In this document: positions 1 to 44,355 of the stretch, one piece after another
How the letters are laid out: each line of letters begins with the position of its first letter
Position numbering within the stretch: position 1 is the first letter of the stretch
DNA from: a virus
Direction: 5' to 3' (one strand)
DNA: 44,355 bases
Virus record (IMG/VR): IMGVR_UViG_3300010266_000001
Location: 1 to 44,355 of that record
Translations under genes and position numbers: made by a program
Notes under the pieces: model-generated
Database searches by the model: none
What the model saw: the letters and a program-made list of their open reading frames with translations, nothing else
Told to the model about the DNA's origin: nothing

Positions 1-123
1 CAGTATGAACAAAATTCGCAGGCACAATATGATTACTACAAGGCCGGTAATAGTAGAATAGCCAATAATCATTCCGCCGTGTCCACGGCGGTGTGGTGGT
101 GGCTTCGTTCCCCTTGTTGCTAC
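1..123. repeat. Terminal direct repeat identical to 44233..44355 (overlap of a circular or circularly permuted genome; unique length 44232 bp)
   Basis: Both ends of the window read cagtatgaacaaaattcgcagg...cgttccccttgttgctac. The tail-fibre reading frame continues across the junction without a stop. Confidence 0.95.
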
Positions 124-219
124 GACTACGCTGACTTCTGTGATGTCACTGCGGATGGCGGCGGCACTGACGGTAACGCCAATTACTCTGCTGGTGTGCG
201 GCCCGGCTTTGCCGCCTAA
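1..219 (+). CDS. Tail fibre protein, C-terminal end (continuation of 42598..44355 through the circular junction)
   Basis: Frame 1 is open from base 1 to TAA at 217-219: QYEQNSQAQYDYYKAGNSRIANNHSAVSTAVWWWLRSPCCYDYADFCDVTADGGGTDGNANYSAGVRPGFAA*. This is the same frame as the ORF that runs off the right end. Confidence 0.85.
   Translation, partial: QYEQNSQAQYDYYKAGNSRIANNHSAVSTAVWWWLRSPCCYDYADFCDVTADGGGTDGNANYSAGVRPGFAA
115..189 (+). other. Candidate DGR variable region (VR) core in the tail-fibre C-terminus
   Basis: 25 consecutive codons (tgt tgc tac gac tac gct gac ttc tgt gat gtc act gcg gat ggc ggc ggc act gac ggt aac gcc aat tac tct), 24 of which end in C/T. They are flanked by the conserved scaffold WWWLRSP and AGVRPGF. 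A DGR-type RT gene lies 220 nt downstream of the stop. Confidence 0.6.
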
Positions 220-247
220 TCCCCCGCAGGATGATCCCGCCCCCATC

Positions 248-267
248 CCGCCGCCGAAAGGCGGCGG
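248..267. promoter_or_regulatory. Perfect 8-bp GC stem with GAAA tetraloop, 29 nt after the tail-fibre stop (candidate DGR target-recognition hairpin/cruciform)
   Basis: ccgccgcc-gaaa-ggcggcgg. All 8 pairs are Watson-Crick and there is no U-tail, so it is not a classical terminator. Confidence 0.55.
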
Positions 268-300
268 TTCCGGGAGGGAACCCCAAATAAAAATAATAAT

Positions 301-328
301 GGCGGCGTAAGCCGCCCGACGATTTTTT
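301..328 (+). terminator. Putative rho-independent terminator after the tail-fibre gene
   Basis: ggcggc-gtaa-gccgcc hairpin followed, after cgacga, by tttttt. Confidence 0.5.
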
Positions 329-438
329 GAAAATGGGGGTTTTCCGGTAAAGTGCTATCATTTGACTGCTTTTTGAGTGCATACACCGGACAAAATCAGC
401 CATACAATATCTATAAGCCTGTTTGAAGGGGGTATTGT

Positions 439-1431
439 ATGGCAACAAACAAGCGTGTTTTCACCTTGCGCCTATCTGATACGGTGTTGGAACAGACTTG
501 GAAGCCCAAATCCTGTTCCCATTTCACCCTTCGGGAACGGGGAAAAATCCGCCCGATAGATGCCCCGCACATTACGGATCGACAAATCCACAAAACCCTG
601 TGTAATGAAGTCCTGATCCCGTTGTATTCACCTTCCATGATCTATGACAACGGGGCAAGCCAAAAGGGAAAGGGCCTTCATTGGCAGTTCAAACGGATCA
701 AACAACAGCTTGGATGGCATTACCGGCGTTATGGCCGGGAAGGTGCTGTGTTGCTGTTGGATTTGAAGGGGTTCTTTCCAAATGCTTCCCATGCCCTGTT
801 ATACCAGCGGCACCGGGAATTGATTTTGAATCCTGAACTTCAAAACTTGGCTGATACTGTGATTCAATATTCCCCATGCCCGACACCGGGCCGGGGGATG
901 CCTTTGGGCGTTGAGCCTTCCCAACAGGAAATGGTGGCGTTACCAAGCAAAATTGACCAATGGATCAAGTGTCAGGCCCGTGTTCATTGCGCCGGTCATT
1001 ACATGGATGATTACTATGCTTTCTTTCCCACGGTGGATGAAGCAAAGCTGATGGGCCATGAAATTGTAAGGCGTTTTGAAGCCGCTGGAATCCGAGTGAA
1101 CAAGCGCAAGTGTAAGGTGATCCCGCTTACAAAGCCGTTCCGGTTCTGCAAAGCCCGGTTCACACTTACCGAAACCGGCAAGATCAAGGTGAATGGAAGC
1201 CGGGATGGAGTGAAACGGGCAAGGCGAAAACTGAAGCTGTTTCACAGGGAGTTCAAAGAGGGAAAACGATCCTTCTTTGACATAGAACAATACATGGAGT
1301 GCCAAAGCGCCTATTACCGGAACTTCAACGATCATGGCCGGTTGTTGCGGTTGCGGCGGCTTTACCATGCAATCTTTTTCGGAGGTGGACAATGTTTAGA
1401 ATCATCAAAGCCGGGGCCGGTATCGGCCTGA
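439..1431 (+). CDS. Reverse transcriptase, diversity-generating retroelement (DGR) class
   Basis: 330 aa. RBS aaggggg lies 7 nt upstream of the ATG. RT motifs occur in order: GKIRPIDAPHITDRQIHKTLCNEVL, KGKGLH, LLLDLKGFFPN, GMPLGVEPSQ (the LGxxxSQ form typical of DGR RTs) and HYMDDYY. Confidence 0.9.
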   Translation: MATNKRVFTLRLSDTVLEQTWKPKSCSHFTLRERGKIRPIDAPHITDRQIHKTLCNEVLIPLYSPSMIYDNGASQKGKGLHWQFKRIKQQLGWHYRRYGREGAVLLLDLKGFFPNASHALLYQRHRELILNPELQNLADTVIQYSPCPTPGRGMPLGVEPSQQEMVALPSKIDQWIKCQARVHCAGHYMDDYYAFFPTVDEAKLMGHEIVRRFEAAGIRVNKRKCKVIPLTKPFRFCKARFTLTETGKIKVNGSRDGVKRARRKLKLFHREFKEGKRSFFDIEQYMECQSAYYRNFNDHGRLLRLRRLYHAIFFGGGQCLESSKPGPVSA

Positions 1432-2000
1432 CCGAGAACCTGAACTACATCAAAAAAGCCGAAAATGGTTGTTACATCCTTTGCCCGGAGCATGACGCTT
1501 CGGGCATTGTTTTTGAGGGTGTGGCTTACCATTTGTTGGGCCGTGCCGCTATGGACGAACTGGAAACGGTGAGTTTGGAGGAAACGGACGCAGGAACCGA
1601 GATCACCAAAGCCACAGAAGCCGGTGGAATCGTCTTTGTCACCTTGGCGGAAGCCGGGAGCATTGACCCCACCACGGCGGCTGAACACGCTGATCTGTTC
1701 GCTGAATGGGCTTTCCCTGTGGCCTACACGGTAGGGCAGATTCGCCGCTACCAAGGCACCCTTTACAAGTGTGTTCAGGCCCACACTTCCCAAGCGGATT
1801 GGACACCCACAGCCGCTTCCAGTTTGTGGAGTAAGACAAATGATCCCGCTGAAGAATGGCCGGAATGGAGCCAACCGGTAGGAGCGCATGACGCTTATTC
1901 CAAGGGGGCAAAAGTGAGCCATAACAGTAAACATTGGGTTTCCACAGCGGACGCCAATGTGTGGGAACCCGGTGTATATGGTTGGGAGGAATCGGCTTAA
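1392..2000 (+). CDS. Fibre-associated protein with two CBM5/12-like carbohydrate-binding repeats
   Basis: RBS ggaggtgg precedes the ATG at 1392. The C-terminal half contains YQGTLYKCVQAHTSQADWTPTAASSLWS and YSKGAKVSHNSKHWVSTADANVWEPGVYGW, which fit the aromatic pattern of CBM5/12. It overlaps the RT 3' end by 40 nt. Confidence 0.65.
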   Translation: MFRIIKAGAGIGLTENLNYIKKAENGCYILCPEHDASGIVFEGVAYHLLGRAAMDELETVSLEETDAGTEITKATEAGGIVFVTLAEAGSIDPTTAAEHADLFAEWAFPVAYTVGQIRRYQGTLYKCVQAHTSQADWTPTAASSLWSKTNDPAEEWPEWSQPVGAHDAYSKGAKVSHNSKHWVSTADANVWEPGVYGWEESA

Positions 2001-2398
2001 TGGAGTATAAAATCTATATTTGCCGCAAACGGGCCAAATTCAAAGCAATTTGCGGACAAGTGAACATTCGGTATGGAACCATCCTGAATTGTCAGGGTGG
2101 TTTTTTGATTCTGAATGATCTTCCGGTGTGTTCCGTAACCAGCCAAAACGCCTATGACTTCTTTACCCAAAATGATGATGGCATGGGCAAGGAAAGGGGC
2201 GAACTTCTGAACCGGATCACCGCAACGCTGATGAAGCAGACCCCCGGACACAACGCCCGGTGGGGGAAAATTTGGGATGATCCCCGTTGCCAAAAGTACA
2301 AGCGCCCGGAACAGGAAGATCATTGGATTTGGAATCATGACTTCTACAACGGCCCTGTTGAGGATTTGCGCTATATTGCCGCCCTGATCGGGGCCTGA
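2000..2398 (+). CDS. Hypothetical phage protein
   Basis: The ATG overlaps the preceding stop (TAATG). 132 aa: MEYKIYICRKRAKF...WNHDFYNGPVEDLRYIAALIGA. No family recognised. Confidence 0.55.
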   Translation: MEYKIYICRKRAKFKAICGQVNIRYGTILNCQGGFLILNDLPVCSVTSQNAYDFFTQNDDGMGKERGELLNRITATLMKQTPGHNARWGKIWDDPRCQKYKRPEQEDHWIWNHDFYNGPVEDLRYIAALIGA

Positions 2399-2413
2399 TA
2401 GGAGGGAAAAGCC

Positions 2414-2725
2414 ATGACGATTTATCAGGTGTTGTGCTTGATTGGTGTTCCCGCCTTGATTTTGGCAGTATTCAAATACCTGTGGAGCCAAATCAAGCAT
2501 AACACCGAGGATTCCAAGGCTTTGAAGGCCGGTATTCAGGCCCTTCTTCGGGCGCAGATGATCAGCGATTTCAATAAGTATTCCGAAAAAGGCTATGCCC
2601 CAATCTATGCACGGGATAATTTTGAAAATTGCTGGAAGCAGTATCATTCTTTGGGGGTGAATGGGGTGATGGACGATCTTCACAGAAAATTCTTGGAGTT
2701 GTCCACTGATCCCCCGGAAGAATGA
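2414..2725 (+). CDS. Membrane-anchored protein of the lysis cassette (one N-terminal TM segment)
   Basis: RBS ggaggg. N-terminus is IYQVLCLIGVPALILAVFKYLW followed by a charged soluble domain. ATGA overlap with the next gene. Confidence 0.65.
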   Translation: MTIYQVLCLIGVPALILAVFKYLWSQIKHNTEDSKALKAGIQALLRAQMISDFNKYSEKGYAPIYARDNFENCWKQYHSLGVNGVMDDLHRKFLELSTDPPEE

Positions 2726-2991
2726 GCAGACGAACCAAAAAGCCAAAGCGTGAGTTTTCCAAGCTGATCCTGTATGTGGTGGGGGCCGTAACCGTTGGGG
2801 TTACGGCCTTCACCCTTATCATGGTTTGGAAAACTGAAAACCTTGAACCGCTGGCCTATTTGATCCCCGCCATATTTGCTGAATTGGCAACCGCAACCGG
2901 GTTTTACTATTCCAAAGCCAAAGCCGAAAACCGGATCAAACTTCGGAAGTTGTATGGCCCGGAAATCTATAACGATGCAAAGGAGATTTGA
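2722..2991 (+). CDS. Putative holin (two TM segments)
   Basis: 89 aa. Basic N-terminus, then LILYVVGAVTVGVTAFTLIMVW and LAYLIPAIFAELATATGFYY, then a charged C-terminus. Located upstream of the endolysin. Confidence 0.55.
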   Translation: MSRRTKKPKREFSKLILYVVGAVTVGVTAFTLIMVWKTENLEPLAYLIPAIFAELATATGFYYSKAKAENRIKLRKLYGPEIYNDAKEI

Positions 2992-2995
2992 AACC

Positions 2996-3379
2996 ATGCT
3001 GAACGCTGTTTTGAACAATCTGATCAATATTGGGTGGGCCATGTTGATCTTCCTGTGTGCGTACCTGTCCAATGTTGCTTTTTCCCTTTACTACAACATC
3101 AAGGTTTTGCTTCAGCCCTTCGACAGACAGAAAATGATCAATTCCGGGCTGAAGGTTGCCACCTTCGTTGTGGGCCTGACCTTGCTTTGTGTAGCAATCA
3201 CCACCCTTCCGATTTATGCGGATCAGCTTGGGTGGGCAATCCCGGAAGAATACACAGAAATTTTTGCTGATTTGGTTATTGTGGGCGCTGTGCTGATGGT
3301 GTCTTGTAAGTATATCGCAGAAGCCTTCACCAAGTTCAGGGCCATTCTTCAGGTGAAAGGAGATACAGAAAATGAGTAA
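2996..3379 (+). CDS. Putative holin / lysis membrane protein (3-4 TM segments)
   Basis: RBS aaggag precedes the ATG at 2996. Hydrophobic segments include IGWAMLIFLCAYLSNVAF, VATFVVGLTLLCVAITTL and LVIVGAVLMVS. It overlaps the endolysin start. Confidence 0.55.
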   Translation: MLNAVLNNLINIGWAMLIFLCAYLSNVAFSLYYNIKVLLQPFDRQKMINSGLKVATFVVGLTLLCVAITTLPIYADQLGWAIPEEYTEIFADLVIVGAVLMVSCKYIAEAFTKFRAILQVKGDTENE

Positions 3380-4175
3380 TTCCCCCCTTGCAACCTATAC
3401 CCGGATCACGAAAAACAAAACCAGCCCCCGGAACCATGCCATTGACACCATCACGATTCATTGTATCGTTGGGCAATGGACAGCAAAACAGGGGTGTGAT
3501 TATTTCGCCACCACAGACCGGCAATATTCCGCCAATTATGTTGTTGGTAAGGATGGTTCCATTGGCCTTTCCGTGGATGAAAAGGATCGTTCTTGGTGTT
3601 CCAGCAACGGCACCAATGACAACCGGGCAATCACCATTGAAGTTGCTTCCGACACCACCCACCCTTACGCCGTCACCGCCAAGGCTTATGCGGCCCTGTT
3701 GGATTTGGTAACGGATATTTGCAAGCGCAACAGGATCAAGAAGTTGGTGTGGAGTACGAACAAGAATGACCGTGTGAATCATCGGAACGGATGCAACATG
3801 ACCGTTCATCGTGACTTCGCCAACAAAGCCTGTCCGGGGGAATATCTTTATTCCAGACACGGGGAGATTGCCGCAGAAGTCAACAGAAGGCTTCAGGACG
3901 CTTCCAATGGTGGTGGGGTAGTAGTTACACCCCCAGCCGCAGAAAAGCCCGCAGGCGGCACCACAGGGGCCACCGTGACCCCTTACCATGTGCGGGTGAA
4001 GATCACCAACCTGAATATCCGTAAAGGCCCCGGCACAAACTACGGTGCAACCGGCTACATCCAGCCCGGTATTTATACCATCGTGGCTGAAAGCACCGGC
4101 AAAGGTGCGGCCAAGTGGGGCAAACTGAAAAGCGGTGCCGGGTGGATTTCCCTTGACTACGCCACTAAAACCTGA
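3372..4175 (+). CDS. Endolysin: N-acetylmuramoyl-L-alanine amidase (Amidase_2/PGRP type) with C-terminal SH3-like wall-binding domain
   Basis: ITIHCIVG...ANYVVG...NDNRAITIEV...HRDFANKACPG matches the Amidase_2 layout. The C-terminal NLNIRKGPGTNYGATGYIQPGIYTIV...WGKLKSGAGWISLDY is SH3b-like. Confidence 0.9.
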   Translation: MSNSPLATYTRITKNKTSPRNHAIDTITIHCIVGQWTAKQGCDYFATTDRQYSANYVVGKDGSIGLSVDEKDRSWCSSNGTNDNRAITIEVASDTTHPYAVTAKAYAALLDLVTDICKRNRIKKLVWSTNKNDRVNHRNGCNMTVHRDFANKACPGEYLYSRHGEIAAEVNRRLQDASNGGGVVVTPPAAEKPAGGTTGATVTPYHVRVKITNLNIRKGPGTNYGATGYIQPGIYTIVAESTGKGAAKWGKLKSGAGWISLDYATKT

Positions 4176-4186
4176 CCATGAGAAAA

Positions 4187-4220
4187 GGCCCTTCCGGTTC
4201 AAGCTGGAAGGGCCTTTTTT
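4187..4220 (+). terminator. Rho-independent terminator of the lysis operon
   Basis: ggcccttcc / ggaagggcc stem with a 10-nt loop, followed by tttttt. Confidence 0.8.
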
Positions 4221-4345
4221 GCGTGTTTCTACTATGTTACTAATAACCCCGATTTCACCGAACTTCAAAGGGCTGAAATGTTCAGTATTTGGGCGTTTCA
4301 GAGCGTTGCAGAGTAGAAATATTTATGGTATAATAAAAACAGACG

Positions 4346-4381
4346 AACCCCGAACCCTTGATTTTTCAGGGGTTCGGGGTT
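4346..4381. terminator. 12-bp-stem hairpin, likely bidirectional terminator downstream of int
   Basis: aaccccgaaccc...gggttcggggtt. T-rich tracts follow on both strands (tttctt on plus, ctgttttt on minus). Confidence 0.65.
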
Positions 4382-4445
4382 TTCTTGTTACTAATGTGTG
4401 CATAGTTCAGCGTTCAGCGGCCTAAAATGTTCACCGGTTTGAACC

Positions 4446-5459
4446 CTATGGAATCAGTTCCACGGTGGCCTTCAGTTCGTCCAAAGTCTTGTGATTATAG
4501 ACCCGGTTTCCCGTGTCCTTGGACACATGACCCATGAGCAAATCAATACATTTCCGGTTGGCCCCGGCGCTATCCAATTTGGTTTCAAAGGTGTGGCGGC
4601 ATTCGTGCGGGGTATGATTCAGCTTCAGGGCCTTCATAATATCCGCCCAAAATATCCGGTATTGGGTTTGATTGCAAACCTTCCCATTGTAGCTGATCAG
4701 CCGGGGGCCACCTTCGGCAAGCCGCCGTTCAATCAAGGGCCTGATCTTTGGATGGATGGGAACAATGCGGTTCTTACCGGCTTTCGTTTTGGTGCCGCCC
4801 TTCATCGTGCCTTCCTTCAAGTCTATATCTTCAGGTTTCAGGTTCAAAAATTCAGAGATACGCCACCCGGAATATAGCAAGATCAAAACAGTATCAACCC
4901 AAGGATCAGACTGATGTTCCCACACCGTTTTGATTTCATCGTTGGTGAACGGAAGGCGGCTGGTGGGCGGTATTGGATCAGAAGTCAGAAGTTCAGAGAA
5001 GCACCGGTTTATTATATCCATTTCAAGGGCGAACCGGTCAAGGTGGCCCCACAGGTTCTTGATAGCCGCTTGGGTGCTATACCCTTTCCCACAACCATCA
5101 ATAGTTTCTTGCATTTGGTAGGATCGCAGTTGTTTATAAGGCTTGTTCACATACGCTGAACAATGCTTGAACGCTGAACAGAGGGAAGAACGGTTGGATT
5201 CCCCCAGCTTTGGGGCCTTCTTTTCTTTCCAGAGGTCAAAAAGCTGTTGAAGGGTGATCTTGGCCCGGTCAACATCCCAAGGATCACGGTTGTATTCAGC
5301 AAGCATGATGTTCCCGGCTTCACGGGTTTCAGCATAGCCGATAATGTCATAGATGGGATGGCCTTTGTCATTCCAACCTATGGTTTTCTTCACAATGTAT
5401 GGGCGGCGGCGTTGGCCTGATAGCTTTGCAACCGTTCCATACCCGTTTGGATTTCGCAT
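4446..5459 (-). CDS. int: Tyrosine recombinase / phage integrase
   Basis: RBS aggtga lies 5 nt upstream of the ATG at 5459. The C-terminal catalytic region contains SGWRISEFLNL, HECRHTFET, LMGH and RVYNH (R...HxxR...H...Y pattern). Confidence 0.9.
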   Translation of the reverse strand: MRNPNGYGTVAKLSGQRRRPYIVKKTIGWNDKGHPIYDIIGYAETREAGNIMLAEYNRDPWDVDRAKITLQQLFDLWKEKKAPKLGESNRSSLCSAFKHCSAYVNKPYKQLRSYQMQETIDGCGKGYSTQAAIKNLWGHLDRFALEMDIINRCFSELLTSDPIPPTSRLPFTNDEIKTVWEHQSDPWVDTVLILLYSGWRISEFLNLKPEDIDLKEGTMKGGTKTKAGKNRIVPIHPKIRPLIERRLAEGGPRLISYNGKVCNQTQYRIFWADIMKALKLNHTPHECRHTFETKLDSAGANRKCIDLLMGHVSKDTGNRVYNHKTLDELKATVELIP

Positions 5460-5508
5460 TATATCACCTGAACTTTCAAAATTGGGTATGGCAAAGCTAA
5501 ACCCCATG

Positions 5509-5517
5509 TGATATAAT
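5509..5517 (+). promoter_or_regulatory. Candidate extended -10 promoter (TGaTATAAT) pointing away from int
   Basis: tgatataat at 5509-5517, followed by an imperfect palindrome (5515-5539) and a strong terminator about 85 nt downstream. Confidence 0.35.
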
Positions 5518-5563
5518 GTTCAAAGGCGTTTGAAACATTAACTTCAAAAGGGTTTGTTTCGCC

Positions 5564-5606
5564 TGACCGCTTCCGGTGTGCAAGACCGGGGGCGGTCATT
5601 TTTTTT
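5564..5606 (+). terminator. Strong plus-strand rho-independent terminator
   Basis: tgaccgc...gcggtca outer stem, ccggt...accgg inner stem, then eight T residues (5599-5606). Confidence 0.75.
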
Positions 5607-5608
5607 GC

Positions 5609-5827
5609 ATTTGTTCCATATCCGTTCCGCTTAAAATCCTTGCGGGATGTGGCTTTGAGAGAATGGAACACTTGGAACAGATATTATATTACTTCAAAGA
5701 GTAGATAAAAAATATATAAAAGAAAAGGAGTATATAGAGAACCGGCGCTTTATCTGTTCCACCTGTTCCAAAGCCTTGATTTTCCTGTGTTTTCAGGGAT
5801 TGGACGGCGGAACGGATGTGGACAGAT
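5609..5827. repeat. Iteron module A: GGAACAGAT-type 9-mers in convergent pairs around a 69-bp AT-rich core
   Basis: Direct copies at 5665-5671 and 5674-5682. Inverted copies at 5752-5760 and 5761-5769. Degenerate copies at 5612-5617, 5623-5628, 5809-5817 and 5820-5827. Collinear with module B at 22955-23229. Confidence 0.75.
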
Positions 5828-6485
5828 CGAGTTTGGCAAGTTCACCTTTGACCTGTTCCAGAACTTCAGGATATTCAGAATCAGGGTTCATGGAATATTG
5901 ATCTTCGTATTTTTTCAGGGTGTTCAGATACCGGTTCCAATGGGTGGCTTTGGCCTTTGCGGTTTTCAATTCATCAATCTTGGCTTTCTGATCGGAATAG
6001 GAATCTAACAAAACCCGTTCTTTCTGACTATCAGCCGCCTTGAAGAAAGAAGCTGGAAGATCAGATGTGTAAGGGATGATCCCGGCCTTGGCCGCTTGAT
6101 CCACCGTCAGGGCTATTTGCATACCATATTCATAGCGGGAAAAGAATGTTTCAAGGTTCTTCGTCTTTTCAAAGATGTTCAAACAATCTTGAACAATCCG
6201 CATATGGTTTTTGGCTTCTGCTACGGTGTAGGCCCCCGGCATGGATTTAATAGCCCGTTCCGGGTTCAGATTGGAATGAACCTGAACGGTGGGTTCTGTT
6301 TTGGGTGGGGCCTTCTGTTTTGGCTTTCTTTTTCGCAGAAGCAGGAACAGGAAGAACCCCATAATGACATCCATTATGATGAACACGGGGCGGAGTTCTG
6401 GCGCTTCCGTAAAAAACATGATTGTGTAGACGATAAACCCGAAACTGAAAAAGAAGATTCCAAAGCCTTTCAAAAACTTCTTCAT
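5793..6485 (-). CDS. Membrane protein co-transcribed with the repressor (function unknown)
   Basis: RBS gaaggtgg. 230 aa with two N-terminal TM segments (GFGIFFFSFGFIVYTIMFF and VFIIMDVIMGFFLFLLL), a basic linker and a helical soluble domain. It starts 12 nt after the repressor stop. Confidence 0.75.
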   Translation of the reverse strand: MKKFLKGFGIFFFSFGFIVYTIMFFTEAPELRPVFIIMDVIMGFFLFLLLRKRKPKQKAPPKTEPTVQVHSNLNPERAIKSMPGAYTVAEAKNHMRIVQDCLNIFEKTKNLETFFSRYEYGMQIALTVDQAAKAGIIPYTSDLPASFFKAADSQKERVLLDSYSDQKAKIDELKTAKAKATHWNRYLNTLKKYEDQYSMNPDSEYPEVLEQVKGELAKLDLSTSVPPSNP

Positions 6486-6496
6486 CCAGCCACCTT

Positions 6497-7126
6497 CTAT
6501 CTAATATCACTTTGGAAGGCTACGGCTTTTCCAAGAATCCTGATATGATTCAGTTCTTCGCCTGTGTAACGCATGGTTTTATACTTTGGATTTTCAGCGA
6601 ACAACAACAGTTCGTTTTCTTCAGGATTATATTGAACACGCTTCAATGTGGCTTCATCACCAATCAGGACAGCGGCAATTTCACCATCATCCACCATTTC
6701 CTGTTTTCTGATAAACACAATATCCCCGTCATAGATTCTGGCCCCGATCATGGAATCACCCTTGGCCTTCAAGCAGAAATCAGCATGAATGTTTGCACCA
6801 GCTTCCACATACAGTTCCTTTTCTTCGTTGGCAAAGATAGGGGTTCCACAAGCAATGTTCCCAAGTAATGGGAACTTTCGCTTTTCAATTCTAAATAGGT
6901 TATCCAATTCAACTTCTTCTTTCCAGCCCATTAAATAGGCCGGTGTGGTGTGAAGAACTTTCGCCAAGTCTGCTATTTTATCACGGCGCATATTGGCGAT
7001 AATCCCATTTTCCCATTTCCGAACGGTGCTTTTACCTACGCCAACAGCATTGCCCACCTGTTCAAGAGTAAGATTATTTTCTTCACGCAAAGCCTTGATT
7101 TTTTGGCCCATAGTCAAATCAGCCAC
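6497..7126 (-). CDS. CI/LexA-like repressor (XRE HTH + S24 peptidase domain)
   Basis: GTG at 7126 has RBS aaagggg (alternative ATG at 7111). The HTH is LTLEQVGNAVGVGKSTVRKWENG. The S24 part is KAKGDSMIGARIYDGDIVFIRKQ...ATLKRV. Confidence 0.9.
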   Translation of the reverse strand: MADLTMGQKIKALREENNLTLEQVGNAVGVGKSTVRKWENGIIANMRRDKIADLAKVLHTTPAYLMGWKEEVELDNLFRIEKRKFPLLGNIACGTPIFANEEKELYVEAGANIHADFCLKAKGDSMIGARIYDGDIVFIRKQEMVDDGEIAAVLIGDEATLKRVQYNPEENELLLFAENPKYKTMRYTGEELNHIRILGKAVAFQSDIR

Positions 7127-7156
7127 ATCAACACCCCTTTCACGGTTAGTAACAAC

Positions 7157-7185
7157 AGTATAACCGCAATGTGTCCTTTTTGCAA
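7157..7185 (-). promoter_or_regulatory. Candidate repressor-maintenance promoter (TTGCAA-17-TATACT on the minus strand)
   Basis: The minus strand reads ttgcaa aaaggacacattgcggt tatact. The spacer contains an aggacac operator half-site (plus strand gtgtcct at 7171-7177). Confidence 0.5.
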
Positions 7186-7234
7186 CCCCTAAAGCGAAAA
7201 AACAAAAAAAGTTTCCTTTAATCCACAAATGGGG

Positions 7235-7263
7235 TTGACAAGCAACAAGGGGTGTGATACTAT
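7235..7263 (+). promoter_or_regulatory. Candidate early rightward promoter (TTGACA-17-TACTAT with TGn)
   Basis: ttgaca agcaacaaggggtgtga tactat, with the operator palindrome beginning 5 nt downstream. Confidence 0.6.
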
Positions 7264-7267
7264 GATG

Positions 7268-7283
7268 GTGTCCTAAAAGACAC
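7268..7283. promoter_or_regulatory. 16-bp palindromic operator GTGTCCTAAAAGACAC
   Basis: Inverted repeat located at the +1 region of the rightward promoter. An identical site in reverse complement lies at 15847-15862 and a perfect version at 8133-8148. Confidence 0.6.
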
Positions 7284-7322
7284 GGCAAAAGCGAATAAGA
7301 CACCGAAAGGGGTATATGAGAT

Positions 7323-7574
7323 ATGAAGAAGTTCAGCGCAATAGTCAAGGACGGAACTAAAACCGTTTTCATCACCAATCAGGAATACCGGACAAAGGCC
7401 GACTTCATTCATGATCTTCGATGCAACGGGTACAAGGTCAATCCGATGAAGGTCAAGACTTCCCGGACTTTCGATTACATCATCAATCACACCAACTGTA
7501 ACCCGTGGGATTGGAAACTTACTGATAAAGAAGTTGATGATATTACGGATTATCACCCCGGAAGGAGTATGTGA
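7323..7574 (+). CDS. Hypothetical early protein (first gene of the rightward operon, no HTH recognised)
   Basis: RBS aaagggg. 83 aa: MKKFSAIVKDGTKTVFITNQEYRTKADFIHDLRCNGYKVNPMK... Confidence 0.6.
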   Translation: MKKFSAIVKDGTKTVFITNQEYRTKADFIHDLRCNGYKVNPMKVKTSRTFDYIINHTNCNPWDWKLTDKEVDDITDYHPGRSM

Positions 7575-7577
7575 GAT

Positions 7578-7736
7578 ATGGAAGTTTGGAAAGAAAACAA
7601 ACAGACGGGCCTTTCTTGTGGGATCAATGACTTTGGTGAATTGTTCCTTGGCAATAAAGGAAGCGGATACAATTTACCCGACACCCCCGAAAATCGTGAA
7701 TATATTTTGAATGATTTTGACTATTGGAATCAATAA
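7578..7736 (+). CDS. Small hypothetical protein (52 aa; below the ORF-track cutoff)
   Basis: RBS ggaaggag lies upstream. ATG at 7578, TAA at 7734-7736: MEVWKENKQTGLSCGINDFGELFLGNKGSGYNLPDTPENREYILNDFDYWNQ. Confidence 0.45.
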   Translation: MEVWKENKQTGLSCGINDFGELFLGNKGSGYNLPDTPENREYILNDFDYWNQ

Positions 7737-7934
7737 GCCGAAACGGGCCTGATGGCCCGTCTACCGGAACCGCCCCACCGGTGCTGATGATGGCAGGGCA
7801 ACAGCGACAACATGAGCGCCCCCGGTTTATGGGTTCGGGTATTGGGTATCAATCCCCATGTAAAAGGTATGACCGCCCGGAAATTGCTTGTTGGGGCTTT
7901 GGCTGTTCTATTTTTGAAGAAAGGATGTGAGCGA

Positions 7935-8141
7935 ATGAACAAGGCCCGCTTGGAATATGAAATGTCTGTTCGGGGTGTCACCCGTGCCAAGCTGTGTGAA
8001 GTCCTTGGGATTTCCCGATCCGCCTTTTACCGAAAGTGTAATGGGGGTTCGGAGTTCACCCAAGGCGAGATTCAGAAGATCGTGGATTTTCTGAACCTTG
8101 AAACCCCGGTGGGAATTTTTTTTGATGCGAAAGTGTCCTAA
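7935..8141 (+). CDS. XRE-family HTH protein (Cro-like)
   Basis: RBS gaaagga precedes the internal ATG at 7935. 68 aa: MNKARLEYEMSVRGVTRAKLCEVLGISRSAFYRKCNGGSEFTQGEIQKIVDFL. Confidence 0.75.
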   Translation: MNKARLEYEMSVRGVTRAKLCEVLGISRSAFYRKCNGGSEFTQGEIQKIVDFLNLETPVGIFFDAKVS

Positions 8142-8148
8142 AGGACAC
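8133..8148. promoter_or_regulatory. Perfect palindromic operator GTGTCCT-AA-AGGACAC
   Basis: 7-bp arms are perfectly inverted. The site overlaps the stop codon of the Cro-like gene and precedes the SprT-like gene. Confidence 0.6.
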
Positions 8149-8165
8149 CACAAGGAGTAAGAACC

Positions 8166-8786
8166 ATGAATGAAGTCAGTTTGAAACCGGTCATTGATGA
8201 ACTTGAAACCTTGTTTTCAAAGTTCAACAAAGCCTTCTTTGAAGAGAAGCTGGAAAAGCCTGTGATCACCGTTTCCCCGGATCATACCCGTGGGGCCTAT
8301 GGGTGGTGTACCGGTTGGAAGGCGTGGCAAGACGGCACCAAGGAAGGCGGCTATTACGAAATCAACCTGTGTGCTGAATACCTGAACCGCCCCTTTGAAG
8401 AAACCTGTGGAACCTTGCTTCACGAAATGGTTCACCTTCAGAACCTTCAGGACAATGTTCAGGACACTTCCCGTTCTGGTTCCTACCACAACCGGAAGTT
8501 CAAGGAAACCGCTGAAGCCCACGGGCTGACCGTGGAGAAAGGCGAAAAGTACGGATGGCACAAAACCACCCTGAACCCGCAAGCTGAAGCCTTTGTGAAA
8601 TCCCTTGGCAAGTCCGGGTTCTGTCTGGTTCGGCCCCGTACCAATCCGCTGAAGGGTTCCCGGAAGGGGGGGGGATCAAGTTCCCGCAAGTATGTTTTCC
8701 CCTGTTGCGGAACCATCATCCGGGCCACCAAGGAAGTTCATGTTCTCTGTGGAGAATGTGAAGTGGCCTTTGAAGAACAAGAGTGA
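8166..8786 (+). CDS. SprT-like zinc metallopeptidase domain protein with C-terminal zinc ribbon
   Basis: RBS aaggag. LLHEMVHLQN provides the HExxH motif. The C-terminal PCCGTIIRATKEVHVLCGECEV provides CC...CxxC. Confidence 0.75.
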   Translation: MNEVSLKPVIDELETLFSKFNKAFFEEKLEKPVITVSPDHTRGAYGWCTGWKAWQDGTKEGGYYEINLCAEYLNRPFEETCGTLLHEMVHLQNLQDNVQDTSRSGSYHNRKFKETAEAHGLTVEKGEKYGWHKTTLNPQAEAFVKSLGKSGFCLVRPRTNPLKGSRKGGGSSSRKYVFPCCGTIIRATKEVHVLCGECEVAFEEQE

Positions 8787-8821
8787 TAACCCAATAAAGC
8801 TGTTTGAAAGGAGTACGCACA

Positions 8822-9250
8822 ATGACCACCTTTGCAGAGCGTTTGAAGAACGCTATGGAACAGGCCAACATGAGCCAATCCGCCCTGTCTGAACAGGCCG
8901 GGGCTTCCAAGGCCGCTATCAGCCAATATCTTTCCGGGAAGAACACCCCCGGCCCTGACCGTATCAAGGCCCTTGCCGATGCCACCGGCGTTTCCTTTGA
9001 TTACCTGATGGTCTATGGAGCCGCCCCGGTTGCTGAACCGCCCATCAAGAAGATCAGCGTGAAGGAAGCCGCCCGGTGCATGGGTAAATCTGATCAGTTC
9101 GTCAGAATCGGCCTTCAGCGTGGCCTTCTTCCCTTCGGGAACGCTGTTCCCGGAACCGGTGCTTGCTGGAATTACTACATCAACCCCACCAAGTTCCGTG
9201 ATTATGTGGGTGCTGATCAGTTCAATTCCTTCTTCGGCCTTACGGCCTGA
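8822..9250 (+). CDS. XRE-family HTH DNA-binding protein
   Basis: RBS gaaaggag. MTTFAERLKNAMEQANMSQSALSEQAGASKAAISQYLSGKNTP. Confidence 0.75.
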   Translation: MTTFAERLKNAMEQANMSQSALSEQAGASKAAISQYLSGKNTPGPDRIKALADATGVSFDYLMVYGAAPVAEPPIKKISVKEAARCMGKSDQFVRIGLQRGLLPFGNAVPGTGACWNYYINPTKFRDYVGADQFNSFFGLTA

Positions 9251-9272
9251 TTTCTGAAAAGGAGTAAATGAG

Positions 9273-9641
9273 ATGAAAACCAGATTTGATGGAACCCTGT
9301 GGATCGGGGCCGGTGGACAGGCTTTCCGCCCCGCCGAAATGGAAACCGATCACCTGTTGAACACGGTGAAGATGCTGAAGAACCGCCCCGGTGTGGTGGT
9401 GTCTATGGTGGTTCGTGATATTGAAGCCACCCCCGATTGTTGCCCCTTTGATCCCTTCAACGGCGGTCATTCCGGGATGGTGAAGCAGTCCTTGTTCAAT
9501 ATCACTTCCCTTTCCCCGGAACAGGTGAGTGATTACGCCTTGAACAGCCCCTTGGGAATGGCTATGAAGGCCGAACTTCTTTCCCGTGGCGTGAATGTGG
9601 AAAACTACCTTTCCATGATTGAAGCGCCTGAAACCCTATGA
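9273..9641 (+). CDS. Hypothetical protein
   Basis: RBS aaaggag. 122 aa. No family recognised. Confidence 0.6.
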   Translation: MKTRFDGTLWIGAGGQAFRPAEMETDHLLNTVKMLKNRPGVVVSMVVRDIEATPDCCPFDPFNGGHSGMVKQSLFNITSLSPEQVSDYALNSPLGMAMKAELLSRGVNVENYLSMIEAPETL

Positions 9642-10996
9642 TCAGCCTATTCCAGCACCAGCAACAGGCCCTTGACGAAACCGAGGGAAAGAACCGGGTT
9701 GCCTATTACCTTGATATGGGCCTTGGCAAGACCTTCGTTGGTTCCGAAAAAATGATGAAGCTAAACCGCCGTGTGAATCTGGTGGTGTGCCAATGTTCAA
9801 AAGTTCAAGACTGGATTGAACATTTTCAAGACTACTACACCCGGAATTGTGTGTTTGACCTGACCAACCCCAAAACCTTCAAATGGTTCTTTGAACAGGT
9901 TCAGCATGAAGTTCCAACCCTGATGATTGGCGTGATCAACTACGCACTGACCTTCAGGCGGAATGTGCTGAAAACCCTGACCGGCTTCACGCTGATGTTG
10001 GATGAAAGTTCCTTGATCCAGAACGAGAACGCCAAACGGTCAAAGTTCATTCTTGGGCTGAAACCGGATAATGTGATCCTTCTGTCAGGCACCCCCACGG
10101 GCGGCAAGTATGAAAACCTGTGGAGCCAATGCCAACTGTTGGGGTGGAAGATTTCAAAAGAACTGTTCTGGAAGCAGTACATTCAAACGGAATGGGTTGA
10201 AACCGATGGATTTTGGCGGCAACAGATTACCGGCTATAAGAATGTTGACCGGCTGAAAATGAAGCTGGCCGAACATGGGGCCGTTTTCATGACTACCGAA
10301 CAGGCCGGAATCAGCCTTCCAAAACGGAACTGGATCAAGGTCAAAACCCGCCCTTCACCCCTTTATTGGAAGTTCTGGAATGATCGCTATATTGCGATTG
10401 ACAGCGCCAACCTTGGTGAATTTGAACTGGATGCGGATTTCTACGGTTCCAATGCCCATTGTGAACGGGAATTGATCGGTGATACCAGTTTGACCCGCCG
10501 CCTTTACGCCCGTCAGCTTTGCGGCCTATATAACCCGGCCCGTTATGAAGCCTTCCGGGATTTGGTGAACAGCACGGAAGATCGCTTGATTGTGTTCTAT
10601 AACTTCACGGAAGAAATGGAACGCCTGAAGGGGATTGCCAAGGGCCTGAACCGGCCTGTGTCTGTGCTTTCCGGTGAAGAAAAGAACTTGGATGCTTACC
10701 GCTACCAGCATAACAGCATTACCTTCATTCAGTATCAGGCCGGTGCAATGGGCGGCAATTTCCAGCTTGCCAACAAAATCATTTACTTCAGCCTTCCCCA
10801 AGGTTCGGAATTGTGGGAGCAATCCCAAAAGCGTATTCACCGCCTTGGGCAAGAACGGCCATGTTTCTATTACCTGATGATCTGTCCGGGAACGGTTGAA
10901 GAAGATATTCTTTCCACTTTGGAAATGAGAAAGGACTATACCGATGAACTATTCAGAAAGTATGAGCAAGCGGCAACAGCGCCGCAAAGCCCTTAA
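9638..10996 (+). CDS. SNF2-family (DEAD/H-like) helicase
   Basis: Motifs: LDMGLGKT (I), LMLDESS (II), LLSGTP (III) and QKRIHRLGQERP (VI). Confidence 0.9.
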   Translation: MISLFQHQQQALDETEGKNRVAYYLDMGLGKTFVGSEKMMKLNRRVNLVVCQCSKVQDWIEHFQDYYTRNCVFDLTNPKTFKWFFEQVQHEVPTLMIGVINYALTFRRNVLKTLTGFTLMLDESSLIQNENAKRSKFILGLKPDNVILLSGTPTGGKYENLWSQCQLLGWKISKELFWKQYIQTEWVETDGFWRQQITGYKNVDRLKMKLAEHGAVFMTTEQAGISLPKRNWIKVKTRPSPLYWKFWNDRYIAIDSANLGEFELDADFYGSNAHCERELIGDTSLTRRLYARQLCGLYNPARYEAFRDLVNSTEDRLIVFYNFTEEMERLKGIAKGLNRPVSVLSGEEKNLDAYRYQHNSITFIQYQAGAMGGNFQLANKIIYFSLPQGSELWEQSQKRIHRLGQERPCFYYLMICPGTVEEDILSTLEMRKDYTDELFRKYEQAATAPQSP

Positions 10997-11525
10997 CCAG
11001 CGGTTCAGGCGGATGTTCCTTGTGGCCCTTCTGATGGGCCTTGCAATGGGGTTTATATTTGGGCGCTGTTCTGCTGTCAACAGCAAGGCCCCGGATGCCC
11101 CTATTGAATCGGATCAGCTTACCGCCGTGGCCCCGGATGTGACCTTGGAGCCGGTGGAAACTCCGCTGGTGGAAGAACCCGCCGAACCTGAACCGGTGCT
11201 GTTGGGCAGTTTCAGAATTACCGCCTATTGTTCCTGTGAAAAGTGTTGCGGCGAATGGGGCAAGAACCGGCCCAACGGCATTGTGTATGGTGCCGCTGGT
11301 GTGGAACTGAAAGCCGGTGTTTCCTGTGCTTCCCCGCTTCCCTTGGGAACCGTGGTGGAAGTGGAAGGCTTGGGTGAATACATCGTTCAGGATCGCCCCG
11401 CCCAATGGGTGATTGACAAATACGGTGAAAACCAGATCGACATTTATTTTGACAACCATGAAGCCGCTTCCGCCTTCGGCCTGAAGCAGTTGAATGTTTA
11501 TCTGAAAGGAGAACCCGAAAAATGA
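10944..11525 (+). CDS. Membrane-anchored 3D-domain protein (putative peptidoglycan-active)
   Basis: Basic N-terminus plus TM segment MFLVALLMGLAMGFIF. The C-terminal FRITAYCSCEKCCGEWG...GVSCASPLPLGTVVEVEGLGEYIVQDR...IDIYF matches the 3D-domain pattern. Confidence 0.75.
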   Translation: MNYSESMSKRQQRRKALNQRFRRMFLVALLMGLAMGFIFGRCSAVNSKAPDAPIESDQLTAVAPDVTLEPVETPLVEEPAEPEPVLLGSFRITAYCSCEKCCGEWGKNRPNGIVYGAAGVELKAGVSCASPLPLGTVVEVEGLGEYIVQDRPAQWVIDKYGENQIDIYFDNHEAASAFGLKQLNVYLKGEPEK

Positions 11526-11968
11526 TCAAATGCGAAAATGCTTGCCCCCGTGGAAAATTTGATGGGTGTTGCCACAAATGCCCGGAGTTCCACACTTGCC
11601 CTGATTCCTGTCAGGAAAACCCGAACGCCTGTGGTTCGGCCACCTTCGATGAAGAAACGGCCCTTCAGGAGTTCAAGAACACCCAGCTTGCCACCCTGAA
11701 CGCCATTGCTTCCCTGACCGCCCACAAGAAGGCCATTGAGGATCAGGAAAAGGAAATGAAGGCCAAGTTGTATGAAGCAATGGTGAAGTTCGGTGTGGAT
11801 AAGTTTGAATCCGATGTTCTGAACCTTACCCTTGTGAAGCCCACCAATGCCACCAGCATTGATTCCGCCAAGCTGAAGAAGAAATACCCGGACATTGCTT
11901 CCGAGTGTTCCAAGACCACCGCCAAGGCCGGTTATGTGAAGATCACCCTGAAGGAAGGTGGGCAGTAA
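11522..11968 (+). CDS. Hypothetical protein with Cys-rich N-terminus
   Basis: 148 aa. The N-terminal 40 aa contain 9 Cys (CENACPRGKFDGCCHKCPEFHTCPDSCQENPNAC). The rest is helical. Confidence 0.6.
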   Translation: MIKCENACPRGKFDGCCHKCPEFHTCPDSCQENPNACGSATFDEETALQEFKNTQLATLNAIASLTAHKKAIEDQEKEMKAKLYEAMVKFGVDKFESDVLNLTLVKPTNATSIDSAKLKKKYPDIASECSKTTAKAGYVKITLKEGGQ

Positions 11969-12273
11969 TGACCGTTGAACAGATTGAACTTCGGAGGATT
12001 TTAACCCAAATGTTGGCGGATAACGGGATCAACCGTGAAACCATCAAAGGCTTTGTGGAAGAAATTGTTTCTGAAAAAGTTGATCGGGCGATTGACCGGA
12101 TTATTCATGAAACCAACATGGATTCTCTTGTGAGAACAACGGTTCAGAACACTATCAACCGCACCATTTCTGATGAAGTGAGCTGGAATGTTCGCCGGGT
12201 GCTTGGAAGGGTTTCAATTTCCATTGAAACCCACGGGAACTTCAGGGGTGAAGCCGATGGAAAAGCAGATTGA
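11968..12273 (+). CDS. Hypothetical protein
   Basis: RBS gaaggaaggtgg. TAATG overlap with the preceding gene. 101 aa. Confidence 0.6.
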   Translation: MTVEQIELRRILTQMLADNGINRETIKGFVEEIVSEKVDRAIDRIIHETNMDSLVRTTVQNTINRTISDEVSWNVRRVLGRVSISIETHGNFRGEADGKAD

Positions 12274-12430
12274 TATTTGTGCCACCTGTGTTCACGATGA
12301 ACCCGGTTATTGTTCCGTCATTGGCACCATTCCCCATTGCTGTTCCCGCCATTGGCATTGCGAACCGGGAAAAGCCGCAAAGGACTATGTTCCCAAACAG
12401 GAAGAAGGTGAAGCTGATGGCAAGGGATGA
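12257..12430 (+). CDS. Small Cys-rich protein (57 aa)
   Basis: RBS aggggtga. MEKQIDICATCVHDEPGYCSVIGTIPHCCSRHWHCEPG. Confidence 0.45.
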   Translation: MEKQIDICATCVHDEPGYCSVIGTIPHCCSRHWHCEPGKAAKDYVPKQEEGEADGKG

Positions 12431-12692
12431 AGTATGGGATGCCCTGAAGAATCATGCCAAACAGGTTCATTCAGAACGGGTTGCAAAGAACCCCGACCGG
12501 ATCGCCTATGCCATTCAGCAGTTTGAAGCCCACGGCATTGAATACCAACTGAAGAATGAGCAAACCGGACATTTCCATTGTTGGCGGAAGTCTGATGATA
12601 AACTGTTCCAATTCTACGCTGGAACGGGTAAAATTCAGGGCTTCACCCAAGTCAGAGGTATTCACAGCCTGATTCAGATGTTGGAGGGGTGA
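12417..12692 (+). CDS. Hypothetical protein
   Basis: RBS aaggtga. 91 aa: MARDEVWDALKNHAKQVHSERVAKNPDRIAYAIQQFEAHGIEY... Confidence 0.55.
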   Translation: MARDEVWDALKNHAKQVHSERVAKNPDRIAYAIQQFEAHGIEYQLKNEQTGHFHCWRKSDDKLFQFYAGTGKIQGFTQVRGIHSLIQMLEG

Positions 12693-12696
12693 GCCG

Positions 12697-13113
12697 ATGG
12701 CCGGTGAAAAAAACTTTGAAAATCGCCTGAAGGAATGGCTGGAAGCTGAAGGGATATATCCCTTGGGTGAACCTGTTGACCACATGAGCGCCCCGCCCTG
12801 TGGCTTCTATGAAAAGCGTTGGGGTGGAAGCCGGTATGTGAAAAGCGGCCTTCCCGATATGCGGATCACCGTGAAGGGCATTGCCCTTGAAGTGGAGCTG
12901 AAGGCCACCGATGGAACCCCATCTGTGCTTCAGAAGCGTAACTTGGCCCAAATCAACGGTTCACAGGGGTTCGGGTTCATCCTTTACCCGGAAGGCTTTG
13001 AAGCCTTCAAGACTATTGTGAAAGGGGTGAAACAATGCGAGTTTCCCACAGCCGGGTTGAAGTCTTTGATAGATGCCCATACAAATACCGCTTGCGATAT
13101 GTGGAAGGGATAG
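12697..13113 (+). CDS. VRR-NUC / PD-(D/E)XK-type nuclease
   Basis: SGLPDMRITVKGIALEVELKATDGTPSVLQKRNLAQING fits the PD...ExK plus Q pattern of VRR-NUC domains. Confidence 0.6.
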   Translation: MAGEKNFENRLKEWLEAEGIYPLGEPVDHMSAPPCGFYEKRWGGSRYVKSGLPDMRITVKGIALEVELKATDGTPSVLQKRNLAQINGSQGFGFILYPEGFEAFKTIVKGVKQCEFPTAGLKSLIDAHTNTACDMWKG

Positions 13114-14990
13114 ATACGATCCCAAACACGGACGCAGACAACGCCCTGATCCTTGGCACCGCCCTTCACACCGGCATTGAAGAAGGGGTTGAACAAGCCC
13201 TTGACTTCTACAAGAACAGCTTCCCGGTTCTGACGGATGATCACATTCATGAAATGATGAAGCTGGAAGCAATGATCTCCAAGGCAAAGGCCATGTTGCC
13301 GCCCGGTGGTTCCTTTGAATTGCCCATTGGGAACGGCGATTTCATCGGCTTTATGGATTACCTGTGGCCCTGTGGTTGGGATTCCAGAACCAATGAAACC
13401 TTGTTTGATCTGTACGATTTCAAGTATTCCAACAACGCCAAGAACTACGCCGTTTCCGGTCAGCTTCACGAATACAAGTATTGGTATGAACTGACCCATC
13501 CCGGCCACCGGATCAGGAATATGTATTTCCTGATTGTTCCCAAGCCCAAGATCAGGCAGAAAAGCACCGAAACCCTTTCCCAATTCCGTGACCGCTTGCA
13601 AGCGGCCTTGAAAGATGCTGAACCAACGCTGATGCCGGTTCAGTACAACCCCATGAAGATTGTGGACTTCCTGACCGATGTGAAGCACATGGTTGAAGCC
13701 ACAGACTTTCCCAAGAACCCAAACCATTTTTGTGGATGGTGTGAGTATGAAGAATATTGTCAGAAAGGATGGGATTATATGTTACTTCCCAAGAATGAAC
13801 GCCGTGATCTGAACGCCACCAAGAAGAAGGTTGTGTGGCTTTACGGCGCACCCTTCAGCGGCAAAACCTTCTTTGCCAATCAGTTCCCCGATCCCCTGAT
13901 GTTGAACACGGATGGCAACATCAAGTTTGTGGATGCCCCCTATATCGCCATTCGTGACACCGTTACGGTGGAAGGCCGTATCACCAAGCGCAAGTTGGCC
14001 TATGAAGTGTTCATGGATGCCGTGGCCGAACTGGAAAAGAAACAGAACGATTTCCGAACCATCGTGGTTGACCTTCTGGAAGATGTTTATGAATCGTGCC
14101 GGGTTTACATCTGTGATCGTCAGGGCTGGAAGCATGAATCTGATGATTCCTTCCGTGCGTGGGATATGGTCAGAAGTGAGTTCCTGAACACCCTGAAGCG
14201 GCTTGTGAATCTGGACTATGAAAACATCATCCTGATCAGCCATGAGGACAGAAGCCGTGACCTGACCCGCAAGGGCGGCGATAAGATCAGTTCTATCAAG
14301 CCGAACCTTCAGGATAAGGTGGCAAATAAGGTGGCCGGTATGGTTGATCTGGTGGCCCGTATCGTGGCGGACGATGATGAACGGGTGCTGTCTTTCAAGA
14401 CTTCTGAAGTGATCTTCGGCGGTGGCCGTTTGACTGTCCGTGATAAGGAAATCCCGCTGACCTATGACGCTTTCTGTGAAGTCTACGAGGAAGCCAACCA
14501 GAAGGCCGCAGGAGCCGTGAAGCGTGGCGGCAATACCCCGGCTACCCCCGCACCTGAAACCACCGACACGCCCACCACAGCGCCCAGCAGAAGGGGCAGA
14601 AAGGTCAAGACTGAAACCCCGCCCCCGGCTGATAACTATGATCCGGTTGAAGATGCGGCAAAGGCGGCTTGTGGTGATCCTGATGGAACTTGGACACCGG
14701 GCGGCGGTGAAAAGGATGATTCTGTTCCTGTTGATGAACCGGCCACCGGTGACACCCCGCCTTGGAACGATCTTCCCAAATGCCCGGACGGTGAACGCAT
14801 TTTCAGACAGCACGATCAGAACCCGGAAATCCCCCTTTGTCCGTCCATTGACGCTGGCCACCGTTGCCACAAGGAAGGCGGCCCCGATGGTTGCCCCCTG
14901 TGGGATCGCCCCAAGGCACAGGCAGAGGAACCCGCACCCAAGACGGATGCTAACCCGCCCCGCCGTACCCGGAAGAAGCGTGAAGAATAA
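13035..14990 (+). CDS. Fusion protein: Cas4-like PD-(D/E)XK nuclease (4-Cys cluster) + Sak4/AAA_24-like ATPase + Pro/Thr/Asp-rich, Cys-containing tail
   Basis: RBS aaaggggtga. N-terminal FDRCPYKY, DLYDFKYS and CGWCEYEEYC (C...CX2CX5C). Walker A is VWLYGAPFSGKTFFA and Walker B is IVVDLLED. The C-terminal ~170 aa are low complexity and include CPDG...CPSIDAGHRCH...GCP. Confidence 0.8.
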   Translation: MRVSHSRVEVFDRCPYKYRLRYVEGIDTIPNTDADNALILGTALHTGIEEGVEQALDFYKNSFPVLTDDHIHEMMKLEAMISKAKAMLPPGGSFELPIGNGDFIGFMDYLWPCGWDSRTNETLFDLYDFKYSNNAKNYAVSGQLHEYKYWYELTHPGHRIRNMYFLIVPKPKIRQKSTETLSQFRDRLQAALKDAEPTLMPVQYNPMKIVDFLTDVKHMVEATDFPKNPNHFCGWCEYEEYCQKGWDYMLLPKNERRDLNATKKKVVWLYGAPFSGKTFFANQFPDPLMLNTDGNIKFVDAPYIAIRDTVTVEGRITKRKLAYEVFMDAVAELEKKQNDFRTIVVDLLEDVYESCRVYICDRQGWKHESDDSFRAWDMVRSEFLNTLKRLVNLDYENIILISHEDRSRDLTRKGGDKISSIKPNLQDKVANKVAGMVDLVARIVADDDERVLSFKTSEVIFGGGRLTVRDKEIPLTYDAFCEVYEEANQKAAGAVKRGGNTPATPAPETTDTPTTAPSRRGRKVKTETPPPADNYDPVEDAAKAACGDPDGTWTPGGGEKDDSVPVDEPATGDTPPWNDLPKCPDGERIFRQHDQNPEIPLCPSIDAGHRCHKEGGPDGCPLWDRPKAQAEEPAPKTDANPPRRTRKKREE

Positions 14991-15325
14991 TGGCTGATGT
15001 GCTGATGATTGCCGGGAAGCCTGAAACCATCTTCAAGGCCCGTGATTTTGAATATCTGGTTGAAAAATACATGGGTTATGAAGCGGCCAAGTATTTCCGG
15101 GAATACGCTGAAAAGGCTGATGAAGAAGTCAGATCGGCCAAGGCCGGTGAGAACACAGACCTTGCTTCCTATGAAGCTGACCTTGAAAGCAATCACAGAG
15201 CCTTTCAGGACATTCAGACGGAAGCCGCAGTTATCACCGGTGTTCTTCAAGAAAAACGGATAAACCGTGAGAAGATCGCCCATGCAGTCAGGGAAATTGG
15301 AAAAATTCTTTCCAACCAAATATAA
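14990..15325 (+). CDS. Hypothetical protein
   Basis: TAATG overlap with the preceding gene. 111 aa, acidic and helical. Confidence 0.6.
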   Translation: MADVLMIAGKPETIFKARDFEYLVEKYMGYEAAKYFREYAEKADEEVRSAKAGENTDLASYEADLESNHRAFQDIQTEAAVITGVLQEKRINREKIAHAVREIGKILSNQI

Positions 15326-15353
15326 AAAACAACATTTTTGGAGGTAAAAAACT

Positions 15354-15824
15354 ATGGCTATTGATTTTGACAAGATTGATCGTTCTGTTGATCTGAAGGG
15401 CCTTCAGGCTGATGTGGAGGATGCCAAGAAGAACGGCGGCGGTGATTTCCCCACCATTCCCGCTGGCAAGTATGAAGTGAAGCTGGAAAGCATGGAGATC
15501 AAAGGCACCAAGGCTGATCCTAACCGCCCCATGCTGGCCGTGTCCTTCAAAATCCTGTCCGGTGAGTTCAAGAACCAGCGCCTTTTCATGAACCGTGTCC
15601 TTTACGGCACCAAGAATGACAAGAACATGATCGCTTCCGCTATGGGCTTCCTTGAAAAGCTGGATTCCGGTGTTCCTGTCAGCTTCACCAGCTACAAGCA
15701 GTTTTCCCAGCTTGTTCTTGATGTGGCGGAAGCCATTGATGGAAACTTGGAATATGCGGTGGACTACGATGATTCCCGCTTCAATTCCATCACCGTTGAA
15801 GAAGTTTTCGAGGTTGAAAACTGA
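15354..15824 (+). CDS. DUF669-like protein (partner of Sak4-type recombination modules)
   Basis: RBS ggaggt. IPAGKYEVKLESMEIKGTKADPNRPMLAVSFKILSGEFKNQRLF resembles DUF669 phage proteins, and the gene is positioned next to the ATPase. Confidence 0.6.
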   Translation: MAIDFDKIDRSVDLKGLQADVEDAKKNGGGDFPTIPAGKYEVKLESMEIKGTKADPNRPMLAVSFKILSGEFKNQRLFMNRVLYGTKNDKNMIASAMGFLEKLDSGVPVSFTSYKQFSQLVLDVAEAIDGNLEYAVDYDDSRFNSITVEEVFEVEN

Positions 15825-15846
15825 CCCAAAATTTTTTACAATGGAA

Positions 15847-15862
15847 GTGTCTTTTAGGACAC
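15847..15862. promoter_or_regulatory. Operator palindrome GTGTCTTTTAGGACAC (reverse complement of the 7268 site)
   Basis: Exact reverse complement of 7268-7283. Lies in the 170-bp gap upstream of the DNA polymerase gene. Confidence 0.55.
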
Positions 15863-15996
15863 GAACCACTTTTGAAAGTTCACTTTCAAGCCGGGGCGAA
15901 AGCCCCGGAATGGCCCCAAGTGAAAGCCTTCCCGTGGCGGGGCTGATAAGGCGGAAACGCTGACCGATTTCACAAAAGCTGAAAGGATGTGAGTTG

Positions 15997-17799
15997 ATGA
16001 TCTTCTATGATTTTGAGGTTTTCCGGTATGACTGGCTGGTTGTCCTGATCGACCTGAACGCCCGAAAAGAAACCGTGATTATCAACGATCCCGACAAGCT
16101 GAAACGCTTCTATGAGGAACACAAGGGTGTGATTTGGGCCGGTTACAATTCCCGGAACTATGATCAGTACATTCTGAAGGCCATTCTGTGTGGGTTTGAT
16201 CCAAAGCCTGTGAATGATTGGATCATTGCAGAGGCTAAACCCGGTTACAGATATTCAAGCCTGTTCAGGGAATACCCGCTGATCAATTATGATGTGATGC
16301 CGAACCCGCCAATCAGCCTGAAGGCGCTGGAAGCGTTCATGGGCCATTCCATAAAAGAAACTTCTGTTCCCTTCGACATTGACCGGCCTTTAACTGAAGC
16401 AGAGTTGGCCGAAACGGTCAAATATTGTCGCCATGATGTGGAACAGACAGTGGAAGTGTGGTTACGGCGGAAGGAAGATGAATTTGATGCCCAAATGTCA
16501 CTTGTGAAGGCGTTCCACCTTCCCATTTCTGACATTGGCCGCACCAAAGCACAGCTTTCCGCCAAAATCCTTGGGGCCGTTCAAAGGGAACACAATGATG
16601 AATTTGAAATTGAGTTCCCGCCCAGCTTGCGGATCGAAAAATACACAGAAGTTTTGAATTGGTACAAGAACCCCTTGAACCGTGATTATTCCAAAACCCT
16701 TGAACTGGATGTGGCCGGGGTTCCCCATGTGTTCGCTTGGGGTGGCCTTCACGGGGCCATTCCCAAATATCACGGGGAAGGTTGGTTTGTCAATGTGGAT
16801 GTGGCTTCCTATTACCCGTCTTTGATGCTGGTTTATAAGTGGCTTTCCCGTAATGTTCACGATCCTTCCAAGTATGCGGAAATTTATCACACCCGCCTGA
16901 AGCTGAAGGCGGAGAAGAACCCCATGCAACAGCCTTACAAGATTGTTCTAAACAGCACCTATGGCGCTATGAAGGATAAGCACAATGCCATGTATGATCC
17001 CCGGCAAGCCAACAATGTTTGTGTGGGCGGTCAGCTTCTTCTTCTGGATTTGATTGAACGGCTGGAAGATCATTGTGAAATTATCCAGAGCAACACGGAT
17101 GGTATTTTGGTCAAACTTCGCCGGTATGAAGATTTTGAAATGCTGGACGATCTGTGTTGGGAGTGGGAGCAAAGAACCGGGATGCGCCTTGAATTTGATG
17201 AATTTCAAAAGGTGTATCAGAAAGATGTGAACAATTACATCATTATTCCTTCCGGGCCGCTTCGTGATGAAAAAGGGAAACCCCGCTGGAAGTGCAAGGG
17301 TGCCTATGTCAAAAAGCTGTCTGATCTGGATTATGACCTTCCCATTGTCAACCGGGCCATTGTGAACTATTTCCTTCAAGGTATTGCCCCGGAAGAAACC
17401 ATTCTGGCCTGTGACCGCTTGCGGGATTTCCAGAAGGTTGTGAAGGTTTCCAGCAAGTACAAATATGCACTTTATTCCCCGGTGATTACGGAAGCCAAAA
17501 TCAGGGATGAAAAAGGCCGTTCTAAGAAAATCACCCGCTTCAGCGGCGGTGAGGTTCAGACGGATAAAACCTTCCGGGTGTTCGCTTCCAAGGATCAGAG
17601 CAAGGGCGGAATCTTTAAGGTTTCCGGGAAAATCGTCAAGGGCCGGGAAAAGAACCCTGAAAAGTTCGGCAACACCCCGGATCATTGTTTTTTCATCAAT
17701 GATGATGTGACCAACCTTCCTATCCCGGATGAACTGGACAAGCAATATTACATTGATGTTGCTTGGGATCGGTTGAAAGATTTCGGGGTGGAACGATGA
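15997..17799 (+). CDS. Family B DNA polymerase with 3'-5' exonuclease domain
   Basis: Exo motifs FYDFEV and GYNSRNYDQYIL. Polymerase motifs DVASYYPSLM (A), KIVLNSTYGAM (B) and QSNTDGILV (C). Confidence 0.9.
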   Translation: MIFYDFEVFRYDWLVVLIDLNARKETVIINDPDKLKRFYEEHKGVIWAGYNSRNYDQYILKAILCGFDPKPVNDWIIAEAKPGYRYSSLFREYPLINYDVMPNPPISLKALEAFMGHSIKETSVPFDIDRPLTEAELAETVKYCRHDVEQTVEVWLRRKEDEFDAQMSLVKAFHLPISDIGRTKAQLSAKILGAVQREHNDEFEIEFPPSLRIEKYTEVLNWYKNPLNRDYSKTLELDVAGVPHVFAWGGLHGAIPKYHGEGWFVNVDVASYYPSLMLVYKWLSRNVHDPSKYAEIYHTRLKLKAEKNPMQQPYKIVLNSTYGAMKDKHNAMYDPRQANNVCVGGQLLLLDLIERLEDHCEIIQSNTDGILVKLRRYEDFEMLDDLCWEWEQRTGMRLEFDEFQKVYQKDVNNYIIIPSGPLRDEKGKPRWKCKGAYVKKLSDLDYDLPIVNRAIVNYFLQGIAPEETILACDRLRDFQKVVKVSSKYKYALYSPVITEAKIRDEKGRSKKITRFSGGEVQTDKTFRVFASKDQSKGGIFKVSGKIVKGREKNPEKFGNTPDHCFFINDDVTNLPIPDELDKQYYIDVAWDRLKDFGVER

Positions 17800-17834
17800 A
17801 CAATAAAACCTTTCGGGGGGGGGAGCGTTGAAGC

Positions 17835-18314
17835 ATGGAACTTCAAGATTTAACCGGAAAAACCTTTGGAAAATTAACGGTGATTCGCAGGGAAGGAAGC
17901 CTGAATAATCACCCGGCGTGGCTTTGCCGTTGTGATTGCGGCAATGAAACCGTTGTAAGAGGAAGGGCATTGATAAGCGGAAACACCAAAAGCTGTGGTT
18001 GCCTTCGAGGTATCAACCATTTCAGAATCCATAACGGGAAAGGAACCCGTTTATATCGCATTTGGAAAGCCATGAAAACCAGATGTACCAATCCGAACAC
18101 AAATGATTGGAAGAACTATGGTGGGCGTGGAATTACCGTCTGCCCTGAATGGTTGAATGATTTTCAAGCCTTCCACGATTGGGCCATGTCACATGGGTAT
18201 CAAGATGATTTGACCATTGATCGGATTGATGTGAATGGAAACTATGAGCCGGGGAATTGCCGATGGGCAACAAGAAAAGAACAGCGGCACAATCAAAGGG
18301 TGGTGACAGCATGA
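17835..18314 (+). CDS. Zinc-ribbon / HNH-like DNA-binding protein (possible free-standing homing endonuclease)
   Basis: CRCDCGNETVV...SCGC, then YRIWKAMKTRCTNPN...YGGRGITVCPEW...DRIDVNGNYEPGNCRWATRKEQ. Inserted between the polymerase and primase genes. The family call is tentative. Confidence 0.45.
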   Translation: MELQDLTGKTFGKLTVIRREGSLNNHPAWLCRCDCGNETVVRGRALISGNTKSCGCLRGINHFRIHNGKGTRLYRIWKAMKTRCTNPNTNDWKNYGGRGITVCPEWLNDFQAFHDWAMSHGYQDDLTIDRIDVNGNYEPGNCRWATRKEQRHNQRVVTA

Positions 18315-20206
18315 ATGGTTCTCTTTTTCGTGGCTATGTGCCTACCAGAAACAAACAATGCCTTGAAAAGTTCAAAGGCGTTGAAAAACTGAAAACCCGT
18401 TCTGAAGTCCAAGACCTTGATGAATACGCCGGTATTCTTGGGGAAGAAACCATCCTGATTGATGTGGATGATGCGGAAACATCTGAACTTCTGTTCAGAA
18501 TGGTTCAGGATTTAGAACTGAAGTGCAGAGTGTACGCCACCACACGGGGAAAACACTTCTTGTTCAAGAACTGTGGTGTTAAAAAAAGCTGGACGAAATG
18601 CACCTTGGCCGTGGGTATCACCACGGATGGAAAGGTTGGAGCCAATAACAGCTATGAAATCTTGAAGTCCGGTGGCGTGGAACGGCCCATTCTGTATGAC
18701 TTCCCTGAAGGGGAGATTCAGGAACTTCCCAAGTGGCTGACCCCGGTGAAAAGCAACTATGATTTCCCGAACCTTGGCGAAGGTGATGGGCGGAACCAAA
18801 CCCTGTTCAACTACATTCTGACCCTTCAGAGTGACGATTTTACCAAGGAAGAAGCCCGTGAATGTATCAGGCTGATTAACCGTTATGTGCTGAAGAAGCC
18901 CCTTTCCGACAAGGAACTTGATGTGATCCTTCGGGATGATGCCTTCAAGAAAACATCCTTCTTCCGGGATAAAACCTTCCTGTTTGATAAGTTCGCCACC
19001 TACCTGAAGAACAACAACCATATTGTGAAGATCAATAACCAGCTTCACATTTACAAGGATGGTATCTATGTTTCCGGTGCCGGTGAGATTGAAGGGGCCA
19101 TGATCAAGCTGATCAGCAACCTGAAACGGGCGTGGCGTTCGGAAGTCCTGTCCTATCTGGAAATCATGATTGAGGAAAACACCAAGGCCACCAACCCGAA
19201 TATCATTGCTTTCAGCAACGGCCTTTACAATATCCGGGATGGTTCTTTCAAAGAGTTCACCCCGGATGTGGTCATTACAAACAAAATCCCGTGGCCGTAC
19301 AACCCCGCCGCCCATGATGATCTGTTGGATCATACCCTGAACCGGCTGGCCTGTGATGATCCTGAAGTTCGGGCCTTGCTGGAAGAAATGGTGGGCTATT
19401 GTATGTACCGCCGCAATGAACTTGGCAAAGCCTTCATCCTGATTGGCGATAAGAGCAACGGCAAATCCACCTTTCTTCATGTGGTGAAGAACCTTCTTGG
19501 GGATCAGAACATTGCTTCCCTTGACCTGAAGGAATTGGGCGATAGGTTCAAAACCGCTGAATTATTTGGCAAGCTGGCGAACATCGGTGATGATATTGGT
19601 GATGAATTTATTGCCAATGCTTCCGTGTTCAAGAAGTTGGTCACGGGTGATCGGGTGAATGTGGAGCGCAAAGGCCAAGATCCTTTTGAGTTCAACAATT
19701 ATTCCAAGTTCCTGTTCAGCGCCAACAATATTCCCCGTATCAAGGACAAAACCGGAGCCGTTCAGCGGCGTTTGGTGATCGTTCCCTTCGATGCCAAGTT
19801 CACCCCCAATGATGCAGACTTCCGCCCGTTCATTAAGGATGAACTGTGTGAACAGGGTTCAATGGAATATCTGGCTTTGCTTGGCCTTCAGGGGTTGAAG
19901 CGGGTATTGGGCAACGCACAGTTCACCACTTCAAGCCGGGTTCAGGGGCAGTTGGATGAATATGAGGAAAACAACAATCCCATTATTGGCTTCATCAATG
20001 AAGTGGGCCTTGAAGGGATTGAGAATGAAGCCACCGATTCCGTATATCGCCGGTACAAAGAATATTGTATTGCAAACAATTTCCAAGCCCTTTCCAAGAT
20101 TGAGTTTTCCCGGCAGATCACAAAACGCTGTGGCTTTTCAACGGCCCTGAAATGGATCAGAAACAAAAGAACCCGTGTGTTTTTGAAAGGCGGTGAAGAT
20201 GTTTGA
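18311..20206 (+). CDS. Prim-pol type DNA primase fused to D5/P4-family SF3 helicase
   Basis: N-terminal ILIDVDD and TTRGKHFLF. Walker A is IGDKSNGKSTF. Other motifs: NIGDDIG and RRLVIVPF. Confidence 0.9.
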   Translation: MNGSLFRGYVPTRNKQCLEKFKGVEKLKTRSEVQDLDEYAGILGEETILIDVDDAETSELLFRMVQDLELKCRVYATTRGKHFLFKNCGVKKSWTKCTLAVGITTDGKVGANNSYEILKSGGVERPILYDFPEGEIQELPKWLTPVKSNYDFPNLGEGDGRNQTLFNYILTLQSDDFTKEEARECIRLINRYVLKKPLSDKELDVILRDDAFKKTSFFRDKTFLFDKFATYLKNNNHIVKINNQLHIYKDGIYVSGAGEIEGAMIKLISNLKRAWRSEVLSYLEIMIEENTKATNPNIIAFSNGLYNIRDGSFKEFTPDVVITNKIPWPYNPAAHDDLLDHTLNRLACDDPEVRALLEEMVGYCMYRRNELGKAFILIGDKSNGKSTFLHVVKNLLGDQNIASLDLKELGDRFKTAELFGKLANIGDDIGDEFIANASVFKKLVTGDRVNVERKGQDPFEFNNYSKFLFSANNIPRIKDKTGAVQRRLVIVPFDAKFTPNDADFRPFIKDELCEQGSMEYLALLGLQGLKRVLGNAQFTTSSRVQGQLDEYEENNNPIIGFINEVGLEGIENEATDSVYRRYKEYCIANNFQALSKIEFSRQITKRCGFSTALKWIRNKRTRVFLKGGEDV

Positions 20207-20787
20207 GTGGTTCCAAAAAGGTGTTTACCACCTTGGGCAGTTCCAACCATGTTCCTGAAGAACGGGAAGCCTTTGATTACTACGCTACCGATCCAAGGGC
20301 CGTGGAAATGCTTCTGGAGCTGGAACAGTTTTCCCCGGTCATTTGGGAACCGGCTTGTGGGGAAGGTCACATTTCCAAGGTGCTTCAGGCCCACGGCTAT
20401 GAAGTTATTTCCACCGATCTGATTTACCGTGGCTTTGGTGATCCTGAACCGTTGGATTTCCTGACGGAAACGCTGGACGATTTTGAAGGCGATATAATCA
20501 CAAACCCGCCGTATTCAATGGGGCTTGAATTTGTTCAACGGGCGCTTGAAAGCGTTCGGCCCGGTGGGAAAGTGGCTATGTTCCTGAAGGTTCAGTTCTT
20601 GGAAGGTCAAAAACGGGGTGAGTTCTTCAGGAATACCCCCCCCCGAAAGGTTTATATCAGCCGTTCCCGGCTGGCCTGTTATAAAAACGGCGATATGAGC
20701 GGAAAACCGGAAAGCGCCATTGCCTATGCGTGGTATGTGTGGGAAAAGGGGTTCACCGGTGATCCAATTATCAAATGGTTCAACTGA
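20203..20787 (+). CDS. N6-adenine DNA methyltransferase (no cognate endonuclease seen)
   Basis: The TTG start overlaps the primase stop. WEPACGEGH (SAM motif I) and IITNPPY (motif IV). Confidence 0.85.
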   Translation: MSGSKKVFTTLGSSNHVPEEREAFDYYATDPRAVEMLLELEQFSPVIWEPACGEGHISKVLQAHGYEVISTDLIYRGFGDPEPLDFLTETLDDFEGDIITNPPYSMGLEFVQRALESVRPGGKVAMFLKVQFLEGQKRGEFFRNTPPRKVYISRSRLACYKNGDMSGKPESAIAYAWYVWEKGFTGDPIIKWFN

Positions 20788-20798
20788 AAGGATGATGA

Positions 20799-21101
20799 AT
20801 GATGGCAGAAACGAAAGTTGCAAAACACGCCTTGATCTGTGAGGAAATCAATGATCTGTACGCCCGGAAAAATCAGGATTACGGTGATAGTTTTCACCAG
20901 ACCTTCATGGAAGAAGGAATGGCAATGGCCCGGATCAGGCTTGGGGATAAGCTGGCCCGGTTCAAGAGCCTGACCAAATCCGGGGTTCAGCAGGTGAAGG
21001 ATGAATCTATCCGTGATACCCTGATTGACCTTGCCAACTACGCCATTATGACGGTGTTGGAACTGGATGCTATGAAAGAAGGTGGTTCTGATGAACGCTA
21101 A
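20799..21101 (+). CDS. DUF1599-like (nucleotide-modification-associated domain 1) protein
   Basis: RKNQDYGDSF...RIRLGDKLARFKSL...IRDTLIDLANYAIM. Confidence 0.65.
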   Translation: MMAETKVAKHALICEEINDLYARKNQDYGDSFHQTFMEEGMAMARIRLGDKLARFKSLTKSGVQQVKDESIRDTLIDLANYAIMTVLELDAMKEGGSDER

Positions 21102-21429
21102 CCGGTACATGCGGGATGCTTTGCGAACCGCTGACCGTTCCAGCACCGACCGCCTGAAGCTGGAATGTGCCTTGGGCCTTTGCGGTGAAGCTGGTGAAGT
21201 GGCCGAACAGGTGAAGAAGCATTTCTTCCACGGTCACGAACTGGACAAGCGCCACATGATTGAAGAACTTGGGGATGTGGCGTGGTATCTGGCGGTTCTG
21301 TGCAACGCTATTGGTTCTGACCTTGATACCGTCATGGAAGAAAATCTGAAGAAGCTGGAAAAGCGTTATCCTGAAGGCTTCGATCCTTACCGTTCACAGC
21401 ACCGGAATGATTTTGGAGGTGTACTATGA
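21091..21429 (+). CDS. mazG: MazG-like nucleoside triphosphate pyrophosphohydrolase
   Basis: LGLCGEAGEVAEQVKKHFFHGHELD...EELGDVAWYLAVL (EExxE...ExxD pattern). Confidence 0.85.
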   Translation: MNANRYMRDALRTADRSSTDRLKLECALGLCGEAGEVAEQVKKHFFHGHELDKRHMIEELGDVAWYLAVLCNAIGSDLDTVMEENLKKLEKRYPEGFDPYRSQHRNDFGGVL

Positions 21430-22067
21430 AAATTATCAAACCCGATGTGCAGTTCATTACCCCGGTTGATGGGGCAATTATCCTGAAGCGGCTGGAAGAA
21501 TGTGGCCGTGTGTGCTATAAGTCCGAGGATAAGATCACGGACACCAGCGCCCCGGCATTTGTGGCCGGTATCATCAAGCGTGGACATGAAGCGGTTCTGG
21601 AACATTGTTCCTTCACGGTGAAGTTTATCTGTGATCGTGGTGTTTCCCATGAGATTGTACGCCACAGAATGGCTTCCTATTGTCAGGAAAGCACCCGCTA
21701 TTGCAATTACGGGAAGGGCAAGTTCGGGGAAGAAATCACCGTGATTGAACCTTGCTTCCTGAATGAAGGAACTGAAGGTTATAGAATGTGGGCAGGAATT
21801 TGTTCTCTTGCTGAAGCCTATTACTTTGATTTGCTTAATTTGGGTTGCACCCCGCAGGAAGCCCGTTCAGTGTTGCCAAACAGCCTGAAAACGGAAGTGG
21901 TTATGACAGCCAACATTCGGGAGTGGCGGCATTTCCTAAAGTTGCGCTGTTCCCCCGCCGCACACCCGCAGATGCGGGAAGTGGCCCTGATCCTGTTGGA
22001 CAAGGTTCACGCCCTGATTCCGGTGTGCTTCGATGATATTTGGAGTGAATACCATGCCGATCTTTAA
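21426..22067 (+). CDS. thyX: FAD-dependent thymidylate synthase ThyX
   Basis: Contains the ThyX signature RHRMASYCQESTRY (RHRxxSxxxxSxR). Confidence 0.9.
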   Translation: MKIIKPDVQFITPVDGAIILKRLEECGRVCYKSEDKITDTSAPAFVAGIIKRGHEAVLEHCSFTVKFICDRGVSHEIVRHRMASYCQESTRYCNYGKGKFGEEITVIEPCFLNEGTEGYRMWAGICSLAEAYYFDLLNLGCTPQEARSVLPNSLKTEVVMTANIREWRHFLKLRCSPAAHPQMREVALILLDKVHALIPVCFDDIWSEYHADL

Positions 22068-22401
22068 GAAATCCGGTGGGAAAATCTTTGGGGTGCAGTT
22101 CAACAAAGCTGAACAACGGGCCTTGGATCAGGCAATCAATGAACAGATTGTGGCGAATGATCGGGCCTTCGATATGGACAAGGAATCTTCCATTCTGTGG
22201 ATGCTTCACACCCAATTTGGCTTTGGCCCCAAGCGCCTGAAAAAAGCATGGGATTTGTTCTATGCCGAAACCCGGAAGCTACGGGAATATTACCTGATGG
22301 ATCAGACGGATGAAGGTTGGCTGGCCCGTCAAAAGCTAAAGGAAATCGGGTGTGATATTGAAGAATGGTACAGAGAAGAAGGAGGGAAAACCGATGCCTA
22401 A
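22054..22401 (+). CDS. Hypothetical protein
   Basis: Internal ATG at 22054. 115 aa. No family recognised. Confidence 0.55.
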   Translation: MPIFKKSGGKIFGVQFNKAEQRALDQAINEQIVANDRAFDMDKESSILWMLHTQFGFGPKRLKKAWDLFYAETRKLREYYLMDQTDEGWLARQKLKEIGCDIEEWYREEGGKTDA

Positions 22402-22600
22402 ACCTTGGGAAAATGCTGAAGGGTATCACGATCCGACAGCCTACCACGGCACAAAGAACATCATCCGTGACGAGGATGAACAGCAGAAGCGGGTGAACAC
22501 CCTGATCTTCGTCCTGAAGTACATCACCCGGTTGGCGGGGTTTGAACTTCTGAACCGTATTGAAATCAAAGACCGAAAGACCGGGAGGGAATATAAATGA
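22394..22600 (+). CDS. Hypothetical protein
   Basis: RBS ggaggg. 68 aa: MPKPWENAEGYHDPTAYHGTKNIIRDEDEQQKRVNTLIFVLKYITRLAGF. Confidence 0.5.
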   Translation: MPKPWENAEGYHDPTAYHGTKNIIRDEDEQQKRVNTLIFVLKYITRLAGFELLNRIEIKDRKTGREYK

Positions 22601-22803
22601 GCGTGGAACCGCTTCGTTGTAAAAATAACCCGGCAAAAATTAAAGCCTATCAATGCCAAATCTGTGACCGGCTTGATGTTGATGATGTATCCGATAAACG
22701 GTTTTGCCGGTGTGGGTATTGGCCGGGGTGTGGTGATCCTGACGGATGCCGTGAAGCGTTCAAGCCGATTGAAGGCAACGGAAGGATTGGTGTTCACCGA
22801 TGA
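22597..22803 (+). CDS. Small Cys-rich protein
   Basis: ATGA overlap with the preceding gene. 68 aa containing CKNN...CQICD...CRCGYWPGCGDPDGC. Confidence 0.5.
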   Translation: MSVEPLRCKNNPAKIKAYQCQICDRLDVDDVSDKRFCRCGYWPGCGDPDGCREAFKPIEGNGRIGVHR

Positions 22804-22931
22804 AGAAAATGCTTGTGGAGCTTTTCTTGACAATGGTTATGATGGCCGTGGCGGAGTATTTCAGCATTGATCCGGCGTGGTTCCTGATCGTCTGGTATCT
22901 TGGGGATAAAATTCATACCCGGAACGCCTAA
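22800..22931 (+). CDS. Small hydrophobic peptide (43 aa; below the ORF-track cutoff)
   Basis: ATGA overlap with the preceding gene. MKKMLVELFLTMVMMAVAEYFSIDPAWFLIVWYLGDKIHTRNA. Confidence 0.4.
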   Translation: MKKMLVELFLTMVMMAVAEYFSIDPAWFLIVWYLGDKIHTRNA

Positions 22932-22954
22932 CCAGCATTTCTTCAGTAGGAGTT

Positions 22955-23229
22955 GGAACAGCGTGTGGAACAGATATGGAACAGATGTTTTTAATATATC
23001 TGTTCCGTTCGGAAACCCTTGCAAATACTGACTTTTTCGCTTGTTTTGAACTTGTGGAACAGATGGAACAGATGTCAATATACTTTTCTTATATAAATAA
23101 AAAAATATATAAGATATGTGTATATAAGCAAATGTCCATTTTATCTGTTCCATCTGTTCCAAAGGCTTGAAAACCCTTGATTTTCAAGGGATTGTCTACG
23201 GAACAGATGTACCCTAAAACGGAACAGAT
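22955..23229. repeat. Iteron module B: ten GGAACAGAT-type 9-mers (seven direct, three inverted), with the central convergent pairs (23056-23073 and 23143-23160) flanking a 69-bp AT-rich core
   Basis: Direct copies at 22955, 22967, 22978, 23056, 23065, 23200 and 23221. Inverted ATCTGTTCC at 22998, 23143 and 23152. AT-rich core at 23074-23142. Hairpin cccttga-ttt-tcaaggg at 23174-23190. Confidence 0.8.
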
Positions 23230-23242
23230 ACCCATAGAAAGG

Positions 23243-23725
23243 ATGTGTTACATAGTGACTGATAAAGAACTTTCCAAACAGGCCAAAGAATATCTTTCCC
23301 AAATTCACAAAACTGATGCCCTGATTCAGCGGCTTACTAATACGGTTGCAACCTTGCGTTCCAGTTTGACTTCCATCGGTTGTGAAATGAACCCGGATAA
23401 GATTCAGACTTCAGGCCTCAAAAACACCCTTGAAGAAAAAATTATTAAGATCGTCAGCCTTGAAGAAGATATTGACCGGCGCATTGATGAACTTATTGCC
23501 TTGAAACAGGAAACTTTCAGAATGATCAAGCGGGTTCCTGATCTTGACCAGCAAAACATTCTGATTGCCCGGTATATCCAAAATCTGAAATGGGATTCGA
23601 TTGCCGGTGAAATGGATCATGAAATTAGGTGGGTGTATAAAACCCACGGGAAAGCCCTGATTGCATTTGCAAACAGTAATGAACAGTTATTGGTTGTAGA
23701 TGAACAGCCCCAAGAAGGTTTATAA
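23243..23725 (+). CDS. Putative late-gene transcriptional regulator (ArpU/RinA/DUF1492-like, sigma region-4-like HTH); start uncertain (23177-23255)
   Basis: The C-terminal QNILIARYIQNLKWDSIAGEMDHEIRWVYKTHGKALIAF resembles the HTH of phage late activators. The gene is positioned immediately upstream of terS. Confidence 0.5.
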   Translation: MCYIVTDKELSKQAKEYLSQIHKTDALIQRLTNTVATLRSSLTSIGCEMNPDKIQTSGLKNTLEEKIIKIVSLEEDIDRRIDELIALKQETFRMIKRVPDLDQQNILIARYIQNLKWDSIAGEMDHEIRWVYKTHGKALIAFANSNEQLLVVDEQPQEGL

Positions 23726-23740
23726 TACAAGCATGAAATT

Positions 23741-23768
23741 GCGCCTACGGGAAACCGGGGCGCTTTTT
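23741..23768 (+). terminator. Rho-independent terminator between the regulator gene and terS
   Basis: gcgcc...ggcgc stem with an inner cgg-gaaa-ccg, followed by ttttt. Confidence 0.65.
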
Positions 23769-23797
23769 CCATACCTGAAGAAAGGCGGTGATCTGTG

Positions 23798-24295
23798 ATG
23801 GCGAAAGGCAAATATGAACAATGGTTGACCGAGGAAGGTTTGCTTCAGCTTGAAGCATGGGCAAGAAACGGCCTGACCGATGAACAGATTGCCGCAAATA
23901 TCGGGATTTGCCGAGATACTTTGATTGAATGGAAAAAGAGGTATCCCGACATTTCCGACACCCTAAAAAGGGGAAAAGATGTAGTTGATATTCAGGTTGA
24001 AAATGCTTTGCTGAAAAGGGCCTTGGGATATACCTACATTGAAACCACCCAAGAACGGGTTGAAGATTATGATCTCCATACCGGCTTGAAAATCGGTTCC
24101 CACATGGAAGTGACAAAGACCGTGACCAAGGAAGTTCAGCCTGATACAACGGCCCAAATCTTCTGGCTGAAGAACCGTAAGCCTGACACTTGGAGAGATA
24201 AGCGGGATGTTGGTATTGAAGGTAATCTGAATACTAATAATCCTTTCGCTGACCTATCCACCGAGGATTTGAAGAAGTTGATTAACCATGATTGA
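23798..24295 (+). CDS. terS: Terminase small subunit
   Basis: HTH LTDEQIAANIGICRDTLIEWKKRYP, and the C-terminal AQIFWLKNRKPDTWRDKRDV typical of TerS proteins. Confidence 0.85.
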   Translation: MAKGKYEQWLTEEGLLQLEAWARNGLTDEQIAANIGICRDTLIEWKKRYPDISDTLKRGKDVVDIQVENALLKRALGYTYIETTQERVEDYDLHTGLKIGSHMEVTKTVTKEVQPDTTAQIFWLKNRKPDTWRDKRDVGIEGNLNTNNPFADLSTEDLKKLINHD

Positions 24296-25691
24296 TCCCG
24301 TTATTGTTCAAGGGGCCAAATGTGAATTGGCAAGGCGTGAGTTTTTCTATTATTGCCAAGTGAAGGCACCAGACTTCTACAAGGAAGATCGGGCCTTTCT
24401 GGTTGATTTCTGTGAACAGCTTCAGGATTTCTATTATTCTGATGATAAGGTTCTTGTGGTCAATCTTCCACCCCGGCATGGAAAGTCAAGAACCATCGGT
24501 TGTTTCGTTGAATGGGTTTTGGGCAAGAATCAGGCTGAAAAAATTATGACCGGTTCTTACAACGAAACCCTTTCCACCACATTTTCAAAGGGTGTCAGAA
24601 ACACCATTTCTGAAGTTAAGGCCGATAAAAACAAAATCGTTTATAGTGACATTTTCCCCGGCGTTGAAATCAAGCGGGGTGATGGCGCTATGAATATGTG
24701 GAGCCTGACCACAGGTTACAACAACTATTTGGCAACTTCCCCCACCGGCACAGCCACAGGCTTTGGCGCTTCCATCATGATTATTGATGATCTGATCAAA
24801 TCGGCAATGGAAGCGAATAACGCCAATACCCTTGAACAGCATTGGACTTGGTTCACCGATACAATGCTTTCCCGCTTGGAAGAAGGCGGGAAAATCATCA
24901 TTGTTATGACACGATGGCACAGCCTTGATTTGGCCGGTAGAATTATTGACCACTACAAGAGCAAGGGCCAACCGGCGAAAACCGTTATTTATAAGGCGGT
25001 TCAGGATGATGGTTCTATGCTTTGCCCGGAAATTCTGTCCAAAGAAAGTTATGAAGAAAAAACCCAACTGATGGGATTGGACATTGCTTCCGCCAACTAC
25101 CAGCAACAGCCCATTGACATTAAAGGGCGGCTTTATACCAGCTTCAAGACCTATTCCGAGCTTCCCAAGGACGCCAATGGGAAGCTGGTGTTCAGTAAAA
25201 TTCAGAACTATACCGATACAGCAGACACCGGTGATGATTACCTTTGTAGTATCAACTACGGTGTGTATAACGGTGAAGCCTATGTTCTGGATGTGCTTTA
25301 TACCAAAGAGGGTATGGAGATTACCGAACCGGCCACAGCCAAAATGCTTTATGATGGCAAGGTGAATGTGGCTGATATTGAAAGCAACAATGGCGGCAGA
25401 GGGTTCAGCCGAAATGTTGAACGGGAACTTCGGGAAAGGTATCAATCTACCCGGTGCATTATGCGGCCTTTCCATCAATCTGAAAACAAGATTGCCCGTA
25501 TTCTTTCAAACAGCACTTGGATCATGAATCACCTTTATTTCCCGGTAAACTGGAAGGATCGCTGGCCTGACTACTATGAAGCAATGAACCGTTACCAAAA
25601 AGAAGGCAAAAACGCTCATGACGATGCCCCGGACGCAACCACCGGCATTGCTGAAAAAGTGGGCGGTGGCCCGGTATTTAGCTTCGATTAA
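24288..25691 (+). CDS. terL: Terminase large subunit
   Basis: Walker A LPPRHGKSRT, Walker B IMIIDDL, coupling motif MTRWH, and a C-terminal nuclease region containing DDAPDA. Confidence 0.95.
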   Translation: MIDPVIVQGAKCELARREFFYYCQVKAPDFYKEDRAFLVDFCEQLQDFYYSDDKVLVVNLPPRHGKSRTIGCFVEWVLGKNQAEKIMTGSYNETLSTTFSKGVRNTISEVKADKNKIVYSDIFPGVEIKRGDGAMNMWSLTTGYNNYLATSPTGTATGFGASIMIIDDLIKSAMEANNANTLEQHWTWFTDTMLSRLEEGGKIIIVMTRWHSLDLAGRIIDHYKSKGQPAKTVIYKAVQDDGSMLCPEILSKESYEEKTQLMGLDIASANYQQQPIDIKGRLYTSFKTYSELPKDANGKLVFSKIQNYTDTADTGDDYLCSINYGVYNGEAYVLDVLYTKEGMEITEPATAKMLYDGKVNVADIESNNGGRGFSRNVERELRERYQSTRCIMRPFHQSENKIARILSNSTWIMNHLYFPVNWKDRWPDYYEAMNRYQKEGKNAHDDAPDATTGIAEKVGGGPVFSFD

Positions 25692-25778
25692 AAACAGGAT
25701 AGTAACAAATTGCCCCGGAAACCTTGTGTTTCCGGGTGCTTGCGTATATTCAGCAATAAAGAAAGGCGGTGAAGCCCG

Positions 25779-25967
25779 GTGTTTGAGCAACAGCATATCT
25801 TGAACAAGATTGAACAATGGGCTGAACGCCTACCCTATAAAACCCTGAAGATTGAAGTGGAACTTCCCAATCAATCATTGGTTTTGGAGAAGTCAAAGAA
25901 CAGGCCGGTGGGCTTTGCCCCCCCCCGATGGAGAAAGGAAAGGGTGATTGAATATGTTTTTGAATGA
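25779..25967 (+). CDS. Small hypothetical protein (GTG start)
   Basis: RBS aaaggcggtga. 62 aa. Overlaps the portal start by 14 nt. Confidence 0.4.
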   Translation: MFEQQHILNKIEQWAERLPYKTLKIEVELPNQSLVLEKSKNRPVGFAPPRWRKERVIEYVFE

Positions 25968-27438
25968 TGCAATGGAGCGTATCAACCGCCTGATCATTCA
26001 GGGTGGGCGAACCGGCATGACGGAACTTCAGTTCTTCGCCGCTGAAATCAAGGAATGGAAGGACAGCCCCCGGCGCAAGGATCAGTTGCGTGGTGATCTG
26101 TACTATGAAGGACAGCATGACATTCTGAACCGCCAAAGAACCATTATTGGCGCAGATGGCAAACTTCAGGTTGTGACCAATCTTCCGAACAACCGCCTGA
26201 TTGATAATCAATATGCCCTGATGGTGGATCAGAAAACCAACTACCTTGTGGGTAAGCCTTTCACCCTGAATTGTCAGGATAAGGGCTATACTGACGCTTT
26301 GGGCAAGGTTTTCAATAAACGGTTCTACCGCCTGTTGAAGTATGTGTGTGAAGATGCCCTGAACGGGGGCCTTGGCTGGATTTACCCCTATTATACGGAT
26401 GCCGGGGAACTGGCCTTCAAGCATTTTCCCGCCTATGACATTCTTCCTTTTTGGGCTGACGATGATCACACCATCCTTGATTGTGCGGTTCGCTACTACA
26501 CCCAAGAGGTTTGGAACGGGTATCAAAAAGAAACCGTGGAGAAAGCCGAAATCTTCAAGCCTGATGGCATTTACCGGTATATCTATCAAAATGATATGCT
26601 GATTGCCGATGTGGAAGCCGGTGAACATGAAAACTATTTCATGGTTGAGGAAGAAGGGCAAGAACCCACGGGGTTCAACTGGACAAGGATTCCGCTGATC
26701 CCGTTCAAGTACAATAAGCAGGAAATCCCCCTGATCCGCCGTGTGAAAACCCTTCAGGACGGGATCAACACCATGATTTCCGACTTTGAAAACAATATGC
26801 AAGAGGACGCAAGGAACACCATCTTGGTTTTGAAGAACTATGACGGTGAAAACCTTGGTGAGTTTCGCCACAACCTTTCCACCTATGGAGCCGTGAAGGT
26901 TCGTGAGGATGGCGGGGTTGAAACCCTTCAGGTTGAAATCAATGCAGAGAACTACAAGGGCATTTTGGAACTTCTGAAGAAGTCCTTGATTGAAAATGCC
27001 CGTGGTTACGATGCCAAGGATGATCGTTTGAGTGGCAACCCCAATCAAATGAACATTCAATCCATGTATTCTGACATTGACCTTGACGCAAACGGCATGG
27101 AAACCGAGTTCCAAGCGGCCTTTGAAGAACTGCTGTGGTTCATCAATCAGGACTTCAGCAACCGGGGCCTTGGCGATTATGAAGGCGCTGATCTTCAGAT
27201 CGTGTTCAACCGTGACATTCTGATCAACGAAACAGAATCCATTGATAACTGTTCCAAATCCGTTGGTATTCTGTCCAATGAAACCATTGTGGAACAGCAC
27301 CCGTGGGTTACGGATGTTGAAGTGGAGCTGGCCCGGTTGCAGAAGGAAAAGGAAGAAGCCTTGGCACAGGCGCAGGAATACGCCGGTGCTTTCCAAACCG
27401 GCAATCAGAACAACGGTAATAATGGTGGGGGCGAATAA
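25954..27438 (+). CDS. Portal protein (SPP1 gp6-like)
   Basis: RBS gaaaggaaagg. About 495 aa located directly after terL. N-terminal ...EIKEWKDSPRRKDQLRGDLYYEGQHDIL and an acidic C-terminus. Confidence 0.85.
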   Translation: MFLNDAMERINRLIIQGGRTGMTELQFFAAEIKEWKDSPRRKDQLRGDLYYEGQHDILNRQRTIIGADGKLQVVTNLPNNRLIDNQYALMVDQKTNYLVGKPFTLNCQDKGYTDALGKVFNKRFYRLLKYVCEDALNGGLGWIYPYYTDAGELAFKHFPAYDILPFWADDDHTILDCAVRYYTQEVWNGYQKETVEKAEIFKPDGIYRYIYQNDMLIADVEAGEHENYFMVEEEGQEPTGFNWTRIPLIPFKYNKQEIPLIRRVKTLQDGINTMISDFENNMQEDARNTILVLKNYDGENLGEFRHNLSTYGAVKVREDGGVETLQVEINAENYKGILELLKKSLIENARGYDAKDDRLSGNPNQMNIQSMYSDIDLDANGMETEFQAAFEELLWFINQDFSNRGLGDYEGADLQIVFNRDILINETESIDNCSKSVGILSNETIVEQHPWVTDVEVELARLQKEKEEALAQAQEYAGAFQTGNQNNGNNGGGE

Positions 27439-27540
27439 CCCCCGCCGTTTCACAATATATGCCGGGGCAGACATTGAGTGTGGCGGGGTGCTATTACTCC
27501 TACCCGCCAAAGGGTGAAATTCCCTTCCCCGGCCCATTAT

Positions 27541-27615
27541 GGCCCGTTAGTCAAGTGGTTAAGACACCGCCCTTTCACGGCGGTAACGCCGGTTCAACCC
27601 CGGCACGGGCTACCA
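27541..27615 (+). tRNA. tRNA-Glu (anticodon TTC), CCA encoded
   Basis: Acceptor ggcccgt/acgggct. Anticodon arm ccgcc-ctttcac-ggcgg, which as far as I recall is the same as the E. coli tRNA-Glu anticodon arm (from memory, not checked). T arm gccgg-ttcaacc-ccggc. Ends with a discriminator A and CCA. Confidence 0.9.
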
Positions 27616-27767
27616 GTGGCCGGTTCGCTACCGGCTGATGTGTGAGATTATCGGCTTACCACACAAAGAATGATAATGCCTGTTGAAAACTGCTTGCGTA
27701 CCATCCGAGGTTCTATGTGAACCTTGGGCGCAAGTGTGACAATCTAAACGGGAAGCCGACCAAATAA

Positions 27768-27853
27768 GCTGAAGTGCATGGAACAGGCAGACAGGGCGGA
27801 TTCAAAATCCGTTGCCGCAAGGCGTGTGGGTTCAAATCTCACCTTCAGCACCA
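27768..27853 (+). tRNA. tRNA-Leu (anticodon CAA), class II with long variable arm, CCA encoded
   Basis: Acceptor gctgaag/cttcagc. Anticodon arm gcgga-ttcaaaa-tccgt. Variable arm tgccgcaaggcgt. T arm gtggg-ttcaaat-ctcac. Confidence 0.8.
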
Positions 27854-27878
27854 CTTTTCAGGATTGGAGGATTAGCCC

Positions 27879-29867
27879 ATGAACAATGCGGATTATTGGC
27901 GGGGCCGGTTTTCCATCTTGGAGGACAGCGCCCATAGAGAAGCCCAGCAAACCATTCAGGCCATGGAAGAAATGTATCTGGATGCACAGCGTTCAGTTCA
28001 GAAGGAAATTGAAAGCTGGTATGCCCGGTTTGCGGACAACAACCAAATCAGCCTGACCGATGCCCGGAAATGGCTGACCGCTGGACAGCTTGAAGAATTT
28101 CATTGGACAGTTGAACAGTATATCAAGATTGGTGAACAGGCCGGGTTGGATGCGGCGTGGCTGAAGAAGCTGGAAAACGCTTCCGCCCGGTTCCATATTT
28201 CCCGCCTTGAAGCTGTTCAGATGGGTATTCAGCAACAACTTGAATTGCTTTACGGCAATCAGGTTGACAGTTTGGATGCCCTGTTGAAGAAGGTTGTGGG
28301 TAACGGGTACACCCACACGGCCTTTGAGGTTCAGAAAGGCGTGGGCCTTGGGTGGGATATTACCGCCCTGAATCAGAAGAAACTTGAAACCTTGCTTTCA
28401 AAACCGTGGACAACTGACGGACGAACCTTCCGGGATCGCTGTTGGCTGAACAAGAATGATCTGGTGGGTTCCGTCAGCAAGAGCCTAACCCAAGGGCTTC
28501 TTCGGGGTGATTCCCCGGCCAAGATTACCACGGCCATTCAGAAGCAGTTTGGGGTTCACCGTTACAAGGCTGGACGGCTGGTGAATACGGAAACCACCTA
28601 TTTCAACGCCGTTGCCACCAAAGAGAGTTACAAAGATTTGGGCGTGGAAATGGTGGAAATCATTGAAACGCTTGATTCCCACACCTGTTCCATTTGTGGT
28701 GGCCTTGATGGGAAGGTGATTCCTATTGCCCAATATGAACCCGGCGTGACTGTGCCGCCCTTCCACCCGAATTGCAGAGGAACAACGGCCCCGGCCATTG
28801 ATCCCAAGTATGCCGGTGAGAGAGCCGCCCGGAATGAGGATGGCAAGGTTTACTATGTACCCGCAAACATGAAATATGCTGATTGGGTTCAGACCTTCGT
28901 GAATGGTGGTTCCAAGGGTGGCTTGACCGCCGCAACCGGGGCCGCTATAATGAAGGCAAAACGGGCGCTGGAAACCCTGAAGCCTGAAATGTTCCCGGAA
29001 TATCTGACCGATAAGAAGGAGCTGAAGAACACCAAAACCCTGATGGAGTATGTTAACGGGTGTGAAAATGCTGATCCTGATGTGGTGGCCCTTTATGCCA
29101 AGATGGGCGATATGGAGAATATCAGGGCCAATGGAATCCCTATGAAGGTTTCCCACGGGAAAAATCATGCGGTCAATTATCGCTATTACACCCGGAATGA
29201 TCAGCTTGCGGAAACTGAATTGATTATTCCAAAGCTGGCCGGTGATGATTTGACCGGTCAAGTGGTGACAACGCTTCATGAGGAAATGCACCTGATGGAT
29301 ATGTTCAACCGGGCAGACCCGGCCAAATATTCCGGTTGGTTCAGTTCCAGCAATGCAAAGTTGAGTACCTTTTTTCAAAAAACCAGCACCGACATTGCAG
29401 ATGATATTGATTCCCTTTTTGAAGCCTTCGACAAGGAATGTGAGCGTATTGCGGCGGAAATCAATGCGGAGTTGAGAAACACCACTTCTGCCTTGAATGA
29501 TCAATACTATGCGAGGGCCATTTCCTATGCAGACTACAAAAAAGAGTTCAATAGACTGAAACGGGAAGCAAGTGAACAAATTGATTACCAGTGCCGAAAC
29601 GCTATGGGCGGCGGTATCAGTTCCCTTGAAGATATTTATGATGCCCTTTCCGGTGGTTCTGCCCGTGATGCTGGTGTTGTGAGATACGGCCACGGTTCCC
29701 AATATTACCGTGATGTTGGGAAGCGTTCTGAAGAAACCCTTGCCAATTACGGTGCCTTGGCGATTGTCCGCCCTGATTTGGTGGATATGCTACGCAAAGA
29801 CAAGCCGGAATTGGTGGAAGCCTTGGAAGAAGTCATTCAGGAAATGTTGAAGAAAGTGGGTGGTTAA
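27879..29867 (+). CDS. Head morphogenesis protein (SPP1 gp7 / Mu F family) with a ~330-aa C-terminal HExxH domain
   Basis: The MuF region is TLDSHTCSICGGLDGKVIPIAQYEPGVTVPPFHPNCRGTTAP. C-terminal LHEEMHLMD (HEEMH at 29277-29291) and a distal SEETLANYGALAI. Confidence 0.85.
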   Translation: MNNADYWRGRFSILEDSAHREAQQTIQAMEEMYLDAQRSVQKEIESWYARFADNNQISLTDARKWLTAGQLEEFHWTVEQYIKIGEQAGLDAAWLKKLENASARFHISRLEAVQMGIQQQLELLYGNQVDSLDALLKKVVGNGYTHTAFEVQKGVGLGWDITALNQKKLETLLSKPWTTDGRTFRDRCWLNKNDLVGSVSKSLTQGLLRGDSPAKITTAIQKQFGVHRYKAGRLVNTETTYFNAVATKESYKDLGVEMVEIIETLDSHTCSICGGLDGKVIPIAQYEPGVTVPPFHPNCRGTTAPAIDPKYAGERAARNEDGKVYYVPANMKYADWVQTFVNGGSKGGLTAATGAAIMKAKRALETLKPEMFPEYLTDKKELKNTKTLMEYVNGCENADPDVVALYAKMGDMENIRANGIPMKVSHGKNHAVNYRYYTRNDQLAETELIIPKLAGDDLTGQVVTTLHEEMHLMDMFNRADPAKYSGWFSSSNAKLSTFFQKTSTDIADDIDSLFEAFDKECERIAAEINAELRNTTSALNDQYYARAISYADYKKEFNRLKREASEQIDYQCRNAMGGGISSLEDIYDALSGGSARDAGVVRYGHGSQYYRDVGKRSEETLANYGALAIVRPDLVDMLRKDKPELVEALEEVIQEMLKKVGG

Positions 29868-30080
29868 GTGGATCAGGAAAAAAAGCTGATGAAGGTTCAT
29901 CAACTTCTTACTGAAGTTTCTGATGTGCTGGTGGATCGCTTCTTTGATCTGGACAGCGAAAACCTTCTTGATGAAAAAATTGAAGTGCTAACCGCCCTGA
30001 AGAATGGCAAAAAGCCTGAAGAAATTCCAAAGTATTACACTATTCTTGAAAATTTCACACCTGATCAGCATTGGGATTGA
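29868..30080 (+). CDS. Small acidic protein immediately downstream of the MuF-HExxH gene (candidate immunity/inhibitor)
   Basis: The GTG start abuts the MuF stop. 70 aa: MDQEKKLMKVHQLLTEVSDVLVDRFFDLDSENLLDEKIEVL... Confidence 0.5.
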   Translation: MDQEKKLMKVHQLLTEVSDVLVDRFFDLDSENLLDEKIEVLTALKNGKKPEEIPKYYTILENFTPDQHWD

Positions 30081-30100
30081 ACCCTATATTGATGATTTGA

Positions 30101-30132
30101 CCACCCCGGCCCTTGGCCGGTGGTGGTTTTTT
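30101..30132 (+). terminator. Rho-independent terminator inside the head operon
   Basis: ccaccccggcc / ggccggtggtgg stem (one bulge) followed by tttttt. Confidence 0.7.
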
Positions 30133-30229
30133 CATACCATTTTCGCCGTTTCCCGGTGGTGGGCGGTAAACAGAACCGTGGAAAATCGTGGTTCCTAACC
30201 CACGGAAAAAAAGGATGGAGGTATTAACA

Positions 30230-30859
30230 ATGACGAAAGAAAAGCTGATGGAATGGGGCCTGACTGAAGAACAGGCCAATAAGGTTATGGAGGGCCTGAA
30301 CGGTTCTTTCGTGACCAAGGCCCGGTTCAATGAGGTCAACACCGAACTGACCGCCGCCAAGAACACCATTAAGGAGCGTGACACCCAGCTTGAAACGCTG
30401 AAGAAGGCTTCTGGTGATACCAAGGCGCTTCAGGATCAGATTACCCAGCTTCAGGCCGACAACAAGAAGAAGGACGAGGATCACGCCGCTGAACTGAAAA
30501 ATCTGAAAATCAGCAATGCGGTTGAACTGGCCCTGACCGGAGCCAAGGCAAAGAACAACACCGCTGTCAAGGCGCTGTTGGCTGACTTTATCGGAAAGGC
30601 AGAATTGGCGGAGGATGGAACCGTCAAGGGCCTTGATGATGAAGTGAAGAAGCTGGTGGAAGGCAAGGACACGGCTTTTCTTTTTGAGAAGTCCACCGGC
30701 ACCAAGTTCAAGGGTGCAAAATCCGCTGAAAAGGGTGATGGTGGTGATGGTTCTGGCATGACGCTTGAAAAGCTGAAGGCCATGAACCCCTTGGATCGCT
30801 ATAATTTCTCCGTCAACCATCCTGACGAATACAAAGAACTTTATGGAGGTAATGAGTAA
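30230..30859 (+). CDS. Scaffolding protein
   Basis: RBS ggatggagg. Helical and charged: ...ARFNEVNTELTAAKNTIKERDTQLETLKKASGDTKALQDQITQLQ... Located immediately upstream of the capsid gene. Confidence 0.8.
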   Translation: MTKEKLMEWGLTEEQANKVMEGLNGSFVTKARFNEVNTELTAAKNTIKERDTQLETLKKASGDTKALQDQITQLQADNKKKDEDHAAELKNLKISNAVELALTGAKAKNNTAVKALLADFIGKAELAEDGTVKGLDDEVKKLVEGKDTAFLFEKSTGTKFKGAKSAEKGDGGDGSGMTLEKLKAMNPLDRYNFSVNHPDEYKELYGGNE

Positions 30860-31779
30860 TGGCAAACACTTGCTACGATAACTTTTTCCTGTCCAACGAA
30901 ATTGAAGATCAGTATCAGAGCCACCTTGATCTTCAGCAGTTTTGCACCATCGACAACAACCTGACCGGTGTTGCCGGTATGCTTCGCAAGATTCATAAGT
31001 ACAAGGCCACCGATGGCACCGAGAAGCTGGCTATGGGCGCTGGCAACAGCAAGACCATTGAAGCCGGTTACACCGAAAAGGAATACCGGATTCTGATGGC
31101 ACAGAACCGCTTCCAGTATTATGACGAGGAAGCCATGACTGATCCTATGGTGATCACCACCGGCACCCGTCACGCTGGCACCGATATGTTCAACACCGTC
31201 AACGCTGACATTTTCGCCGCTTTCAATGAAGCCACCATGACCATTGTGACCACCGCCCTTGGCTTTGATGCCTTTGTGGATGGTGCGGCCATGCTGAATC
31301 TGGAAAACCTTGAAGGCGTGTCCATCTTCGGTTTCGTCAATCCCGCTGATATGGCGAAACTTCGCAAGGCCCTGAAGGATGATCTGAAGTATGTGGAATC
31401 CTTCGCCAAGCAGGGCTATGTTGGCACCGTGGGTGGTATCAACATCTACACCAAGAAGAACGCCGAAACTGGCAAGGTGGTTATTGCCACCAAGGAAGCT
31501 GTCACCCTGTTCAATAAGAAGGGTACCGAGGTTGAACAGGAGCGTGAAGGCAACATCCGCCGCAACACGGTTTATTCCCGTAAGTATTACCTTGCGGCCA
31601 TGACCAATGAAGCCAAGGCGGTGAAGATCATCACCGGTTCCGCCGCTGTCACGACTGATGAAACCGTTACCAGTTCCAAGACCTACTATGCCGCTTCTGG
31701 CGTGGGCTATGTCAAGGTAACGCCCGCTGGTGACGAAAATCCCAAAACCAAGGGTTGGTACGAAATCACGGCGGCGTAA
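30859..31779 (+). CDS. Major capsid protein
   Basis: TAATG overlap with the scaffold gene. 306 aa. Position, size and the C-terminal ...RNTVYSRKYYLAAMTNEAKAVKI fit capsid proteins of this phage type. Confidence 0.8.
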   Translation: MANTCYDNFFLSNEIEDQYQSHLDLQQFCTIDNNLTGVAGMLRKIHKYKATDGTEKLAMGAGNSKTIEAGYTEKEYRILMAQNRFQYYDEEAMTDPMVITTGTRHAGTDMFNTVNADIFAAFNEATMTIVTTALGFDAFVDGAAMLNLENLEGVSIFGFVNPADMAKLRKALKDDLKYVESFAKQGYVGTVGGINIYTKKNAETGKVVIATKEAVTLFNKKGTEVEQEREGNIRRNTVYSRKYYLAAMTNEAKAVKIITGSAAVTTDETVTSSKTYYAASGVGYVKVTPAGDENPKTKGWYEITAA

Positions 31780-31797
31780 GGAAGGCGGTGATCCCCG

Positions 31798-32178
31798 TTG
31801 CGTGATAAGGTAGTTGAAGTTCTAACGGCCCTTGGCGTGGCGGGGGCCGCTGATGATCCGTTGCTGGATATTGTTCTTAACAATGTTCAGTGGCGGATCA
31901 AAAATCTTTCCAACCTTTCTGAAATCCCGAAAGGGTTGGAAAGTCTGGCCGTTTCTATGGCCGTGGGTGAATACCTGAACATGAAGAAGTGTTCTGGACA
32001 GCTTGAAGGGTTTGATTTGGATGCGGCGGTGAAATCCCTTCAGGAAGGTGATACCAATGTTACCTTTGCCGTTGGTGAAGGAAGTTCAACCCCTGAACAA
32101 AGGTTGAACAGCCTGATTGATTATCTGATCAACGGGCGCATTGGTGAAATCTATCGTTATAGGCGGCTGGTATGGTAA
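31798..32178 (+). CDS. Head-tail connector (gp6-like) protein
   Basis: TTG start with RBS aaggaagg. 126 aa. The call rests on position after the capsid gene and on ...DDPLLDIVLNNVQWRIKN... Confidence 0.55.
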   Translation: MRDKVVEVLTALGVAGAADDPLLDIVLNNVQWRIKNLSNLSEIPKGLESLAVSMAVGEYLNMKKCSGQLEGFDLDAAVKSLQEGDTNVTFAVGEGSSTPEQRLNSLIDYLINGRIGEIYRYRRLVW

Positions 32179-32543
32179 ACAAAGCCGTAAGAACCGCCTT
32201 GGAACGGTTGTGGCAGGATCGGTGTTCTATCTTCATTCAAGAGGAAGTCACCGATCCTGACACACACCTGACTGACTTTCAGGAAACGCCGCTTCTGAAG
32301 GATCAGCCGTGCAAGCTGTCTTTTGAAACATTATCTTCAACGGACGGGGATGAAGTGGCAACCATTCAACAGGTGGTAAAGCTGTTCATTTCCCCGGATG
32401 TGAAAATCCCCGCTGGTTGTAAAATCGTGATCACCCGGCCAAACGAAACGGAACGAACCTTCACCTACACCCGATCCGGTGAACCGGGGGTGTTTTCCAA
32501 CCATCAAGAAATCATGCTTGAACCTTTCCGGGGGTGGGCCTGA
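32172..32543 (+). CDS. Head closure / head-tail joining protein
   Basis: Overlapping start. 123 aa. The call rests on synteny. Confidence 0.5.
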   Translation: MVNKAVRTALERLWQDRCSIFIQEEVTDPDTHLTDFQETPLLKDQPCKLSFETLSSTDGDEVATIQQVVKLFISPDVKIPAGCKIVITRPNETERTFTYTRSGEPGVFSNHQEIMLEPFRGWA

Positions 32544-33097
32544 TGGGAAGATGGGGCCGGTGTGATTACCGGGAATTGAAGGAATTGGATGAACGCCTTC
32601 AACAGCTTTCGGAAGCTGACATGGATCAGCTTTGCAGACAAGCCGCCAATCAGGTTGCTCAAATCCTTCTGAACAAGGTGAAGAAAAGAACCCCGGTTGG
32701 CGTAAAGCCCACCTTTGATGAACCCAAAACCGTGAAGGTGAAGGGCGCAAGCGGGAAAAGCAAATCTTTCCTTACCCGTTCCGGTGCCATTCTGGATCGG
32801 TATTGGGCCGGTTATCGGGGTGGTTCGTTGCGGGATGCGTGGATGATCCTTCCAGTTGAAAAACACGGTGATATGTATGAAATCACCGTGGTCAACAACT
32901 TGGATTATGCGTCCTATGTGGAGTACGGCCACCGGCAAACGCCGGGGCGCTATGTTCCAGCTTTGGGCAAGAGCCTGAAGGTCAGTTGGGTAAAGGGCCG
33001 GTTTATGCTGACCATTTCCGAACAGGAAGTGAAGGTGCTGGCCCCGGAAGTTCTGAATGATATGTTGTATAACGCTTTGAAGGGGGTGTTCGGTTGA
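32543..33097 (+). CDS. HK97 gp10-like tail-completion/neck protein
   Basis: TGATG overlap with the preceding gene. ...NKVKKRTPVG...GGSLRDAW...NNLDYASYVEYGH. Confidence 0.65.
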   Translation: MGRWGRCDYRELKELDERLQQLSEADMDQLCRQAANQVAQILLNKVKKRTPVGVKPTFDEPKTVKVKGASGKSKSFLTRSGAILDRYWAGYRGGSLRDAWMILPVEKHGDMYEITVVNNLDYASYVEYGHRQTPGRYVPALGKSLKVSWVKGRFMLTISEQEVKVLAPEVLNDMLYNALKGVFG

Positions 33098-33522
33098 TCA
33101 ATGAAATCATCAAAGGTGTTTCAATCAAACTGAACACCGCCTTTGAAGGGAAGTACAAAATCTATCAGAATGATGTGGAACAAGGGTTTACCATCCCTTG
33201 TTTTTTCATTTCCGCCCTGAAGCCTGACATTTCCCCTTTGCTGAAAAACCGGTATATGAACCGAAACCCGTTGGATGTTCATTATTTCCCCACCAGCGGA
33301 CGGAACAACGCCGAAATGTTCACAATGGCCGGGGATTTGATGGAATGTTTGGAGTTCATCACCCTTCCCAATGGGGATGTGCTTCACGGAACTTCCATGA
33401 GTTATGAAGTGGAAGATGGGGTTCTTCATTTCTTCGTGAACTACAATCTGACACTTCGCAGAGAAACCGAGGAAACCGCAATGGAAACCTTGGAAACTAC
33501 TGTGGAGCCAAAGAAAGGGTGA
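33094..33522 (+). CDS. Putative tail terminator / neck protein
   Basis: TTG start overlapping the previous stop. 142 aa. The call rests on synteny upstream of the sheath gene. Confidence 0.45.
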   Translation: MINEIIKGVSIKLNTAFEGKYKIYQNDVEQGFTIPCFFISALKPDISPLLKNRYMNRNPLDVHYFPTSGRNNAEMFTMAGDLMECLEFITLPNGDVLHGTSMSYEVEDGVLHFFVNYNLTLRRETEETAMETLETTVEPKKG

Positions 33523-33526
33523 TTGA

Positions 33527-33727
33527 ATGGCTACCAAAAAGAAAACCACCACGCAGGAACCGACCATCACGGCTCCGGTGGTATTCCCCAAGGAACGAGT
33601 GTTGACCTTCAAGCGTTACGCTGAAAGGCGTGATCTTCTGTCTATCCTGTTGGAAGATGGGAAGGAATACACCTTCGATCAGATTGATGGGCTGATCAAT
33701 GACTTTATGAAAGGTAAGGTGAACTAA
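33527..33727 (+). CDS. Small hypothetical structural-module protein
   Basis: 66 aa, tightly packed between the neck and sheath genes. Confidence 0.55.
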   Translation: MATKKKTTTQEPTITAPVVFPKERVLTFKRYAERRDLLSILLEDGKEYTFDQIDGLINDFMKGKVN

Positions 33728-33728
33728 T

Positions 33729-35045
33729 ATGGCCCTTGGCGGCGGCACCTTCTTGGTGCAGAACAAGGTTCTGCCCGGTGCATATATCAACTTCATTTCC
33801 GTGGCGCAGGCAAGCGCCACCCTTTCTGACCGTGGCATTGTCACCATCCCCCTTGCCATGAATTGGGGGCCTGAAGGCAAGATTTTCACGGTGGAACAGG
33901 CTGACTTCATCAAGAACAGTCAGAAAATCTTTGGCTATGCGTACACGGCGGATGAACTGAAGCCTATGCGTGAAATCTTCCTTCACGCCAAAACGGTTCA
34001 TTTCTTCCGCCTTGGCACCAGCGGCGTGAAAGCGTCCAACACCTTTGCAACGGCCAAATACCCCGGCACCCGTGGTAATGATCTTCGTACCGTTATCACG
34101 GCCAATGAGAACACCAGCGAAACCAAGGCCCTGTTCGATGTGGCAACCTTCTTGGGAACCGTTCAGGTTGATCTTCAGGAAGGCGTGGCCGCAATCACCG
34201 ACCTGAAGGCCAATGATTATGTGGATTGGAAGTCCAGCGGAACCCTTTCCCTGACCGCTTCCTTGCCCCTGACCAACGGCACCAATGGCACGGTGGCGGA
34301 TGCGGATTATCAGACCTATTTGGATCAGGCGGAAGCCTACACCTTCAATGCTATGGGTTGTACGGAAAGCAAGGCCACCATTACGGCCCTGTTCGCCGCT
34401 TTCGCAAAGCGTATGCGTGACGATGTGGGCAAGAAGTTTCAGGTGGTGCTTTTCCGCAAGCTGGCCGATTATGAAGGCGTTGTGAGCGTGAAAAACGGCC
34501 TGACTTCCGACAAAACTTCCACCGCCCTGATCCCTTGGGTTACGGGCGTTATTGGCGGTACGGCGGTCAATAAGAGCGCAACCAACATGGCCTATGATGG
34601 TGAATACGATGTGGACACCGATTTCACGCAGACACAGCTTGAAAACGGTATCAAGGAAGGTTCCTTCATGTTCCATCGTGTGGATGAAGCGGTTTGTGTC
34701 CTGACGGATATTAACAGCTTCATTTCCATCACGGATGAAAAGTCCAGCGATTTTTCCAGCAACCAGACCATCCGAGTTCTGGATCAGATCGCCAATGATA
34801 TTGCCGTCCTGTTCGGCAAGAAGTATCTTGGCAAGGTTCCCAATGATGCCGCTGGCCGAATTTCCCTTTGGAACGATATTGTGAAGCACCACACGGAACT
34901 TCAGGATATTCGGGCCATTGAGAACTTCAGCGGCGAAAATGTGACGGTTGAAAAGGGCGATACCAAGAAATCCGTGGTGGTTACTGACTATGTAACCCCC
35001 GTGAACGCTATGGAACAGCTTTATATGACCGTCTATGTCCAGTAA
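33729..35045 (+). CDS. Contractile tail sheath protein (XkdK-like)
   Basis: 438 aa. The N-terminal MALGGGTFLVQNKVLPGAYINFISV is typical of PBSX-type sheath proteins. Followed by tube and chaperone genes. Confidence 0.9.
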   Translation: MALGGGTFLVQNKVLPGAYINFISVAQASATLSDRGIVTIPLAMNWGPEGKIFTVEQADFIKNSQKIFGYAYTADELKPMREIFLHAKTVHFFRLGTSGVKASNTFATAKYPGTRGNDLRTVITANENTSETKALFDVATFLGTVQVDLQEGVAAITDLKANDYVDWKSSGTLSLTASLPLTNGTNGTVADADYQTYLDQAEAYTFNAMGCTESKATITALFAAFAKRMRDDVGKKFQVVLFRKLADYEGVVSVKNGLTSDKTSTALIPWVTGVIGGTAVNKSATNMAYDGEYDVDTDFTQTQLENGIKEGSFMFHRVDEAVCVLTDINSFISITDEKSSDFSSNQTIRVLDQIANDIAVLFGKKYLGKVPNDAAGRISLWNDIVKHHTELQDIRAIENFSGENVTVEKGDTKKSVVVTDYVTPVNAMEQLYMTVYVQ

Positions 35046-35059
35046 GGAGGTAACACAGC

Positions 35060-35533
35060 ATGGATAGAACCATTATGAACGCCAAGGATGCTGTTTCCGC
35101 TTCCTTGGCTGAATGTTTCGTGACCATTGAGGATAACCGTTATAACTTCATGCAGGCTATCAACCTTGAAGCCAATTTCGAGAAGAACAAAACGGAAGTT
35201 CCCATTTTGGGCAAGACCGGCAAGGGCAATAAGGCCACCGGCTGGAAGGGTACGGGTTCCGCAACCTTCCACTATAACACTTCCATCTTCCGTGAGCTGA
35301 TGAAGCGTTATAAGGACACCGGCGAGGATGTCTATTTTGACATTCAGGTGACAAATGAAGATCCCACTTCTTCTGTGGGCCGTCAGACCGTGATCCTGAA
35401 GGATTGCAACATGGATGGCGGCTTGCTTGCCAAGTTTGATGCTGATGCGGAATACTTGGATGAAGATATGGATTTCACCTTTGAAGATTTCGAGTTGCCC
35501 GAAACCTTCAGCCTTCTGGCCGGTATGCAGTAA
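35060..35533 (+). CDS. Tail tube protein (XkdM-like)
   Basis: RBS aaggagg. 157 aa. ...ECFVTIEDNRYNFMQAINLEANFEKNKTEVPILGKTGKGNKATGWKGTGSATFHYN... Confidence 0.85.
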   Translation: MDRTIMNAKDAVSASLAECFVTIEDNRYNFMQAINLEANFEKNKTEVPILGKTGKGNKATGWKGTGSATFHYNTSIFRELMKRYKDTGEDVYFDIQVTNEDPTSSVGRQTVILKDCNMDGGLLAKFDADAEYLDEDMDFTFEDFELPETFSLLAGMQ

Positions 35534-35539
35534 GCACAA

Positions 35540-35577
35540 GCCCTGGCCTTACTTCGGTATGGGCCGGGGCCTTTTTT
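35540..35577 (+). terminator. Hairpin plus T-run after the tube gene (attenuating terminator)
   Basis: gccctggcc / ggccggggc stem followed by cttttttc. Confidence 0.55.
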
Positions 35578-35605
35578 CTTATCAAAAATATAGGAGGAAA
35601 TTTAT

Positions 35606-36031
35606 ATGAGCCTGTCCGCTTTTCTGGCTGAAAACGCCATTCCCGTTGAGAACATCAAGTTTGTTGTTTCCAAGCGTTTCTTGGGTGAGGATGGGAACCC
35701 CATTCCTTGGGAGATCAAGACCATCACCGGCACCGAGGATGAAGCCCTTCGGAAGTCCTGTGCCAAGCGTGTTCCCGTTCCCGGCAAGAAGAATCAGTAT
35801 CAGAAGGAAACTGATTATGACCTGTACCTTGGCAAGTTGGCCGTGGCTTGTACCGTGTTCCCCAATCTGAACGATAAGGAACTTCAGGACAGCTACCATG
35901 TTATGGGTGCGGATGCCCTTCTGAAAACCATGCTGACACCCGGCGAATATGCCGAATACCTGACCAAAATTCAGGAAGTGTGTGGTTTTGATACCACCAT
36001 GCAGGATGAGGTTGATGAAGCAAAAAACTGA
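35606..36031 (+). CDS. Tail assembly chaperone (XkdN-like), zero-frame product
   Basis: RBS aggagg. MSLSAFLAENAIPVENIKFVVSKRFLGEDGNPIPWEIKTITG... Ends ...DEAKN-TGA directly after the slippery run A_AAA_AAC. Confidence 0.85.
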   Translation: MSLSAFLAENAIPVENIKFVVSKRFLGEDGNPIPWEIKTITGTEDEALRKSCAKRVPVPGKKNQYQKETDYDLYLGKLAVACTVFPNLNDKELQDSYHVMGADALLKTMLTPGEYAEYLTKIQEVCGFDTTMQDEVDEAKN

Positions 36032-36225
36032 TTTGTGAAGGTGATGGAGAAGCAAACATTGCTTACTATTGCCTTCACGAATTTCATTTGACACCTTCCG
36101 CCTTCTACGCTTTGCCCCGCCGTGAACGGGCCTTCATCATTGCGGCCATTGATGTTCGGGTGGAAGCTGAAAAGAAGAAGCAGAAGGAAATTGAACGCAA
36201 ACAGCGCCGGGGCCGTCACCATTAA
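36022..36225 (+). CDS. -1 frameshift extension of the tail assembly chaperone (slip at A AAA AAC 36022-36028; -1 frame runs to TAA 36223-36225)
   Basis: The -1 frame is open for 65 codons: LICEGDGEANIAYYCLHEFHLTPSAFYALPRRERAFIIAAIDVRVEAEKKKQKEIERKQRRGRHH*. There is no independent start or RBS. The position between chaperone and tape measure matches the conserved G/GT arrangement. Confidence 0.6.
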   Translation, partial: KKLICEGDGEANIAYYCLHEFHLTPSAFYALPRRERAFIIAAIDVRVEAEKKKQKEIERKQRRGRHH

Positions 36226-36252
36226 GGCCCCGGCTTCCATTTTCCAAGAAAG

Positions 36253-38388
36253 GTGGTGATCCCTGTGGGAACAATCCGAACCGCTATTGCCCTTTATGAT
36301 GGCGTAACCAGCCCCCTTCAGAGTATGCACAAGGCTATGGGCATTGTCCTGAATACCTTTGAATCTATGCAACAGGCTTCCGGTAAGGCCGTTGACACGG
36401 CGGCAATCCGGGAAGCCCGTGAAGAATGGGCAAAAGCGGGAACCGCCTTTGATTCCATTGAAGAAAATATCAGGAAGGCCAATAACGAACAGCAGAAGTT
36501 CAACAATTCCATCCACGGTGGAAACAACGCCGCCAATGGCCTTCTGTCCACCATCAAGAAAGTTGCTGTTGCCGCTGGTGGTATCGCCGGGATCAATAAG
36601 GTGCTGAATATTTCGGATGAATTGGCAAGCACCAAGGCCCGGTTGAATTTGCTGGTGGATGATGGCGGTTCCGTGGAAGAACTGGAAAAGAAGATTATGG
36701 CTTCCGCCCAGCGTTCCCGATCCGCTTACTTTGATACCGCTTCCGCCGTTGCCAAACTTGGCCTGAACGCCGGTAACGCCTTTGATGGCAATATGGATCA
36801 GGTCATTGCCTTTATGGAACAGGTGAACAAACAGTTCGTTATTGGCGGTGCTACGGCCCAAGAGCAGAGCAACGCCATGATCCAGTTGACACAGGCAATG
36901 GCGGCGGGTGCGCTTCGTGGTGAAGAACTAAATTCCATTCTGGATGGTGCGCCGGGTATCGCAAGAGCCATTGAAAAATATATGGGCATTGCGGAAGGTT
37001 CCATCAAGTCTGTTGCACAGGAAGGCAAGGTAACGGCTGAAGTGGTGAAGAACGCCATGTTTGCTATGGCGGACGAAACCAACGCAAAGTTCGATTCCAT
37101 GCCCAAGACTTGGGCGCAGATTTGGGCCGGGATGAAGAATCAGGCCCTTTCCATGTTCGCCCCGATCCTGACCAAAATCAATCAAATTGCCAACAGTTCC
37201 AAGTTCCAGCAAGTGACCACGGCCCTGATCAACGGCCTTGCCGGGGTTGCCAATATCGCTTCTTCGGTGCTGGATATTCTGATTTCCATTGCTTCCGTGG
37301 TGGTGGATAATTGGTCACTTCTTGCCCCAATCATCGGAGGTGTAGCGGCGGCATTGTTGCTTTATAACGGGTATTTAATCGCCAACAATGTGATTACCGG
37401 TGTTAATAATACCTTAAAGGGTATTGCCGCTGTTCAGGCTTACAAAGCCGCCGCCGCAAATACAACCCTTGCCGCTACGGAACAGGCAGAAGCAATGGCA
37501 AAGGCAAGCGCCACAGCCGCACAGTATGGGTTCAATGCCGCTTTGTTGGCTTGCCCGTTGACTTGGATTTTGCTGACCATCATTGCTGTGATTGCCGCTA
37601 TCTATCTTGCGGTTGCGGCAATCAATAAGTTCAAGGGAACCACAATTTCCGCAACTGGTATTATTGCCGGTGCTTTTGCGGTGCTTGGTGCCTTCTTGAT
37701 CAATACTTTTATCGTACCGGCACAAAATCATTTTGCCACCTTTGCAAACTTTATTGGGAATGTGTTCAACAACCCGATTGCCGCTGTTGAAGTGGCCTTT
37801 TATGATATGTGCCTGACGGTGTTGGGGTATATCTCCAAGCTGGCCCACGCCATTGAAAACCTTCTGAACAAGATTCCCGGCGTGACTGTTGATATTACAA
37901 GCGGCCTTGATAACTTCTACGCTGGTATTGAGGAAGCCCAGCAGAAAGTTAAGGATGAATCCGGTTGGGTGGAATATGTCAAGAAGATGGATTTCATTGA
38001 TTATTCCGATGCCGCTTCCGCTGGATATAAGTTCGGTGAAGGTATTGCCGATAAGGTTTCCGGGATGTTTGATTTTTCCGCTATGGATTCCATGGGAGCC
38101 TTTGACATGGGCAACACCCTTGATGGTATCTATGGAAATACTGGTGATACCGCCGCCAACACAGCGGCTACGGCTGATAAGCTGGATGCAACGGAAGGAG
38201 ATTTGAAGTATCTTCGTGACATTGCGGAGCGGGAAGCAATCAACCGGTTCACCACCGCTGAAGTCAAGGTTGAACAGACCAACAACAACTATATTTCCGG
38301 TGACACCGATCTTGATGGGATTATGGATGCTTGGGCCAATGATTTTGCTGAAAAGCTGGATGTTTCCGAGGAAGGGGTGCATGAGTAA
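36253..38388 (+). CDS. Tail tape measure protein (start may be GTG 36265)
   Basis: 711 aa. Ala/Gly-rich with central TM-like segments (LLAPIIGGVAAALLLY and LTWILLTIIAVIAAIYLAVAAI). Position after the chaperone. Confidence 0.9.
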   Translation: MVIPVGTIRTAIALYDGVTSPLQSMHKAMGIVLNTFESMQQASGKAVDTAAIREAREEWAKAGTAFDSIEENIRKANNEQQKFNNSIHGGNNAANGLLSTIKKVAVAAGGIAGINKVLNISDELASTKARLNLLVDDGGSVEELEKKIMASAQRSRSAYFDTASAVAKLGLNAGNAFDGNMDQVIAFMEQVNKQFVIGGATAQEQSNAMIQLTQAMAAGALRGEELNSILDGAPGIARAIEKYMGIAEGSIKSVAQEGKVTAEVVKNAMFAMADETNAKFDSMPKTWAQIWAGMKNQALSMFAPILTKINQIANSSKFQQVTTALINGLAGVANIASSVLDILISIASVVVDNWSLLAPIIGGVAAALLLYNGYLIANNVITGVNNTLKGIAAVQAYKAAAANTTLAATEQAEAMAKASATAAQYGFNAALLACPLTWILLTIIAVIAAIYLAVAAINKFKGTTISATGIIAGAFAVLGAFLINTFIVPAQNHFATFANFIGNVFNNPIAAVEVAFYDMCLTVLGYISKLAHAIENLLNKIPGVTVDITSGLDNFYAGIEEAQQKVKDESGWVEYVKKMDFIDYSDAASAGYKFGEGIADKVSGMFDFSAMDSMGAFDMGNTLDGIYGNTGDTAANTAATADKLDATEGDLKYLRDIAEREAINRFTTAEVKVEQTNNNYISGDTDLDGIMDAWANDFAEKLDVSEEGVHE

Positions 38389-39059
38389 TGGCGTACAAGA
38401 TGTATATTTCCGGTGTGCTTATGCCCATCACCCCTTCCAAGGTGACAGTCAAGATCAACAACCAGAACAAGACCATGACCTTGATCAATGGGGAAGAAAT
38501 CAACATTCTGAAGGCCGCTGGCCTGTCTGATGTGTCTTTTGAACTGTTGCTTCCCCAAGTGTCCTATCCCTTCACCAATGGTGGAGCGCAGACCGCCGCC
38601 TATTACCTTTCCCTGTTTGAAAGGCTGAAGGTGAGCAAATCCCCGTTTCAATTTATCCTGAACCGGCAGAAGCCCGGTGGCGGGATGTACCACTTCACCA
38701 ACCTGACCGTGGGGCTTGAAACCTATGAAATTGTTGATGATGTGGATGAAGGCTTTGATGTAAAGGTGAAAGTGAACCTGAAGCAGTACAGAGCCTATGG
38801 AACAAAAACCGTTACCATCAAACCCGCCGCCACTTCCGGGGCCACTTCCACGGCTACGGTTCAGGCGGCACCGAGGGCAACCACCAGCGCCCCGAAAGCG
38901 GCCACCTACACGGTGAAGGCCGGGGATTGCCTTTGGAACATTGCCAAAAAGCAGTTGGGCAACGGAGCCGATTACACGAAAATCTATAATTTGAACAAAG
39001 ACAAGATCAAGAACCCGAACCTGATTTATCCCGGTCAGGTTCTTACCTTGCCTTCCTGA
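38388..39059 (+). CDS. LysM-domain tail/baseplate protein (XkdP-like)
   Basis: C-terminal LysM: YTVKAGDCLWNIAKKQLGNGADYTKIYNLNKDKIKNPNLIYPGQVLTLP. Confidence 0.85.
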   Translation: MAYKMYISGVLMPITPSKVTVKINNQNKTMTLINGEEINILKAAGLSDVSFELLLPQVSYPFTNGGAQTAAYYLSLFERLKVSKSPFQFILNRQKPGGGMYHFTNLTVGLETYEIVDDVDEGFDVKVKVNLKQYRAYGTKTVTIKPAATSGATSTATVQAAPRATTSAPKAATYTVKAGDCLWNIAKKQLGNGADYTKIYNLNKDKIKNPNLIYPGQVLTLPS

Positions 39060-39074
39060 AAGGGGTGATTCCGT

Positions 39075-40034
39075 TTGGCAGTTGAATTGTTCATCCAGCA
39101 TAACAGCACCATTCAATTCCCCGTTGTCGAGGAAGGCGCACGGCTGACCTTGGAACGCAAGGGAACCCCCGGAAAACTGGAATTTACCGTGGTAAAGGGG
39201 CCGGGGCTGAACTTTGCTGAAGGTGATCCGGTGAAGCTGACTGTGAACGGAACCGCCATGTTCTATGGCTTTGTGTTCAAGAAAAAGCGTGATAAAGGCG
39301 GCACAATCAGCGTGACCGCCTATGATCAGCTTCGTTACCTGAAGAACAAGGACACCATCACAGAAGAAGGGCTGAAGGCTTCCGACCTTCTGAAGCGGCT
39401 TGCAACTGATTTCCGGTTGAACCTTGGCACGGTGGAAGATACCGGCTATACCCTTGAAACCATCGTGGAAGAAAACCAAACCCTGTTTGATATGATTCAG
39501 AACGCCCTTGATGAAACCCTGATGAATACCAAACAGCTTTATGTTTTGTACGATGATGCCGGGAAACTGACCTTGAAGAACATCAATTCTATGAAGCTGA
39601 ACCTTCTGATTGATGAAGAAACCGGCGAAAACTTCAGCTATGAATCCAGCATTGATGAACAGACCTACAACAAAATCAAACTGGCCTATAACAATGAAAA
39701 AACCGGCAAGCGGGAATTGTTCATTGCACAGGACGGGGAGAAAATGAACCAATGGGGTGTTCTTCAATATTTTGAGGAAGTGCAGACACAAACCGGCGCT
39801 TCCGCCAAGGCGGATGCCCTGTTGAAACTGTATGATCAGAAAACCCGCAAGCTGACAATTCAGAACGCCTTCGGAGATGTGCGGGTTCGTGCTGGAAGCG
39901 CCGTGGTGGTTGCCTTGAACCTTGGCGATATTGTCACCAACAATTACATGGTGGTGAACAAAGTCACCCACACATTCAGGGGCGATGAACACATGATGGA
40001 ACTTGACCTGATCGGGGGTGAATTTGTTGCCTAA
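39075..40034 (+). CDS. Baseplate hub-like protein (XkdQ/YqbQ-like)
   Basis: TTG start with RBS aaagggg. 319 aa. ...GTPGKLEFTVVKG...VTAYDQLRYLKNKD... Confidence 0.75.
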   Translation: MAVELFIQHNSTIQFPVVEEGARLTLERKGTPGKLEFTVVKGPGLNFAEGDPVKLTVNGTAMFYGFVFKKKRDKGGTISVTAYDQLRYLKNKDTITEEGLKASDLLKRLATDFRLNLGTVEDTGYTLETIVEENQTLFDMIQNALDETLMNTKQLYVLYDDAGKLTLKNINSMKLNLLIDEETGENFSYESSIDEQTYNKIKLAYNNEKTGKRELFIAQDGEKMNQWGVLQYFEEVQTQTGASAKADALLKLYDQKTRKLTIQNAFGDVRVRAGSAVVVALNLGDIVTNNYMVVNKVTHTFRGDEHMMELDLIGGEFVA

Positions 40035-40407
40035 TCCTGTTGAAGTTGTGAAACGGGCGGCGGTGGAAGCTGTGGAAGCCGGAAAGCCGGTGAACATCCT
40101 GTTTGGAACTGTCCTTTCCGCTTCACCCTTGAAAATTCAGGTGGATCAGAAATCCATCTACACTTCTAAAATGCTGATCCTGACCCGGAATGTGACTGAT
40201 TTTGAAGTTGATATGACGGTAAACCACACCACCGAGGACAAGGGCGGCGGTTCTGGTGCGGCGGCGTATGAAGCCCACAAACACGCCTATGTTGGCAAGA
40301 AAACCTTCAAGGTTCACAACGCTTTGAAGGCCGGTGAAAAGGTGCTTCTGATCCGGGTTCAGCAAGGAAAGAAATTCGTGGTCATTGACCGAGTAAAGGG
40401 GGCTTGA
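40018..40407 (+). CDS. Baseplate spike-like protein (XkdR / DUF2577-like)
   Basis: 129 aa. ...VNILFGTVLSASPLKIQVDQKSIYTSKMLILTRNVTDFEVDM... Confidence 0.65.
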   Translation: MNLLPNPVEVVKRAAVEAVEAGKPVNILFGTVLSASPLKIQVDQKSIYTSKMLILTRNVTDFEVDMTVNHTTEDKGGGSGAAAYEAHKHAYVGKKTFKVHNALKAGEKVLLIRVQQGKKFVVIDRVKGA

Positions 40408-40811
40408 TGATGATTCCGCAAGTGCAGGATGATATTAAACAGGATTTCACCATTGAAACCCTTCCAAGCCGTACTTTCAGGATGAACCACGATAACCTGA
40501 CCATCATCGGCACCATTGATGAAATCCAAGCCGTGGAACAGGCGGTTTTCCTGATCCTGAACACGGAACGCTATGAATGGTTGATCCATTCTTGGGATTA
40601 TGGGGTTGAACTTCATAATCTGATCGGAAAAGATGTGGAATATTGTATTCCCGAAATTGAACGCCGGGTTCGTGAAGCCTTGCTTCAGGATGATAGGATC
40701 ACGGCGGTTCAGAACTTTGAATTTACGGTGAACAAAAAGAAAGTGCTGACTACCTTCACGGTGGTCAGCATTTTTGGTGAAATCAATGCAGAATTGGGGG
40801 TTGAAATCTGA
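40407..40811 (+). CDS. Baseplate wedge protein (XkdS / gp25-like)
   Basis: TGATG overlap with the preceding gene. 134 aa. ...AVEQAVFLILNTERYEWLIHSWDYGVEL... Confidence 0.7.
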   Translation: MMIPQVQDDIKQDFTIETLPSRTFRMNHDNLTIIGTIDEIQAVEQAVFLILNTERYEWLIHSWDYGVELHNLIGKDVEYCIPEIERRVREALLQDDRITAVQNFEFTVNKKKVLTTFTVVSIFGEINAELGVEI

Positions 40812-42043
40812 TGTATGAAGCACAGACCTATGAAGCAATCCTTTCCCGGATGCTTCAGAAGGCGCTTTCCATCAATGGCAATTTGGACACCCGTGAAGGT
40901 TCGTTGGTTTGGTGCGGTGACGCCCCCGCCGCCGTGGAATTGCAGAACCTTTATATTGCCCTTGATACGGTGCTGAATGAAACCTTTGCAGACACCGCAA
41001 CCCGCCCTTATCTCATTTTGAGGGCGGCAGAAAGGGGGCTGAAACCGCAACCGGCAAGCCCCGCCGTGTTGCAGTTGAGCATTACACCAACCACCTTGCA
41101 CCTTCCCATGAACACCCGCTTTTCCATTGGAGAACTGAACTATTATGTTTCGGCTGACCGTGGAAGTGGTAAGTATGAAATCACCTGTGAAACCGCTGGT
41201 GAAGCCGGTAATGACTACACCGGAACGGTGATTCCCATTGAGTATGTGGACGGGCTTGAAACCTGTTCCATTTCCGCCGTGGTGATCCCCGGTGAGGATG
41301 AAGAAGATACCGAGGTTTTCAGACAGCGTTACATGGATAGCCTGAACGCCCAAGCCTTCGGCGGCAACCGTGCGGATTATCTGGAAAAGGTGAACGCCAT
41401 TCCCGGCGTGGGCGGTGTGAAGGTATATCGGGTTTGGAACAGCGATTTGAACTCGGCCAAGCTGATCCCGCCCACGGGAACCGACACTTGGATCAGCGGC
41501 CTTTCCGGTGTGTCCGAGGAAATCAAGGCGTGGTTGAATGCCGTGTATGCGGCGGGAGCCAATAGCAAGCTGACCGTGGGCGGAACCGTGAAGCTGGTGA
41601 TCATCAACAGTTCCTTCAAGAAGCCTTCGGAAGCCCTTGTGGATCAGGTGCAGACCGCAGTTGACCCCCTTCAGAACGCCGGTGAAGGCGTGGGCATTGC
41701 CCCCATCGGCCATGTGGTGAGGGTTGAAGGCGTGGGTGAAGATACCATCAACCTTTCCTTCGATCTGTACTATCAGCGGGAATGGAGTTGGGATGATGTT
41801 TCCGCCTATGTCACGGAAGCAATCAACGGTTACTTCTTGGAACTGGCCCAAAGTTGGGCAGACCAGAATGAAGCCCTTGTGGTTCGTATCAGTCAGGTGG
41901 AAAGCCGCCTGTTGGGGATCACCGGTATTCTGGATATTGCCAACACCAAGATCAACGGTGAAGCGGCGAACTGTACCCTGACCCTTGACCACATCCCGGT
42001 TTTGGGAACCATTGAGCCGGGAACCATCGTGATCAACGGATAA
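40811..42043 (+). CDS. Baseplate J-like protein (XkdT-like)
   Basis: 410 aa. MYEAQTYEAILSRMLQKA...DTREGSLVW...AERGLKPQPAS..., typical of the baseplate J family. Confidence 0.9.
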   Translation: MYEAQTYEAILSRMLQKALSINGNLDTREGSLVWCGDAPAAVELQNLYIALDTVLNETFADTATRPYLILRAAERGLKPQPASPAVLQLSITPTTLHLPMNTRFSIGELNYYVSADRGSGKYEITCETAGEAGNDYTGTVIPIEYVDGLETCSISAVVIPGEDEEDTEVFRQRYMDSLNAQAFGGNRADYLEKVNAIPGVGGVKVYRVWNSDLNSAKLIPPTGTDTWISGLSGVSEEIKAWLNAVYAAGANSKLTVGGTVKLVIINSSFKKPSEALVDQVQTAVDPLQNAGEGVGIAPIGHVVRVEGVGEDTINLSFDLYYQREWSWDDVSAYVTEAINGYFLELAQSWADQNEALVVRISQVESRLLGITGILDIANTKINGEAANCTLTLDHIPVLGTIEPGTIVING

Positions 42044-42056
42044 GGGGGCCGGGAGC

Positions 42057-42608
42057 ATGGAACGCAAACTGATTGATTATCTTCCCTATGTCATTCGTGA
42101 TTATGCGGAGTTTCAGGGGATCATGGGGAGCGAACAGCCGGAAATTGAAAAGGCGTGGAATACCACGGATGATCTTCTTGATAATCAGTTCATTCCCACC
42201 GCTGGAAACATGGGCCTTTCCCGGTGGGAAAAGATTTTGGGGATCACCCCCAAAGGCACGGACAGTCTTGAAGATCGCCGGTTCCGTATTCTGACCCGGA
42301 TCAATGAAGAACTTCCGTACACCTTGCCCCAGCTTCGGAATATCCTTGAAACGCTGTGCGGGAAGGGAAACTATTCCGCTGATGTGGAAGAAGGCACCTA
42401 TCAGCTTCTTGTGAAAATCGGGTTGGCCGCAAAGAACAACTTCAATGATGTTGAATCTTTGCTGAACCGGGTTGTTCCCCAAAACATGGTTGTGACCTTG
42501 CTTCAGCTTTATAACACCCATGCGGAACTTGGGCGGTTCACCCATGCCCAGCTTGCCGCCTATACCCATAATCAGTTGAGAAACGAGGTTTTGAAGAATG
42601 GCGAATAA
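42057..42608 (+). CDS. Tail protein XkdU-like (DUF2313)
   Basis: LIDYLPYVIRDYAEFQGIM...TAGNMGLSRWEKILGITPKGTDSLEDRRFRILTRI. Confidence 0.85.
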   Translation: MERKLIDYLPYVIRDYAEFQGIMGSEQPEIEKAWNTTDDLLDNQFIPTAGNMGLSRWEKILGITPKGTDSLEDRRFRILTRINEELPYTLPQLRNILETLCGKGNYSADVEEGTYQLLVKIGLAAKNNFNDVESLLNRVVPQNMVVTLLQLYNTHAELGRFTHAQLAAYTHNQLRNEVLKNGE

Positions 42609-44355
42609 AACAACCAACTACAAGCTGACTAAACCCCTTGAATCTGAATTTTATGATGTAGGGGTTCAGAATGAAAACATGGATAAGATTGATACCCAAA
42701 TGAAGGCCAATGCGGATGCCGTTGAAGCCCTTCAGAAAGGTCAATCCGGGAAGGCTGATCTGGTGGATGGTAAGGTTCCCGCCGAACAGCTTCCCAACAT
42801 GAACTATGATCCCAAAGGTACGGCCCAAAACAAGGTGAGCGAACACAACCTTGATCAGACCGCCCACCCGTATCTGTTGAACCAGATCGGAACCTGTGTG
42901 GAAGCCGCACAGAACGCACAGGATGCCGCAAATGCGGCCTTGGATGCTGTGTCCGGTATCGTCTATACCATCAATGTTCTTCCTTCGCAGAATGGCACCC
43001 TGACCTATAACGGACAGGCCCAAAGCCCTTCTTGGAACGCTTATAACCCCGATGCGCTGACCTTGGGCGGCGTGACTACCGGCACCAATGCGGGAACCTA
43101 CACGGCCACTTTCACACCCAAGGGGCAGTATAAATGGGCAGACGGTACGCAGACCGCCAAGGAAGTGACTTGGACGATCAACGCCGCCACAATGACGATC
43201 CCCACGCAGAGCAACAGCCTTACTTATACCGGTTCGGCCCAAAGCCCCACTTGGAACAACTATGACAGCGGGAAAATGACGCTTGGAGGAACTACCAGCG
43301 GCACGAACGCCGGTTCCTACAATGCCACCTTCACGCCGAAAACGAACTACAAGTGGGCTGATGGAAGCACCGGGGCCAAGACGGTTGCTTGGAGCATTGC
43401 CAAGGCCGCTGGTAGTTTGTCTTTGAATAAGACTTCCATCAAACTGACCGCCGCAAAAACCACGGACACCATCACCGTGACAAGGGCGGGTGATGGTAAG
43501 ATTACGGCCACTTCCAGCGCCCCCACGGTGGCTTCTGTGAGTGTTTCCGGTTCGGTGGTAACTGTTACCGCCAAGGCCAAAGGAAACGCTACAATCACCG
43601 TCAGAGTGGCCGCTGGCACCAACCACACGGCCCCGGCCAATAAGACCTGTTCCGTTGAAGTGACATTGCCCACCAAGGTTCTGAACGATAACAGTTGGGC
43701 AACCATCCGGGAAGTCAGTTCCGCAGGTTTGGGGGCCAACTATTGGGCCGTTGGTGATGTGAAGTCTATCATTCTGAACGGCGCTGTGGTTGGCTATACC
43801 TTCAGCAACTTGACCGTGAACGCCTTCATTTTGGGCTTCAATCACAATTCCGCCAAGGAAGGTGCGAACAAGATTCATTTCCAGATTGGAAAGATCGGCA
43901 CCACGCCGGTTGCCCTGTGTGACAGTCAGTATAATAATTATGGCAGTTCGGCGGGTTTCAGGATGAACACCAGCAACACCAACAGCGGTGGTTGGAACGG
44001 TTCTTATATGCGGAAAACCGTTTTGGGCAACACCAACACCCCCACAAACCCCTTGGCAAACAGCTTGATGGCGGCGCTTCCGTCTGACCTTCGTGCTGTG
44101 ATGCAACCCGTAACCAAGTACACCGACAACACGGGCAATTCCAGCAACAGTTCCGGTAATGTCACAGCTACCACCGATTACCTGTTCTTGCTGGCTGAAT
44201 TTGAAGTGTTTGGAACCCGTTCTGGTGCAAACCAGTATGAACAAAATTCGCAGGCACAATATGATTACTACAAGGCCGGTAATAGTAGAATAGCCAATAA
44301 TCATTCCGCCGTGTCCACGGCGGTGTGGTGGTGGCTTCGTTCCCCTTGTTGCTAC
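42598..44355 (+). CDS. Tail fibre / receptor-binding protein (runs off the window end and continues at 1..219; total 658 aa when the overlap is counted once)
   Basis: ATG at 42598. N-terminal MANKTTNYKLTKPLESEFYDVGVQNENMDKID (XkdV-like). Two 73-aa MBG-like repeats (43000-43410), a Big_2-like Ig domain, then a C-terminal ...LFLLAEFEVFG...WWWLRSP... domain. Confidence 0.85.
   Translation, partial: MANKTTNYKLTKPLESEFYDVGVQNENMDKIDTQMKANADAVEALQKGQSGKADLVDGKVPAEQLPNMNYDPKGTAQNKVSEHNLDQTAHPYLLNQIGTCVEAAQNAQDAANAALDAVSGIVYTINVLPSQNGTLTYNGQAQSPSWNAYNPDALTLGGVTTGTNAGTYTATFTPKGQYKWADGTQTAKEVTWTINAATMTIPTQSNSLTYTGSAQSPTWNNYDSGKMTLGGTTSGTNAGSYNATFTPKTNYKWADGSTGAKTVAWSIAKAAGSLSLNKTSIKLTAAKTTDTITVTRAGDGKITATSSAPTVASVSVSGSVVTVTAKAKGNATITVRVAAGTNHTAPANKTCSVEVTLPTKVLNDNSWATIREVSSAGLGANYWAVGDVKSIILNGAVVGYTFSNLTVNAFILGFNHNSAKEGANKIHFQIGKIGTTPVALCDSQYNNYGSSAGFRMNTSNTNSGGWNGSYMRKTVLGNTNTPTNPLANSLMAALPSDLRAVMQPVTKYTDNTGNSSNSSGNVTATTDYLFLLAEFEVFGTRSGANQYEQNSQAQYDYYKAGNSRIANNHSAVSTAVWWWLRSPCCY
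44233..44355. repeat. Right copy of the 123-bp terminal repeat
   Basis: Identical to bases 1-123. Confidence 0.95.

Follow-up and report, generated by a model that had tools for sequence, protein, structure and literature searches.

A DGR variable region beside a 5'-truncated reverse transcriptase in a gut phage genome

The window analyzed here, a stretch of 44,355 nucleotides of virus DNA (positions 1 to 44,355 of IMG/VR record IMGVR_UViG_3300010266_000001), opens on the 3' end of a gene in which nearly every codon of a short run ends in a pyrimidine. An earlier note on this DNA read the run as the variable region (VR) of a diversity-generating retroelement (DGR), derived from AAY codons by changes at adenines and framed by scaffold residues, associated this footprint with receptor-binding tips of C-type-lectin fold, and took it to imply that the phage diversifies its host-recognition tip. 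Two questions arise from this locus: whether the run was written from the adenines of a template repeat (TR), and whether the genome as it stands still carries the parts that would rewrite it.

A pyrimidine-ending codon run in a tail-fiber-position gene

The gene that carries the run is interrupted by the ends of the window. Bases 1-123 are identical to bases 44233-44355, a terminal overlap that leaves a circle of 44,232 bp; because the second stretch duplicates the first, the open reading frame (ORF) that begins at 42598 continues at window position 124. The two parts of the gene are as follows.

42598-44355, + strand: DGR target gene, first part (codons 1-586) of the joined ORF, which continues at window position 124
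1-219, + strand: 3' end of the target gene, its last 72 codons and the stop codon at 217-219; the terminal overlap takes up bases 1-123

The full target product is 617 amino acids long, with a Big_2 domain at residues 287-342 (26 bits) and a DUF6273 domain at residues 461-615, the latter scoring 58.9 bits against a Pfam gathering cut-off of 23.5. At E <= 1e-5 there were 5,882 homologues, and all 120 among the matches listed carry PF19789. The gene lies directly 3' of the Baseplate_J and Mu Gp48 genes, which is the position of a tail fiber. For a further ORF of the window, at 13035-14990, a look-up gave no record.

Window positions 115-189 comprise 25 codons, encoding CCYDYADFCDVTADGGGTDGNANYS, which stand between WWWLRSP and AGVRPGF; the residues AA and the stop codon follow. 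The sequence of the run, its translation, and the earlier count of 24 pyrimidine-ending codons out of 25 were all reproduced. In the rest of the target gene 63% of codons end in a pyrimidine, giving a binomial probability of 1.5e-4 for 24 or more such codons in the run, and the other 25-codon windows of the gene hold 21 at most. The proposed framing of the run by scaffold residues was borne out by an alignment of 36 proteins, in which the second W of WWW is nearly invariant and R and S are kept; F and G within the run are conserved, and likewise P and F at the end.

The fold of the C-terminal domain was approached through an AlphaFold2 model of a homologous protein (P0001), 90% identical to the last 261 residues of the target in the window, built from a 36-sequence alignment. 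The model had a pTM of 0.83, yet over residues 208-235, on the approach to the VR, its pLDDT was under 50. A Foldseek search with the model against the PDB gave one significant match, the entry 9qa6 (E 1.9e-4, TMq 0.42), which is an IgA peptidase domain from Thomasclavelia ramosa. Matches to C-type-lectin-like proteins (surfactant protein A, the Legionella Lcl C-terminal domain, and snake-venom lectins) had E values above 1 and covered 33-93 columns. A profile search of PDB sequences with the domain alignment gave nothing significant.

The variable region, the template repeats of relatives, and the target site

A search of IMG/VR with the C-terminus of the target protein identified 177 relatives, of which 80 were retrieved. 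A full cassette, consisting of the VR, an Arc-like gene, a gene for a 152-aa protein, a TR, and a full-length reverse transcriptase (RT), is present in about 44 of the 51 retrieved loci that reach an RT; in the closest intact relatives the RT is 390 aa long. The TRs of relatives are rich in AAY codons and read, for example, WWWLRSPNYNNNNNFRNVNTDGNNNNNNANYSAGVRP. The ancestral TR of the present genome was inferred from these relatives, and is of the type found, in identical form, in three independent loci, designated L005, L086, and L093. Alignment with this TR defined the following features.

87-208, + strand: VR, homologous to the TR of intact relatives (L005 6223-6333 with flanks), encoding AVWWWLRSP...AGVRPG
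115-189, + strand: the 25-codon run, the diversified VR core; the TR has AAY at 15 of its codons, 13 of which are changed here

The 3' end of the VR homology, taken from the TR alignment, falls 9 nt before the target-gene stop codon, and the mismatch counts cover window 87-205 (119 nt). Over this stretch the VR differs from the TR at 20 TR adenines and at 1 position elsewhere. All 20 adenine-site changes lie within 115-173 (14 A>G, 3 A>T, and 3 A>C), the sole mismatch outside TR adenines is a C>T change at 139 (CGT>TGT), and the run's final five codons match the template. The adenine bias of the mismatches gave a Fisher P of ~1e-10 in a 135-nt comparison that includes flanks. As control pairs we used the 134-nt VR and TR of Taranis and of Roos, each compared with its own partner; these showed 15-16 mismatches at adenines and 0-1 elsewhere. 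A TR from another subgroup, that of L003 (MT839857.1, a human-fecal fragment), was also tried as the parent and rejected, as it left 24 non-adenine mismatches; the L005/L086/L093 TR fits.

The pyrimidine endings of the run (24 of 25) are accounted for by this template, because the AAY (Asn) codons of the TR were rewritten to NNY; the origin from AAY codons proposed in the earlier note is thus seen in the TR of relatives. Comparison between relatives, the check that the earlier note had named, found the same positions to be hypervariable. Among the five relatives that share the TR subgroup, 41% of cells at TR-adenine columns differ from the TR, versus 0.5% at other columns, and every relative's VR in the retrieved IMG/VR loci is different.

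These comparisons bear on the simplest rival, that the run is conserved native sequence shaped by codon bias and with no link to a retroelement. Such a reading could draw on the gene's own background of pyrimidine third positions (the 63% given above) and on the lack of a TR in the window. The variation between relatives, however, matches TR adenines almost exclusively, and the allele was found in no other contig of three collections: exact searches of JGI metagenomes and GTDB genomes gave no matches, and the best IMG/VR match was 81% identical at the amino acid level. Among the relatives examined, none that lacks an RT was found to carry these residues. We regard native sequence as a vanishingly improbable explanation. 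On these alignments, and with a DGR-type RT adjoining, the run belongs to an authentic DGR variable region, of which it forms the diversified core, as had been suggested; the mismatch pattern shows that the VR underwent adenine mutagenesis in an ancestor, insofar as this can be read from aligned copies.

Downstream of the run are three further elements.

196-222, + strand: GC-rich 3' end of the VR, IMH-like, GTGCGGCCCGGCTTTGCCGCC TAA, from the alignment of VR and TR copies
248-267, + strand: target-site hairpin/cruciform with an 8-bp GC stem, CCGCCGCC/GGCGGCGG, and a GAAA loop (RNAalifold)
301-330, + strand: second hairpin, GGCGGC-GTAA-GCCGCC, followed by a T-run, read by eye from the sequence

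At the GC-rich end VR copies read GGCTTTGCC and TR copies GGATTTTGC, with two exceptions among the VR copies examined; by analogy with BPP-1, this end would act as the IMH. The hairpin at 248-267 lies 35-39 nt past the end of the VR/TR homology. RNAalifold over 11 diverse relatives gave 7 pairs in this hairpin, 2 of them with compensatory double changes (GC<->CG in 5/11 and CG<->AU in 3/11), and the loops read GAAA, GGAA, or GCAA. In phage DGR targets, a GC stem of 7-10 bp with a 4-nt 5'-GRNA loop lies 4-34 bp from the VR, and in BPP-1 the hairpin structure is needed for efficient retrohoming (Guo et al. 2011, PMC3240598). The hairpin at 248-267 fits the published stem and GRNA-loop features, whereas its distance from the VR, 35-39 nt, compares with 4-34 bp in the published set of phage DGRs (PMC3240598). 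The second hairpin is likely, from its sequence, to be the terminator of the target gene.

A deletion junction and a truncated reverse transcriptase

Beyond the second hairpin, an ORF at 439-1431 encodes a 330-aa protein that matches Pfam RVT_1 at 2e-12. Comparison with intact relatives identified it as a fusion with the following parts.

439-480, + strand: remnant of an Arc-like (ribbon-helix-helix) gene, the start codon and 13 codons, MATNKRVFTLRLSD, forming the 5' end of the fused ORF
480-481, no strand: deletion junction; 1,237 bp of L005 (5565-6801) are absent, with microhomology of 0-2 nt
481-1431, + strand: DGR reverse transcriptase truncated at its 5' end; of the 390 residues of the intact enzyme it has 75-390, with the RVT_1 core, LGVEPSQ, and YMDD retained

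The closest intact relative with both sides of the junction is L005 (IMGVR_UViG_3300045988_003027), whose homology to the window extends over 201-480 on the left and resumes at 481 on the right. The 14 residues of the remnant are the same as those at the start of Taranis gp69 and of the 62-aa gene of L005, and the intact Arc-like gene of relatives gives RHH/Arc domain matches. What the junction has cost is the greater part of the Arc-like gene, RT codons 1-74, and everything in between: the accessory gene for the 152-aa protein, the TR, and the spacer that separates TR and RT. The 14 Arc-like codons are joined in frame to RT codon 75, and the frame is open to the natural RT stop. MT839857.1 is 99.3% identical to the window, from base 481 on only, and its RT is 100% identical in amino acid sequence to the RT remainder from residue 75 on; upstream of the match, the last part of the 152-aa gene is followed by a TR rich in AAY codons, the spacer, and then a complete RT of 390 aa.

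The motifs of the DGR clade of RTs, [ILV]GxxxSQ and YxDD, are present, though the ORF is without residues 1-74. The best PDB match of the RT was the BPP-1 bRT (8ub7, E 1.9e-6), with LGVEPSQ aligned to IGSLTSQ and the YMDD motifs aligned. From this alignment, the lost segment would correspond roughly to bRT residues 1-50, an N-terminal extension before the fingers. Counting against a reading in which the VR can no longer change, the genome keeps its target-site elements undamaged, and an RT core that is likewise whole follows a start codon in frame; trans-complementation or residual activity is conceivable.

The missing parts were sought elsewhere in the window. An ungapped slide of five VR sub-windows along both strands of the 44-kb window gave no TR, the best score being 66/160 (against 60-219); word-7 blastn(-short) searches of the window for a TR returned noise only; and a search of the window for long repeats (seed 9) found none except the terminal overlap. 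An accessory gene of the Avd/HRDC type was not found in the window by tblastn. The 152-aa ORF of relatives has no Pfam match and no Avd homology, and matches only phrog_30516, of unknown function. We also considered whether window 1-219 might itself be a TR, with the terminal overlap as a join between VR and TR. This was rejected: the ORF reads through, the sequence is adenine-poor at the templated sites, and a VR-type end and hairpin, rather than a TR-type end, lie 3' of the run.

A junction of this kind could arise in assembly, and one rival holds that it is an assembly artefact or chimera and that the real phage has an intact, active DGR. DGR loci are notoriously misassembled; four retrieved loci (L022, L052, L066, and L074, described below) appear collapsed, many contigs end in the VR, and the window's own ends fall there. 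The present junction, however, joins Arc-like codon 14 to RT codon 75 rather than VR to TR repeats, and no stop interrupts the fused frame before the natural end of the RT. Two other contigs on record contain the 330-aa fused ORF in exactly this form. In the Logan assembly of SRR5190361 (44,254 bp; L084) the identical junction was confirmed; the second contig with the fused ORF is presumably the ENA MEGAHIT contig k141_121349 of ERZ27241758 (44,374 bp), which was found via another protein of the same genotype. The Logan pieces, compared over ~24 kb of the window, differ from it by one substitution, and the ENA piece covers 15 kb with 0 substitutions and one C9/C10 length difference. Because the microhomology is only 0-2 nt and the assemblers use different k, a graph misjoin at 480/481 is very unlikely; a de Bruijn graph cannot produce such a junction without spanning reads. 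We consider an artefact at this locus highly improbable.

Exact searches for the 480/481 junction in IMG/VR, JGI metagenomes, and GTDB genomes gave no matches. The deletion looks recent, because nothing in the RT remainder has been disabled by mutation and the genotype's three assemblies scarcely differ. The exact protein encoded by a neighboring gene, which carries a CBM_5_12 domain, occurs in 2,920 index blocks, and an intact cassette was present in 10/10 of the ENA prophage places examined, within long bacterial contigs. Thus a gut prophage that is very common has given rise, recently, to a deleted form that is rare. It may be that one sample is behind all three assemblies, in which case the deletion may be a rare local variant.

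With no TR, no accessory gene, and an RT that lacks its first 74 residues through the 1,237-bp deletion, the statement that the phage diversifies its host-recognition tip does not carry over to the genome in hand. Diversification of the tip is probably true of the lineage and not of the present genome, unless a helper acts in trans. We have good confidence in a reading in which the run is the mutagenized VR core of a DGR of the Taranis/Roos/Pioen type, the template and part of the RT were later deleted, and the VR is now a frozen allele. In an ancestor, reverse transcription of an RNA copied from a downstream TR (of the WWWLRSPNYNNNNNFRNVNTDGNNNNNNANYSAGVRP type) misincorporated bases at random opposite adenines. 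The 3' end of the DUF6273 gene, in tail-fiber position, was replaced by the resulting cDNA, for which the GC-rich VR end and the GAAA hairpin would have been the guides, and up to 15 AAY (Asn) codons were rewritten to NNY. A later illegitimate deletion of 1,237 bp took out the TR, the 152-aa gene, the spacer, and 74 RT codons, leaving the in-frame Arc-like::RT fusion. The remaining VR would be a frozen allele, changing by ordinary mutation only. Since a target site and a crippled RT remain without a template, no further self-diversification would be expected, and the locus is best described as a decayed member of the DGR family with a fossil VR, its TR and accessory gene missing and its RT truncated.

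The one substitution between the assemblies lies within the VR.

124, + strand: VR base that varies between assemblies, with G in the window (GAC, Asp) and, in the Logan assembly of SRR5190361, A as in the template (AAC, Asn)

Position 124 is both a TR-adenine site and the first base past the 123-nt terminal overlap, and the window ends probably mark an assembly-graph branch at this SNP. The chance that a random substitution in 24 kb falls on one of the 34 TR-adenine sites is ~1.4e-3. The change lacks the signature of fresh retrohoming, since the two alleles share the 19 other adenine-site substitutions to either side; the simplest reading would be a transition of the ordinary kind, possibly under selection if the residue contacts a receptor. 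With position 124 differing, the VR falls short of strict invariance within the genotype.

The same site enters into a further rival, in which the VR is still diversified in trans by a co-resident or co-infecting intact relative with a near-identical TR, which would provide TR RNA, RT, and accessory protein. That the only substitution between assemblies should fall on a TR adenine is in keeping with this proposal, but a difference at one adenine site with 19 others shared fits a point mutation or very limited conversion. The GC-rich end and the hairpin are intact and conserved, and intact relatives with a fitting TR are extremely common in gut metagenomes, to judge from the 2,920 index blocks with the CBM_5_12 neighbor; there is, however, no known helper for the source sample, and all assemblies of the genotype run cleanly through the VR, where many relatives' contigs break. 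We consider continued diversification in trans distinctly unlikely, and retain the reading in which the VR is frozen.

Known systems and decay within the phage group

The nearest named systems are the DGRs of the Faecalibacterium phages Taranis, Roos, and Pioen. FP_Taranis, Roos, and Pioen are ~68% identical to window 19-1500, a region that spans 2.7 kb in those phages versus 1.5 kb here. In Taranis the order is a DUF6273 "DGR target," the Arc-like gene, the 152-aa gene, ~380 nt of non-coding sequence, and a 393-aa RT. The TR/VR pairs of Taranis are known, no Avd homologue was found there, and the function of the target was left unassigned (Cornuault et al. 2018, PMC5883640). In Roos and Pioen the VR is at the C-terminus of the DUF6273 protein, and activity was seen at the level of reads (Microbiol Spectr 2024, PMC11792537). 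The present locus shares with these DGRs the gene order, the placement of the VR at the extreme 3' end of a DUF6273 target within the tail/baseplate module, and the same kind of hairpin after the VR. In contrast to them, it has lost the Arc-like gene body and RT residues 1-74, the 152-aa gene, TR, and spacer are absent, and its inferred TR falls in a sequence subgroup (NYNNNNNFRNVNTDGNNNNNNANYS) other than that of Taranis. Outside the DGR module, the present genome is not close to any named phage. The DGR type is already published, and there is no new mechanism here; the phage group is one of very abundant human-gut Faecalibacterium phages.

With the Bordetella BPP-1 DGR (Mtd/avd/TR/brt) the locus has in common the adenine-specific transfer from TR to VR into the C-terminus of a receptor-binding protein, as well as a VR that ends GC-rich and has, downstream of it, a GC stem capped by a GAAA loop, and the BPP-1 bRT is the nearest RT of solved structure. 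The target domain is a DUF6273 domain with no demonstrated relation to the C-type-lectin fold of Mtd, and the accessory protein of the relatives, unlike that of BPP-1, has no detectable homology to Avd. An engineered recipient for retrohoming assays, BPP-1ΔATR (PMC3240598), is mirrored here in that the VR and hairpin are kept while the RT is incomplete and neither accessory gene nor TR is left; the difference is that the deletion here is natural and leaves an RT remnant. The genome is thus a natural equivalent of the laboratory avd-TR-RT deletion recipient and, together with its near-identical intact relatives, offers a possible test of trans-complementation and of whether a phage gains or loses fitness when its DGR is silenced. 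It also illustrates that a VR-like footprint and an adjoining RT gene are insufficient to call a DGR active, since the footprint here is authentic and the template is gone. For annotation, the receptor-binding site at the tail-fiber tip is hypervariable in the group, and the sequence in this phage is best entered as a single fixed allele of it.

Genome surveys report incomplete or decayed DGR cassettes, in which a VR-like target and RT-related sequence occur without the full set of parts. Compared with these, the decay described here can be traced to the base through near-identical intact relatives. Two further loci in the retrieved set carry deletions of their own. In L045, 331 nt are missing, from the TR's 3' end to about RT codon 26, with 2-nt microhomology; in L055, 425 nt are missing, from the spacer to about RT codon 99, with 7-nt microhomology. 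Together with the window these make three independent deletions, each of which removes the 5' end of the RT, and they are suggestive of recurrent loss.

One could go further and propose that loss of the TR and the RT 5' end is a recurrent, selected lock-in of a successful receptor-binding allele, which could be diversified again through the machinery of intact relatives. We regard this proposal as unlikely. If it were true, the three deletions, the Arc-like::RT fusion, and the lone polymorphism at a TR adenine would be traces of a cycle of locking and unlocking.

The four collapsed loci mentioned above are of a different form. L022 and L052 are exact VR-to-TR collapses, and L066 and L074, which are without the Arc-like and 152-aa genes, look like VR-to-TR collapses as well; all four could be products of recombination or assembly artefacts.

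Loss of the RT 5' region and repeat junctions in related cassettes

The 5' region of the reverse transcriptase (RT) gene has been lost separately three times in one phage group: in the window and in two related IMG/VR loci, L045 and L055. The deletions in these two relatives, listed below, arose independently of each other.

L045, ~6320: deletion of 331 nt, running from the template repeat's (TR's) 3' end to RT codon ~26, with 2 nt of microhomology
L055, ~6456: deletion of 425 nt, starting in the TR-RT spacer and reaching RT codon ~99, with 7 nt of microhomology

In four other relatives (L022, L052, L066, and L074), the variable region (VR) runs directly into the TR, which gives a chimeric VR/TR, and the Arc-like gene and the 152-aa gene are absent; about 20 contigs (L062-L083) terminate within the VR. 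Such VR-to-TR jumps and contig ends in the VR are typical assembly outcomes of a VR/TR repeat and of VR heterogeneity.

The variable region, its hairpin, and its target protein

Two relatives carry a flipped loop in the hairpin that follows the VR.

L033, ~5333-5352: post-VR hairpin, loop TTTC instead of GAAA, stem unaltered
L091, ~617-636: post-VR hairpin, loop TTTC instead of GAAA, stem unaltered

Both hairpins have the appearance of an inverted palindrome. For retrohoming in the Bordetella phage BPP-1, the hairpin loop sequence is important (PMC3240598).

The window was compared over ~24 kb with a second assembly of its genotype, Logan SRR5190361, and the sole substitution lies at position 124 (G in the window, A in the Logan assembly), a TR-adenine site within the VR. 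Because this position is the first base past the 123-nt terminal overlap, the ends of the window contig probably mark an assembly-graph branch at this polymorphism. A third assembly, ENA ERZ27241758, differs from the window across 15 kb only in a poly-C tract at ~25918-25927, in a small ORF immediately upstream of the portal gene, which reads C9 in the window and C10 in the ENA assembly; the difference could be a sequencing slip, an assembly slip, or a length-variable tract.

The structural model of P0001, a homologue of the part of the target protein encoded by 43573-44355 and 124-219, gave a single significant structural match, a domain of the IgA peptidase from Thomasclavelia ramosa (9qa6), which aligned with the DUF6273 domain model over 288 columns (E 1.9e-4, 20% identity). 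This modeled resemblance may offer a lead to the binding partner of DUF6273.

Other features of the phage genome

The following features were also located in the window.

1392-2000, +: CBM_5_12 carbohydrate-binding protein ORF (7e-16), overlapping the RT 3' end
5664-5819 and 23055-23210: two copies of a ~160-nt element, 76-79% identical to each other
7736-7802, +: type II hammerhead ribozyme (RF02276), Rfam call, 42.6 bits (gathering score 37), E 1.6e-5
27541-27615, +: tRNA-Glu(TTC) gene
27768-27853, +: tRNA-Leu(CAA) gene

Across public assemblies, 2,920 index blocks contain the exact 202-aa CBM_5_12 protein sequence, which identifies the prophage group as extremely common in gut metagenomes. 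In each copy of the duplicated element, inverted arms flank an AT-rich spacer (TGGAACACTTGGAACAGAT / ATCTGTTCCACCTGTTCCA at 5.7 kb, TGGAACAGATGGAACAGAT / ATCTGTTCCATCTGTTCCA at 23.1 kb); one copy adjoins the integrase/repressor region, the other sits upstream of a DUF1492-like late-region ORF, and the pair resembles a shared operator or promoter. The ribozyme match spans the full length of the RF02276 model. Megablast matches to unrelated Listeria, Staphylococcus, and Enterococcus phages stem from the tRNA-Glu stretch.

What the first reader, a model, noticed from the sequence alone, without database searches (positions are those of the whole stretch)
439..1431. DGR-class reverse transcriptase directly downstream of the tail-fibre gene
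The 330-aa ORF carries the RT motifs in order: GKIRPIDAPHITDRQIHKTLCNEVL, KGKGLH, LLLDLKGFFPN, GMPLGVEPSQ and HYMDDYY. Two features match those used to separate DGR RTs from other bacterial RT classes. One is the LGxxxSQ version of motif 4, where group II intron and retron RTs have SP. The other is the RPIxxPxxxDRxxH block. The gene starts 220 nt after the tail-fibre stop on the same strand, inside an otherwise ordinary PBSX-like tail/lysis region. The region before the first RT motif is short (about 34 aa). The 3' end overlaps the next gene by 40 nt.
Basis: partly seen in the sequence, partly recalled or inferred. Interest (0 to 1): 0.8.

Follow-up and report, generated by a model that had tools for sequence, protein, structure and literature searches.

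The report
Deletion-truncated DGR reverse transcriptase remnant
The gene is a genuine diversity-generating-retroelement (DGR) reverse transcriptase, but in this gut phage a 1.2-kb deletion removed its front end, its helper gene and its template, leaving a disabled relic beside a tail-fibre tip that was once hypermutated.

Summary
The ORF at 439-1431 and its RT motifs are real. Sequence and predicted fold place it closest to the Bordetella phage DGR reverse transcriptase. The window, however, contains no template repeat and no accessory gene. In about 40 related IMG/VR contigs, and in cultured Faecalibacterium phage FP_Taranis, the same site holds a full cassette: DUF6273 tail fibre with VR, hairpin, 62-aa Arc-like gene, 153-aa basic four-helix-bundle gene in the Avd position, TR, then a 390-aa RT. 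The window lacks exactly 1,237 nt of this. Codon 14 of the Arc-like gene is fused in frame to codon 75 of the RT, which explains the "short N-terminus": aa 1-14 are not RT sequence. The missing 74 residues are conserved in intact homologues and appear to correspond to the Avd-binding N-terminal subdomain of bRT. The window's fibre 3' end (87-210) differs from a relative's TR at 22 positions, 21 of them TR adenines, so it was written by a DGR that is now gone. The fused allele was found in one sample only; the intact allele is on at least 1000 contigs. Verdict: a decayed member of a known DGR lineage, with modest interest.

The parts
42598..44355 (+). 5' and central part of the DGR target gene (tail-fibre-like, 617 aa in all). 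It continues at window 1-219 because the window is circularly permuted; 44233-44355 duplicates 1-123.
   Evidence: The reading frame was walked back on the circularised sequence. The terminal duplication was found. The protein matches phrog_37900 and tail phrogs via homologue L004. It follows the baseplate J and gp48-like genes.
1..219 (+). 3' end of the target gene, encoding the C-terminal part of the DUF6273 domain; stop codon at 217-219.
   Evidence: Pfam DUF6273 at E 3e-10 for the translation of 1-219. FP_Taranis gp68, a DUF6273 protein, is annotated as 'DGR target'.
87..210 (+). Variable repeat (VR), now orphaned because no TR is left in this genome.
   Evidence: Compared with the TR of relative L028 (5415-5538) there are 22 mismatches over 124 nt, 21 of them at TR adenines and 1 elsewhere. 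No partner repeat exists in the window.
248..267 (+). GC-rich hairpin/cruciform, CCGCCGCC-GAAA-GGCGGCGG (8-bp stem, GAAA loop), about 37 nt after the end of TR/VR homology. This is the DGR target-recognition element type.
   Evidence: The fold gives z -3.2 with this stem in both the MFE and centroid structures. It matches the 7-10 bp GC stem plus GRNA tetraloop consensus of phage DGR targets (PMC3240598).
301..329 (+). Second hairpin, GGCGGC-GTAA-GCCGCC, followed by a T-run; probably the terminator of the fibre gene.
   Evidence: The function is inferred.
439..480 (+). First 14 codons (MATNKRVFTLRLSD) of the Arc-like ribbon-helix-helix gene of the intact cassette, with its RBS. This now forms the N-terminus of the fused ORF.
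   Evidence: The stretch is identical to the start of the 62-aa ORF at L004 4722-4910, which hits Arc-like phrog_582 at E 5e-6 and Pfam RHH_7 at E 3e-4, below the Pfam cut-off. FP_Taranis gp69 is annotated 'Arc-like repressor' and is 84% identical.
480..481 (+). Deletion junction. In relatives, 1,237 nt lie between these two bases (L004 4764-6000): the rest of the Arc-like gene, the 153-aa Avd-position gene, the TR, the spacer and RT codons 1-74.
   Evidence: blastn against 80 relatives, the sequence read and the gap-length census, in which 34 loci have 1237 nt. There is no microhomology at the junction.
481..1431 (+). RT remnant: codons 75-390 of the intact 390-aa DGR RT plus the stop codon.
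   Evidence: 100% identical to residues 75-390 of the L004 RT. Pfam RVT_1. Alignment to bRT residues 71-290.
1392..2000 (+). Downstream neighbour, a 202-aa protein with CBM_5_12 domains. It overlaps the RT by 40 nt, is conserved next to intact cassettes, and is not part of the DGR.
   Evidence: Pfam CBM_5_12 at E 7e-16. It is syntenic in relatives.

Best explanation
The ORF is the remnant of a Taranis-type phage DGR reverse transcriptase. The ancestral cassette ran: tail-fibre target with VR, hairpin, Arc-like gene, basic four-helix-bundle accessory gene, TR, spacer RNA region, then a 390-aa RT. In that cassette the RT copies TR RNA into cDNA, misincorporating opposite adenines, and the cDNA overwrites the VR so that the fibre tip varies. 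In this genome a single 1,237-nt deletion with blunt ends at codon boundaries fused codon 14 of the Arc-like gene to codon 75 of the RT. It removed the accessory gene, the TR, the spacer and the RT's N-terminal subdomain. The fused ORF keeps an RBS and the catalytic motifs, but it has no template, no partner protein and no N-terminal extension, so the element cannot diversify the fibre in cis. The VR is a frozen record of past mutagenesis. The following are shown directly: the deletion and its exact end points, the absence of TR and accessory gene, and the adenine-specific TR/VR signature. Loss of activity is inferred from BPP-1 biochemistry, and the polarity (deletion, not insertion in the others) is inferred from the completeness and conservation of the longer form.
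For: Relatives carry 1,237 nt between window positions 480 and 481: 34 loci have exactly this length, and only the window's own allele has 0. The L004 reading shows an Arc-like ORF starting MATNKRVFTLRLSD, then ORF153, the TR and a 390-aa RT; the breakpoints are L004 4763|4764 and 6000|6001, both at codon boundaries. tblastn and blastn find none of the deleted genes anywhere else in the window, and an adenine-wildcard diagonal scan of the whole genome finds no TR. The window VR differs from the L028 TR at 22 positions, 21 of them TR adenines. The population is actively diversified: in 25 loci there are 344 adenine-site versus 19 other mismatches between own TR and own VR, and for the commonest TR 32 of 32 adenine columns vary against 2 of 86 others. 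FP_Taranis has the same gene order, and 15 of its 16 TR/VR mismatches are at adenines (PMC5883640). Homologues are 384-413 aa, and the N-terminal 74 residues are nearly invariant among them. AF2 places helices 18-43, 47-50, 53-63 and 73-92 of P0003 upstream of the breakpoint at residue 90. The bRT NTE binds Avd and positions the template:primer duplex, and Avd is required for catalysis (bioRxiv 10.1101/2023.10.23.563531). An independent Logan assembly of SRR5190361 has the same junction in mid-contig.
Against: Reads were not available, so the deletion allele's frequency within the sample is unknown, and both assemblies that show it come from one sample. The junction 30-mer is absent from IMG/VR and from JGI metagenome contigs. 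Loss of RT activity is inferred and not measured. The AF2 model of the RT is only moderate (pLDDT 66). The Avd identity of ORF153 rests on position, pI 9.5 and a weak fold match (2gsc, E 0.018). One VR difference between the two assemblies at an adenine site hints that the VR may not be completely static in that sample.
Confidence: 0.88

Rival explanations
1. This is an intact, working DGR RT that naturally has a compact N-terminus, using a TR that is too diverged or too distant to detect.
For: All catalytic motifs are intact, the frame is open and an RBS is present. DGRs without avd exist (architecture A, 29% of DGRs; PMC5758913).
Against: Residues 1-14 are identical to the start of a different gene, the Arc-like one. 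No TR is detectable even with adenines treated as wildcards. All other homologues are about 60 aa or more longer and have a conserved N-terminus. The allele was found in one sample, against at least 1000 contigs for the intact form.
Confidence: 0.02
2. The deletion is an assembly or library artefact (a chimeric join), and the real phage in the sample has the intact cassette.
For: DGR repeats clearly disturb assemblies of this lineage. Many IMG/VR contigs end at the VR or the TR, and some collapse VR onto TR. The allele is known from a single sample.
Against: The two breakpoints share no sequence, so a k-mer graph could not join them without reads that span the junction. Two different assemblies, ENA and Logan, give the same junction inside 44-kb contigs. 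The breakpoints are not at the TR/VR repeat.
Confidence: 0.07
3. The cassette is deleted, but the orphan VR is still diversified in trans by an intact, co-resident relative that supplies RT, accessory protein and TR RNA. This differs from the best explanation only on whether the VR is frozen.
For: The VR 3' end and the GC hairpin with GAAA loop are retained. In BPP-1, avd-TR-brt supplied from a plasmid complement a phage deleted for them (PMC3240598; PMC5758913). The only difference between the two assemblies over 6,993 nt is at window 124, a TR-adenine position in the VR, with a chance of roughly 0.5%. Intact relatives are very common in gut samples.
Against: This is a single polymorphic site that could be an ordinary transition or could pre-date the deletion. 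There is no evidence that an intact relative with a matching TR is present in the same sample or the same cell.
Confidence: 0.15
4. The truncated Arc-RT fusion has been co-opted for another RT function, for example abortive-infection-type defence or untemplated synthesis.
For: There are weak PADLOC/NCBIfam similarities to defence RTs: UG17 at 5e-8 and Drt3a at 2.5e-6. The ORF is still open.
Against: Those hits are generic RT-core similarity, far below the family cut-offs (21 bits against 200 for Drt3a). The intact allele gives the same hits. The allele is rare and shows no sequence change after the deletion, being 100% identical to the intact allele over aa 15-330. No ncRNA or effector partner is nearby.
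Confidence: 0.02

Closest known systems
DGR of Faecalibacterium phage FP_Taranis (Taranisvirus; Cornuault et al. 2018, PMC5883640), and the related phages Pioen and Roos
   Same: Gene order is the same in the intact relatives of the window: DUF6273 target with 3' VR, Arc-like gene, a 152/153-aa gene, TR, then a 390/393-aa RT. Amino-acid identity is 68% for the RT, 75% for the accessory-position protein, 84% for Arc-like and 57% for the target. TR/VR mismatches are adenine-specific.
   Different: The window has lost most of the Arc-like gene, the whole 153-aa gene, the TR, the spacer and RT residues 1-74. The host is probably Dysosmobacter/Oscillospiraceae and not Faecalibacterium, judging by the name a source gives the identical intact protein.
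Bordetella phage BPP-1 DGR (mtd-avd-TR-brt; bRT-Avd-RNA structures 8ub7 to 8ubf)
   Same: It is the best sequence and fold match of the RT among solved structures, and it shares the [I/L]GxxxSQ motif. The target is a tail fibre with a 3' VR followed by an 8-bp GC hairpin with a GAAA loop. The intact relatives have the avd-TR-RT type order.
   Different: Fold-level alignment gives only about 18% identity. The target domain is DUF6273 and not Mtd. There is an extra Arc-like gene. The accessory protein has no detectable sequence similarity to Avd. In the window, the parts that BPP-1 work shows to be essential (Avd, TR/Sp RNA, NTE) are absent.
Group II intron reverse transcriptases (e.g. GsI-IIC RT, 6ar1/6ar3)
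   Same: They are the next-best fold matches and share the RT core with an N-terminal extension. TIGR04416 gives weak similarity at E 3e-12.
   Different: The score of 46.5 bits is far below the 300-bit cut-off. There is no maturase or endonuclease domain, and no group II intron RNA is found in the window by Rfam.

Membership tests
Diversity-generating retroelement (DGR) | Reverse transcriptase of the DGR clade (closest to bRT; motif 4 [I/L/V]GxxxSQ) | tested here: met
   Best PDB sequence hit is 8ub7_A at E 1.8e-6, with IPIGSLTSQ aligned to MPLGVEPSQ. The best Foldseek hit of the intact homologue is 8ub7_A at E 3e-8 and TMt 0.67, only slightly ahead of group II RTs. No curated RT-class phylogeny was run.
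Diversity-generating retroelement (DGR) | A template repeat (TR) near the RT | tested here: not met
   BLAST and whole-genome adenine-wildcard diagonal scans, on the same and opposite strands, find no TR in the window. Relatives have one 240 nt upstream of the RT start.
Diversity-generating retroelement (DGR) | A VR at the 3' end of a target gene that differs from the TR almost only at TR adenines | tested here: met
   Window 87-210 against the L028 TR gives 21 of 22 mismatches at adenines. The TR used for this test is from a relative, not from the window.
Diversity-generating retroelement (DGR) | An accessory gene (avd, HRDC, MSL or CH1) in the cassette | tested here: not met
   Nothing in the window resembles ORF153. 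In relatives ORF153 is a basic (pI 9.5) four-helix bundle (AF2 pLDDT 83) whose best PDB match is 2gsc, a PF05635/Avd-family representative, but only at E 0.018. It has no Pfam or NCBIfam hit, so its Avd homology is itself inconclusive.
Diversity-generating retroelement (DGR) | A GC-rich hairpin/cruciform with a GRNA tetraloop just downstream of the VR | tested here: met
   An 8-bp GC stem with a GAAA loop lies at 248-267. The consensus is from PMC3240598. The distance of about 37 nt is just beyond the 4-34 bp range listed there.
Diversity-generating retroelement (DGR) | A complete RT including the N-terminal extension that binds the accessory protein | tested here: not met
   74 native residues are replaced by 14 residues of the Arc-like protein. 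The role of the NTE is taken from the bRT structure paper.
Diversity-generating retroelement (DGR) | Ongoing mutagenic retrohoming (VR heterogeneity in reads) | not testable with these tools
   Reads are not available. The only hint is the G/A difference at window 124 between two assemblies.
Group II intron RT/maturase | Score above the TIGR04416 cut-off, plus an intron RNA | tested here: not met
   46.5 bits against a cut-off of 300. Rfam finds no group II intron in the window.
Defence RTs (retron, DRT/UG, Abi) | A specific family model match and an associated ncRNA or effector | tested here: not met
   The best specific PADLOC hits are RT_UG17 at 5.5e-8 and Drt3a at 2.5e-6, as partial core matches. 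NCBIfam Drt3a scores 21 bits against a cut-off of 200. Rfam finds no retron msr/msd.

The most novel reading that the evidence does not exclude
Deletions that switch off the DGR may recur in this abundant gut-phage lineage and be selected to lock a successful receptor-binding tip. Three different alleles each remove the RT 5' end: the window, L022 and L070. The orphan VR keeps its cis signals, so it could be re-diversified in trans when an intact relative co-infects. That would amount to a natural on/off polymorphism of targeted hypermutation.
Probability: 0.15. Interest if true: 0.55.

Novelty: new member of a known kind. Interest (0 to 1): 0.3.

Why it matters
For annotation, an RT ORF with perfect motifs beside a fibre gene would be called an active DGR, yet here the hypermutation machinery is dead and the ORF is a gene fusion. 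For biology, this is a clean natural example of DGR loss with exactly known end points, in a lineage where the intact system is demonstrably active. Such alleles are what theory on the cost of hypermutation in stable environments predicts (bioRxiv 10.64898/2026.02.18.706561). With read data they could be used to measure how often phage populations turn diversification off. Beyond that, the system itself is a known type.

Tried and rejected
I searched for a TR in the window by generic repeat finding, sensitive blastn and adenine/thymine-wildcard scans on all diagonals and on the opposite strand. None was found.

The L004 TR was tested as the source of the window's VR and rejected because of 31 non-adenine mismatches. 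The L028-type TR fits.

The exact junction 30-mer has 0 hits in IMG/VR and in JGI metagenome contigs, so there is no independent-sample support.

I looked for microhomology at the window junction and found none.

For ORF153, Pfam, NCBIfam and a PDB sequence search gave nothing useful. Only the fold search gave a weak Avd-family lead.

I considered that the longer form in relatives might be an insertion (a mobile element) into a short RT gene. This was rejected for three reasons: the extra DNA encodes the conserved RT N-terminus, a complete Arc-like fold and the TR that matches the VR, and the same layout is present in FP_Taranis at 68% RT identity.

I tested whether cassette loss is common by fetching loci through the downstream CBM gene. 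Nearly all contigs that span the cassette are intact, so loss is rare.

A literature search for the [I/L]GxxxSQ criterion in Wu et al. 2018 found no such wording. That criterion therefore rests on the alignment to bRT and on prior knowledge.

Full report
**Observation.** The 330-aa ORF at 439-1431 (+) exists as described. It has an ATG start behind a GAAGGGGG ribosome-binding site, and all five quoted motifs are present in order. It passes Pfam RVT_1 (E 2e-12) and matches the phage RT family phrog_1423 (E 5e-65). The window is circularly permuted, because 1-123 equals 44233-44355. The gene that ends at 219 starts at 42598 and encodes a 617-aa fibre-like protein with a C-terminal DUF6273 domain. 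It follows tape-measure, baseplate-wedge, baseplate-J and gp48-like genes. Downstream lie a CBM5/12 protein that overlaps the RT by 40 nt, small membrane-type ORFs and an amidase endolysin.

**Class of the RT.** The closest solved structure by sequence is 8ub7_A, the BPP-1 DGR RT, at E 1.8e-6. Its IPIGSLTSQ motif aligns with the window's MPLGVEPSQ. An AF2 model of the intact homologue (moderate quality, pLDDT 66) also hits 8ub7_A first (E 3e-8, TMt 0.67), with group II intron RTs close behind. Matches to group II, DRT/UG and retron models are generic and far below their cut-offs.

**What is missing.** A DGR needs a template repeat, and none exists in this 44.2-kb genome. Repeat finding, sensitive blastn and scans that treat TR adenines as wildcards on every diagonal and both strands gave only background.

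**The explanation from relatives.**
- Eighty IMG/VR contigs encode near-identical RTs, but tblastn always starts at residue 15.
- blastn shows that window 42598-480 and 481-2400 are collinear with these contigs, except that the contigs carry extra DNA between 480 and 481. In 34 loci this is exactly 1,237 nt.
- In L004 that region reads as follows: fibre stop; GC hairpin; a 62-aa Arc-like ribbon-helix-helix ORF beginning MATNKRVFTLRLSD; a 153-aa ORF; a 124-nt copy of the fibre's 3' end; a 240-nt spacer; and a 390-aa RT.
- The window joins the last base of Arc codon 14 to the first base of RT codon 75. No microhomology is present.
- Residues 15-330 of the window protein are 100% identical to residues 75-390 of the intact RT, and nothing resembling the deleted genes is found elsewhere in the window.

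**Polarity.** The long form is the ancestral one, for four reasons.
- It contains a complete Arc-like fold and the RT N-terminus.
- That N-terminus is nearly invariant across homologues of 74-100% identity, all of which are 384-413 aa long.
- The same order, with a 393-aa RT, is present in cultured Faecalibacterium phage FP_Taranis. There gp68 is annotated as the DGR target, and 15 of 16 TR/VR mismatches are at adenines (PMC5883640).
- The window's own fibre end (87-210) differs from the TR of relative L028 at 22 positions, 21 of them TR adenines. It was therefore written by a DGR with a TR the window no longer has.

**Activity in the lineage.** The lineage's DGR is clearly active. Across 25 loci there are 344 adenine-site mismatches against 19 others between each locus's own TR and VR. 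For the commonest TR, all 32 adenine columns vary among 10 distinct VRs, against 2 of 86 other columns.

**Consequences.**
[quoted passage not shown] Avd is required for catalysis, and the spacer RNA envelops the RT and supplies the primer (bioRxiv 10.1101/2023.10.23.563531).
- The AF2 model places four helices (P0003 residues 18-92) before the breakpoint at residue 90. Most of the counterpart of that subdomain is therefore gone, along with the TR, the spacer and the 153-aa gene.
- The 153-aa protein sits in the Avd position and has pI 9.5, the average reported for Avd proteins (PMC5758913). It models as a confident four-helix bundle (pLDDT 83).
- Its best PDB match is 2gsc (E 0.018, TMt 0.61-0.66), which is a PF05635 representative considered homologous to Avd (PMC10053308). 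I regard it as the likely Avd equivalent, but this is not proven.
- I infer that the window's element cannot perform mutagenic retrohoming in cis and that its VR is frozen.

**Is the deletion real, and how common is it?**
- The exact 330-aa fusion protein occurs in one sample, SRR5190361. ENA and Logan assemblies both place the junction inside 44-kb contigs.
- The breakpoints share no sequence, so a graph assembler would need junction-spanning reads to join them.
- The junction is absent from IMG/VR and from JGI metagenome contigs.
- The identical intact protein is on at least 1000 contigs, and one source names it as a Dysosmobacter sp. protein.
- Loci fetched through the downstream CBM gene, which does not select on the RT, are almost all intact.
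- The allele is therefore rare, and read mapping is needed to exclude an artefact.

**Side observations that bear on the mechanism.**
- The VR's cis elements remain. An 8-bp GC stem with a GAAA loop lies at 248-267, matching the consensus for phage DGR targets. BPP-1 avd-TR-brt work in trans (PMC3240598).
- The only difference between the window and the Logan contig over 6,993 nt is G/A at window 124. This is a TR-adenine position in the VR, and it is exactly where the window's terminal duplication ends. It may reflect VR heterogeneity in the sample.
- Two other contigs carry different deletions that also remove the RT 5' end. L022 lacks L004 5527-5855. L070 lacks 5661-6078 and has 7 nt of microhomology at its junction.
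- Together these keep open a modest possibility of recurrent DGR switch-off and trans-rescue, but the numbers are small.

**Comparison and novelty.** Functionally and by descent this is a Taranis-type, BPP-1-like phage DGR (target-accessory-TR-RT) with an additional conserved Arc-like gene. As it stands in the window it fails three defining features of a DGR: it has no TR, no accessory gene and an incomplete RT. It should be annotated as a DGR remnant with an orphan VR. The kind is known, and the deletion allele is a new but unsurprising member. Inactivation of DGRs by RT-impairing mutations, and loss under stable conditions, are already discussed in the literature.

Noticed in passing
window 124 (inside the VR); L081 position 2686: This is the only mismatch between the window and the independent Logan assembly over 6,993 nt (G versus A). 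It falls on a TR-adenine position of the VR and on the first base after the window's terminal duplication. It suggests VR heterogeneity in the sample and an assembly-graph branch at that point.
   Followed up: partly
L022 5830-5885; L070 5985-6040 (the same contig as L098): Two other IMG/VR contigs carry different internal deletions of the cassette that also remove the RT 5' end. L022 lacks L004 5527-5855 (TR 3' end to RT codon 26). L070 lacks L004 5661-6078 (spacer to RT codon 100) and has a 7-nt GATGCCC microhomology at its junction.
   Followed up: partly
L025, L030, L113, L141 (about 5346-5538 in L025/L030): In these contigs the fibre 3' end runs straight into TR-downstream sequence, skipping the Arc-like gene and ORF153. 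This is either an assembly collapse of VR onto TR or real VR-TR recombination. Many other contigs simply end at the VR or the TR.
   Followed up: no
L004 4722-4910; FP_Taranis gp69 (L082 2741-2926): A 61/62-aa Arc-like ribbon-helix-helix gene sits between the DGR target and the accessory-position gene and is conserved at 84% aa identity between this lineage and FP_Taranis. It is not among the four accessory gene classes (avd, HRDC, MSL, CH1) of Wu et al. 2018 and could be a regulator of the cassette. In more distant relatives (L108, L137, L139 and others) this interval is not alignable.
   Followed up: partly
window 7736-7802 (+): Rfam Hammerhead_II ribozyme match above the gathering score (42.6 bits against 37, E 1.6e-5), covering the full model.
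   Followed up: no
window 27541-27612 and 27768-27850 (+): Two tRNA genes according to Rfam (65.8 and 39.7 bits).
   Followed up: no
window 42986-43174 and 43205-43393: There is an internal tandem duplication, 64% identical over 189 nt, inside the fibre gene. It corresponds to the repeated '...GTNAG(T/S)Y(T/N)ATFTPK..YKWADG...' segments, probably duplicated Ig-like domains.
   Followed up: no
proteins P0033 (515 aa) and P0016 (491 aa): Some database proteins fuse this RT with another domain: P0033 (a 335-member cluster) with DUF6273, and P0016 with PF02498. They sit on short contigs and may be products of VR/TR assembly collapse or of gene-calling across the cassette.
   Followed up: no
window 1-123 and 44233-44355: An exact 123-nt terminal duplication shows that the window is a circularised or circularly permuted assembly of 44,232 unique bases, cut inside the fibre gene.
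   Followed up: yes
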